From the NCBI GenBank assembly GCA_964199315.1, contig OZ116708.1, forward strand, positions 9,238,001 through 9,302,000: DNA of 64,000 nt, read 5' to 3'. This document shows positions 1 to 64,000 of this stretch, piece by piece (the first letter of the stretch is position 1; each line of letters starts with the position of its first letter). Both the position numbers and the translations under genes were made by a program. The notes under the pieces are model-generated. The model ran no database searches. It was not told the origin of the DNA and was given only the letters and a program-made list of their open reading frames with translations. Origin of the DNA: Orbicella franksi (taxonomy: Eukaryota).

Positions 1-1740
1 CAGTGAACTCCTAGTTGTTGAAGTAGTTATTGTAGCAATCCAAAACATTTGTAGAAGAACGTTGTGACAACTGTACTAGAGATATCACTGGAAATTAAAA
101 GTCAAGTAACCAAACAAGAGAGTGTTGGAGTGATCTGCTAGTTTCTCAAAAGATCGCTTTAACAAGCTGGTGGAGTTCCGGTTTCGGTGCCCGACGGACC
201 GGATTTTGTTTTGAAAATCCAATCAGTGGATGGCTGGACGTGGCTATGTTTTAACCGGACCACTCCGGTTATCAAATGCTCGGCTGTGGATGTTGTAGCC
301 GACATCATTGTCATATACAGACGGTGGATTAGACGCCGAGAGCAGTGTTTGCAGTCGCTGTCGAAAACGGAACTAAAAAAAAATAAACAGAACTGAGTTC
401 GAACATTCAGGGTTAAGTCCCAAGAAGTGGAAGCCGACGCGTGCATGTCTTTCTTTTACGGACTCGGAGTTACTTCCAGAACTAGAAGAAACACGGCAAA
501 CTAAGAAAAGCCAAGACAAGCCAGCAAATCAAACCGCAAGAGGGAGTCTAAGACTTATTGAGGCTGCGTACTCGTTATTCCTTTTTTGTAACTTTCTCGC
601 AACCTATGTTAATTCTAAATAATATTTTTGCACCTACGCAGTTGTGCCAATGCTCGTTGTGATGATATAATTTTGTTTGCTTCAAGTTAAAAGCTTGCCC
701 CGACATTTGATTGGGATTGATAGGAATGGTGGTTGCTGCAATTTATGCCACCTAAACCTAAGGCCTCTAAAAAGAGTATTACGCGTTCTCAAACACGTCA
801 GGCACAGCTGGTTGAAACACCCAAGGAAAGTAATACTTGTGTTTGTCCTGCATCCGGTATCATGAATGTTAAGCAAGAAGAAGAATTTAAAAATTCTTCT
901 TCTTGCTCAACATTCATGGTCAGCATTCATGGTTTTAAAAAGCCTTACCACTTTTTCTGACGCCAATAAAAGGCGACCTAAAAAAAAGAAGCGACAAGTA
1001 TTACCCGAGCTGATACTAGTTTCTGTAGCATTACGCGACTGGAGTATTCCTGATCTTCCTTGCATGGGGTGTTAGTTCATCGAAGGTTTCAGATCCCAAT
1101 TAAATTCGCCGATATCCATTTGTACGCCTGCATGGGTGGAGTTTAGCACAAATAGAGCAAAACGTGTCATGTTCAAGAACACAACACAATAGACGGAATC
1201 AGTTGATTGAATCAGTTGATTGACTTGGGAGGTTACAATTGTTCGGTTTGTAAATACTTCCAAGCAATCAGTTTTATGAGTCAAATTGCACATTTGTAAT
1301 CTCCGTAATGAATGGTCACGTGGTCTGAGTTGGGTGGATGTAAACACTTTAGCCGAATCGGTCTACGATCCCGTCCAGGGCTCAAACCTGGACTGCTTCA
1401 TTTGGAGTCCAGCGCATTAATCATCTGGTCACCGCTTCTCCCGCTAACCACCGGGAAGCGAGTTGATGTACGATCCTCCGGGGTGTGCTTTCAGTCATTC
1501 GAGTCAGATTCTGAAGTTTTTTGCGAGGTCGATCACGAAACACTTCTTTAACTTTTTGGTGAAGGTGAAGGTGAAGAGGAGAAGAGAAACCGAAATATAG
1601 ATCCGAATTACGATTACCGACAGCTCTTCAAACTCCGCGTATTATGGCTCCGATTCATTGTTTTGAAGTCAAGGCTTTTAAGCAAGGTGAAAACGAATAC
1701 AACCACGACGAGGTTGTCGCGACTTGGGGCCACCGTGTTA

Positions 1741-1998
1741 AGCCCAACCGGCTCAAACTCCGTTTTCTGTGGCATGAAGCGGCTAGGAATATTGCTACTC
1801 CCCCCAGATGGGATGCAAATCCATCGCTGGCTACCGGTCAGTATTTTGTTAGGTTATCCCAACAAGTGGCCGGTGCCCATTTATACTCCTGTCCTGTGTC
1901 TTGCTTCAGAACACAACACAATGATACCGGTTAGTGTTCGAAACTGGACCGCTCGATTCAGAGTCCGGCCAGCGCGCTAATCATTTGGTTACAGCGCC
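1741..1998 (-). mobile_element. tRNA-derived SINE with CORE-like central domain (cnidarian type)
   Basis: On the minus strand it has a tRNA-like head with B-box-like GTTTCGAACAC, then GTGTTGTGTTCT..AGACAC..ATAAATGGG.ACCGGC and ..GCGATGGA..GCATCCCATC..GGGGAGTAGCAATA..CCTAGCCGCTTCATGC. More fragments at ~1005-1141, ~1372-1442 and ~28270-28390. Confidence 0.7.
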
Positions 1999-4267
1999 TG
2001 TTCTTCCTTCACCCACGATCAGACGTTCCCGGGTTTTTGCAGGGATGAGTGAGGAACAGTAGCCTAACGGTTAACAAAGAGGGACCAGTAACCTCCAATG
2101 CATGACGGGAAGAGATAGTAGTTGTGTGAGATTGCCCAAAGGGCCTTTTGATAGTTTTCAGGAACGTTTAATTTTCCTGAGAATATAATATTCCTGTAAG
2201 CTTTTTCGGGGAAACAGATGTTCTGTCTAGGACGCTTTTTGATTTTCACACAGAGCACTGTTGTAAACAACGAACATTTGTCATATACACGTATTTCTTT
2301 TGAACATTACACAACCTGTTTTCAAAGATGTCTTTATTTGAATTAAGGTGGTCACAGGAAAAGTGCAAAATAAATGTCTTCAGGACATAGTAATGATATG
2401 AGAGAGGAACTGAAAGAGTCTGAATAATGCACTCAAAGAGACTGAGGAAAATTTCAAGAAAGTTTCCAGTTCGTTTCCTGTGCCCAGTAAACAGAAATAA
2501 AGTGATTTGTGGCCCTTCAAAAAGATATTTGTTGTTTGTTTGTTTGTTTTCGACAAATAGAAAACTACCTTGTTGTCGGTTTAAACTACATAACGGTCAG
2601 AATAACAGCTTTCAATACACGTTTAAACAAGGTTTTTCGCTTAAAATTGACAGGACGAAATTCCGTTGAGCACTCTGCCAGCCTGTTCGTCTCTTTATGA
2701 AACTACAAAATACCAAAAAAAGAACAAAATTCACGACTTTTGTCATGAATAACGCTTTGTGTCATCACGAACCACGGCATCTGAGAATAAAAGAAGACAA
2801 CAATTAGCTTAAATGGCATGGTTTAGTCCGACAACAATGGTGATTCTTTTACTTGTACCGATTTTCGTACAGTTCTTTCAGACTAACTGTCGCAAATCGA
2901 GACAGTCCGCTCGAGAAAGCGAAAAGTTCAGTCAATAAATCAGTCAATCAATCAATCAATCAATCAATCAACTTTATTCAGAGAATGTATTGTAGTGCAG
3001 TGAATGTATTTCGAATTGTATTGTATTTTTTCGCAAACAATTAATCCACCCTATATGTATTCATACATAAGGGAAAGGACAGGCATGTTATTCATTTTGC
3101 ATTTTGTTCATCGATGAAACTCAGAGAGTGCATAAAATGGTTACGTAACCTCTTAAAATCTATCTCCGTAACCTCTTAAAATCTGTCTCCGCTCCAAAGC
3201 ATCTGTGAAATAGAGGGAATAAAATGTTTCTCATAATAGCAACACCAACAATAATTAATTTCATAGTATATTCTATAAAGGGACTGACTGGTCGGGGAAA
3301 GATGAAAAATGTTTTCATGTACAACTGTGCGATATAGTCAAGCGATATAGTCAAGCCTGTAACGAATATTATGACCTATATTTTTATAACATAATTGTGG
3401 TGTACATTTTATCATCTTTAAGTTAAAAGAAAATTTAAAAAATTGTTGGGAAGGAAAAAAATGTTATAGCAAAAAGCGTTCACAAAACCGTTACTCGAGG
3501 ATGCAAATTATGACCCTGAAAACAGCGACCCGAGAAGCATTTCAGAGATGTTTTCGAGACTTTCTACTCATCAAGTTCTTTTAAATTTATTGCGTATTTC
3601 TTTTTTAAAAAAACTTCGCTTCCAGCTACCACAAAATGTTACGTAAAATGATGAAATAACGCTCATTTGCAAGTATGGTAACCTGTACTTGTATTGTATT
3701 TTTTCGAAACAGTGCTTGGTAGAAAACATTCAGAGGATGTTTCAACAAAATCGTTCGGCAATTTCTAAGTGTAGTGTGAAAGAGATAATTTCTACATTAT
3801 TTTATTAAGAACGTAATATACGTTGCAAGTTTAGCATGGCAGAATTGTACTGTAGTGTGTACATTGGGCTTTGGAAAATCCACCTCAATCGCACCACTAA
3901 CAAGTTTCTTACTTCATTTTCAACCATGGATTGCTGTTCTACAGCTGCAGTCGGTGGTGTACTTCTGGACGCACGCATCCTTTCCATTTCACTATGATTC
4001 AATAAAGAAAATGCAAAATGCAAACAACTATTGCTCCTGATTGGGGTTACAATATACTTAGGGGTGTCGGGGATTTGATCATTTCCAGACAAGGAAGAAT
4101 AGTTGCTTTCAGGAGTATTTATATTTTAATTCCGGATTTATTTTAACTAATTTAGTTATTGTAAATAGTAAAGTTATTTTAAATAGTCGTCCGTTTTTGT
4201 CATGAGCCAGGGAGAATGGACAACCACTCCCTACGTTTACGACTTCAAATAAAGTGATCTTACCTTA

Positions 4268-5072
4268 CGGTCCGGTAATACGGGCAACATTTTTCTTCAA
4301 CTTGTCTCGCAACATTGTTTCATTGCAAGTGGAAACACATTGTTGCGCGTATTACCACGTTTGTTACCAATTTGTCTCGCAGCAAAATACAGTGTTGCAA
4401 GTTGAGGCAACATGTTGCGCAAAGTAGACTTGAGTTCTACTTTCTGCAACAAATTTTAGTTTTGCTGCTCGTATTACCACTGAAGCTACAACTTGTCTCC
4501 CAACAATTTTGAATTCAACGCTTGTGATTGGCTGTCGCGAATCGCGGCAACGCGGCAAAAGCAAAACAAAGACATGGCGGGCGGTGAAGATGGGCCTTAA
4601 TTCGAAGTAGAGAAGTAACTCTCAAAGTCATCAATTTGGCCTGTACAAAGATCTCGAGGACTATCTCAGTCTTTGGGACACCTCGTTTGTCCCTTTAAAA
4701 CAAGCAGCAAAAAAGGCAAAAGGGTTGGAAGAACTGTCGCAAAAATACAACTTTTCGCCTAGCTATCTGAAACGACACTGTGCTTCATACTGAGAGAGCT
4801 TCGCTGACACGGAAAATTAAGAAAAAAATGACGGCCAGAGGTCGAAGTGAAAGTTCGTCGAAACGCTAAATTATGTGAAAGAAGGCGCCATCAGTTTATT
4901 TACACGATAGAACAGTTATACATGTAGAATTCCGCAGACTTGCAACACTGTATTTTGCTGCGAGACAAGTTGGTCACAAACGTGGTAAGACGCGCAACAG
5001 AGGGTTTCAACTTGCAATGCAACAATGTTGCGAGACAAGTTGAAGAAAAATGTTGCCCGTATTACCGGACCT
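4268..5072 (+). mobile_element. Non-autonomous PIF/Harbinger element with ~150 bp TIRs, TTA target-site duplication and decayed MADF/Myb-like coding remnant
   Basis: TIR GGTCCGGTAATACGGGCAACATTTTTCTTCAACTTGTCTCGCAACATTG at both ends. TTA at 4265-4267 and 5073-5075. Positions 4635-4830 read LY..LWDTS..KKAKGLEELSQK..LKRH/..RASLTRKIKK across a frameshift. Confidence 0.85.
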
Positions 5073-5229
5073 TTACCTTACCTTTAGGAGGGTAACCACG
5101 GTAAAGTGATAGTAACTATAGCCTCACAGAAATGTTAATTGTCAGTTAAATTTCTGCCTTTTAACCCCATCAGGTCCTTTACACAAAGTAACCGTAAATG
5201 GATTTGTGAAATAAATTGATTGCTGGCAG

Positions 5230-5276
5230 TCTGTTGTTGTTGTTGTTGTTGTTGTTGTTATTGTTGTTGTTGTTGC
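5230..5276. repeat. (GTT)n microsatellite; other (AAT/ATT)n tracts at ~7810-7836, 14241-14296, 18735-18775, 22965-23010, 50210-50276 and 50417-50476
   Basis: Read directly from the sequence. These tracts explain the poly-N/I/L runs in the ORF track. Confidence 0.95.
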
Positions 5277-5949
5277 TATTTTTTCTCTCAAAATCAGGCA
5301 GTGAGCGTGAGGACAAAACTTCCAAATTAAAAGGGACTGGGACCAAAAATGGTCGTGAGCGTCTACGGATAAACACATGTAGGCCCCTAAGAGACAAGAC
5401 CAGCTGCCAGGGGTCTAATGCTGTCCAGAATAATAGACTAGTTCAGATTTATCGATAGAATTTCCGACAAACATTTTTTTTAGAAAACACTAGAAATAAT
5501 TCATGTGATATCCAACAAAATAATCTTTTTTTTTTTTTTTTTTTTTTACTTTTTAGGGAATGTTTCCATGAGTGTGTTGTTCCTCTAGGAATGTTATCCC
5601 CGACAACAAAATAGGCGTGAAAAAAATATAAACAGACCTGCTATTTCGGATAAGCTTGTCGAGAACATCTTCATAGTATTTCATTGGTCCTCCAGGTGCC
5701 GTATGTGCAATAAGCATCTGTCATACAAGACGAGAAATACAATTATGGCTCGCCATAAAATACTTATTGCCCTCGAAGAAACCAAAACAAAGGAGGCATT
5801 TATTGTACTCCATGCGTATAAAGAGGTGATGAAATATTGGTAGTATGCGAATCGATCCCGATTTGAAGAGACCAGGCCCACCCGGTGGTCGCGGTTGATA
5901 TTTCTAGAAAGCTTGTAAGGAGATTTTGAGCTAAGGCTCTTCATATGGT

Positions 5950-8683
5950 CTACATAATTTTTGTGCGATCAAGTAATTTCGCATGGAAGTGGCAGAGACA
6001 CTAGAACGAATTTAAAACGATTTCAGTGATCCTCAAGATGGTTTTTGGGATTAAAACAACTCAAACGGTATTGTAAGTAGATAGGAAAGTATTTTTTTTG
6101 AGCTGAATTGAGAATTTTAGCTAAACGATCGTACGCGTCGCTTTGCACGTGTTTGCGTGTTAGGACATGCATATTGCTCAAACACAACTAAGTACCCTTC
6201 GGATAGCCGGTTTTACGCTTGGAATCTTTGTTATTGGGATCGCTTATTTGTATTGAGTAATCTTACGTTGCGTAGAGCTCAAAAGCTTCGTTTTGCAGCG
6301 TCTTCGTTGGGGATGTGTAACTTGACTATAGTGTGCATATATGGGAGGTTGTCATGGTGACTCTAACGCGATACTTCTGTTTACGTCTCGAAAATAATCG
6401 TGAACCAGTATTGTGGTGCACGACAGCACCACAATACTCCATTAAGAAAATACATTTATAGTATATGCTTGAAGTCGACTGGAGACGCTTACCTCCTCCA
6501 CTACAGCAGGGGGTAGACAATATTTCCTTTTCTCACTATCTACGATGACATTCTTGGCAACTCCAATCTCCTCCAACAGTGATGGCCTCCTCTTCCCAGC
6601 AAACGTATCCTTAATTGTACGGCATTTCTCCTTGGACTTCGCCAGGCTTTCTTTGTAATCCCATGTGGGTACTATCACTGCGCGAGCTGCTTGGAGCTCA
6701 TCAGCGAAAGACATTCGCCGTTCACCAGACGCTGATTCAAGAGCAGAACCACAATTTTTAATCACGCGACGCCGCTCTGAGGCCTTCTTCTCAAATTGCT
6801 TGTTCTTTGCATGACCATCAATAACTGATTTGGCTATTACCAAGCTGTCAGCGAGCGAGTGTCTTTTCTGGAAACTTTGGCGTTTAATGATTTTTCGTCT
6901 TTCCACGTTCCGAGAATCTCTGAGCCAGTCATCAAAGAGAACCTGGATTGTGGATCTTTCATAGCTCTGGGCTGCCTGTGGCACTCCTCTGTAACTGTCC
7001 TGACCATTAACAGCAAGTGTATTATTCGCGGTAGAGACCGCTGACGGTTTGACAACTGTTAAAAGCAGGGGAAGAGAACAGTTAATGCTCATCCACTGAA
7101 CCTCAAACCTGTTAAAATGAGGTTACTATCAAGAGAACCAGGGCTAGTAACATAATTTTATTACTAGAATGCTAAACCTCATGATCCTAGAACCAGAATT
7201 CTGAGTGATATTGTTACGATAAAGTGAAAAATACAAGAGCCTTGAGACTGCAAAAAGCCAAACATAAATTACCTAAGTATATAAATGCTGCTGACATTCA
7301 AATATCGCCCCTCAACTAAAACTATTTTTTGTTAGTTTCCAGAGAAACTGTCTTGTTGCGTCGTTGAGCAAGTTTTAAGTCACCATTTTCTCTCCCAGAT
7401 CCCGCTCGTCGTCCGCGTGCCTTTTTCGATCGTCCGCACTGACCAAGAGCCTGCAACAGGCCAAAATTACACAATTTGAAACTGTATTCACTAGTACCTG
7501 GAGCATTATAAGGTGTCGATGAACGTTCCTGCAGTGGCTGTGGGGAAGGGTGATAGGGTGTAGATTCAAATTCTGTGTGGTGACTTTCATCAACTCTGAT
7601 GCTTAGTTCCTCATCATCATTCCATCCAGAATCCACATTTTCCTTGTTCATTCGTCTGTACTTTTCCTTGTAATACTTCCTTATAGGCCTGCATTGAAAA
7701 CAACAGTTTGCAGCAAGTTTTCAGTGGACATTCATACAGGGGCTATCATGCGTTATCACGATCACGTGTCGTCGGGTTAAAATTTGTGTTATCACTTTCA
7801 GGGTGTCTCAATAATAATAATAATAATAATAATAATAGCTAAAAACTGGCTATCCCCTAGTGCCCCAGGACCATGGTTTGGTCTCGGCCCTACGGACTCT
7901 AAGCAAACATTACGTGAGGACGATAATAATAATAATAATAATAATAATAATATAATAAACTATATTAAAACGATGGTTGAAAAGTCACAGAATGACCCGA
8001 AATGTAGAATCTGTAAGCAGAGTAACGAGACCATTAGTCATATTGTAAGTTCGTGCTCGAAACTGGCACAAAAAGAATACAAAAGGAGACATGATAACGT
8101 GGCTAGAGCAATCCATTGGGACCTGTCAGGAAAATGTGGGTTTGAACGAAAGGAGAGATGGTATGACCATGTTCCAGACAGTGTGCTTGAAAATGAGGAT
8201 TACAAACTTCTATGGGACTTCAGTGTGCGAACAGACCATGAAATAGGGGCTAGGAGACCGGATTGGTGATCATTGACAAGAGAGACAAGAGCTGTCAGAT
8301 TATAGATGTGGCAATTCCAGAGGATAATGGGGTGAGAGAGAAGGAAGATGAAAAAGTTGAAAAGTATCAAGATCTAGCAAGAGAAGTTCGAAAAATGTGG
8401 GGTGTGAGGACAAAGGTTATTCCAGTGGTAGTGGGAGCATTGGGATCAATACCACTGAGATTGAATGACAGTCTGAGAGCCATTGAGGTGGGCATTCCTG
8501 TTGGACTGATCCAGAGATGTGCATTGTTGGGGTCGGCAAGAATTCTTAGAAAGGTGCTGGAGATGTAGAAAGAAGAGAAAAAGCAAACAAGGGGTGTTTC
8601 TTGGCTTCCCTAGGCAACTTGTTGTTGCCCGGAGCCAATGGCGAAACCAGCTTCAATATCATCAATAGCTGTGCGAATCTTTA

Positions 8684-8717
<34 letters not shown>

Positions 8718-11700
8718 TAATGACTTTACTGGATAACACAATTACTGGTAAAACCGGTAGTTCTCACTGTGGTCCTTAAAATCTACCCAACAAATACAAT
8801 TACAAATTCGAATAGGAAAATACAAAGAAAAAATACAATTGAAAATTGTATTTTCTCAATCTCAGTGAATTGACTATCGTCAGAGTTATCAGCATATACA
8901 TTGTAGAATAACACCTGACAATAATTTGCCAGGTAAAGTATATTTAGGCAATCCTCTTTCGCAACGTTTGAAATGAATTCCTAAAGCAATGAATAAAATA
9001 TTGAACAGTTAATGATTATGAGTTAGTTTGATCCGTTTTCACAAAGCGTGATTTCGGTTCTTTTAAAGGGTTTCTTTCACCATCCGTTTTTTCGTATCCC
9101 GGAGGTTTCTGTCCTTAGTGGTGTAAAACGAGATTCTCAGTTAAATTCTAATTAATAAGAGTGATGCACCTACAGGTTTAATATAATCCTACATCGTTGC
9201 AACAGTTATCTAAGATAAAACTGTTCAATAGATACACTGGCATCTTACTGTTCCATCGCTTTCTTTTGGATATTTCCAGAGCAGAACAGTACAAAATGAC
9301 GTGCTATAAAGACTGTGCTTACCATGCAAACACGCAGAAGGTAATCATCAGCAAAAGGAAAAATAATCCTCCAAAAACAGGTACAGCTATCAAGGCAATG
9401 GATATACCACCTCTGTTGTGTTCATTCGTCTCTAATCCCTCGTCTGCACCTAGAAAATCATCAAAACTTCTGCTATCTGCTAATGAAGTACCACTCCAGC
9501 GAATATCAGAAACTGGAGGCGAGAATGGTTCTGCGCTTGATTCTGTCTCAGAGTTATCAAACTCGAAATCGTTTGTGTCTCCAGATGCATATCTTTTTCG
9601 CTTGAAAGAAGATTTATCTGTTCCCCCTTCAAATGCAATTCCTTGGGTATCAGTAGATTTTGACAGCAACTTTTTCCTACTTAACTTTATCAGCAGGCGT
9701 TCTGATGCCAATTTCACGTCGGCATCAGCTTTCTTGATAGACTCTGTAAATGGTATAATGATGACAGTAACAATTACAAGCAAAGGACAGGTAAACTTGT
9801 CTTATGAATGACCGAAAAAAAAAAAAAAAGAATTCAAAGGCTGACCAATATGGATGATAAAAAGCTGAACGTGATATTACAAATGTTTAAAAATCCAACC
9901 TAAAATTTGGGTGTAAAGATTATATATAGATTGCTTCATGGACAGTGCGCACGTACGGTATTTACGCACGAGATTTCTGATACAAAAACGAGTGCGTAAA
10001 TACCGTACAAAGCACTTTCCATGCTGTAATTTGTTTATTTTATACTCACTGAGATTTTCACCCTCAACCAGATTTTCACCCTTCATTCGCAGAACAAATG
10101 TCAAGTTATGTTTTTATTCCGTCTGAGTGCCAGTACTTTGTCGCTCCTTCAAAAACCTAGTGTAAATATTTTTCGTACAGAATGTTTACCTGGTCATCAG
10201 TCAACGCTTCAGCTGCATTTGATTTGTTTCCCTTGCCTTGCTTTTTTTTTTAAGTCGTTTGCTTCGAGCTTCCACACATTTCCTTGCTTGGTAAAACTTT
10301 TTGTCGTCGATAGCACTTACGGCATATTTGCCTTCTTTAAAACTTTTCTTGCCTTTTCCTTCTGTTTGAGGAATTCGCTAAGCAAGCTAACCTTAACGTC
10401 TCGTTCTGCTGTTCCTAGATGTACTTTTTAATGGGTTTATTGCATGAGCTTTTCATGCGATCGATTCTATGCGAAAATCTCAGTAAGTATGAAATAAAAT
10501 CCCATTTGATCTTCCCATGTTTGTGAATTACATTGCTCAACCTTTAATATTTCGCCTATTTATTCCCTGCATTCTCCAGCTTCTTGTCACATGGGAAGTC
10601 TTAGAATTCCTCCTGTTTCAAGTCTTAGAATTCCCCCTGTTTCAACTATTTATCGGTTTCTGATTCTGGGTTCATGTTTTCAGGTGCACTAGATTTCCCC
10701 TCGGTATCAGATTATGATACTTCACCTGTTTCGAATTCAGGGCCCTTACCTTTAGGTTCACCAAAGTCCCAATCAGAGTCTGATCCTGACAGTTCGTCTG
10801 TATCTGATTCTGGGTCCATACCTTCAGGTGAGTGGGAGTCCCAATCAGTGTCAGTTCCTGACTGCTTCTCTGTCTGTACTTTCCGTTCGATATCATATTT
10901 CTCTGATTCAAGGTCCCTATCTTCAGGTGCTTCAGAGTTCTCGTCAGTGTCAGATCCTGACAGTTTGTCTGTCTCTGACTCAGGGCCCATATCTTCGGGA
11001 GCACCAGAGTCAGCTCCCGATCCTGACAGTTCGTCAGTTTCTGATTCAGGGTCCATATCTTCAGGTGCACCAGAGTTCCAGTCGGTGTCCGATACTGACA
11101 GTTGGTCATTCTCTCTTTCAGGGTCCATATCTCCAGGTGCCCCAGAGTCCCAGTCGGCGTCCGATGCTGACAGCTCGTTTGTCTCTGATTCAGGGTCCAT
11201 ATCTTCAGGCTCAGAATTCCACTAGAATAGAAGATTTTTGAATTGTTAAACTGTTAAAGGTAAGTAAAGCCTCAGTCAGTTTCCGCCTTTAAAACCACAC
11301 TATGTGTTGCTGATTAGGTGAAAAAAAAGTATTTCATGCTGAGTTTCACCAGTGCCCAGTCCTCTTGCACGCGACAGCTGCAACCGCAGTTGAGCGGCAG
11401 TCAGAGCATATTGTCCAACCGAAACAACACGATAAAAATCTATTTCTTTGTAGATAAGAAAAAAACAAAGAGAATACTAAAGTTTTGTTGCGCAATTTTG
11501 AACTTAACTCGAGAATTCTGGGTTTATTTTATTAAAGGAGCAAGATGTTTTGTTCCCTATAACCCAGCATTTTTATACCTGACTATACTGGACAATCGAG
11601 TTGGCGGGTGTGGCCTATCCAGTTTTGGCATTATTTTGAAGCTTGTAGCAACAAAATGTCTTTTGAATATATTTCATTTATTACACGTCGTGGTTTTTGC

Positions 11701-13828
11701 ATGACTATACTGACTATACTGGACAATCGAGTTGGCGGGTGTGGCCTATCCAGTTTTGGCATTATTTTGAAGCTTATAGCAACAAAATGTCTTTTGAATA
11801 TATTTCATTTATTACACGTTATGGTTTTTGCAAACCTCGCCGAGAAAAGTGGCTTGACTTCAGCGCCCTTCTCTTAGTATACATTTTAGGCCAGAACAGT
11901 GCAGTTTTTCCCTCCTGCTGTATCTCAGAGGCGTCGCCTCGTTAGCAGGGATGTGCAAGTGCAAGGGTAAATAGACATAAAAAAGACAAACTGATAGTCA
12001 ACTGGTGAATACAGTGGGCTCTGGCTCAGGAATCGTATGCTAAGGTTTACCAGAACCCAACTCAGTGCCAGATGATGAATGCACTAATGATAGAAGAGTT
12101 CTACTCCGTGTCAAATGGAGAATGATGTTTGTGTAACTGGCTTTAAGTACCTTATGTCGACGTTCATCAGATCCCAACTTGAAACCAGCTAATGTTGATT
12201 TGTATGAATTCTGCTTTTTGCCTGAATATGGTCCTTTTCTCTGACGCACCTGTTTTACAACCTTCTTAAGGTTCAGGTTAGCTTTGGGTAATATCTCCTG
12301 GTTATCAGCTTCAGAAGGTTTGTGAGACATGGTGCCAGCACCTTTAAACTCTGGTGATGCTTTAATCACTTGGTCATCCATATGAGGACTCTGGTTGGTT
12401 AATTTCACATTAGTCCCATGTGCGGACACTAGTGATCCATGTGACTGCGCGTGTCTAACTTGAGAAGAACGATGGCCAACATTCTGTAATGCTTCACTAA
12501 GAGAAGCTAATAGACCTGGTCTTGATTTCAGAAGATGTACAACTTTCTTAGAAAGATGTTTTTCCAAATTGGTGCTCTTAAGTGGTTTGCTCAAATCAGG
12601 TGAAGTGAACATATCTTTGTTTTTAATTCCTTTTTGGGTACCCCTAGACAGGGGATTATAAGATGGTTTGTTCCTAGCATATGAACCAGTTCCAGTAAAA
12701 TCATCTGTGGTCCCCTCAGTTCTGTGCTTGACAGAGTCTGAAGTTAACCCAGGAGCAATATTTGCCTCCTTGGGATATCTTGATGGTAGAGAATTCCCTG
12801 CAGGTAAGACAGAAAAATAAAACTTTCACAAACCACCTGTACAATATTCATACAAGTGTAATGACTGGGGAACGATATAAAGATCTAATCAATTTTCATC
12901 TGAGTATGTAGAGTGAGTGACTCACATTTAAATGTTTACATTGCTTAGCTTAGTGTTGGTCTAAATAAAACTCATGGACTTCATCTAGCAATCAACAGCG
13001 TTTTTAACTCAGTCACACACACTTTCCATTTTTCATTGGCGGCGTTGTTTTTTGGATGAGATCAGAACTTGGGCATTTGCATTTTTTGTTCTCAGCTAGA
13101 GGTATTTGACCAACTTATCTGTCAACACCGAGGAATTTGCTTTTACTTGAAACATATGCTAATGCTTGGGGCTCTATTTGACTGGATTGACTGATGTATA
13201 ATCGACGCCTAGCATTTTGTTGGCTTACTCGACAAATGCTTTGATACTAGTCAAACCCAAAGTCACACTTAATCTTGAGACGAGACATTATCTATGACGC
13301 CCAGAGAAAGGAAACCATGAGAGCGCCACAGTAACTTGTTGGCTGTCAGACTTTATTTCGAACAGTGCCTAAATTGGTGCAACCTGTAAATTCAACCATT
13401 TGCGTATATTGAATAAAGTGCTATGTAAAGAAAATTAATATCCATTTTGATTTTGGTCCATTTGGCACACACTTAGGTCATACAAACCACCCAGGTCAAC
13501 ATAGTGCCCAAAATGGCGGACGTTCATGAAGTCATTTCCGTTGTTGTAATCTACTTAAAACGTAAGTATAATCAAAAAAACCAACATTTTTACCTATAAC
13601 GCATCATATTCTCTCATCCAAAAGACTTGTTTATATTTTCCATTTTCTTTCTTTCTTTTTTTTATTTTTAGCCTTCCTTTTTCCTTTAAAGTTTTATTCG
13701 TCGCAAATTTGATTTTAACAGAAATATTTGTTTCTCGGAATTTAAATAAAAAAGTGGACATGAATGGCAGGTTGCAATTGCTCTGTCCTTCAATAATTCT
13801 GTCTTAATTTTTCCATCAACTCTTAATA

Positions 13829-13861
<33 letters not shown>

Positions 13862-13907
13862 TAGGGAGTAATCGCGCGAGTGATTTCGAAATCGGACAAG
13901 CGCGAGA

Positions 13908-13954
<47 letters not shown>

Positions 13955-14259
13955 GTCCACTTAATTCCGGAATTAAAAATGCCTTTAGAGAACTTCTATT
14001 GAGTGAAAACGTCTGTAACTCTTTTCAAAAGTTTTGAAAACTGTAGGAAACAGTGCCAAGGAAACCATTAAAGCGCCGTAATTGACGTGCGAATCACGTG
14101 GGTATCCAATTACAGGTGTTCAATTACGAAACTCAAATTGGATACCTATACTTGGACACCCACGCGATCGCGCGCCGCTTACGTGACAAACAGCCGCGCG
14201 GAGAACCAATCACAATCGAGAATTTTGTTAAAGATACGATTATAATAATAATAATAATA

Positions 14260-14295
<36 letters not shown>

Positions 14296-15135
14296 ATTCT
14301 AACGCGTTTATCTTGGCCATACGCGAGATTCTACTCTCGATAAACTGAAAAGAAATAGCACTGCTAAGCAAAGTTATCGATTTTGATATACTTATTTAAG
14401 GCCAAGATAAGCCATATTTTGCTTTGCGAAATCGGGGACAAGTTCCGTGGCTTTAGAATACAGCTACTAAATACATATTAATTTATTTCAACAAAATACA
14501 TTTTGCTTCGCAGATTGACGCTCTAACCTTTAATAAATAATGTATCCAATTTCTCATTTCCGAGTAAAACTTAAAAACAGTCCGTCATCTTCAAACAACT
14601 GGCAGATTCAGTGAAATATCTCGGGAAATGTCCGGAGAGCCGAACGTCAAAACTGGAGAGTTATTGGGTACCTTTAGAATTGAATTAAACGTTTTATGCT
14701 AATGATAATTTGAATTCAACTATTACGAAAGCTTGACAAGCTCAGAGTGAACTCAGATTGCATAGCGAAAAGTGTGTATGATCCAATTTCTGTGCCTAGT
14801 TATAAGAGGTCAATTCAAGCCAAGAGAAATTTATCTCAAAAAGAAGCAAAAGAACAGTACATCCCTCAAAGCTAAACAACAACAACAACAACAAAAACTG
14901 GACAAAACAAGAGGAAAGATGCATTTAAAACTTCAGAGTATTCCAGAAAGCAAACATTTCTTAGCTGCCGCTCGTGCGCGCTTTGCCAATAAACGCACGG
15001 TTTTACTTAGTGTAAAAAAGGTGTGCAAAATGGCGCAAAAGCTAATAAAGTATTGTAAAAGACGTAGAGATGTTATTTACCTGGAGCATTGAAGGCAAAT
15101 GTAAACGCAATCAAAACGATCCAAATCACTCTCAT
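5950..15135 (-). CDS. Gene A: uncharacterised type I single-pass membrane protein (~807 aa) with signal peptide, low-complexity basic then acidic ectodomain, TM helix, and cytoplasmic triple helical repeat ending in a CLC motif
   Basis: Phase-consistent exons: 15135-15081 (MRVIWIVLIAFTFAFNAPG, donor CAG|GTAAAT, phase 1); 12797-12151 (alternative donor 12051); 11221-10726 (acidic repeat); 9743-9323 (TM GISIALIAVPVFGGLFFLLLMITFCVFA, donor TG|GTAAGC, phase 2); 7688-7498 (WPIRKYYKEKYRRM...); 7055-6493 (donor GAG|GTAAGC); 6000-5950 (CLCHFHAKLLDRTKIM*). Total 2424 nt = 808 codons. The middle junctions are less certain. Confidence 0.65.
7958..8683 (+). mobile_element. 5'-truncated R4/Dong-clade non-LTR retrotransposon (CCHC knuckle + restriction-like endonuclease) inserted in a (TAA)n microsatellite, in an intron of gene A
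   Basis: CRICKQSNETISHIVSSC, KRRHDNVARAIHW, LLWDF, RRPD-[frameshift at ~8263]-VIIDK..IIDVAIP, KVEKYQDL, IPVVVGALG and ALLGSARILRKVL*. Flanked by (AAT)n on both sides. Confidence 0.9.
9900..10560 (-). mobile_element. Decayed Crypton-like (DUF3504/tyrosine recombinase-related) element in a gene A intron
   Basis: The minus strand at ~10170-10340 reads KEGKYAVSAIDDKKFYQARKCVEARSKRLKK-[fs]-QGKGNKSNAAEALTDDQVNILYEK, typical of ZMYM/QRICH1-like DUF3504 proteins. An imperfect palindromic end lies at ~9940-10015. Boundaries are approximate. Confidence 0.7.
10672..11221 (-). repeat. Coding tandem repeat of ~72 bp (24 aa) units, consensus ~W[DN]SGAPEDMDPESETDELSGSDTD, about 7 copies plus a decayed unit after the stop
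   Basis: The units are visible in ORF 10712..11200(-). The repeat continues past the in-frame TAA at 10712-10714 (SDTEGKSSAPENMNPESETDK). Confidence 0.85.
11581..11832. repeat. Direct tandem duplication, 131-bp period, 2 copies, in a gene A intron
   Basis: GACTATACTGGACAATCGAG begins at 11581 and 11712. The copies are nearly identical. Confidence 0.9.
13825..14240. mobile_element. Non-autonomous repeat with terminal hairpin, resembling cnidarian Crypton-type elements
   Basis: Inverted arms AGTGGAGTACAATTTAGGGAGTAATCG (~13846) and CGATTACTCCCTGAATTGTAGTCCACT (~13935). The family assignment is from recall only. Confidence 0.5.
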
Positions 15136-15597
15136 GTCATTTTCGAAGGTAAATCAGCGCTGCAAAAATACTGCGAAAATTTCCGAATGAAAACTGAGCT
15201 TTAACGTGACGTAATAAAGGTTAATAGTTAAACCTGACGATTAACTACTGATAATAAGCAATTAATGACGTTCGCGCTAATTGTTTCTGCGCATCCTCAC
15301 CGGGCACGCAAATTTACACGCCACGTCACGTCATGCATTGATGCGCGTGCTAAGTAATAAAAGAACAATGATAGAGCAGATGGCCATTGCTATGATAGCT
15401 TTGCCAACACAGCGGTCAAACGTCTGCGCATGTGCGAGCAATGGAGCAACTAAAACGCGGCTAAAATACTTTCATGACATTGTTCTTTGAGTGGGTCATC
15501 GGCATCCTATAAATGACATCCTCGTTATTTATATATTTGTTTTCGTTTTAGCCTGTACAACGAGAGCTAGCAAAAATAAGAGTTAAAAATTGTTCTA

Positions 15598-15947
15598 CCT
15601 TCTGCTTGTTGTAGGTCTTTGTTTTCCGCGGTATGTATTTTCCGTGCTCTTTGAATTTTTTGTCCGCCTCGACTTTGCATTTAGTGCACCAGTTTTCCCA
15701 GGTTTGTAGTATAGACAAAATTTTCCCACCTGGTCAAAGACCTGGTACAGGCGGTTTGGGATCGGTATTTTGGCCAGCTATGCCCCCATGACGATGGACA
15801 TGAACATCGTTTGTCGTTTCGATTCATCTCGTTCCTGTGGTTCAGACAAATCCTGGATCCGGATGGAATCCCCACAGTCCTTGCCAAAATTTTTCCAGCT
15901 CGTCTGAGCGAAGCTAAATCACTGCAATTGCTTGTTTCTTCTCCCAT
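15598..15947 (-). pseudogene. Frameshifted Cys/His-rich ORF, probably the zinc-binding N-terminus of a decayed DNA transposase
   Basis: Across two frameshifts it reads MGEETSNC...GIPSGSRICLNH...KRCSCPSSWGHS/..IPIPNRLYQVFDQVGK..YKPG/NWCTKCKVEADKKF. Confidence 0.4.
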
Positions 15948-17511
15948 TTTTCCTTCTTTTACACACCGTTTGTCGCCCGTTTCCGGCGTCGCGTATCGTA
16001 TAATTAATAAAAACAAATAAAATATACTCCGCCGTCGGCTCGTAGCATCACACGGGTTTTCAAGACATAAACTTTTTTGGTAAAGCTCAAACAACACGGT
16101 AAATCAACAGAATCCCGGTAACTTAATGAACTTTGTGTATGAAAAGTCTTAAGTTTTCCTTTTAACTACTTTCTTTACCTTTTACAGACTTCTGTGAACT
16201 TTTCAATTTTTTTTTGTAAATTTTGCGTGACACCGGTTGCTTCCCATGTTTTCCTTTAAATTTTTGTGCGGGAAATTGGCGCGCGGCTGCCAAAAAATGT
16301 ACCCATTTGCGCATGCCCGACGTTTGACCGCTGTGTTAGCTTTGCCTGGATTTAACGATCTTGGACGTTCGGTCACCCCTATTTATCTTTTGATGGATCA
16401 TTTCCTCTACCGATTTCTACGTTTAGCGAAAAAATGAAGAAAATCTATCGATTAGAAGTTTGAATTTTTTTGCAAAATGCACTATCGAATTCCGTGCTTT
16501 TTAGCTCTTTGTTTATCTGTGCGGCGGTTTCAAATGCCTCTTGAAGGGTTAAGTTTTGTGAAAACGTGTGTTGGCAACATTTTAAATTATTTACGCAACA
16601 GACCCACTTCTACAAAATATGACTTAGATCGTTTGCCTCCGGTGACTCACCTTCGATATTTTTAATTATAGACCCCTGTAGACCATGTTGAATTACGTGC
16701 GCCAAGTTTTCAAAATCAACGTAGTTTTCCACATGCTTTATCCCTGAAACGAGGACGGTGACCACCAATTTGATGCATTTTAAGCATGGGAGACATTGCA
16801 GACAAACTCTTTTATTTGGGTTTTGCTATTCAAGACTAATCCAGTGCTATTTTCAAGGGTTGGCTGTTGAACAAAACTTTGTTATTCGGCTTGTTAATTT
16901 TATTATTGCTTGATGCGAACAAGTAATAAATAGAATGTGGAAATCAGCTTGCAAAAGTTGATACTAAGCGCGTTACAGTCTGCGCTACACAATGAATGGT
17001 TACCATTTGTAGCCAAATTTAGACTAAGTATTGGGTTCAGCAGATACCATCTGATTGTTCTATATATAGAAATTTTGTATTTAACATCGCTACACTTGGA
17101 TCATTTTAACATGTTTTCTTCTTATGTGGAACTAAAATTATCAGTCGATAAATGTGAGTCCCTTTCAAATATAATCCGGCCATGTTTAAAAAAAGGCATA
17201 AATCAAAACCAATATGCACACTGGAAAATAAACTCACCGAAAAGCTTATTTTGAATAACTACGATTATATAAGCATAGGACTTGTTATCGGAATATTGAT
17301 CAATAAGATAAATGATGAGTAAACACCCTGGATGTCAGTATTTCAATGTAAGTTTATTGACTTTTTGAAGTTTGTTTTTGTTTTTGTTTTTCTTTTTTTA
17401 ACTCAAAAACGAATCGCTCGAACTTTAAACAATTAAACCAGCACCATCCCCTTAAAATCATATTAAACCGGGTTAAAAACACAGACTTCAAAAAAGACGG
17501 ATCATACAAGT

Positions 17512-18728
17512 TTACATGAAACGAGCAAACACGTCGCAGCAAGATGTTCCATCGTTGTCGCTTTCACTGCTATTCACTAAATCTTCACCATACCACAAGC
17601 GTAGCACTTGTCCTGAGGTAACGGTCAGGGGACTGGAGAACACAGACAGAACGAGCTCAGGAGACAGTGAATTATATCCAGGAATCTTGGACCACTTAGT
17701 GCCATGCGTGATGAATTGATTCGGAGGCAAAAGAACGCCATTAATAGAAGTTGTTATGGCAACATTGACATGATCACTCAAGCTGCTATGTGCACCACAA
17801 CCCCAGTAAGACCAATGGTAGACTTTGTTCTTGTCGCACGTGACGTAACCATGCAGATGAACAAGTTTAACTGCCAACAAGCGGCCACCTGCTGGAACAG
17901 AGAACTTGCCAAACTGGTCGCCTTTCGCGCCAAAACACACCGGGGCTGTGTCAGTAAGCTTGATCCAGGGGTCTATAAAACAGTTACTCAATGTGTTACG
18001 GACTTAGACATGAATTCCTTCACGAAATTTTAATTTTCAATTGGGCCTGTTTTCAAAACTTGGTTCAATGAAAATTTTATTCACAATGCACTTCACGATG
18101 CTCCAGTCTGATGGGCCACAGACTGGAGCATCGTGCTATTTTTATTTGTAACTTACTCAATAACAATTTCTGCCATGCGGTACCAATCTCATTTAATAGC
18201 AATTTTCACAGTTATAATACCAGGTCTATAGAAACAACATCTGCAAATATACAGCCAATAGAACCTGGCGTCACTGGTCTTCAATTAACTTCTGTTCAGA
18301 AATATGGAATAGATTAGACATTTCATTAAGGGATGCAGAGTGGCTGACTTCATTTAAACGTGGCTTGTCTAAAGCCGTTTTATGATCGTTTTTTATTGGT
18401 TTTCTTCTAACTTTTGTGTATGTATTCTTAGATTTTTTTAATTCATATCGTTTTTTTATATTTTATATTTCTCAATTTGTTGTTATATTTATCTAGGTAA
18501 TGTTTTTGAGGACCCTTCTGTAAACCACTCTACTGTGATGTTGATATCCCCATTAAAGATTACTACTACTACCGTGGCTACGACGATGACAACGACGGCT
18601 AAGTGTCCCAATATAATAAAAATTGTTTATAAATGACAATTTAAAATATTCAGTTGAGCGAGAAATTAAACTGAAAAGCAATTAAAATCACGAAATAAGG
18701 AATTGTCAAAGAAAATCACGACGGCTTG

Positions 18729-18772
<44 letters not shown>

Positions 18773-19365
18773 TTTTATTACTTCTTTTCTTTCTAATCCA
18801 CGACATACACCGAAATTGTAAAGTATATTTGATACGGAGCAACAAAGTTGATTTCGTCGAGGTTTGATGATTCATATTAACTGCAACGAGTCGTTGTCTC
18901 TCAGATTGCCGCCGCCTAAATTAAAAAAATCCGGCTTTTGGACCATTATCTGTTTAGCTTAGTTTGATTCTATTTTTGTTTCAACGCTTTCCCAAGTGTC
19001 GCGACTTCCCTGCCAAAGTAACTCTTACGGATATAGCACTATGGATAAAGGATAAATTTGTCCAATTGAATGAATGATAATAATAAAAAAAATTATAAAA
19101 ACACCAACACAGATCACAAATAAATTAACCAACAAATCGCTCCTTTACCTTTGGCTTCATTCTTGTCCAATCGTTCTTTCAGCATTTCCACTTCTTTCCT
19201 CAGCGAAGAGACCTGTGCATCGTCCCCTCCCGAGTTACAAACCTGGTGCATTACAATCTTGCCATCATCCACTGGTACGGGTTTCTTCGTATCGGTCTGA
19301 GTGGTTTTCGCAGCAAGCGTGCCGAGGAAACAACTGGCCAGGAGTAAGAGGGAGCTTGACTTCAT
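17512..19365 (-). CDS. S1: secreted protein (225 aa) with signal peptide, short coiled coil and C-terminal Cys-containing globular domain (PWIKL..VCFGAK...WYGEDL...CCDV); function unknown
   Basis: Exon 1 is 19365-19149 (donor AAG|GTAAAG, phase 1). Exon 2 is 17972-17512 (acceptor TTTTATAG|AC, GAC = D). AATAAA lies on the minus strand at 17353-17358. A paralog is at 24854-26173. Confidence 0.85.
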
Positions 19366-22300
19366 GTCGAGTGAAAAAAAAGTCGTTTAGTATTCAGGCA
19401 CTAAAACTCAGCGCACCGCTGTCAACGCTGATAGGGAATGTTTTGTTCACAAACTTTTACGCGACGTTTACCCAAATGTTTGATCGTGTATAAACAGGAA
19501 CTGTTTATTTTTTGGACGTTTGTGAACTGAACCCGTGACGGTCATGGATCTATTGTAAAACACGTGAAGGTTGGGTGCATGATGGCTTCGTGACGGACCC
19601 GTGACGTCCCGAGTTTCCTGTACGGTATTGGGAAGTTTTGCAAAACAAATTCTGAAAACTGTTAAATTTTTTCCGAAATAATATCGTTTAGCTGGAAACT
19701 CCATAAGTTGAAGGAGCATAATCAAATGCAAAGGAAATTTCCGGTAACAAAATTCTTGGAGCTTCACCAGTTTGTCTTTCTTTTCAAAATTCTGAAAATT
19801 GCATTTCCATTGGCACCTGGAATTTCAATACGACAGTAAAACCAGAAAATTTTTGGACGAAAGGAGAGTGCTAGAAGATTAGCACAGGAAGACTGGAGAA
19901 TTCGCAATGCAAACATATGAAGTTTAAGCATTTAAACTGTGGTTAATGAGCTCCAAAGTCTTCATCATAGTTGTCATCTAAGGTTGTCACCAATTGTGTT
20001 ACCTTCCCCCTATTAGCCATTGTGCAATAGCCTTAGGTCAATATCCAAAGTAACGCAATCGTTTTACCATATGGGAAATCATACGACAAAGCTCCCAGTG
20101 ATTTTCCACCATGCTCTCATGTGATTTCAGTGTGCTATACCCCTCCCAACTCCTTCAATCCCCAGCTAGTAAAATCCCATTGTTTTCCGACCCTGTCCCA
20201 ATTGTGAGCTAGTATTCCAGCTAGGCCGTTTTCTGCTTTCCCCTCCCTCCCTCCCTGTATTGGTAGCGGGCACGCAAGCGGCAAAAACTGGAAGTATCGC
20301 CTTACGCAGAGAGTTTTGTCTGCGGGTAGCGATGGCGTGAGTTCCTGTCATATAAAGTGTTTGTCGGTTGTCATCTCTCTTCCTCTGAGACATCTGAAAT
20401 GTGTTGTTATCAGATCTGTGTCCAACCTATTTACCGCGTAAGGCCTTGTGGTTAAAAATAGGATTGCCATGGCGCCAATGAAAGCTTTCGCGCTCTTCAC
20501 TCGCGTTATCAACGACGATGCATGTATTGTACTTGGCACCAGGCAAATACTGGTAAGTCCTAAGTAGCATGCAGTATTTTTAGAGAAAGCCACGGTCATT
20601 TCTTCAAGTCTTCAAGTCAGTCTTGTTGAGTTTCCCCTATGAATTTAGAACTGAAGAAGATCTGAAGAAAATCACTTCGGCTGGCCGATGGAGACAGTTA
20701 TGACGGTAAGGCCTACTTTGAATAAATACTTCGACATTGCAGCTTCGTCACTTGGTTTGCTGGCCGTCTTTGTTTCGCCAACAGCTAGAAAAGAACCCAC
20801 CGTCGCGCGCAAAATTGTGCATTTGCACTTTGAAAATTATGCGATGACGTTTGCAAATGCCTTGTCCAGTGAACACGCCAACACAGGTGGATAACAAAAA
20901 GGTCAACGATTATGGATCGTAATGGCATTGCCAGCAAGTGGAACGAGAGATCGCGTTTGCTCCGAGGTCTTGCCAAATCTGCAAGCTAGGTAGCTTAATG
21001 TTTTGTTCATCAGAACTGGTGGCTGACCCAACTCAAACAGTTTGATGTAACGCGAGAAAAATAATCAGACGGCTTAATGTTTTGTTCATCAGAAGTGGTC
21101 CACTTCATACAGTTCGATGTAACATAGCCTGAATTGTCATGTAATTATAACGCGGCGTTACCGGTAATCATTTGCTAACGGATCAGGCATGCTCCAATAG
21201 CGAGCAACTGGATCTAGGGAAAAGTTTTCAAGTTACCGTATTTACTCGAATAAGCGCCGCGGCGCTTATTTATTTTTTCGTGTCTCCGGTGCGGCGCTTA
21301 TTTAAAAGGCTCATACCACAAAGACAAAACTACTTCATGAGTGTTTTTCATGGCTAAAGGCTTGAAGCTCACCTAACTTTTGACTTTCATAAAAGCCTCA
21401 TGAATACTTTTCTGCAGTTAGGATATTAATTCAATTTTTAACAATGTAACAATGTGTATAGAGGGCCACAAGTTCATTAGTTTTTTAACTATTAAGTGCT
21501 ACCCTCTTTAAATAAAGTTTGATTGATTGATTGATTGCAGACTTAGCCCTTCGTTTATACATATGAAGTCGCCTTTTCTCCAATCCTTTCGCAATTCTGT
21601 TGCTTCAATGTTTCGTCGGGCATGTTTTAAAAACACCAAATCATCCACTTTGAACTGTTTTGAGTCTTAATGGTACCGTCCATCTCGTGTGTAGATAAAG
21701 TAGTACTTAGAAATGAATTTATCATCATTATCGTCCGTCACACAAGAAGCCCAAACGAATAAAGAAACTATTGTTTTTGCGTGAAACAAGAACACCCGTC
21801 GATTACATTTTGATAACGTTGGCCCTTGTATGTCTTGTAGTTCCCTCTTGTCATATTTATTCTACTTCATCTAGTGTCCTTCAGATCTAATGAAATTTAT
21901 ATGACAGTAAAACAGATTACAACACCTTGCCCAGCTCACCTGGGGTTAGGTGTGTTCGCAATGCTAGGAAACTTTCCTAGCATTCCTTTGTGGTACTTCC
22001 AGTTTTCGTCGCTTGCGTCCCCGCCTACGGTGAGTTGTAATTACCTTTCGTGAGAAAGTGGCTTTCGCCTGCTGAACCTTATCGGTTTATTCACCGCCAC
22101 GTTCTATTTCTTATATTGTGTGTAAACCATAGCTGCTTAGTCAATAAAGGTTTTTGGTGGCAGGGAAGTGCAACCTAGGCTGCATCTGACCTATTGTCCT
22201 CCAAAAAGGGCATCCCTCTTCTGGTCCATCCTATGTTACCCCCTAACATACGTTCCCCTAGAGACGCTGTTACTCTAAGGGAGAAGGCTCTGTCTTCCTT

Positions 22301-22977
22301 GCCACCCATGTTTTGACACTACAATCACTATTTTTGTTTCTGTTTCTTGCATCTACCCAGCAGAGGGGTGGAGGGGGAGGCAGAGAGTTGCAGTGTTGTT
22401 ACCCATATAAATTTCCTTCTAGTGTGGCCAAGGAGCCAAATTATCCTCGCTGGTACTGTTACATCTGCCCCTCGCCCTGTGTGGGCGTGGGTTTAATATA
22501 TTAAGTTGCACAGCAGCAGGGTCTCATTAATGAACCTGTTGATAAAAATTGACAGTTGATAAATTCAGATTACATATCGTATTGTTCGACGTAATTCGAA
22601 AAGCCCGGTTCTTGTAGTAGCAGGCTTTCTCTACCTTTGTTTCTCGCGCTTTTTCTATAGCTATTCATTCCCCGTTTACGCTTGCAACGCAGGCTAGATG
22701 CGTTCTTATTATGTGTTTGTCCGTAGGCGGAAATTTATGCGATACTGGATAGAGCACAATCCACACTTAAAATCTTCATTTAAAAGCTCAAATTAAAGGC
22801 ACTCCGCTGATCCTACAAAAATACAAAGGATAAGTTTCTCACTCTCCAAAACCAAAGATGACAAAGATGGCGAACTGCAACCATTCATAAACCACCCAAG
22901 AGCCTAATTTACTATAGTTTCCAGTGCATTTCGCTTCCACAGAGGGATAAATATATAAATATCTATTATTATTATTA

Positions 22978-23011
<34 letters not shown>

Positions 23012-24853
23012 ATCGTGGGCGACATAAGTGGGAAACTAGTTATCCAAATAAATTAGCTATGACTTACGACGTCATCGCTTAAACGTCATCGCTTAAAAAT
23101 CATATTGTTTTTCGATGAGCTAGTCCAGTGTAACGATTTGAACACTCTACTTACGGAATTCGAATTTATTACCTCCTGCCAACGGGCCACCCTGCTGGAC
23201 CCAAGTGACGGCCCAAAACCCCATCAAAACGCACAAGGGGCAACAAGAGCCAGCTCTGAGTGCCGTCAGTGGTTTACTTCTCGGGGTAAACATCCCGGGT
23301 TGGTTCTTCATCGGTGGATATTCACTTATCTTGTCGTTAACTATGAACTTGCTGAACCATGTGTCCTAACTGAGGACTGTAATGGCATTTTCCATACCCA
23401 AGGACACAACACAAAAGCTCGGTCCCAGCGGCTGAATATAGATAAGTATTCTGAATATACGGTCTGAGTTGCCCTCGTCAGTGAGTGCTGTGTATTCGCA
23501 GGAGGGCTCCTTAACGTACTCAAAATTCCAGGGGAGCAATTATCGCCAAAACTTAGCCATACTTCATGAGGTTTCCCCTTTTCTTTACATTTAAGAAAAT
23601 GCTGTTCCATTCATCACTGAAAGTTTTTCAGGAAATTCAAGCCGGAATGCCTGGTCGGATGAAAAGAGTTCACAAGAGCTCAACAAGAGCCAGCTCAGAG
23701 TGCGGTCAGCGGTTTACTTCTCGAGGTAAACATAAATCGTAAACATGGCGGTTGGTTCTTCATCGGATGTTCACTTATCTTGTCGTGAAAAAAACATCGC
23801 TGTTCTTTAGCGAGGAAAAAGGAAAAAAACCGACCTCATTACCTTCTATACACTAAATCGAGCTGTAGTTTGGGTGTCAGCGATGGCTAGTTCACGTGGA
23901 ATTATCGAGCGAAGTTCGAGCACTCATCAAGCTATCGAAAGCGTCGTAAGCAACTTGTGAGTTAAACTCGTGCATTCAAAACTGACTTTGTTTCCTTTAT
24001 TTGAAATATAATGCATGTCCAATGATTTCGTCGTTTGTTTCTGATCATTTTAGACATCTCTGTGGGACAAGAAAAAACGATGCTTCGTGATTACGGATCT
24101 TTGAAAATGGAGGAAAAACATGGAGACCATCGAAATACGGCAAGTTCACAAGACCATAAATATTTCACCAAGGAGATAGCGCAAGGTTTCTTGCCGTAGT
24201 GACATTTTCTAGTTTATCTTCTTTTAGGCTGTGTTGGTTTGACGGGAATAGGATGCCCTATTTTTTTTTTTTTTTTTTTTTCAAAATTACAGTTTGAATT
24301 TGATCCATTTTGCGTGTCTCATCGAGCTGAACGATATGGGTGTCGTTTAATTCTCGTTAAATGCCTGGTTCGAGCTCACTGTATATAAAAGTTGGTTTGG
24401 CACATTATGAAGACATATACTTATAAATAACAGTGGTGTTTGTTTTGTGCAGAGATTTTTTGTTCTTGCTTATTTGATTTTAATCTAGGTGTTGACAATG
24501 GCCATCACGGGTCTCCACTCGGGTGAACCGAAAATTCCCTATTTAAAACACGAAAAATTTAACAGATCTTATCGGACGGATTGTGGTTTTAGTATAAGTA
24601 CATGAATGTCTCACAACACACAAGAAATGCCGGACCATTCTTACAGAGACTGCCTCTTAAATTAAAGAAAAAAATAAATAAACAGTTCAACAGAGCTTAC
24701 ATTTCTTGTTTATACACGATCTAAAATCCAGGGTCAACATTGCGTAAAACTTAATTACCAACATAACAGTCAAATCATCACTGAGAGTCACCCAAAGGTG
24801 TGTTGTGTTTTACTGCCTTCCTTAATACCAAACGACGACCTTATTTTGTCGAG

Positions 24854-26173
24854 ATGAAGTCAAGCTTTTTCTTACTCCTGGCCAGTTGTTTCCTCGGCAG
24901 AGTTGCTGCGAAAACCACTCAGACCGATACATACAAACAGGTCGATGATGGCAAGATTGTACTGCACCAGATATTTCACCCGTCGGGAACAGTCAATTGC
25001 AAAGAGGAAATCTCTTCGCTGAGGAAAGAAGTGGAAATGCTGAGAAAAGATCTGACCCATCTATTGGACAAGAATGAAACCCAAGGTAAAGGAGCGATTT
25101 GTTAGTTAATTTATACCTGATCTTTTCTGGTGTTTTCATAATTGTTTTTATTTATTCAATTGAATAAATTTATCCATTTATGCATAATGCTATCTGTAAG
25201 AGTTGCTTTGCTGGGGAAGTCGGGACAGTTGGGAAAGCGTTGAAGCTACAATAGAATAAAGTTCAGCAAACAGATGCGACTTTATACTTGGTTTAACTGA
25301 ATCAGCCACAATTGTTCAGGCGCGCGGCGATCTGAAAGTCATGGCTAATTACAGTGCTGAATCATCAAAACTCGACAGAACCATTGCGTTGCTCCCTTAA
25401 GATTTCGGTGTATAACGAGGATTAGGGAAAACTAAAAGAAAACCAGGAATTTATTATTTTCTTTGACAACTTCTAATTTCGTGTATTGAATTTTTTCAGT
25501 TGCTTTTGTCGATGATCGAAATAATGATTATCATTTACAAACAATATTTATTATAATAGGACACGTCAGCAACTGTATCTTTCACAGTTCAGTGCCTTGT
25601 GAATTAAATTTTAATTTAATCAAAATTTGAAAATTAAATAGACCCAATTGACAATTAAAGTTTTGTGAAGGAATGTAACACACTGAATGACTAATCTGTT
25701 TTTCAGACCCCTGGATCAAGCTTAACACAGCCCCGGTGTGTTTTGGTGCGAAAGGCAACCAGTTTGGCAAGTTCTCTGTTCCATCCGGTGGCCGCTTGCT
25801 GGCAATTAAACTTGTTCATATGTACGGTTACGTCAGGTGCACCACGGGCAACGTCCAATATTGGTCTTACTGGGGCTGCGGTACTGTACATGGAGGCGTG
25901 GGAGATCAAGTCAGTGTTGTGGTAACAACCTCTACTAATGGAGTTCTTTTGCCTGCGAGTCAGTTCATCACGGATAGTACACATAAGTGGTTTAGGATTC
26001 CCGGATATAATTCGCTGTCTCCTGAGCTCGTTCTGTCTGTGTTCTCCAGTCCCCCGACTGTTACCTCAGGACAAGTGCTACGCTTGTGGTATGGTGAAGA
26101 TTTAGCGAGTGATGTCGGTGATCGTGACAACGGTGGAACATCTTGTTGTGACGTGTTTGCTCGCCTCATGTGA
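24854..26173 (+). CDS. S2: secreted protein (232 aa), paralog of S1 in inverted orientation
   Basis: Exon 1 is 24854-25085 (MKSSFFLLLASCFLGRVAA..., donor AAG|GTAAAG, phase 1). Exon 2 is 25707-26173 (acceptor TTTTTCAG|AC). AATAAA at 26311. Intron position is identical to S1. Confidence 0.85.
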
Positions 26174-26431
26174 AACTAGATGATCCGCCTCCTTTTCAGC
26201 CTGGCTTTGAAACCCGTTTTAACATATGATATTAAGGGAATGGTGCTGGGTTAATTTTTTGTAGGTTCCTGTGATTTGTTTTTAATTTGAAAAACAAACT
26301 TCAGAAACTCAATAAACTTGCATTGAAATGCCGTGAACATCCGGTGTGTTAGTATCTTAGTTATCTTGTTCATTAAAATCTACTACCTTCTACACATGTT
26401 CTAAATTTGGCTCCAAAGGGTAATCATTCTT

Positions 26432-26725
26432 CAGGGGCGGGTCCAGGATTTTTCCAGGGGAGGAGGGAGGGAGGTTGGGGTTGCAGAATCAATGGGGGGA
26501 AGTTCCCAAAATGTTGCATTTTAAGAATTGGAAACTAATTGAAAACCGTTTCGTCAGAAATACTAGCGATGCCATAAACTTAGAAATTACAATGAGGTAT
26601 CTGTTCAGAGAGTTTGCCCTTATTTCTGCGTAATAATCAAAATCTTTTTCATTGTTTTCTACGTTTTCCCTTCTCCAAAAGGGGTTGGCTTGCCAACTGA
26701 TCCACCCTCCCTAAATCCGCCCCTG
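26432..26725. mobile_element. MITE with CAGGGGCGG...CCGCCCCTG termini (hAT-like)
   Basis: Terminal inverted repeats are present, but no clear TSD. Confidence 0.5.
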
Positions 26726-27813
26726 ATATTTCATGGTTTGGTGCAGACTGTGATGTGGACAGTGTCAACTTTTGAATGCAGCTTTTTACACTCTATTCAT
26801 TGCTAGTTCACTTCAAACTATAAAAAGTTAACCAGGAGCAACAAAGTTTTGTTCAACAGTCAACCCTTCAAAATAACAAAATAACATTGGCTTTTGGTCT
26901 TGAATTGCAAAGCCCAAATTTCTCTGTTTCTTATGCTCAAATTGGGATTTCCTTCAGCTTTCTTTGGTTGAATCTGCCGAAATTATCACAGTACAACGAA
27001 TCAAACCAGATAAAAATTTTGAAATTTGCGTTTATTGAGTCTCGGTTAAAAAAACAATGTGGTCTTATTATTATTTTTTTTCGAAAAAACAAAGAATTAT
27101 AATTTCACTGCAAAATTGCTTGGATTTTTACGGAAAATCTGGAGGAAATCTGAAGGAAGGTTTTAAGTTTTACACCGCAACAAATGCGTAATCAAAATAA
27201 GAATTTGCTATGGTCAACCTAGACACAGTGCGAGGTGTAGTGGCTAGGATTATTGCCAGTTTCGACGGAAACTATACTCCATGCCCCCTTACCATTTCCC
27301 CGGGTTTTTTCCGACATTCTTACAGACTCCGTTATAATACTGGTCGTAGAGAAGTGAACACAATGACCCGCACTTCAGTATCTTGGTTATCGGCTATCAA
27401 AGGCAAAAGACACCCCACCGCTCCCTCCCATGTGAAAAGTCAGTCTCCCCAGTTTGTTGTTTTGGCTTTCTCTGCCCGGTTTTCAGGACAAAAATATCTT
27501 CGATACATCCTTATTTTCGTTAAAATAATCATTTATTTATAGAACACTTTTTCCATAGGACTGGAATGTGTTTATCATTTCTTTTTTCGTTTTTTTTTTT
27601 TTAGCACTGTACATATTTACATTATGTGGACAAACATTTATTACAAAAAAAGAAAAGACTTGGTAAAAAGTTCAAAAACTCTTCGTTCAGAAATATTCTT
27701 GTCCACTGAACAATTACAACTGTCTTCACACATCAAGCCAGAGAGGCATTTAGCAAGAAAATCTGGAAAAAAAGAAAACATCGGACATTAAATAAACTTG
27801 ATTAACTAATTAG

Positions 27814-28067
27814 GGGTGCTTACCATTTACAAAAACCATCCGGTTGGAAATTTCAGGCATAAAGATTAAACAATTGCGTGCGACGTTGCGGGAGAAGGAA
27901 TCGCTATAAAGTATATCCACATCAGTTAGAGAGACTTAAAAGAGCAGAAAAATAGCATCACCTCAAATCACAGCCCATATTTTCTGAAGCTTCCCGAACG
28001 GAATGGCGCGAACCATTTGATTTTCCAACTGGAATTTCCGGTTTTCCCATGTAAATGGTAAGTACCC
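27814..28067. mobile_element. Tourist/Harbinger-type MITE with 3-bp TAG TSD
   Basis: TIR GGGTGCTTACCATTTAC / GTAAATGGTAAGTACCC, with TAG at 27811-27813 and 28068-28070. Confidence 0.75.
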
Positions 28068-28461
28068 TAGGTCTTTTGCGAGTTCGCTCGTGACTTGTGT
28101 GACGTGACTCAAAAACTATGGGTCACGCAGTCACGCAAACTAAACTGAGTAGGGGACCCACAACTACCAGCGCCTAGCTCTAAATTCCGTTGTTTGAAGC
28201 CACCGAGGGAACTGGAAGAGAAAATATTGACATTCCCTCTGTTCTCTGTCCCCCTAAAGGGACGGCTAGTCTATCGCAGGTGACCTCCAGCACTGATCAG
28301 GTGTCCCTAGGAGTTCAAGAGTACCCCATTTTGTGTGGAGAACAGCACCGTGAGAGGTAAGCGTCTTGCTCAAGAATCCAACACCATGCTCGATTTAGAA
28401 TCAAAGAAGCAAAATATTCATCACGAATAGAAATTAGATTATACCTGCCGTTTGACACGCC

Positions 28462-31400
28462 TCAGTCAAAATTTGCTGCTGAAAAAGTCGAAGGACGCTC
28501 TGCAGCTGGGCTAGCGAAAGAACTCTCTGAGTCTGAGTGGGATTCTTTGTTGGAAGAAGATTTTGATTTGAAGGAGAACAGCTTACTGTTGAAAAAAAAC
28601 GCATCGGATATACAGCATAAATTAAACAAGGAACTGTTAGAACTACATGTTGTCAAGTAGCGTGGATTTCCGAGCTCCTTTTTTTTTATTGTTTTTTTCT
28701 TTTTCGTTTTTGAAAGACGCTTAATAGCTGCTTAATGTTTGGGTATATTGCACCTAAAGAGGCTTTGCTTATGCTTTTTTGTTTGTTTGTTTGTTTGCTT
28801 GTTTGTTTGTTTTTGCATTAGGTTGTTTAGTTTAATTGTCAACCCATTAAGAAAGGTCAACAGTTGGTATTTAAAAACTCACGTCAGTTTTGCTTTCTTT
28901 GTTTGACGCTTAACTACTTTAGCTCTATATTTTATCGACAACGGAGTTTGATAACATCTTTGCTGTAAAAGACAGGTATTCTGATGAAACAAGGGAATAG
29001 GTACTTACCTGGGTAGTTTAAAAAACTTCCCCCGTCGAGCTCTCTTGATGTGCTTTTCACAGTAATAGCAGAGACATCCACCTTCTGGATCAACAGGAAT
29101 GCGAGGCAAATTATAAATATCTCGAATGGCCTGCAAGCCTTGCAACACGTCACGTGGCTTGATCCCTCGCGCTTTCTTCATCTTAATATCCTTCTGAAGT
29201 TCCTGTTTTCAAAAGTGTAAAAAAAAGAAAAAAATGTCAGTTGTTGTCGCTGTTAACGAATAACATTTATACCCATGCCCCCACCACACACCCCGCCAAC
29301 CCCCACCCCGCTGCTACATAACTGTTTCAATCGCCTGCGACGGAACAAGGAACACTGAGGCTAGCAAGGGAAACAACTTGCACATTTTCCCCTAGTTTCT
29401 ATCACGCCATATCAGACTTGTGTGGTCTTTCCATAAGCGAACAAATATTTTAGCTTGACTGCACTGCCACGTGCGAAAATACGAACCTTGTTTCCAAAAG
29501 GCCTGTTATGCTACCGAAAGCGTAGATACTTTTAATTATTACCTTCCATGTTTTGTAATCCTTGTGGTTCAACACTCGTATCTTTGCGGAGTTGCTAGTT
29601 GAAGCACCCCTATCCAAAGACGTCATCGATTCGTCTTCCCGTCGTACCTCTCGCTTGGCCTTAGGACCCGCGGCATCTCTTGGATGAGCGCGGCCTAGTA
29701 AAATTATGTCCTTTGCAAAAGCGATTTCTTGAGCAAGGGTTTGCTTGGGTCGGCCTGGGTACTTAAGTGTGCGCTTGATCAGGTGGCGGCACATGGATGA
29801 TCGTTTGTCGCGTTCTCTGTCCACATTCTCGTTCATAATCATTGACTGTAGAAGGAAAAAACAACATATAGATCTTACTGCGTTGAGCACCCTCAGTCTT
29901 CAGAAAAATCCCCACCCTCTTTCTTTCGACAAAGCAATGAAATGTAAAGTAGATAATAAAGTAATGAGAATGAGAGCAATCCATTTACAGATTTGTCATT
30001 AATTTGGCTAGCTCCGCGAGAGAGCCTGATATGAATCAAATCATGTGCTTTGATTGGCTCTCCGAACAAGCAAACAATGAACCGTGTTGTACGGTCGGGA
30101 CTGCTCGTTCTGTCTCGCTAGAAATGGTCTGCCCATGCATAAAACTTGGCTAGTCAAGATGACTGAAAATGGTCTGGTTGTTGCTGTTTTTTTAAGTGTC
30201 TTTAGGAACCTTGACCGCGTCTCTGTCCTTACATACGCAAAAGAAGAAATTACTCTTGTGTTCAAGACCTCACTATAGGTCAAAAACCGATATATCGTTT
30301 TTATCAATCAGGTGTCGCGACACCACCTAATCGTTTCCCACTAAAAGTTTTACGTCTTCATCAACCCAGCCTTGAAAGACTCTAAAAAAGAAAATGTATG
30401 TCTGCCTTTCCATTCGTAACCCTCAATGACAATTTCATACTCTACACTTGTATGTCGCGTACCTTTGCGCGCAAAATGCTCTCAGCCAATGAGTGCTTTG
30501 TTTCCTTGGTTTGGTGTTTGATCACAAGCCTCTTTACTTTGTTTTTGTCCACAAGGTTTTTCTTTTCGCCCAGAATCCGTGAAATTGCCGCGTTCAAGTC
30601 ACTTTTGAATCCACTTAAATCCTGCTCAGATATCAGATGTTTGATGAAACGTCGGTTCTCCAAAGCCTTTCTTCCGCCAGTCAGAACCTTTCCTGAAACG
30701 TACACGACACGTGTTTGCAGAAGTGGTCTACAAGCCATTGCCTAACGGAATATGCTTAGGAGTGGAATAATAACCTATCGACGGAGATTTCTCCCCTTCT
30801 CGCGTGCGATTTTTTCCCCCGAATATACTGTAAAATGTTTACTGTTATTTCTACAAATATAAAGTAGCTAAAGTCTGCAGTTGTCCACCCGTCTGTTCGT
30901 CCGTCCGTTCGTCTGTCTGTCTGTCTGTCTGTATTGTTTTGTTTTTTTTTGGAAATCTATTCTGTCCAGACTGTTACCAACCAATTACGCCAATTTTTTT
31001 TTTCTATTCTTCGTAGTTTGTAAGATTAGTGATCTCATTTAATCTAAATACAAGGCCTGGCGTTGATTAACTTTGTTCAACCTCTGATCTTTACCTTGCG
31101 GTAAGTCTGTTGATGCTGTTGGCGGTGGAATTGTTGGAAGAGTCAATAGCGGCGTTCCATCTGTGGACAAGAACAGACTGTTCGTTATATTATTAAATTA
31201 AAATCAGTTTTCAAAGCTTCCAACTTCTTTTAGTTTCCAAGTTCCAATTCCTATTTTTTTCATCAATGTTAATGATTCCTCTAAAATTTAAAGTATGGTC
31301 TGACATGTTAATTTAACCATCAGACGTACTGAGAGAGGGAGGGACGAAAACGATTAGGCCTCCACCACCTCACCCTTCGTTAATTAATTACTTCTTCACC

Positions 31401-34400
31401 AATTATTGTCCGGTAGTTGAGGTTAATTGCTTGAATGTCAAACACAAACGAAAAGTAAGTTAACATCCTGATCTAGCTAGTAGCAACTTACCTTGGTTGG
31501 ACTTTTCATTGACAGCAGACGTCTCTTCATCGTCGTTATCACTTCCCGTAATATCGATGATAGCATCACTTGTTGTCGCATTTTTCATTTCTGCTTCTTG
31601 GCTCGTGTAACTCATTTCTCCAAAAGAGGATTCAGATTCAATGTCAGATATCACCGAAGATTCCTCGTCATCATAATCAGGCCCCATCGTTATCACCACT
31701 TCTTCCTTGCTTGATTCTTTGTCGGCATCTTTGACTGCACTCAGCACCTCGCTTTCTGATTTGTCTCTTGAGTTGTCAATTTCCTCGTCATCGTCCTCCA
31801 TAGTTATCACGACTTCATTACGTGCAGCAACAGGTGTCTTACAGGACTCTGTTGAGGAACTGGTACCATCGCTTGCCATGAAGACGCTAGGTGTCGATTC
31901 ATCGGAAACAGTAGGCAGTAAAGACAAGCTGGGCTTAGATGGGTGTGGCGAGAGTGAGGACGCAAGGGTTGTCTGTTCGGATGATGTAGATAGACCAGGC
32001 CTTGGTTGAGTTGTAAACGGAAGAGGACTGTGGACAGTGTTGTCTGTCAGGTCAAAAGCCGTAGCTGATGAACGGGTCTCGATCGCCAAATCAGAATCAC
32101 CTACTTCCGTTTCGGATGCCAGTGAGATGCTTGACACAGATGTCAAGGGCGTTTCAGTTGATACATGTAAGTCAGACAAAGACGATGTTGTGAATGAAGA
32201 ATCCAGGGATTTTGTCTCAGGAATCTCATTAACCGTCCAAACCTCTGTCTTAGGCGGGTCATCGAGTGTAGGAACGGCAATCAATGGAGTTGACCTTGGT
32301 GTGTCGGTCAGTGTCCATATTTTCTGTTCTTGTGTCGGATGATCAGGCGATTGAGATAAAGGGACTGATTGTGATCTTCTTGGAGACGTCGTTGGTGTTG
32401 CCACAGGACTAGCGCCCTTGTTACGTCTTGTGTTTGTCCGGTCAAATATGACTTCCTCCTCGCTCAGTTCTTCGCTGAGGTAACCAGTTGAGGGGAAATT
32501 TAATCCCATCTCACGTTTATAACGTCGTCGCCATCGTTTCTTACAAATTCCCCTGCAAAGGAAATATATACATTTCGAAATGGAGAAATGTTTGATAACT
32601 ATAATACCGTTGTATAAAATGTACACGAGTTTTAAAACAGTAATTTTCTTCTGAGAAACTGGCTAATTCAAAATACAACTTCCAATATTTAAAATTGCCA
32701 AAGTCTAATGCCACTTACATGTATATGTGTGCATGATGCATTTAATCTGGGTGGTGTAAATAAGGGGTATAGCTTAAAAGTGAGAATAAGTGGCATCTTT
32801 TATCTTGTGAATAGCTCCAATTTTGTAATATTTATGACATGGATACGTGGGGTATACTTTCAATTAAATAATCTGACATAAAATTTTATTTACGTAACAA
32901 TTATACTAGTTAGGGGTTATATAAAATAAATATATTATAAGTAAAACTGCGACTAGATACTGGGCAGATGTCATAACGCACTAATGTGTTATTATTAGAA
33001 ACAAACTGGCATACACACGTGCATTTTTTGTAATTTCAAACAGTTAAACTAATCAATGGACACAAATATACGTTCTAAATGCGAATTGCGTCTCAATAAC
33101 AGCTGCAATAATTTGTAACAATAAGTACTGAATGGATACAATAATTTTATTGCGCCTCAGTATCAATGACAAATTTAGAAAAAATAATCCTCCCCTAATT
33201 TACTTGGATACGTTTGGGTATGCTCTCCATTAAAATGAGATCAAGTTTTATTTAGTAGTAAATGCATTATACCGATAGTGAAGCTACCAAAAAAGAGTAT
33301 TTCATTTACTTTTTACGGTTGTTTAAGCTTTTGGTATGTACAGTAAAATGTTATGGTGAATTAATCCATTGTATGCTCATAATATTTACCCATTTGGAGG
33401 AAGGAGGCGCAAAATATCGTAATTTTAATTTCAAAGGAAAAACCGTCTGTCTCTTGACTCTTTCGGTCATTAAAATTTTCCATAAATTAATATAATTAAG
33501 TTTTAAAACAAACAGCTATTAGGTACAGGAACTAAAGCAAATTGATTTTGAATTTTTCCACTTAAAAGGTTTAAGAATATTAAGGATCCTAAATTAAAAT
33601 TCATCCGTTCAGCCGTAGATCAAGTAACTTATTCTCCCTACTGACTAACATAGATTGGTTTTAAGTTTATGTCTGAGAATTTAGCAGTGCGTCGAGACCA
33701 TATGAAGGGTTGGTTATTTAGTCCAATATTGTCAATAGTCGTCATGAGAACATATTTAACGTTACACTGGGTTTTGGAAATTAAAGAACACTAAAATCGA
33801 AAACTTACCAAAGTCGACGAGGAACACCAGTGAAAATAAACAATAACATCAAAATCCCTGCCAAGATTCCTGCAATAGTGGCTGCCGGTGAAGTCGACTC
33901 TACTGGCTCTTCATCCTCCGATTGTAATTTCTTCTTCTTGATTTTGAAATGTTTTCCTTTTTTACTGTCATCTAACTTGACGGGATCGTAAGCCGCTTTC
34001 CAACGAAGCCCTGAAGATGCCTTCACTCCAGGATAAACAGCCATCTTGTGTTGTGGCATTGCTGATGTGCCGGCATGTCGCGTTGACCCTTTGTGTCCAT
34101 CCACCTTTGGTTCGCCATCTGGTGAAGAACTGTCCTGCTTATCATTACTGCGGGAAGATTTCTGGTCATCCTGTTCGGTAGTGTTGCCTTCTTTTGAAAG
34201 CAAATCTGATTCTGCATCAGCCGCATCGACTGACGGAATAACCGTTTCTTCAGTTGGTAAAATCGTCAACTTGAAATGCGCTGTGATTTTCGTCTTGTGT
34301 GGTAAACCCGTGATAGATGATGGTGGGGCTTTCTGGAACGCAAAAGCCTCCATGCTTGTGCTATCTTTCAAAACAGAAGCTGATGGAGGCATTCCAGTAC

Positions 34401-36150
34401 CATGTGATGATTTTAAGACGTTGTGTTGTCTTGCCGAACGTCTCATGGCGAACCTAAGTTTTTGCATAGTTGAGACGTTTCTGATCTTGTTATTAGTAGT
34501 CCATTTAATGGACTTTTGGGCGTTCTTCAACGCCGGTAAAACTCTACCGTCCAGTGAGCCGACTCGTTCAACATCAGATGAGAATGAATCCGTAGTCGTT
34601 GATATTTGAACGGGAAACTTGTGTTGTTGGGAGCGAAGCGGTACATCAGTAGATCTCGCTGAGGGATTCTTGAATCCGATCACTTCGCTTGAAGACTCTA
34701 CAAAAAGATGGTTCGGTTCTTCTGCAATTTTAAGAACAGGGATGCAAGTTTAATATGGAAGTCAAAAGACGAATGCAAAAGCTTTAAAGTAAAAAAAAGA
34801 AAAGAGAGAGAGAGAGAGAGAAAAAAAAAGATCTGGAGATATATTGAAATAAATGGCCAAAAATTAAAATGCGGTCAAAATTATTTAATTAAGCTAGGCA
34901 GAAAAGCTCAAAAAGTGTTTTGGCAGCCCTCTGGCAGCGCTGGTTTTGAAGTGAGCATTTCTCAAACCGCGTACGTTTTTTGCAAGGAAAGTTCCGACAT
35001 TAATCTTGGGGTAAAACTAATTAACCATGCAGAAGATTTTGAATGTTATTTACGTTGATAAAAAATTTATCTTAAGCTTAACTTAATGTGAAATATGATT
35101 ACAAAAAAAGCAAGTAAGAATTATTTGTCCTGAGTTTTGCACGCGTACACTTCGTTCAACTGTAAGCGAGTGCAAGTGATTATTCCAAGTTTACCATAAC
35201 TTTCATAATCATTTTTATCATTTCCATCGACGTGAATTTTCGACTCTTACCTCGGTGTTTCTGTGTGACAAAGAATAGTATCTTGCAGCCAACGTAAAGA
35301 GAAAGGCTTAACGTGCACTGCGGCCTGCCTTTCACCTCCGATTTCTCCAACCATACCCAAACCGGCGTAATTTGTCGATAAAAACGTGAATAATCCGTTG
35401 TCTTTTAGACTCAAAATGAGCTGAACGCTAATTTTCAACATCTGTCCGGCTATATGAAGAGTTTCATGCATGCAAACTTGATTTTTTCGTTAGGAAAACT
35501 TCAAGCCCCGACTATCAAACTCAGAAACGTTATGTTGGAAACTTCGTCACTTTCAAAATAGTAAACCCACTCAGTGCGGAATTGATCGAGTGCCTAGCCA
35601 ATCAGGAGTTAGCAACTTCGCGATTGACAAGAAAAGAAACCAAATCAAGATTGAAATGTCTTTTTTTTTGTTTTTTTGTTTTTCTTGCTACTGCTCTCGA
35701 AAGTTCTCAGGGGCAAAAATTTACTCTAATTGGAAATTAAATAGCCGACATTTCTTCAGCCTTCTTGATAAAATCGAACAAGAGCAAACGCGCGTAGCAC
35801 AGGAAAGGGCAGCACTCCCTCTCAATCAGATTAACAAGAAAAGCCACACCTTTCGTCTTCAAGGGCGAAATAAATTACGAGGGAGCTGGTATGGAAACAG
35901 AGGAGTTCTTTCCCTTGCCTGTTAACTTTTTTTTCGATTCCTATGACGGAGGGGCCTAAACTGTTCCCTTTTCAAAATTCGTCTCTGACCGGCATTTAGA
36001 TTTCTAATTCGTGTATTTTTCCGCTCAAAGACGTGGTTTCTGATAAATCGTAAAAGCGAATTTAGAAGATAGGTTCCTCTTACCTTTGCAGAGTGAGCTT
36101 GTTACCAGGAAACAAAGAAAGATCAATATAAATACTTTTCTCTTGTCCAT
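28462..36150 (-). CDS. Gene B: uncharacterised type I single-pass membrane protein (~977 aa), related to gene A in its cytoplasmic C-terminal region
   Basis: Eight phase-consistent exons: 36150-36084 (MDKRKVFILIFLCFLVTSSLCK, AAG|GTAAGA); 34697-33809 (ends in TM ATIAGILAGILMLLFIFTGV, TG|GTAAGT, phase 2); 32552-31492 (S/T/P- and D/E-rich); 31160-31095; 30692-30463; 29845-29543; 29202-29009 (CAG|GTAAGT); 28585-28462. Total 2934 nt = 978 codons with no internal stop. Confidence 0.8.
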
Positions 36151-36446
36151 TTTGAGCACTGTGTTATAACGCAGCTAGAACCAAATGCATTCCCGAAGGA
36201 GATTGAAACATTTGACTTCACAAACGCACACTTTATGACGTCAAGAACGCGCGCGCCTTAACGCCCGCACCAACGGTAACGCAAGTAACAGTAACGCAAG
36301 TTTATAATTATAGCAAACCAAGTGCAAGATACTACAGTTTCTTTTTTTCCAATTCGAAAATTCTAAACTCATTTTGTTGATAATTCTTGCTATTAATTTA
36401 GGCTTCGTTGACTCCTGATGAGCGTTTTAATTGTAGCTTATGGACG

Positions 36447-36727
36447 TAGACTGTTCACAGTCCCCCATTTTTCCGTGAGATCGTAGATGTCGATCGTTGA
36501 GCTCGATGGGCCGCCATCTTGGTCTCTTGATGCAAGCGAAACTGGAGAGAGTACAAAATGCCCGTGGCTAGGGGTGCTGGAGGGCACGGCTGGCGGAAAA
36601 ACTACCCACGGGCATTTTGTACTCTCCCCAGTTTCGCTCGCAGCAAGAGACCAAGATGGCGGCCCATCGAACTCAACGATCGACATCTACGATCTCACGG
36701 AAAAATAGGGGACTGCTGAACAGTCTA
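36447..36727. mobile_element. Fold-back MITE with ~125 bp near-perfect inverted arms and TA ends, in the gene B / SLC35A2 intergenic promoter
   Basis: TAGACTGTTCACAGTCCCC...GGGGACTGCTGAACAGTCTA. It generates the mirror-image ORFs 36438..36686(-) and 36487..36708(+). Confidence 0.9.
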
Positions 36728-37567
36728 CTTAAGGACGCAGCCGGTCCCATTCTCGTCCCCAGAGCCCGTTTTCCCTCTTAGCCGGTGAGGCCTTGACACG
36801 ATAAAAAGGTGACTTCCTTTATAATTTAGAGCATTCTCACATGAGCTTCAAACATCTTCCCAAACTATCCATATTTTAACTCCTTTTTGTCACCTAGGAA
36901 ATAAGTCATTCCGGGTGTGCATGTTAGGATATATTCCGGGTGTACATGTCAGGATTCCGGGCCTTAGGTTCTGGCTTTCCAGCCTTTAGGACAACCCGCC
37001 GCTGGCCACGAGAGTGAAGCCTTGAAATGAAAATAGGAAAATTTATTTTTTTCTTAGACGATCGTTCAGTTCCTTACTTCAGCTGCTTTTTATTTGACTG
37101 TGGTCACGTGTCATTCGTTCGCACCCAGGACTTCTCCTCAATCCAGGGACCTTAGCTACGAAAGAGGTTGTTTCTTTCACTGCCCTGTCCAGACGGACCC
37201 TAGTCGTACGATTAAATTATTTTAAAATCAGTTGCACCGCTTAATTTCCTTGCGAGTTACTATGGTTACCTTAAGCCTTCAGAAGAACGTCACTAAAATC
37301 GAGATCTTAGAACATAGTTATGATAATAAACAAAGGGAAGAGAAATTTGAAAAGTTTGTAGTTTTGGTTGCGCGCTGGTCCAAGAGGTGCTTATCAAATT
37401 ACCAGAAAATCCACTTTACCCGGCCGCTTCGTTTTTTATCGCTCGCGCGTTGTCTGCGTGATTCAACCGCACGTAAATCTCGCACTCCTCGACACTCGTG
37501 AAGATTCTGTCGAGCAGCAGCAAGGATTATGGGCTTATTACCAGCGCCTGAAACAAACGAAACAAAC

Positions 37568-40500
37568 ATGGCGGAGAAGAAGCCGTCGAAAGAAGGTAAG
37601 GAGTTTTAACAACCACTTTTTTCTCTTACGTTGCACAGATTTCGTTATTTGATTGTGTAATTATTGTCGTAGGAAATAATTTTTGCTTCTTTGCCACACG
37701 GCATTTTAACCTGTTGTTGACTTAAAAGAGATTAGAAATCGCTTTCTTGTCTGTTTCGTGTACAATGAGGCGGTTCAAATCTTTCTTTCTTCATATTTTG
37801 ATAGTTTATTTGCGGCTTATATCGACGAGATATCTGCTAGTAAAAGTTTATGGTGAGAAGGTTCGTGACTTCATCGTTCGACCGCCTGACTGGTCGTTTA
37901 ACGATCGACAGCTGAAATTTTTAATTAAGCTTAGTGAAAAGTTTTGAACTTACAAACACGTGGCGAAATTTAATGAAGTGTAAATGAATGCAAATTCTGT
38001 GCTATTTGTTTGTGAACCTGCACTCTCCGATACTCCGTTCCCTCTAAAATAACTGAAAATTTTAATGCTTGTTTCTCCTTAAGTTTTAACGGGTCAGCTT
38101 AGCTTAATTTGAATTCATTTTAAAGTACGAACGCCTGGCTAGACTTGTGATAAATCCCTGGCTTGCCCTTTCGGGATGACCCCAGAATTACCACAGGGAG
38201 ATGTTGAGGAATACATGTACAAAGAGATTACATGGAATCTTCCCATATTCCAGGGAAAAAATGAAAACTTAGTGAGATGCTTGAAGGATAGGGGAACATA
38301 AAATTTTGTAGTTTACATATATTTATTATATATTTTTTTCATTCGGATTCTTGCAAAGTCACCCAGTGGCATGAGTACAAGATTAAGTGAAAAAAATGTA
38401 AAAAAAAAACCAAAAACAAAAAACTGGGGAAAGCTCAAATAAAATGGAATAAAATTACAACAAATAAATGTGGTCAGAGATGGTGGCCTTAATTTTGTGG
38501 AAGAGACAGTCTCTCGACAAGTAATCAAATGAAAGACTGTTTCAGTTGATGATAGTTCTTGGCCAGAAACAATATTAAAAAAGAGGAGAACTTGGCTTGT
38601 GCCCCCATACCAGGGGGAAATTGGTAAGATACCTTCACTCACTTTTAATATCCTGGGTAACTTCAGGGATCAATCCCAGGGAAAGTCTTTTGCCAGCAGT
38701 AACCAGGTCGCATTTAGGATTTGTCCAAGATAATTTTTTAATTCAAATGGTTTTCTATACATTAACATATATGAATTTTTAACACTGCTAAATTGGTAAT
38801 TTAAGAACTTATATACATTGCCAGTTTGCTGTCCAACATGTATGTAGAAATTTAAGACTGTTTCATATTTCATTGTCATGCATATCATTTATTCTACTTT
38901 TACCACTTATTTGTTTTCTATATTCAGAGAGTGGCTGGTGCAACCTCAAGTACGTTAGTCTACTCACCTTGACAATACAGAATGCATCCTTAATCCTCAC
39001 AATACGCTACTCACGTACCTTACCTGGGGATATGTACATTGCATCAACGGCAGTGGTGTTTGCAGAGGTTTTTAAAGTGGTGGCATGTTTGCTAATTATA
39101 TTTGCTGAAAAAGGCAATATTCGTGATTGGCTTGGACAGCTGTACTCAACAATCATTGGTCAGCCATGGGACACACTCAAACTCTCTGTTCCAGCATTAC
39201 TTTACACAGTGCAAAATAATCTACAATATGTTGCAATCTCAAATTTGGATGCTGCTACTTTTCAGGTGAATGAAAGTAATTACTGTCATTAGAATTCTGA
39301 TATTGTGCTTTGTTTTATTAATCAACAATTACGTGTAGATTATGAGCTCAAGATTTCTATCATGCATGGAGATTGAGAGCAGAATAAAAGTTGTTCAAAT
39401 TTGTTAAGACACGGTATTGACCATTATGCTTTTTGTGAGTCTGTTATTGTTTTGATTTACTTGATCGTAGGGTTTCTATTGTATTCCAATGCTGAGAGCG
39501 TGCAGTGCATCCCGACCAAAATTGGGTCATTTACTAAATCTTCTTCAAAGCTGACAGTTTGTAATGTATACAAAATAAAAATGCTGCATATTAATTTCAC
39601 TGGCTGAGCTATCATGGATTTTCACCATTGACATAATTTACCCAAGGCATGCACTGACAAAACACCGTGTGAATGTGCAATCTGACTGCCCATACACAGG
39701 GCAGTCTCATTGATAAACTACACTGTGTGCTAGTCAATCTGTAAAAATGGTATTGATCAACTTAATGATTTCACAAAGTTCCTGAAATAAACTAGTATTG
39801 ACAACTTCATGATTCATGAAATTCCTGAAATGAACTTGTTGTTCATATTTTCTGTTGTTTTAGTAGATTAGTCAGTGGCCTTAATGTACAATGTACAATC
39901 TCCGTTGCTATCATCTTTCTATCTGGATTAAATTTAAACCATATCTGAACGTTTTTCAAGTGTCAGTTTATGTGGATCGCAACATGGTGGAGTTGCACCA
40001 ACATGTTTCTTTTAGGTTTTGTTTTTTGTGTTTTTTTTTGTTTTTGTTTTTTAGTTTGAGTTCAAAAAACTAGATTGAGGTTGGTGTGTATCACATGACC
40101 CTCTCACATGATCTCTTTTGGACCAAAATTTAGAGGAATACATGTAGAACAAAGATAAAAAAGAAAAAAAAATGTATTATGTTTATTGCATGAAATGTAG
40201 ATCAGGATAAGAAGGTTATTCACACTGTAGGATACTACTGAGCAATTAAATAAAGTTTTCTCACTGAAAATTAAGATTATGTTTTATCTTTATTCAAAGG
40301 TGACATACCAACTAAAAATTTTGACAACAGCACTGTTCTCTGTGTTCATGCTCAACAAAGCCCTAGTCAAACTTCAATGGCTGTCACTCTTTATGCTGTT
40401 TATTGGTGTTTCCATGGTACAGCTTCAGCCCACACAGCAATCTTCACCTCATGCAAAAGACAATGAGCCTAATGAGACTGAGGAAAAAGAGAAAGTCACT

Positions 40501-41901
40501 CAGAGTCCAGTGCTTGGTTTAGTCTCAGTCATTTTGTCAAGTCTTTGCTCTGGCTTTGCAGGTTAGACCTTGACATACAATGTAATAATACAACTGTAAT
40601 ATTGCTTATAATTTATACAAATCAACATAGAAATTACAGTTACTCGTTAGGTTTGATGCTTAAAGCGATCATCAGACAGTCTGATGATGGCTTCAGGCAT
40701 GAAACTCAATGACAAATTATTGTAGTTTCTATCTTAATTTGTATTTCACTCTACATGTATTTGTATCAAGCACTCCTATGATTGTGTGAAACCAGTTCTA
40801 TTTTTCTTTGTTTATTATTTATATTATTTTTCCTGGGGACAGTTTTTAGCACAGATCAAACACAATTTAAAACTTTTTTAATATGCATTATTAGTAACTG
40901 TCTGGGCTACTCACTATCTATATATGTAGATAGTGAGTAGCCCAGCAGCATGCACCGGTGGCTACTTCTATGTTTTTTTGGAAGTGTCTTTGAAGAGGAT
41001 TTAGATTGAAGTTTTAGATTTATAAATACTAAAACAATTAGATTATTTGCCCTGGATTTCTACGCAACTGTGTGATAGTTGACACGGGCTGCACCCTCAT
41101 ATCACGCGACAGAAATCTCCAGCACTTAATCAAAGTGTTAAATAGTCTGCCATCTTGAGCTGGAACTATGGTGCCTGAAGGTGAGCAGTAAAACTGCCTG
41201 AAATGTCGCATTTCAAAAACATTTTAACCTCAGGAAAGTCCCTTGTAGAACAAGATTTACTGTTATTGATTTATTTTACTTGTAAACATGAGAGATTCTG
41301 CAAGTTTCAGGAAAACTATAAATTATAATTTCTATTCTGCCACACACTATGTTCAATAATGATACTGAAGATGGCACATGCATCTGCCAAGACATGTTTG
41401 TTAAACTCAAGTGTGCCGTGTTCTTTAAAATGATACTCACAAGTGCATTTTTCTGTTACATTGTAATTCAAAGGTGTGTACTTTGAGAAGATCTTGAAGG
41501 GATCTAAAACATCTATTTGGCTACGAAACATTCAGTTGGGCATCTATGGAACAATAATTGGCCTGGTTGGCATGCGCATTAAAGATGGTGATAAGGTCGA
41601 TGACAAAGGCATGTTGTTTGGTTACACTGCCTTGGTATGGATTGTGATTTCCATGCAGGCGTTTGGTGGTCTGTTGGTTGCAGTCGTGGTGAAGTATGCT
41701 GACAACATACTTAAGGGTTTTGCAACATCATTTTCAATAATCATTTCATGTGTTGTGTCTGTGTATCTATTTGACTTCCATATCAATGTGCAGTTCATGT
41801 TGGGAGCTGTATTAGTTATTGCAGCCGTTCTTCTGTATGGAAGACCACAGAATCAAGTGAAACCAGGCAGTGATAAACCTGCCCCTCTACTTAAAGTGTA
41901 G
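37568..41901 (+). CDS. SLC35A2: UDP-galactose translocator (nucleotide-sugar transporter, SLC35A family), 351 aa
   Basis: Exons 37568-37595, 38928-39265, 40300-40561 and 41474-41901 total 1056 nt, all GT-AG. Motifs [59 protein letters not shown] and [15 protein letters not shown] match SLC35A2 better than SLC35A3. Confidence 0.93.
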
Positions 41902-44693
41902 GCCTTCACAGTGAAATTTGACTCATTGTTAATTAGGTCTTTGGCCTTTGCATGTTTAATCAGGTAATTAAAATTCTCTGTTGGGGTTTTAGTTTTACTC
42001 TTAGATGCACAAACTAACTCATACATCCACCATAGGTGCCTTAATACAAGGGGGGAGGGGTTAGGTGCATGGAATCCCTCCCCCAGATGTTTGTTCTGTT
42101 AATGTCCGACCCACCCCCTTCCCCCCTTAAGTACATTCAGCTTTTAACATGAATTCTCTCTCTGGTAACATTATTTTGTGATAAATAGCTGCCAATGGTG
42201 GAGACTAGAGGGTCTGGGAAAGGCTCCCTCAGAATTTTTTTTTTATTTAGAGCTTAAAAATGCAATTTCCAGCATCCTGCATGGGGATCAATAGTACGAG
42301 GGCTGTGTACACCAGTTTTAATAACAGGACTAAGTTATATTAGTTCAGAGGGCTACCAACTAAATTCAACCAATCAGATCGCTCCATTGCTGGTGCAGCA
42401 CTCTCTGTTATTGGCCGCTCTTGAAGATTTTCTGATAATATTTTGGCTTAAATTTCTGACAAAACTTGCTTTCACATGAGAGATTCCTTTTTTTCTTTCT
42501 TCTGACTCTCTTTGCCTTCTGCTTTGTTTAACATCAGGCCTGAGTTTACATGTAACACCTAGTGGCTCCCAATCAGCAATGCACACTTGAAGTTTGCAAT
42601 GTTTTTCTAGTCCATGATTGTGGCATTTTTCCTAAACCTTTTCAGTCATGTAATAAAATGTCTTATTAATAACCAAGCTTGCTTTGGACCATACTGGGCA
42701 AGTTTAAAGTGTGTGATGTTTTTCCAGTCTGTGATTGTGGCATTTAAACACTTTCAGTTGTGCAATAAATATCTTATTTAATATTTAATAACCAAGCTTG
42801 CTTGGGACCATACTGAGAGAGTATCAGGCCTCTGTCATTTTTGTACAGTGGTTAACATGCATGTTAGATTCATGCATTTGATTTTTACATTGTATATGTC
42901 AAAAATATTTTTGTCTGGAAAATTACTGTAAGCTTAAACAAGGCTGTTACATGTAATTATTGTTTGAGACCTTCAGAATTGGACAAGTTGTCCAAGACGT
43001 TTGGTTAATCCAGGATTAGGCAAAAAGTGTGAATTCTTTTTTTTGAATCTATAACTTTTTAGGCAGGATTTTTGCTTAATCTGGGTATTGCCTGTCCTGA
43101 CATAAACCAGTCTCGAACTCTGCAAAGAATTAGCGATAGTCCTGGTTAATCTTAGTAGTAGATTAAGGCCAATTATGCAGCACAGCCCAAATTCACTTTT
43201 TTCACAGTTATGCAAAAATGTCAAGTTCATTTTGTTCTAGAAAATGTACATGTACACTGTACAGGTAGAATGAAGTGCCCTGCAAAATTCAGATTTTGAA
43301 GTCTTGTCTTGAATGTGAACTAGTCTTGCATGCAGGCCACTTTTATATGGGAGCTTCTTGTTTCATGAGGTAACACACAAGTTGTTGAAGGTTATTTAAT
43401 AAAATAATAAAATAATACAGTATATATATATACACATTTGTACATGAAAATCAAGCTCACAAATATATTTTGAGGGAAAATTAAAAGCATTCTTGAAAAC
43501 AAAAATATACGGTTTGTTAAAGATAAGCTCCAATGCACAGCCAAAACTGCACAAGATTGAAGCAAATGATTAAACTCCTAACATGTCAGTTTCAAGCTCT
43601 CACTGAACAGAGATTACAGTTGACTCAGTTCACTCAAACAGTCAAGGGAAATTATGAAACATTTGAGTTATCAGGAGTTCAATTTCATAGGGCAAAGGGA
43701 AGAAAATATGAACTGCATGAACTCTAACACCACCAAGAAGCCAAATTTTTGGACACTTACACGTAAGATTAAATGGCTGCTTAGCCGGCTTGCAGACATC
43801 TACTTTTTCTTTTAATTTTTTTTTTTTTTTTGTATGAAAGGAAATACTGCATATTCATGTAGACTGCTGTACACAGCTAATGCTGCTCAATTTGGTTCAA
43901 ATTTCATGTTTTTAAATGTAATGAAGTATGGTTTGACTCATTGCACTAAATGATAAAGGGGTTCAAATTATTGACAGCAACATTGTAAAGATTTAATGAA
44001 TGGGAAACAATATGCTGACTTTGATATAGTGGGTGTTCAAGTCATTCAGGGGGTAAATTTACAGTAAATGTATGAAGTAAATCCAGGGGAAATCAGTTTT
44101 AATTCAAGCTTAATGTGTAAGATTCGAATTACAGAGGGCTTGAGTTACTGGGAGTCAATGATATTTTTATGAGATTTTACTGGAAAGTCAACTTTGGAAT
44201 AAAAGCCAGGCCAAACAAACAAACAAAAATTGGTCTCAATTTGCAGGCTCATTAGAATGCCTCAAATTTATTTAATATTAAGCTATTTGGACACCGATTA
44301 AATGGTGTCGTCACATGACTCTTATTTATTAGTTAGCAGGGTAATATGACTTATATGTTAGTTAAATTACATCTGCATTTTCAGCAGTATGAATTATCAT
44401 ATTGTAAAATACTGATACTTATGCAATAACATAGGCGTATGTACTCTGGTAATGTGTTAACCTTATATAATTTATGTTTTCATTGTACAATGTTAAAAGT
44501 AATGGTTAAATTTGGGAATATGGAAACATGACAGCTACATTACTTTTACTTCAGTGCTGTGCATTTCTTAATAATTTTAGTTTTAATTTACACATTAAAA
44601 TGATGGGTGTGATCATCCAGAAATTTTCAAAGGACGTTTTGAGAACGTGGCGATAATTCTGTTTCACTGATTCTAGCTTAGAAGGTACCAGTA

Positions 44694-44922
44694 GACCATT
44701 GCAGTTGTCTGCTCAGTAACCTGGCCTTTGAATGACAGCAAGGCTGCAAGTGACCTTCTTTTGATACAGACCTTTGTTTTGTTGTGTAAATCAAGTTGTT
44801 CTTATGCCAACTAGTTGGCATTTAAATGAAAAAAGTAAAGAGGTCTATATCAAAGCAAGGTCGCGTCCAGCCTAGCTTGCATTCATAGGCCAGGTAACTA
44901 AGCACATAACTGTAAAATGGCC
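44694..44922. mobile_element. TA-flanked MITE
   Basis: Imperfect TIR GACCATT..CAGTT..TGCT.AGT.ACCTGGCCT..GAATG / CATTCATAGGCCAGGTAACTAAGCACATAACTGTAAAATGGCC, with TA on both sides. Confidence 0.7.
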
Positions 44923-45195
44923 TAGTCCTTTTTCTGCAAACTATCAAATTTTTTACCCTAAAAGTTACCATGTCTAACAGTACACAATTAGGACTTCAAC
45001 ACCACAAACTACAGATTTTGACCTGCAAATGGCACAATTATAACCAACATCACTTTTCGTGGGAATTGTCACTATTCCTCCCCTTCCCCCCTCCCACGTT
45101 ACGGTTTGCGCATCTACATGGGTTTAGTTCGTCGTTTGCAATCCGTATGAAAACTGCTCAGCCCTTGACCATCCTTGTTCCTTTATGGATTATTA

Positions 45196-45247
45196 TTATT
45201 ATACGGCTAGCTCCGTGAGCAGGCAAGATGAATCAAATCCTGCGCTG

Positions 45248-45278
<31 letters not shown>

Positions 45279-45370
45279 TCTCTTGCCCGCTCGGGACTAC
45301 CCGCCGTGTCCCGCAAAAAAAAAAAAAAAAAAAAAAATTTCCCCGAAAGCCATATATATCGACCAAGCTT

Positions 45371-45405
<35 letters not shown>

Positions 45406-45525
45406 TATTTTTTTGCGAGTTTATGGACCTCGACTCCGTCTCGGTCTATAAACACGCAAAAAAAGAACTTGGCCAATATCCAGCCATCTTGACGTCACAC
45501 TTGGGCAATAACCCATACATACTGT
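45196..45525 (+). mobile_element. Interspersed non-autonomous repeat (GGCTAGCTCCG...GATTGGCTACCCGAGCGGGCAAGATGG...); diverged second copy at ~30004-30245 in a gene B intron
   Basis: The two copies in this window align in the same orientation, with internal inverted motifs CAAGATGGC / GCCATCTTG. Confidence 0.6.
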
Positions 45526-46538
45526 ACCTGTCAAGTCTCCCGTTTTGCGTTGGTGTCCAGTTCTCTCGCGATTCTATCCGCGCGTACAACGATTGAATAC
45601 AAATATGAGAAAATAGAGGGCTGTGAACTGTCTACTGATGTTCTTACCACATTTTGACGTGGTGATCTGTGATCCATTACTAAACAGACGCACGGCAAAA
45701 TGGAATCTATTTGTTTTATATATTAATAAAGAGAAAATATTGTAAAAGATTCGAGAATAATTTGACTTATTAAAAACAAACAAACAAACAAACAAAAAAG
45801 ACAAAAAAACAAGAAACCTTGAGAGTTACTATGTGTTGCCTGTCTTGTTTACCTAATTTTGACCTTCTTGAATCCCATTTCCCGCACGAAAAAATCGTTA
45901 ATTCCTGCTTCGCGCCATGAAAATAATCAACTTCTCGCCTCCTGCCAGCTCCCGTCAAGTCTGCATCCCGCTTTCAAATTTTTTATGTCCCGCATCCCGA
46001 TGGCGAAAAAAGGCCCTTCCGAATCCCGCCAACCCTTCGTTACTGACCCTCACCATCCATGTTTATTGAATAGAGAATAATACATGGGCGCGTGAAGATA
46101 TGTTATTATGTTATTTCTCTTGGGGTGTTCAACCTCGAAAAGAGAAATTCAATATCTTCAAGCAACCATGTATTATTTTGGTTATTATATAAACATACTG
46201 ATAACGACGTATTTGACGGTTGTCCGAAGGTCACACCGAGGAAGATCCGAAGATGTTATAATCAAACACCAACAAATTTAAGTACAGTTATAAAAGGGTC
46301 AAACAAAATGGGAAACATTACGTCGTCGATATTATCGTTGTGAAATTAGCGTAATTTTACACGTCTTTTCTCCGAGCTGGAAATCCTTGTAAAACACCCT
46401 AGTTTCTTCCGGATTACTGATGGTATCCTATCCTCCTTCGTCACGCAATAAGTAATGGTATCCCAGCATAGAGCAATAGAAAAGCGTAAGCGATAGCAAC
46501 GCGGAAGTGAATCAAAATAATTTGTGATTTTACTCGCC

Positions 46539-47915
46539 ATGTCTCTATCTAGTACTCTCAGAAATCAGGGTAATGAGTTCTTTCGTCAAGCAGTCCGCTT
46601 GGATGTAGATTGTTCGCCACAACAGGCAAGGGATCTTTTTGAACGAGCGCTGTCTTGTTATTATCAAGCCAAAGACAAATCTAACAACCGTGAAGACGAA
46701 TGCTCTGCTGCAAAGAACATCGGTAAAGCGGCATGGAAGATCGCGAGAGTGCTGACCAAGAGTGGGGACAAACCACAAACAATCCTCTTCTACCTGCACG
46801 AGGCGATCAAAGGGTTGTGCACCGCTTACAGTAACAGTGAAGAATGCAAAGACCCTGAATGGAGAGGCGAAGTGTTTGAGACGATCAGTGTTTGTTTACA
46901 AGAAGTGATCGACGCGGCAGAAGCATTTGGACACGCCGATCAAAAGATCGCGCAGCTGGAGAAGCTCGTGGTCATCACCACAGTGAATGAAGCTGTCCCG
47001 GACATACAAATGAAATTGGCAACGAGCTACTTCCACGATGGTACGACGAAACTACAGAATGGCGACTACAAGAAATGCCTGTCACGCATGAAGGATTGTT
47101 ATCGGCCTATTGAAGAAGTTAAACATCTGTCAAGCCGTTATGGGGGAGATTTAAAGTACGAGTTGCTGGAAGAAGCTGAAATCCTGGAGAAAGACGTGTT
47201 CTACCACACATGCGCGGCTTCTGCCTTCCAAGCTCGTGTTCACGGAGATGAACTTCTTCAAACGGCTTTGAAGGAGCAAGAAGAGCTAGACATGACGCTG
47301 ATTTTCGAAGTGATCGACTGGTACAAGCAAGCGGTCGTGCTAGCGAGAGAGGTTGAGATCGAGCAGGAGGCCATCGCCGAGAGTCGTCTAGGTGTTGTCT
47401 ACGACAAGGTTCTTAGGATGACATTGCGAGCTAAAGCGTACTTCACTCACAGCTTTGAGCTTGCGGAGTCTCTGAAACCTCGCGTTTTCACCTCCCAGGA
47501 CTGGTACAAAGATTGTATCACGACGCTGAAGAAGTACCAAGACGAGGCTCGCCAGAGAGACGAGGAAGAACAACAGAAAGCTCGAGCGGCGTTTCTGGAG
47601 GAATTGTCTGAGGAGTTAGCTGACATAAGATCTCACAAAGCCCGGGCAGCCGACCTGATTAAACACGTGTATAGCAACTATCCACCTAAACATCCATCTT
47701 GGCAGAAACCCAGTGATGAAGACATGAAAAAATGGGGAGAAATGGAGTTAGGTTCCAGAGATTACAAGAAGCTTCTTCTCAAAGCCCTCGGCTTCTACCA
47801 TCCTGATAAGGTAGATGAAAAAATCCATGGTATGAAATGGAAAATTCTCTGCGGGGAGATCACTAAAATGCTTAATGATCATTACGAGGGAACAAAATTA
47901 GGCTCAAGAGATTAA
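46539..47915 (+). CDS. Intronless all-helical TPR-like protein (~458 aa) with C-terminal J-domain-like segment containing HPD
   Basis: Long uninterrupted ORF with ATG in GCCATG context at 46539. TPR-like segments include LRNQGNEFFRQA, ALSCYYQA and AESRLGVVYDKV. The C-terminus is KLLLKALGFYHPDK...ILCGEITKMLNDHY. Confidence 0.8.
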   Translation: MSLSSTLRNQGNEFFRQAVRLDVDCSPQQARDLFERALSCYYQAKDKSNNREDECSAAKNIGKAAWKIARVLTKSGDKPQTILFYLHEAIKGLCTAYSNSEECKDPEWRGEVFETISVCLQEVIDAAEAFGHADQKIAQLEKLVVITTVNEAVPDIQMKLATSYFHDGTTKLQNGDYKKCLSRMKDCYRPIEEVKHLSSRYGGDLKYELLEEAEILEKDVFYHTCAASAFQARVHGDELLQTALKEQEELDMTLIFEVIDWYKQAVVLAREVEIEQEAIAESRLGVVYDKVLRMTLRAKAYFTHSFELAESLKPRVFTSQDWYKDCITTLKKYQDEARQRDEEEQQKARAAFLEELSEELADIRSHKARAADLIKHVYSNYPPKHPSWQKPSDEDMKKWGEMELGSRDYKKLLLKALGFYHPDKVDEKIHGMKWKILCGEITKMLNDHYEGTKLGSRD

Positions 47916-48575
47916 ACTGGTGTAAACAGTATATGACTATGAGCTGAAAGTACATTTAATAAGTTGTAGTGTGTTGGGCGATTAGTTGTCAAATGTAGGA
48001 AAACTGATACGGTCTTATGTATGATGACTGTGCATATCATTTACATCTACGCAAGTAGCAACACTTAATGAGAAAAGTTACACAATTTAAATATTTGAAA
48101 ATTTCCAGACCGTAAAATGCCATGTTTTGTTCACCGTTTAATACAGAGTACAGTTAGCAAGGTAATTCTCACACTTTCAGTTCTTTATTGTAAATTTTTC
48201 TCTTTTTCCCGCTTTTATACATTATATTTCCTTATAAAGTAATTACATAAATCAGTACTGAGGTACTAAAGCATGCAAACATTAAAAACTAAGACACATT
48301 TATGTATTTTGCGTGTTGTTTCTAACTCAACCCACCCCAACACATTAAACTGAGTATCTCTAGAGGATTCACATTAAAGAATAATACAGGCAGCGCAATT
48401 TTGCAGCCGTTGTAAACTTTTGCTGGACGCCGTCGATGGTTCACCTCGACATGCAGTGTCAGCACAACTTAGGGTTGGCTCAATAAGGGTATAACGGACA
48501 CACTGTCGCTTAAGATTGAGACAAGACCGTATTCGTGCTAAGCGCCCCAAACGTTTGTTAATTTTGTTACAAATA

Positions 48576-49824
48576 CATTGGAACCCCGCTAATACGTCAC
48601 CAACGGGCCATGAAGATTTGGCCGCATTAACGGGGTAGGGTCAATTAAACCTTAACTGAGTGACGTCTTAACACATTGCCGTAGCAAGGGAGGAACCGGG
48701 GAGGGGAGGGGGGGGGGGTGGTCACAGGCCCCAAAAGTAAAAACAGACATGTATAAAATGATGAAAATAAAATTTTATCTCCCAGTCGAAAGTGATGGCA
48801 GTGTACAGGGATAAGCTAGAACCCCAGCTGTTTCTGCTTCCAGAAATGGTGCAGGCAATCGAGTACGACACCTCTAGATTCGACATCGCCGATCTGCTGG
48901 ACTTTTTTCAGTTACTTGGAAATACTCTTTAACTCCTACTGAGTGAGATTTACACCCTTGCAAAGTTTATGCTTGTCATGCCAGCTACTAACGCCATCAG
49001 CGAGCGCTCCTTCTCCGCCTGAAAGCGGGTCGAAACTTACCTGCGCTCAACCACGGGAGTGACCAGGCGCAACCACCTCATGCTTCTGCATGTCCACAAG
49101 GAATTGGCAGATGGTATTGACATGGTGGAGGTCACCAATTTGTTTGTGGGGGACAACCAGCGGCGCAAGCACGTGTTTGGGAAGTTTTCGTAAAACGACA
49201 AGCCGATGAAGTCTGCATTTGCCTCTAGGGCAACTCAGACAGTTTAATAACGTACTAATACCGGACTCTGAGTCTCTGACAGATGAAACACTTGCTTGAG
49301 AGACAGTAGGTTTTGTTATTTTGTAATTAACGTTGCAAGTGTTGTACTTTTTTCAATCTGCATTGCTTTGCTGAGACGGTGTAGGAAGTAATTCGCGATA
49401 CCCTTTCAACACAGATAGCTCTTGGAGAACGCTGGAAATAGCACTTCCGAACCTATAGCCTTCGGCGCTCGATTCTGTGCCCCTCAGTTTTCCCCCCTTA
49501 ATTGCTACGGCACTGTTAACAGAAATATCACAGTTGCCATTCTAAACAACTGTTCTTTAATAAACATCCGAAATGCGGATATAATGTTTTTTAAAAACAA
49601 TTAAAAGATTGAATCAGTAGCTATCAGTATGTAAAATAATAATAGAAAGATGAACATGGCTGGTTTGAGTGGCCGTATAAACGGGGTAACATTATATAAC
49701 AATTATATCGGTCAGGATTTCAGCCGTTGGCTGTATTAACGGGGAGACCGCATTAACGGGCATTCAGCCGGGACAAAAGAAAGTGGCCGTATTAACGAGG
49801 TAACCATAAGGCAGAGTTCCACTG
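48576..49824. mobile_element. TA-flanked Tc1/mariner-type MITE (CA[G/T]TGGAAC termini; GGCCG[C/T]ATTAACGGGG subterminal repeats), interrupted by a hAT insertion
   Basis: TA|CATTGGAACCCCG at 48574 and GTTCCACTG|TA at 49824, with repeated GCCGTATTAACG(G/A)GG motifs at both ends. Confidence 0.7.
48674..49515 (+). mobile_element. Internally deleted hAT transposon (ZMYM1-like C-terminal dimerisation domain remnant)
   Basis: TIR CA(T/G)TGCCGTAGCAA / TTGCTACGGCACTG. Positions ~48920-49190 read LLSEIYTLAKFMLVMPATNAISERSFSA*KRVETYLRSTT...RNHLMLLHVHK. TTAACA lies on both flanks. Confidence 0.85.
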
Positions 49825-50221
49825 TAATGTCAGTATTTTCTTTCCAAAGAAGCTGTTCATCAAGCATGACTCCTAGATGGTTAAACTTCTCAACCTGGAT
49901 CCCAGGATCTCTCTCCTTTTCCTCTCTTGTCGTTGACGAGAGAGAGGCAAAGGCGAGAGAGAGAGAGAGCCTGGAATCGATGTTTTTCTGATCTAAGAAT
50001 TTGATGACGTCAGTTATCAACAAAGAATTGCCGGCATTGAAAAACAAGCTGTGTTCACACTAGGCCTAACCATGTTTACTCTTATCACGAATGGAACGTT
50101 TCTCACTGCGAAAACTGTTCACTACAAGTGGTGCAGAACGCGATTCTTGATCAAAACAAGTTTATTCTTATCCAGTCTGAAACTATCGCCGTGGTGGTAG
50201 TGGCAGTATTACTACTACTAC

Positions 50222-50276
<55 letters not shown>

Positions 50277-50278
50277 TT

Positions 50279-50414
50279 TAAAGATTCGCACAGCTATTGA
50301 TGATATTGAAGCTGGTTTCGTCATTGGCTCCGGGCAACAACAAGTTGCCTAGGGAGGCCAAGAAACACCCCTTGTTTGCTTTTTCTCTTCTTTCTACATC
50401 TCCAGCACCTTTCT
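50279..50414 (-). mobile_element. Second, heavily 5'-truncated copy of the same R4/Dong element (3' end only) within (ATT)n
   Basis: Reverse complement of 8548-8683 with only a couple of visible substitutions. (ATT)n lies on both sides. Confidence 0.9.
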
Positions 50415-50438
50415 TCTTATTATTATTATTATTATTAA

Positions 50439-50477
<39 letters not shown>

Positions 50478-50894
50478 AAACCCGATCATATGTGATCACG
50501 ATTTAAGAAAAAAAAAAAAAATAAGCGCCTCCCTCACATAAGGCCTACTTGCCCAACCCAGCGCTAATTCAAGCTTTATGGTATCCTGCATTGGGGCTAC
50601 GACATTACACACGTTTTCTTTCAAATATGAGCTGATGATGAAGAGATAAAACAATCACGGACAGAAAACAGAACAGTTTTAAACAACATTCCAGTAAAAC
50701 TACATAAAATTTAATATAGGAGCCAGGCGTGATTTGTGTTTGAAACGGACAAGTATATATTGTAAACAATGTAACTTCAAACATGTTTAGCAGAAACGAG
50801 TTTCGTTGATCTAAACATGTTTACTCTAAACAAACTTCGTTGCCAGTGTGAACGCAGTATATATTGCTTACATGAAAAATAATTCTTTTTTGAC

Positions 50895-51510
50895 AGTGCA
50901 TTACTAACACGACAAATAAAGGTCTACTGACGTTAAAGGAATACTTCTAACTGATGAAAAATAATGTTCTACTGAGACAAAAGGAGTACCCATGAAAAAT
51001 AAAATTCTCATGATGCAAAAGGAGTGATACTAACATGAAAATAAAGCTTATCTGTCGAAAAGGGAATTTTGTCAACATGAAAATCAAACTTCTTCGGACG
51101 CAAAAAGTAATATTACTATTATGAGTAATAAGTTTCTGCTGGCGTGAAACGATCTTTAGTAACACGACCTCTAGTAACATTGACGAAAAGAGAATTTCTC
51201 TAACATAAAACAATAAATTTGCACTAACACAGAAAGGTATTTCGAATTCTAACATGCGAAATAAGGTTGTTCTTACTTACATGTGTTTTACTAACATGAA
51301 AACGATGCAAAGAGAGTGTTAATTAAAATGAACAAATTAGGTCTCCTGGACGCTAAAGGGATGCCTTCTGTACGGCCATGTACCTACAATGCAAGATTGA
51401 TGACGTAAAAGGGGTTTTACAGGCCCGGAAATACACCTCTCCTGACGCAAAAAGAGTATTACTGACAAGAAAAATATAGCTAACCTGACGCAAAAGGACT
51501 TTTCCGGACA
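50895..51510 (+). repeat. Degenerate tandem array of alternating CTAACATGAAAA- and CTGACGCAAAAG-like motifs
   Basis: Many imperfect copies spaced ~15-20 bp apart (~35 bp pairs). Confidence 0.6.
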
Positions 51511-51694
51511 TTCGGCATTTTGTGTTCAAGGTTATGTTTAATAAAGTACATTTTTCACTGCTGTTGAACCGAGGTAGTCCCTCTTTTTGGTGTGCTTCAA
51601 ATAAGCAAAATTTGGTTACGCTGAGTTTGCCATTTAACTGAAAAGTGTAAATAGACCCTTATCGGTTTGCAGTCAATATTTTCTTCAATTCAGA

Positions 51695-52045
51695 ATGGGA
51701 ACGTGTATAGCGAAAATGGTGGGCAGAAACAAACACGAAAAGTCATTTGATGATCTCCGGAGTAACCAAACTAGAACGGCAGAGAGAGAAGGAGCAGAAC
51801 ACGTTGCGAATCGTATGTCACGACGTCAAGGCGAATCTTGTGTTGATGCAGAAGCAGATGAAGACATCAGTCGAAGTAACCAGGAAGGATCCGGGAAGAA
51901 GAGAAAGACTCTACAAGAGTTGCACAAGAACCCGCCGCCTGGATTCAGAAAGTTCGAGTCCGAGGTAGACTGGCGAACAATTGACGAGGAAATCGCTCTT
52001 CAGCTTTGGGAGGACGTGTTTAAGCCCCTGTATACTTTTTACTAA
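51695..52045 (+). CDS. Candidate small protein (116 aa) with N-terminal MGTC (possible myristoylation + palmitoylation), disordered middle and helical C-terminus
   Basis: ATG in strong context (AGAATGG), right after a polypyrimidine-CAG acceptor. The ORF is GC-richer than its flanks and has a protein-like C-terminal segment (PPPGFRKFESEVDWRTIDEEIALQLWEDVF). I recognise no homolog. Confidence 0.45.
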   Translation: MGTCIAKMVGRNKHEKSFDDLRSNQTRTAEREGAEHVANRMSRRQGESCVDAEADEDISRSNQEGSGKKRKTLQELHKNPPPGFRKFESEVDWRTIDEEIALQLWEDVFKPLYTFY

Positions 52046-53438
52046 CTGTTAAAAGACATCCATTGTAATATAACTCTTAAAAGTGTCATGTATACATCAC
52101 AATATTTTCTTTAAAGATAGCTATTTTGTTATTAATGTTATTTTCTGACTTCTACCTGCGAAGTCTGTAAACATTAAGGATGTTTTGAGTTCCACAGTGA
52201 TCAAGTGCATTTCGCATTGCTTTCTTGCCACAACGTCTAAAATGTTCGAAATTTTCCACTTTCATGACAAAAGTCACTGAAAAGTTATAAGCTTTTTACG
52301 TCGAATATGCAAAGAGAATTTGTTGATGGTTGTCCACCTAGTACTGCGAGGCCTCGAGCATTTGATTTACCACGGTTCGCCTTCATTGACAAACTCTTAT
52401 ACTACACCCTTCATCTTGAATCTATATAAGCATAACCCTGAGCCTTAAATTCAGTGAAATTCAATTTCTGGTCATTTTACCTCTAACAATGAATAATATT
52501 TTGCGAAGAATATAATTCCATTTTCTTTAACTTATCATTTGAGACTTGAGAGATACGGCCTAGCGTAATGAATAGGACTCAAGTGGAGAAAGATAGATGA
52601 AGGAGTTAGTTGACTTCTTTGAGCAAAACAATGATTTGTTGTAAAATATTTTTGAAGCAGCAATAGACATACTGGAAAATTAAGATATATGCTTGATCTT
52701 TTGCGATTCTATAACAACAAACGCCTCTTGATAACACAAGAGCTCTTTCTTTGTAGTAGCTTGAATCTTATATCAGTCACAATAACCAGCAAACATAATT
52801 GTGCAATTTGGTCTTTTTAAATCACGATTTGTGTCAAGAAATTATGATCTAGATGATAGTCTCTTGCTTGAATTGATTAAACTACTTTTTTTTCCACTCA
52901 AGTTCAGTCAATGAAAAACACAACACAAGATGGCGGGTCATACCAAACTGTATTAAGCACATTAAGCACATGTTTCGTACAATTGACCGCTGGCACAGCG
53001 GGCTCAGAAAGTAAAAGAAATCACTGTAACATGACAGTATAACACACGTGTTCGACATAGGCAAACACATAGCAGTTTTCACTTGAGGTGGAAGTAATTT
53101 GCATCATACGGTATTTGTTTTGGTTTTGCGTTACTATGTTGTGAGATTAGCTAAAAAACCCGCGCCACTTTGTCAGCCAATTAGAAATAAAACCAAAACC
53201 ATTTGCTGGTTTGAGAATTAGACTGATTTTCTTTAATGTATACTACTCTGACCTTACATAACTCCACTAAACGTAGAAACTTTATTCGAATCACCAAAAT
53301 CTTAGCTTAATCCAGTATTTTACATTATAATGATTATGCTTTCAACACTAGACCACTAAGTGAAATTTTCTTACATGCAGCGATATTTCTGCTTCCCTCC
53401 ACCAGGCGGCGGCGGGGGCGGGGGGGGGGGGGAGATAG

Positions 53439-53725
53439 ACTCCCATATAAAAAGGACGGGAATGCACGGCAAAAATTTCGAAAAGAACCCTTTAGAAGTA
53501 CTAAGATCCTGTTTTGTGGGCGTGGCTTGAACCATTTTTCACCACTAACAGGTACCAATTCTAAAACAACACATTATCTCCTGTCATGTCTATATCTCAA
53601 CACCCTTTAAAGGTACCGAGAAAGCTCCCGCTGTGAAACTTTTGAAGCTGAACACCCTATGAGGTACAAAAACCAAAAGATACTGAAGGGTACGACGAGT
53701 ACGTCCGTTATTTTCGTATAGGAGT
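53439..53725. mobile_element. MITE with CTCCCATATAAAAAGGACGGG-type termini and repeated GGTAC motifs
   Basis: Degenerate inverted ends and internal AGGTACC/AAGTACT repeats. Confidence 0.5.
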
Positions 53726-54319
53726 TTTCCCCCCAAGAATTCCGGTGTTCTTTTTCACTTCTGAGTACATGTTGGAGCTGTTTTAAACAATGTTTACTTT
53801 GCGAACTGAGAACCAGTTCATTTGACCAGTTTCATGATATACCTGGCTCATATCCTTTTCTTGGCGAATAAGAACATAAAATAAGGAACGAGATTTTCAA
53901 ATATATAATGGGACCCGGAAATTAAATAAAACACGTGTAAATGGTTTAATTCCAGTGCTGATGCATTTTCCTCGAGCCAAATATCGAAAATAAGCGAGAA
54001 TTGCCGTACAAAGCACTACTTAAGTCCACGGATCTTAATGAATGGGCGAATCTTTCACACAAGGTACTTTTTTTTCTTGATCATTTTATTTTTGCGAGAT
54101 GATCAAACAAAAAACAATAACAAAAAAAAAAAAAAAAAAAATCACTTTTATTTCACCCCAGAGTTAGAAATAATTTATTACAATGTTATAGATTAGAAAC
54201 AACAATAGAGGGGGTGCTGGCTACCCGCCCTGCAGAAACTTGACAAACAAGTGAGAGAAACCCACCAGCGGCTGTCTTGAAAAACAACGCCGAAAAGACT
54301 CTGGGAACGAGATGAGTTT

Positions 54320-54507
54320 TCTCAGAATCTCACTGCATGACGTCATGAAATCAACCGAACGATCCTTTCTTGGAAGGGAGCATTTACACACTTGAAGACA
54401 TACCTTGGTTGTCGTAATGACCGAGCGTTTGAGAAACAAAAACCAGGGCATCAACTGCGAATTGGGTTGTGTGTGAATCTTGAGTTTGTAGAAGACAACG
54501 GATAGTT
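54320..54507 (+). promoter_or_regulatory. Copy 1 of duplicated promoter and putative non-coding first exon, with CRE palindrome TGACGTCA at 54338-54345
   Basis: Aligns with 58380-58556 and ends at donor GTT|GTGAGT (54508). Confidence 0.5.
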
Positions 54508-56029
54508 GTGAGTAACTTTCTTTTGATTGATGTACATGTGCCGTTATAAATTTGCTATAATACTACTCTATGCAGGGTAGCAGAATTAGAACTGGGAAAG
54601 ACAAACAAAATTATCCACATCAGGTCTCTCAGTTCTGTTGCATTTTCCTAGCGGCAGCTAATCTGATTGTTGGCCGGGAAACGAAGGACTGTGCGCTCAG
54701 TTGTACTGATCGTGAAAATGGGGTACTAGCTCTTAAACTTCACGACTTGGCGTAAAATTTTGATAAAACGTACTCAGTGAAGTCCGCCAAGACGAATCGG
54801 GCACCATATTGACTTAATAGTATCAAGTAAAATCCTCCAGACATAGTTGCTTGCGAAGATAGTTGAATATCAAAAGAATTAGCCATTATGATACAGAGGT
54901 GATCACGAATTGTTTAAGAATTCAGATCCGAGCAACTCAGCGGAGGTCAGTGTGTATGAAGCTGATGGTTTCTTGGAAGAGAACGTTTGCACATTCTTTA
55001 GAGACCTTGCTCCTCAAACTGTTGAGAATTACATTTGTGAGAATGAAGTGTAATTGCTTTCGAACATTTTATGGCTTTATTCCCTTGATTAATTAATTGA
55101 GGTCATTAATTTCGATGTAAAATGCAGTCAAGACGCAAACAAACGAGCCTTTAGAGACACATCTATAGCGGTCTGTTAAAAATTTTGACATTTCAGTTTG
55201 CTGTTGTTTTGAGGTAGAACGTCAGTTTCTCTGGCTTTCCTCGTTGCCTCATTATAAGATGAAAGACCAGTGATTTGCAGTGAACTCTCGCACGTTCGAC
55301 TGAGCTGAATAGTGTATGCATTTCACTGATTGGTATTAGAATTTATACAGATTTATACTCTGGTTTCTCGGAAAAGAAAAGCGACGTTTTTTTTCGTATG
55401 CGAATGATGACTAGGGACCGTTCGTGACAAATGCTCGGCAAGCATTCACGATCGTATTTCGCATATGTTTCAATCACTATTTTGGCATTACGAGTTATAA
55501 AACAAGAGTTTGATTAAGCTGGATTCCCACAATTGAAGACATAACGAGTCGCTGTTTTTGCTCAAGTTTTGACTGAGAATCACCTCTTAGCTGCCCATTG
55601 TGCAGGATTGTTTAGCTGCTCGATTTCGGAGCTCTCTGCATGAAAAAAGACACTATCTCCACTTGATTTCCTAGAAACAGTGATGGTACTGCAACCAATC
55701 GACTTAAAAGCGACATTTTTTCAAACGGTCAGGACCTGTGCAATTGTGTGATTCACACATTCACTCCGTGAGGTTTCCAAGAAAGGAGCAAGGCTGAACA
55801 TTACCAAAACCTTGTTTTTGAGATATTTGTAACAGTTTTTTGAGTATTCTGGTATCTGTTATCACTAACTAGAGTTGAACATGTATATTGGGTTGTGCAG
55901 AAATGGTTTTTACCTCAGGTCAAAGACACGTTTGCTTCTCCGACGCAAATTTTGCTTCCGAAACATATGATTCTCAGTTTAGCCTGACTATGTTATACTG
56001 ATCGTGACGATGCAACTTCCCTGCGCTTC

Positions 56030-57030
56030 AATGCAAGGGAGCCCTGATAATCTGCGAGCCATTAGGAACATCCTCTTTATTCATGGACCAAACTCATGAT
56101 CTTTCCCTGGCATTTTGAGCATGGTCAGTTGCTGTGGACATGTCCTCGGCACATCTATGATCAGGTGTAACAGCTGTAAGTACATGACTGGGTAGGCCAG
56201 AAGGGAACAATCATTATGCATAAAGGCCCTCTGCTTCTACCCTTGCTATCTTGTGCAGGCAATGAGCAATCAAACCAAACGGGGGAAAAGCATAGAAAAG
56301 TTATGTTTCCCATGTAATAAAAACATCTACTTAAGTTGTGCCAGGATCAGGTCTCCAGGATGCATAACAAGACACCTGTGTATTGTACTATTTAGCCTAG
56401 AGACAAAGAGGTCAATAGATGGTTCAACCAGATTTGTGTAACTTGTTGAAATATGTCTGGCCTCAGCAATTCCACCCTTTATTATTAATACAAACTCTAT
56501 TATTTTTATCTGGGATACGAGCTGCAGAAATCCAGATATCTCTCAATACAAAACTGCCGGATATCTTTAGCAGCAGAGTTACACTTTATAGAATGTCCCT
56601 CCCATAGAATTAATAAAGGAGTGGTTGTATTGTCCAAATAAATGCAAAAATGGACACTTTTCATTCTACTGCAGAAAGTTTTCAACCCCCAAAATACAGC
56701 CATAAGTTCAAGGCAATTAATGTGATTCTTTGATTCAGCTTCATGTCCCTCTGCCTCCTGTTTTTTCAATGCCCATGACTGCACCCTAACCCTTGAGTGA
56801 AGCGTGTACAAGGCGATGTCAATCTTTGCATTTGGGGTACAAAGAGGATAGTCAGCTTTTTCAATATTATCACACCACCATTTTAATTCTGTAAGGTTTT
56901 CTTGAATTGATATAGATACACTGCTAATAAACCCAAGCCAGTGCTCTTTGATGCCAAGCACCTTTTCAGTGGGGAGGGACACAGTTATACTCACAGAATT
57001 CAGAACAAAACCCCAGAAAAACAAGTGCCT
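56030..57030 (-). mobile_element. Decayed DIRS1-type tyrosine-recombinase retrotransposon fragment (RT end, RNase H, downstream region)
   Basis: ORF 56506..57024(-) contains WGFVLNSVSITVSLPTEK, ELKWWCDNI, HINCLELMAVFWGLKTFC and YLDNTT. It continues through stops and frameshifts as YASWRPDPG and LLHLIIDVPR. Confidence 0.8.
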
Positions 57031-58379
57031 GAACTGGTCTAAGCACTGATTTCAGATCACACACAAAATGAAGTATAATACGAGTTTCTCTGGCTTTCCA
57101 CGTTACCTCATTATAAGACGAAAGACCAGAGATTTGCAATGAACGCTCGCACGTTCGGCTAGCTGAAAATGCATTTCACTGATCTTGTATTTATTCTGAG
57201 GTTTCTCGGAATCTCTTAATTCCAGAGCAGCTATTTGTATTCATCATTGCTAATTAAGACTGTGTTTTTCGCTGTTAAGCTTTCAGGAAGAGCTGTTGAG
57301 TTCCCCCTAGCGTATATTTTATATTTCTTTCAGTTGTCAGAAAAGAAAAGCGACGCTTTTTTTCGTATGCGAACGATGACTGGGGATCTTTCGTGACAAA
57401 TGCTCGTGACAAACATTCACGATCGTATTTCGCATATGTTTCAATCGCTATTTTGTCATCGGGAGTTATAAAACAAGAGATTGATTAAACTGGGAATGTT
57501 TTTCTCTCCTTTAGAGACTAATAGGCCACGTTTGATAGATTACTCCGAGGCTTTCAGGACAAACTCTTATACTTGGTGGTGTTTTATTTGCCTCCAAGTC
57601 TGTTTGGGGAATTGAGGGGCATAAGAAGATTTAAAACTGACAATTTTGTCCTGCAAGACTCGGAGCCAAGTTAGAATAATTTTCTTGTACATCGCATTCC
57701 GAACAAATTACAGCGCAATATCTGAAAAAAAGAGAGAGAGAGAAAAAAAAAAAAAAAATATATATATATAACGGAGGCAATGTCCATGAAAAAAAAAATA
57801 TTACTAGGTATTTAGGGTATTTATAATGACTGTAAACGACAAAAACAAACCAAACCAAAACGACTGAGGCAAGAGCCTCAGTTTGCCTGCTACTCAGAGC
57901 TGAGGTCCTGATTTATGAATAGCAAAATTAAGATTCTAGTAGACAAATATCGCATTGGCCAAATCTAATGCGCCCGGTCGCGTTTATAACTTTCCATACA
58001 TTTGCCAGAACAGCGAAAAGACCCTTGGTAAGTTGTGGCGAGCCTCGTGAAACCTTTACGCTGTTTCAGACAGACAATAATTTGCGATTTTGCGACGATT
58101 TTTAGCACATGACCCCGTATATTTCAGACCTTACCCTGGAGCGTAATTTGAGAAGGGCTTAAATTCGATCTTGATCAGAGTTAACTTATAATGACAAAGT
58201 GGCTTCTTCTAAAACATACCCAATTGAAGACCAGAGTGCACGAAGCATGTGCTGTTTCAGATTAGAACGCCGGGCACAAATGCCGTACTCACTGGCGCCG
58301 CACATAGAATAGAACTCACGTTAGGAACCCCCCCTCCCTCCTCCTCCCTCCCCCCCCCCCCCAACAACCGGGTTTGAAG

Positions 58380-58556
58380 TTTCCTAGAATTACTCATGAT
58401 GACGTCAGGAAATTATCCAACTTTTTCTCGGCTGTTCTTGGACGGGAGCGTCTGCAAGCTACCTTTTTCGTCGTTTGAGGAGCAGCAACCGTAACATCAG
58501 CAGCGAATTGGCTTGTTTACGACTCTTGAATTTGCAGAGCTGCACGGACAGTTGAG
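58380..58556 (+). promoter_or_regulatory. Copy 2 of duplicated promoter and putative non-coding first exon of the SRCR gene, with CRE TGACGTCA at 58400-58407
   Basis: Ends at the strong donor GAG|GTAAGT (58557). The next clear downstream acceptor opens the SRCR coding exon at 62487. Confidence 0.55.
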
Positions 58557-60491
58557 GTAAGTCTTTTAAGTCCCGTTTTTACATATTCGCATTTGATTCC
58601 TACTTCAGCGTTCCAGAAAATGCAATTGAAAAAAACACAAACAAACAAAATCCATATCAGACATCAGAGCTGTTGCATTTTCCTACCTGCAGTTAGCGGG
58701 CGAGTGAATGACTGCTAGTAAGCAGACGACTGTGTGTCCGGCTAAGGCCTGGCTGGGAAACAGTTGCGGAAACATTTTATTGTTGCGGGGGAAAATGTTT
58801 ATAGTTTAACCACGCGGGAAACATGTTGCGGAAACCAATTTTGGAAACAAGACAATGGTGTTTACCTCAGGTCAAAGACACTTGCTTCTCGGACACAAAT
58901 TTTATCTTCCGAAACATAAGTTTCCTAGTTTAGCCACCAAGTTATACTGATCGTGACTATGCGATTGTTAATCAAATTCACAACTTAGCGTTGTCAGGAT
59001 AAAACTGAAGTCCGCTAATGTATTGGCGAGCGTCGATGACTATGTTAACTCTATAGTATTACACGCTATATGTAGAATCGAAATTTGCGTTCTATTAACC
59101 GACGAAAATCCTCTAAAATATACTGTTGCTCACGAGGACAGAATAATATCAAAACATTAGTCATTAGATGAGGTAAATGGTTTAATATCTCAGATCCGAG
59201 GTGTTCAGCGGAGGTGAGAGAGATGCGTGTTTAAATTAAACTGATGGTCAAACAAAAACAGTTCTCTGAGCAAAAACGCACTGCAAAGTCGTTGTAAAAA
59301 TGAAATAGGATTGCTTTCGAACATTTCATGGCTATATAGAAATTGCTGAAATTCAGTATGCCGAAAAATACATTTGTGGTTGCTATAATTCCCTTGCTCA
59401 GTTTTATATGTCAATGTAAAAAAAAAAAAAAAACAGTCTAGACATAAACAAATATTAAAGGCACATCCTAAGCGAGTCTATATCAATTTTGAATTTAACT
59501 TTGCCGTTGTTTTGCCGTTAATGAAAATCTGAGGAGTTTGTCTGGCTTTCCTCGGTACGTAATTATTATGCCTGAGATTTGAAGGAAACTTCCACACGGT
59601 TGGCTTTAAATACATTTTCCCCTGTGAACACTGATCGGGAACAGTATAGCCACCTTATTGAAATTGCACTCAAGTTTCTTGGAATCTTCAAGTGCAGCTT
59701 GTTATTCATCTCTACTTTTGATCGTCTTCATTATTAAGTCTCTGATAGTAGCTATAAGGCCTAAAACTGAAAGCTGTTAGGTTAGCTTTAGCTTATAATT
59801 TTATTTCTGTTGTTAGGAGAAAAGAGAAAAGCCGTGATCTTTGTTGTCGTATGCGAGCAGTGACAAAAGTGCGTGACAAACGTCCATAATACTATTTACT
59901 GTTTATGTTTTAGCAGTCGTCGTTCAGGTGGCAAGTTGCCAATATTCTTGAGCTTAAAACCTTAAGAGAACTACCAAGTACTTGTTATCAAACAGTAAGC
60001 TATAGATAAAAGACTGAGGACTTACGATCTCACAGAACCACCATTTTTGCGTACTTTTTGCGGAGTCTACTACTCAGGGAACCAGACCGTGTTGGGATTC
60101 CGCCATAGTTATTTAAAATAAGGTTTGAACATGGCAACGATAAGAATCCAAGACCACTTTATTTTACAAATTTTATGACATATCCTTGTCAAAACATATT
60201 ATGGTCGGAGAAAGTGGTTCATTGCATCGTTCTCGAGGAAGGAGAGCTAAAATTATGAAGACTAGAAAATGAGATATGAATGCACATCGCGGTAAGGATT
60301 CGTGGTTGCAGCACCATCACTGTTTCTAGTAAATAAGGTGGAGGTAGTGTCTGTTTCCATACAGTGAGCTGCGAAAGCGAGCAGATAAACAATCGATCCT
60401 GCACAATGGGCTGCTAAGAGGTAACTCTCAGTCAAAACTTGAGCAAAAACAGCGACTTGTCATGTCTTCAATTCTGGGAATCAATCACTCA

Positions 60492-61282
60492 TGCTGTGTT
60501 TGCATTTGAGCTTTTACCAAGGTAAACAGTTACTAAGGTCAAGTTACTTAACCTTGGTACATTCGTCCAGTGTTTATACCGGGTGAAATAACTCAAGTTG
60601 ATCTTTCAACAGTCGCGCGCGCTACATTATCAACGTCATGAAATTCGAACTTGGACGGGGATCCCTCCGCAGCGGAACAGGAGCAAATTGAGGTGCCATC
60701 ATTTTCATAGGCGAGGACCTCATTCCATAATATTGCGGCGAAAATTCAGCTGCTTTATCATACCCAGAGTATGCATGGTTATATGCGTAGAAACGTGGAT
60801 ACGTTGTATATACAGCATTCTCCCTGGTGGCAAAATATATCGACAATAATTACACAACAAAGGGCCGAACTTTGTCTAGAGAAAGTTGTAAATAATACTG
60901 AGAATGAAAAATACAATGCTCTCTTTTACGTGACGGATTGTTCGCCGTAAGAAGATCGATCTAATCTTTCCACGTTATCTGCCATGGTAACCTAGTCAAA
61001 ACTGGAAAAGAAACGCTTTGCTTTGTCGGCAATTGCACAATCTGCTCACCACGGGAAGTGATATATTACGCCGCCACAAGCGGATATATCTGTCATCTTA
61101 ACCTTGGTTACCAACTGTAACCATGTCTGATCACAGGGTAATTACAACTTTTACCTTGGTTAAATTTCTTTTGTCTTTTGCGGCATTTACCAAAGTATCA
61201 CTTGGCGTTTACACACGGAAAATGTTTACCTAGGTAAGTAAACTCTGGTACCTCGGTAAACCGGTCAGGTCTAAACACAGCA
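60492..61282. mobile_element. Non-autonomous PIF/Harbinger-type element with 3-bp TCA TSD
   Basis: TGCTGTGTTT...AAACACAGCA termini, TCA at 60489-60491 and 61283-61285, and subterminal ACCTTGGT / ACCAAGGT repeats. Absent from the paralogous copy at ~55700. Confidence 0.75.
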
Positions 61283-61904
61283 TCAGTTTCCAATGCGACA
61301 TTTTTTCCAAGGGTCAGGACCTCTGCAATTGTGTGACTCACTCATTCACTCCGTGAGGTTTCGAAGAAAAGAGCAAGGGTAAACATTACTAAAACCTTAT
61401 TTCTGAGATTTCTGAAACTTTTTTTTTGATTCTTCTGGTATCTATTACCACTAACTAGAGTTTAATATGCAATAGTGTTGTACAGAAATGGAACCGAGAA
61501 AAAAAGTCCAAGTCGGATATCAGTAATAACAGACAGCAGCCCTACGGCTACCTAAATAGCAGCTTTCACGCCAACGATAAAGCGAGGGAGAAAACAAAAA
61601 ATGAACGTGGAGCTCTTTCTCACTGAGCTTCGTAATTAAAGGATCTTTCTACACATTTTTTAACCCTATTCTCCGGGGAAGGGCCGTCAAAGGTGTTTGG
61701 GCGGCTTTTAGCTGGTTTTGAGTCCAAGCCTTGAAGCAATGAGCCTCAAATTTAGTGGTTTGGCCTAAAACTTTATCAAAGATCATATTAACTCTTGTTT
61801 TTAGGCCCTCGTAGCTTGATTAAGAATATAACAAAAACAGTAAAGTAAATTTTTTGGCCGGAGTTTGTTTTCTTTCAACTAAAAATGTGACTTTGCAGTA
61901 TAAA

Positions 61905-61985
61905 GTAGGGCAGTACATGAGTGGTAAGACTACAGATGTGTTAATCTGAAGGTCACGGGTTCGAATCATCCTGGTGTTCGAAGCT
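61905..61985 (+). other. Degenerate tRNA-like sequence (SINE head or tRNA pseudogene)
   Basis: AGTGGTAAGAC...GGTCACGGGTTCGAATC contains A/B-box-like motifs followed by a T-run. No clean cloverleaf. Confidence 0.35.
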
Positions 61986-62554
61986 TCTTTTTTTTTCTCT
62001 CCCGAGCGCTAGCTATAAAGGATAGTTGCATTTATATAACGTTGGATAATATAAACGTCCAAGCCGTGCATAAAAATACTGTAATGAGATAGTATGAGAG
62101 CTTGAAGAAGAATAATTCGCTGAATAATAACACTCTTTCAGCGTCAAACCCTCACATATTATTTTTGGCAACGGTTCGTCTAAAAGCCGCTGTCAACGTT
62201 ATCGATAGATCGAACTCACCCAACTTTGTTGTATACCAAATAGTCTTTTTAAAGACTAAAGTAAACTTTAGTTTTAGGAGTTTTTATTCGACTCCAAACG
62301 CGAAAGACCAGCTCATCGCCTTGGTAGCCATTTTTTGCCCGAAGGTCACTCAATCGATGTATAGTTAAATTTATAAGAAGGGTTTACTAGAACTCATATC
62401 CCGTTCGCCGCGGTTGGAGACTACCGTAAATGATTTTAACAAAATAGGGACATGGGATAACTGTTAATTACCGTTTGGTATTTCAGAGTTGATTGAAAAC
62501 AAGTGTAACAGCTACCTGTCGGTGTGGGCACCGTTTTGGAGCCAATTCACAGCA

Positions 62555-63152
62555 ATGCTTGCAAAGCTGTGGATATTTTCGCTCTTCTGTTTGACCTATG
62601 GAAGTTGTGCCAACTTGAGAAAATCTTTCCAGGAAGTGAACGGCACTGTCATTGGTAACCGCACCTTCAATCCCGCAGATGGTCCATACCTGGTGACAAG
62701 TGACTTGGTTGTTGCCCACAATGCAACTCTTACCATAGAAGCAGGTAGTGAAGTGCTTTTCGTTCCAACCGTAGGGCTTCGTGTTCACGGATCTTTACGC
62801 GCAAGGGGAACGCATTCAAATAGAATAACGTTTCGTGCACTTCCTTGTAATGAAACAGTTCTTTGCAACAACACCAACCTAGGCAGATTCTACAACCCTG
62901 GGATTAGGCTTGCTGGTGGCACCTCTCCCAGCAACGGTCGCTTGGAGCTAAAATGGAAGGGACAGTGGGGAACTATATGTAACTACTATTGGGATTACAG
63001 AGACACTGCAGTGGCTTGTAGACAACTTGGCTTCCTCGGAGCTAAGAGGTATTACACATATCCCGGAAGTGGCCCCGTCTACATGAGGGATGTGAGCTGT
63101 AATGGACAGGAAGAAAGTCTCTGGGATTGTGGCTACAATTGGCGTTCGTGCT
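62555..63152 (+). CDS. First coding exon of a secreted/membrane SRCR protein with an N-terminal bark-beetle/Anakonda-like beta-rich region; gene runs beyond the window
   Basis: Acceptor TTTCAG|62487. Signal peptide MLAKLWIFSLFCLTYGSCA. The segment GPYLVTSDLVV..TLTIEAG.EVLF.P.VGL.VHGSL.A.GT..RITF precedes an SRCR domain (IRLAGG..GRLE..WGTIC...AVACRQLGF...VSCNG.E.SLWDC). Donor T|GTGAGT at 63153. Confidence 0.85.
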
Positions 63153-63488
63153 GTGAGTTATCTTTAGTCTTAACCTTTAGGAACTGGTGTTGATAGTCAC
63201 TTTCAAAAGCCACATTATCTTCCGCTAAAATGAAGAAACTCAAAAAGTTAGGAAATATTTACCTCATTCTGTTTGTTGTTGCTGCATGTTTGAAGCTTTT
63301 CGAATTAAACGTGAAATTAACAAAGAAAAGATCAGAAGATCGTGACGCACAAAACAGTGGTAGCTTGCAGAACAGCTCACGATTGAAGTCAAATATTAAA
63401 CACGTAAATGAATTGCTGTGTTCTTATTTTTCAGCCTCGAAATGGTGATATACCAAATAAGATTTTTTTCTTTCGTAAACGGCTAGTA

Positions 63489-63640
63489 GACCAATTTCGA
63501 TATATTAAAATTCAGCCTAAAACAATAAAACTCAGGACGAGGCTCTGGGGAAAAACTACAGAGTGTGTCGGCTTTGTTCCCCAGAGCCTTGTACTGAGGT
63601 CTATTGTGTTGGACTGAATTTTAATACATCAAAATTGGTC
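63489..63640. mobile_element. Short palindromic MITE in the SRCR gene intron
   Basis: GACCAATTTCGATATATTAAAATTCAG ... CTGAATTTTAATACATCAAAATTGGTC. Confidence 0.7.
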
Positions 63641-64000
63641 TTTTGAAGAAAAGTTCATGCAATGTCCTCCTAGTTCTTTACGAGTGCCTTGAGTTTTTCC
63701 AGGACATCACCAAAGATCAACTAAACCGTACATGGTTTAAGCAACAATAAAATGCCTTGTCAATTCTTTGAGATAATATAAATCTTCCACAAGTCCTGAT
63801 TTACAACCAGTTGAAATGAATTGAATAATAAACCTGCAATATTGGTGAGGTACGGAAAAATGAACACAAACCGAGGTTATAGCTCGTAACGAGACTAATT
63901 GGTTTTCTAGCCAGTCCGGCGTTTTCTCTTAGAGCCCTCCCAGAAGTCATAACCTTTGTTTGAGTGAGATATATTTAAAACTCTCCGTATTGTTAGTTTG

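What the first reader, a model, noticed from the sequence alone, without database searches (positions are those of the whole stretch)
6493..7055. Uncatalogued cytoplasmic repeat shared by two otherwise unalignable membrane proteins
Gene A has three copies: RRKIIK..KRHSLADSLVIAKSVI, RRRVIK..RRMSFADELQAARAVI and KCRTIK..RRPSLLEEIGVAKNVI. Gene B has two: KRLVIK..KHSLAESILRAK|SMI (completed only across the 30463->29845 splice) and CRHLIK..KQTLAQEIAFAKDII. Both proteins are signal peptide + low-complexity ectodomain + TM, with a Trp codon split by a phase-2 intron just after the TM. Each unit places a basic PKA-type site (RRxS/KRxS in A) at the start of an amphipathic helix. This suggests a phospho-switchable docking repeat, loosely reminiscent of AKAP helices or WH2 motifs (inference). 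I do not recognise the family.
Basis: partly seen in the sequence, partly recalled or inferred. Interest (0 to 1): 0.75.

Follow-up and report, generated by a model that had tools for sequence, protein, structure and literature searches.

The report
Uncatalogued cytoplasmic repeat of coral membrane proteins
Two neighbouring coral genes for single-pass membrane proteins carry a conserved ~43-residue repeat in their cytoplasmic tails, with a PKA-type RRxS site capping a short helix; it also occurs in sea anemones, matches no catalogued family, and its function is still only inferred.

Summary
Window 6493-7055 (minus strand) is a real internal exon. RNA contigs from two runs show GT..AG joints at both ends and an open frame through five exons.

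The exon encodes three ~43-residue repeats. Each is a basic helix (E-R-R-x-V/I-I-K), a loop (R-R-x-S) and an amphipathic helix (S-L/F-x-D/E-x-I/L-x-x-A-K/R-x-V-I). Gene B (29.0-34.5 kb) has two clear copies and one degenerate one.

- **A and B are related.** A repeat model built without any B sequence scores gene B at 59 bits, against at most 15 in 2000 shuffles. A profile of gene A alone finds the Oculina ortholog of B at E=1.2e-5 among 1.8 billion proteins.
- **Distribution.** Named hits come only from stony corals (Acropora, Oculina, Desmophyllum) and sea anemones (Nematostella, Exaiptasia). All are annotated "uncharacterized". They carry 3 to 6 or more repeats behind unrelated ectodomains (mucin-like, acidic, or Sushi-HYR-Ig).
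- **Catalogues.** There is no match in Pfam, solved structures, the protein atlas or the papers searched.
- **Constraint.** Paralogs give dN/dS of 0.15-0.25.
- **Structure.** AlphaFold2 places the conserved Ser exactly at the N-cap of each amphipathic helix.

My reading is a Hexacorallia-restricted, probably phospho-regulated docking module. Function and partner are inferred only. Interest is moderate.

The parts
6493..7055 (-). Gene A exon 3: the cytoplasmic exon with three tandem repeats (the finding).
   Evidence: RNA contig joints 7498->7055 and 6493->5717 in runs X1 and X4. Translation. Conserved in 69 coral ORFs.
6805..6921 (-). Repeat A1 (ERRKIIK ... KRHS-LADSLVIAKSVI).
   Evidence: HMM 54.7 bits. 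Translation checked. S66 is invariant in alignment A1.
6658..6798 (-). Repeat A2 (ERRRVIK ... RRMS-FADELQAARAVI).
   Evidence: HMM 64.3 bits. Translation checked.
6529..6639 (-). Repeat A3 (KCRTIK ... RRPS-LLEEIGVAKNVI).
   Evidence: HMM 34.3 bits. Translation checked.
9322..9745 (-). Gene A exon with the juxtamembrane ectodomain and the TM helix. It ends in the split Trp codon (TG|G).
   Evidence: The X4 contig spans 9745-9322 and joins to 7687. Hydrophobicity peak. Frame.
7498..7687 (-). Gene A exon 2: the cytoplasmic juxtamembrane segment (PIRKYYKEKY...).
   Evidence: Joints 9322->7687 and 7498->7055. Frame.
5638..5717 (-). Gene A exon 4 (80 nt), downstream of the repeat exon.
   Evidence: Joint 6493->5717. 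The X4 contig has a loose end at 5638 whose 30 letters map to 3962-3991.
3805..3991 (-). Gene A last coding exon, ending in the stop codon.
   Evidence: The loose-end 30-mer maps here behind an AG acceptor, and the frame stays open to the stop.
15076..15135 (-). Candidate signal-peptide start of gene A. Unverified.
   Evidence: Sequence scan only. No RNA evidence.
33809..34466 (-). Gene B exon with part of the ectodomain and the TM helix. It ends TG|GTAAGT (split Trp). Its 5' limit was not determined.
31492..32552 (-). Gene B large cytoplasmic low-complexity (Ser/Thr/acidic) exon.
   Evidence: Aligns to the Oculina ortholog P0098. Splice sites and open frame.
31095..31160 (-). Gene B small exon.
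   Evidence: tblastn with P0098 gives 89% identity. Splice sites.
30463..30692 (-). Gene B exon holding the degenerate repeat B0 (30556-30675) and most of repeat B1 (30463-30555). It ends ...LRAK|.
29543..29845 (-). Gene B exon that completes repeat B1 (SMIMNENVD, 29819-29845) and holds repeat B2 (29684-29815). It ends ...KDYKTWK|GTAATA.
   Evidence: The junction is reproduced in P0098 and in paralog L013.
29005..29202 (-). Gene B last coding exon, with a C-x-C-Y-Y-C motif and the stop codon.

Best explanation
The stretch is an expressed internal exon of a type-I single-pass membrane protein (gene A). It encodes three copies of a ~43-residue cytoplasmic repeat that no catalogue lists.

Each unit has three pieces:
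- a basic helix: D/E-K/R-x-A/S-x-E-R/K-R-R/K-V/I-I-K;
- a short loop carrying R-R-x-S;
- a 12-13-residue moderately amphipathic helix that the Ser caps: S-L/F-x-D/E-x-I/L-x-x-A-K/R-x-V-I.

The neighbouring gene B and several Hexacorallia proteins with unrelated ectodomains carry the same module in 2 to 6 or more copies. It therefore behaves as a portable intracellular cassette.

Most likely mechanism (inferred, not shown): the helices are multivalent docking sites for a cytoplasmic partner. A basophilic kinase of the PKA/PKG type phosphorylates the capping Ser. That changes helix formation or partner choice; for example, it could create R-R-x-pS sites for 14-3-3. In this way cyclic-nucleotide signalling would be coupled to the cell-surface protein.

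Shown: the exon and its splicing, the repeat, its homology between A and B, its conservation and purifying selection, its restriction (among named hits) to corals and sea anemones, and the absence of catalogue matches.

Inferred: phosphorylation, docking, and the identity of the partner.
For: - **Splicing and expression.** RNA contig joints sit at 9322->7687, 7498->7055 and 6493->5717 in two runs, and the frame is open across five exons.
- **Repeat statistics.** 360 repeat instances reduce to 147 non-redundant ones. Conservation is E6 80%, R8 82%, I11 90%, R20 76%, R21 72%, S23 89%, L/F24 94%, D/E26 83%, I/L/V28 98%, A31 90%, I35 91%.
- **A-B homology.** BLASTP gives E=3e-7. The HMM built without B scores 59.3 bits against a shuffle maximum of 15.2. 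The A-only profile hits the gene-B ortholog P0098 at E=1.2e-5 in 1.84e9 proteins.
- **Portability.** Nematostella P0087 has Sushi-HYR-Ig, a TM helix and 3 repeats. P0083 has an acidic ectodomain and 5 repeats. P0082 has a mucin-like ectodomain and at least 5 repeats. Exaiptasia P0084 has 3 clear repeats and 2 weak ones.
- **Purifying selection.** dN/dS is 0.15-0.25 in the repeat region between paralogs.
- **Structure.** AlphaFold2 with 27 sequences gives pLDDT 70-88 over the repeats. Helices begin at the residue after S66, S115 and S158. pTM is 0.34, so no compact fold is predicted.
- **Kinase consensus.** Gene A has four [RK][RK]x[ST]-hydrophobic sites, all inside the repeat exon: three at the conserved helix-capping Ser and a fourth (KRQSF) in the loop of repeat A1.
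- **No catalogue match.** Pfam, PDB sequences, ESM Atlas and papers gave nothing.
Against: - No phosphorylation or binding data exist.
- The Ser plus D/E at +3 forms a classical helix capping box, so structure alone could explain its conservation.
- The window's gene B repeats (TKHS, PKQT) and some Nematostella repeats (GSQGLLSS, ICKGSLLS) lack the dibasic site yet keep the helix. The helix and the E-R-R-x-V-I-K element, not the kinase site, are therefore the invariant core.
- Raw polyA reads of two runs gave almost no depth on gene A, so expression is low or restricted.
- The taxonomic limit rests on one profile search and on the few hits that carry names.
Confidence: 0.45

Rival explanations
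1. Purely structural repeat. The units form a helical rod, spacer or loosely packed helical array under the membrane. The Ser is only a helix N-cap. The Arg/Lys clusters bind acidic phospholipids or simply balance charge. No phospho-switch is involved.
For: - S-x-x-D/E capping-box statistics: S 89% and D/E 83% at +3.
- AlphaFold2 predicts long helices that run from one unit into the next, for example H67-106.
- Repeats without the dibasic site persist in gene B and in Nematostella.
- The linkers are rich in charged E/K/R residues.
Against: - R at -3 and -2 together with a hydrophobic residue at +1 is conserved well beyond what a cap needs.
- pTM of 0.34, and pLDDT of 0.52 in the Atlas model of P0084, argue against a stable fold.
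- The hydrophobic moment is only modest, 0.24-0.45.
Confidence: 0.3
2. AKAP-like anchoring helices. Each amphipathic helix binds the docking/dimerisation domain of a PKA regulatory subunit, which would make these proteins transmembrane A-kinase anchors that carry their own substrate sites.
For: - The core I/L-A-K-x-V/I-I resembles the centre of known RII-binding helices. This rests on my own knowledge of AKAP-IS and Ht31-type peptides and was not tested against a model.
- PKA-type sites lie next to the helix.
- The genome encodes RI- and RII-type D/D domains.
Against: - The helix is only 12-13 residues long and is followed by Gly, Pro or an acidic run.
- The outer hydrophobic pairs of a four-turn AKAP helix are replaced by D/E.
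- No Pfam or PDB similarity was found.
Confidence: 0.07
3. PP1-docking pairs. The R-V/I-I-K element acts like a SILK motif and R-x-S-L/F like an RVxF motif whose Ser phosphorylation releases the phosphatase, as at kinetochore KNL1.
For: There are two short basic-hydrophobic elements about 12-20 residues apart, and the second has a phosphorylatable Ser at the 'x' position.
Against: - The obligatory V/I of RVxF is not conserved. Position 22 is P 15%, M 12%, H 8%, D 7%, L 6%.
- L is as common as F at the last position.
- The first element lacks the G/S of SILK.
Confidence: 0.03
4. Chance similarity of low-complexity basic sequence, or ORF artefacts that are not expressed.
For: The region is rich in K/R/E. 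Depth in the raw polyA reads was near zero.
Against: - Spliced RNA contigs exist in two runs.
- dN/dS is 0.15-0.25.
- The shuffle controls fail to reach the observed score.
- The repeat is conserved from corals to sea anemones.
Confidence: 0.01

Closest known systems
AKAP amphipathic helices (RII/RI D/D-binding peptides such as Ht31 and AKAP-IS)
   Same: A short amphipathic helix with a central hydrophobic-A-K-x-hydrophobic-hydrophobic core, found in scaffold-like proteins, with PKA sites nearby.
   Different: - The helix has three turns instead of four to five.
- The outer hydrophobic pairs are missing.
- Gly, Pro or acidic residues terminate it.
- It comes as tandem ~43-residue units with an extra conserved E-R-R-x-V-I-K helix.
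- No sequence-model match exists, and binding is untested.
CREB/CREM kinase-inducible domain (pKID, Pfam PF02173)
   Same: The architecture is a helix, then R-R-P-S-hydrophobic, then an amphipathic helix whose N-terminus is the PKA site. This is the textbook case of a phosphorylation-dependent docking helix (own knowledge).
   Different: - No Pfam hit at E<=10.
- pKID is a single copy in nuclear transcription factors.
- The spacing and helix sequence differ.
- Here the module is repeated in tails of membrane proteins.
PKA regulatory-subunit inhibitor site / PKI pseudosubstrate (R-R-x-S/A-hydrophobic)
   Same: The R-R-x-S-L/F-x-D/E string resembles the RII inhibitor site R-R-x-S-V-x-A-E. The coral's own RII-like ORF reads R-R-R-A-V-A-A-E.
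   Different: There are no cyclic-nucleotide-binding domains and no PKI family match. The element is repeated and is followed directly by a helix.
14-3-3 mode-1-like phospho-motifs (R-x-x-pS-hydrophobic) in tandem
   Same: After phosphorylation, several R-R-x-S-L/F sites about 45 residues apart could engage 14-3-3 dimers bivalently (inference from the motif definition).
   Different: There is no Pro at +2. The residues after the Ser are predicted helical rather than extended. This was not tested.

Membership tests
Any Pfam-A family | Profile match at or near the gathering score. | tested here: not met
   There were 0 families at E<=10 for the window exons. There were 0 families over the repeat regions of P0082, P0083, P0084, P0087, P0091 and P0092 at E<=1; only the ectodomain domains of P0087 matched.
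AKAP (RII-binding helix) | A 14-18-residue amphipathic helix with hydrophobic pairs on four successive turns. | tested here: not met
   The predicted helices are 12-13 residues from the capping Ser to V-I, and are then followed by D-G-H, V-P or an acidic run. Positions flanking the I-A-K-x-V-I core are mostly D/E.
AKAP (RII-binding helix) | Binds the D/D dimer of a PKA regulatory subunit. | not testable with these tools
   This needs an overlay or ITC assay. The one complex-prediction job gave no verdict (see Tried and rejected).
WH2 actin-binding motif | An N-terminal amphipathic helix followed by an LKKV/LKKT-type motif; Pfam PF02205. | tested here: not met
   No Pfam hit. No L-K-K-V/T-like string follows the helix in any repeat.
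CREB pKID | Match to Pfam PF02173. | tested here: not met
   No Pfam hit at E<=10. The resemblance is architectural only.
PP1 RVxF / SILK docking | [KR]-x(0,1)-[VI]-{P}-[FW], with an upstream [GS]-I-L-[KR]. | tested here: not met
   The V/I position is variable (P, M, H, D, L). The last position is L 55% and F 39%. The upstream element is R/K-V/I-I-K without G/S.
PKA/PKG-type basophilic kinase substrate consensus | R-R-x-S/T-hydrophobic. | tested here: met
   Gene A has four such sites, all in the repeat exon. Family-wide, R is 76% at -3, R 72% at -2, S 89% at 0 and L/F 94% at +1. The window's gene B repeats do not meet it. Actual phosphorylation was not tested.
Solved structures (PDB sequences) | A significant profile match. 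| tested here: not met
   The best E-values were 0.39 for the exon profile and 0.27 for the repeat profile. Both are chance-level.

The most novel reading that the evidence does not exclude
The repeat defines a Hexacorallia-specific family of transmembrane signalling scaffolds. Each unit would be a kinase-inducible helix: a pKID-like switch placed on receptor tails. Phosphorylation of the capping Ser by PKA or PKG would toggle multivalent recruitment of a cytoplasmic partner such as 14-3-3, an R-subunit or a cytoskeletal adaptor. That would link cell-surface adhesion or acidic-matrix proteins to cyclic-nucleotide signalling in corals and sea anemones.
Probability: 0.15. Interest if true: 0.7.

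Novelty: new variant of a known kind. Interest (0 to 1): 0.42.

Why it matters
If that holds, membrane-proximal targets of the pathway in cnidarians would be worth identifying.

A conserved, portable cytoplasmic cassette with several PKA-type sites, attached to acidic, mucin-like or adhesion-type ectodomains, would be a concrete candidate for such a target. It would also be a clean model of a phospho-capped helix motif.

Even without a function, the result gives three things:
- a usable 43-position profile for annotating a set of "uncharacterized" anthozoan proteins;
- corrected gene models for two coral genes;

Tried and rejected
- **Complex prediction.** Two copies of the coral RII D/D domain (L022:1468-1602) were folded with residues 40-180 of the repeat exon. 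The tool returned "no answer" (score 0.00, partner pLDDT 40, after two busy refusals). This is not evidence for or against binding.
- **ESM Atlas.** Feature searches with the exon, with P0084 and with the P0083 tail gave no usable hit. The structural neighbours of the Atlas model of P0084 all have TM below 0.5 and are meaningless for a pTM-0.19 model.
- **Word-seeded homolog searches.** The Nematostella tails (P0083 1030-1250, P0087 485-625) found only themselves.
- **Names for weaker hits.** None carry a name, so their taxa are unknown.
- **Paper searches.** Searches by locus names, accessions and descriptive terms found nothing.
- **RPEL.** I considered it from memory because repeat A3 reads R-R-P-S-L-L-E-E. 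I rejected it: the register does not fit, the other copies lack Pro, and there is no Pfam hit.
- **Acidic dileucine sorting signal.** I considered E-x-x-x-V/I-I. I rejected it as the main reading because the first hydrophobic residue is rarely Leu and lies in a predicted helix.
- **Fold search.** I did not run one with the AlphaFold2 model, because a pTM of 0.34 would give meaningless matches.
- **Gene B splicing.** It could not be checked with reads, because the single read-laying run went to gene A. RNA libraries hold up to 0.81 of the words of 29000-32600. That exceeds the exon share, so it does not prove splicing.
Full report
**What is at the coordinates**

The minus strand of 6442-7092 is one open frame. 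RNA contigs of two polyA libraries (X1, X4) carry joints 9322->7687, 7498->7055 and 6493->5717. All read CT..AC on the + strand, which is GT..AG for a minus-strand gene. A contig loose end at 5638 continues with 30 letters that map to 3962-3991, behind an AG acceptor.

Joining 9745-9322, 7687-7498, 7055-6493, 5717-5638 and 3991-3805 gives one open frame of 480 residues. In order, it holds:
- an ectodomain juxtamembrane segment;
- a strongly hydrophobic TM helix ending F-A-W, with the Trp codon split TG|G;
- a Pro-, Ser- and acidic-rich (low-complexity) cytoplasmic linker;
- the repeat exon;
- about 86 further residues.

The gene, however, goes on for two more exons. Two raw-read polyA runs gave almost no depth here, so expression is low or restricted to certain tissues or conditions.

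**The repeat**

The exon holds three units: 6805-6921, 6658-6798 and 6529-6639. This gave 360 instances, or 147 after removing those at least 80% identical. The model has 39-43 positions, with consensus K-R-D-R-K-A-S-E-R-R-R-V-I-K-E-Q-T-S-Q-G-K-R-R-R-S-L-A-D-E-I-E-I-A-K-S-V-I-L-E-E.

The best conserved positions are E6 (80%), R8 (82%), I11 (90%), K12 (72%), R20 (76%), R21 (72%), S23 (89%), L/F24 (94%), D/E26 (83%), I/L/V28 (98%), A31 (90%), V34 (75%) and I35 (91%).

AlphaFold2 with a 27-sequence alignment gives pLDDT 70-88 across the repeats but pTM of only 0.34. The predicted helices are 47-63, 67-106, 116-127, 133-151 and 159-177. The three conserved Ser residues (S66, S115, S158) are each the residue just before a helix, that is, the N-cap. 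The structural unit is thus a basic helix, a loop with R-R-x-S, and a moderately amphipathic helix (hydrophobic moment 0.24-0.45). No confident tertiary packing is predicted.

**Gene B**

I placed the gene B exons using the Oculina patagonica ortholog P0098 (NCBI model), consensus splice sites and an open joined frame. They are ...-33809, 32552-31492, 31160-31095, 30692-30463, 29845-29543 and 29202-29005.

Repeat B1 is indeed completed only across 30463->29845 (L-R-A-K|S-M-I). P0098 and the chromosome-9 paralog both reproduce this junction. B2 lies at 29684-29815. A third, degenerate unit (N-R-R-F-I-K ... S-G-F-K-S-D-L-N-A-A-I-S-R-I-L) lies at 30556-30675, but it scores only 8-9.5 bits.

Gene B has the same TG|GTAAGT split-Trp donor after its TM helix. 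Its large low-complexity exon (31492-32552) is cytoplasmic, not extracellular.

**Is the A-B likeness real?**

Yes, on three counts:
- Pairwise BLASTP gives E=3e-7 over about 80 residues.
- A repeat HMM built from 26 units that exclude every B-family sequence scores the gene B segment at 59.3 bits. In 2000 shuffles the mean was -2.1, the SD 4.1 and the maximum 15.2.
- A profile made only from gene-A-type exons, run over 1.84 billion representatives, recovered the gene-B ortholog P0098 at E=1.2e-5.

**Family and distribution**

In this 497-Mb genome the exon has two paralogs about 300 kb away on the same chromosome, at 59-62% identity with three repeats each. Gene B has a repeat-bearing paralog on chromosome 9. 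It also has repeat-less relatives on chromosomes 10 and 11, interleaved with the A paralogs. A repeat-profile scan of the genome finds only these five genes and one weak extra hit (a lower bound).

Between paralogs, dN/dS in the repeat region is 0.15-0.25.

The word-seeded search gave 69 coral ORFs at 49-99% identity. The exhaustive profile search gave only 47 proteins at E<=1e-3. The hits that carry names are:
- Acropora digitifera LOC107348846;
- Oculina patagonica KAL9960061;
- Desmophyllum pertusum (two proteins);
- Exaiptasia LOC110250287;
- Nematostella LOC5522360, LOC116610250 and LOC5517363.

All are annotated as uncharacterized or hypothetical. One further named hit, a Wolbachia protein matched in 19 short stretches (P0100), I judged spurious and left out of the repeat analysis.

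The Nematostella proteins are type-I membrane proteins with quite different ectodomains. One is mucin-like, one is acidic, and one has Sushi-HYR-Ig with a sub-threshold TSP1 match. Their tails carry at least 5, 5 and 3 repeats respectively. The repeat is therefore a portable cytoplasmic cassette known so far only from Scleractinia and Actiniaria.

**Comparison with known families**

Nothing in Pfam matches. PDB sequences give a best E of 0.27-0.39. The ESM Atlas gave nothing usable, and the paper library gave nothing.
- AKAP helix: the helix is too short, and its flanks are too acidic or are broken by Gly or Pro.
- WH2: there is no LKKV/T motif.
- RVxF: the V/I position is not conserved.
- What does fit is the PKA/PKG substrate consensus, and, architecturally only, the CREB kinase-inducible domain.

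**Mechanism**

I commit, at moderate confidence, to a multivalent, probably phospho-regulated docking module. The invariant core is the pair of helices. The R-R-x-S element is strongly but not universally kept, and it is lost in the window's gene B.

The main rival is a purely structural helical repeat in which the Ser is just a capping-box residue. The data here cannot separate the two. Phosphoproteomics and pull-downs with the tail in different phospho-states would.

**Verdict**

This is a new, lineage-restricted repeat family of moderate interest.

Noticed in passing
window 7784-8568 (+), inside the gene A intron: ORFs that look like a retrotransposon fragment, flanked by AAT/poly-Asn microsatellites. 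RNA-contig depth here is up to 3400, against about 10-20 on the gene A exons. The intron therefore hosts a highly transcribed repeat family.
   Followed up: no
L005 (G000:C10:22615688-22618912), L006 and L007 (G000:C11:9497052-9500240 and 9534324-9537542): These gene-B paralogs keep the large acidic exon, the '...KIRVLNHKDYKTWK' exon and the C-x-C-Y-Y-C exon. They lack the small exon and both repeat exons. In L007 the acidic exon runs straight into the post-repeat sequence. The repeat cassette has been lost or gained by exon-level change within the family.
   Followed up: partly
window 28462-28656 (-), and matching ORFs in L005-L007: A second 'SKLFSFKSKS...' segment lies downstream of the gene B stop codon. 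In the paralogs this segment ends in another '...AKIRVLNHKDYKTWK' copy. It may be a partial tandem duplicate or the start of a further gene.
   Followed up: no
L022 (G000:C12:11472687-11475782), ORF 1459-2589 (+): A complete PKA regulatory subunit lies in one uninterrupted 377-codon frame. It has a D/D domain, the inhibitor site R-R-R-A-V-A-A-E with Ala at the P-site, and two cNMP-binding domains. It may be an intronless gene or a retrocopy.
   Followed up: no
window 10672-11241, both strands: A highly acidic D/E/S-rich repeat ORF on the minus strand (DPESETDELSGSD-type units) lies upstream of the gene A TM exon. It is probably part of the gene A ectodomain. The Acropora digitifera relative P0091 also has an acidic repeat ectodomain.
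   Followed up: partly
window ~9400-9450 and ~33950-34000 (-); P0091: A short ectodomain juxtamembrane motif (S-G-L-R-W-K in gene B and in P0091, D-I-R-W-S-G in gene A) lies roughly 45-75 residues upstream of the TM helix. It hints that A and B are homologous outside the repeats too.
   Followed up: no
G000:C11:17010038-17010145 (+): A weak extra match to the repeat profile (E=0.024, 23.9 bits) lies outside the five known genes. I did not examine it.
   Followed up: no
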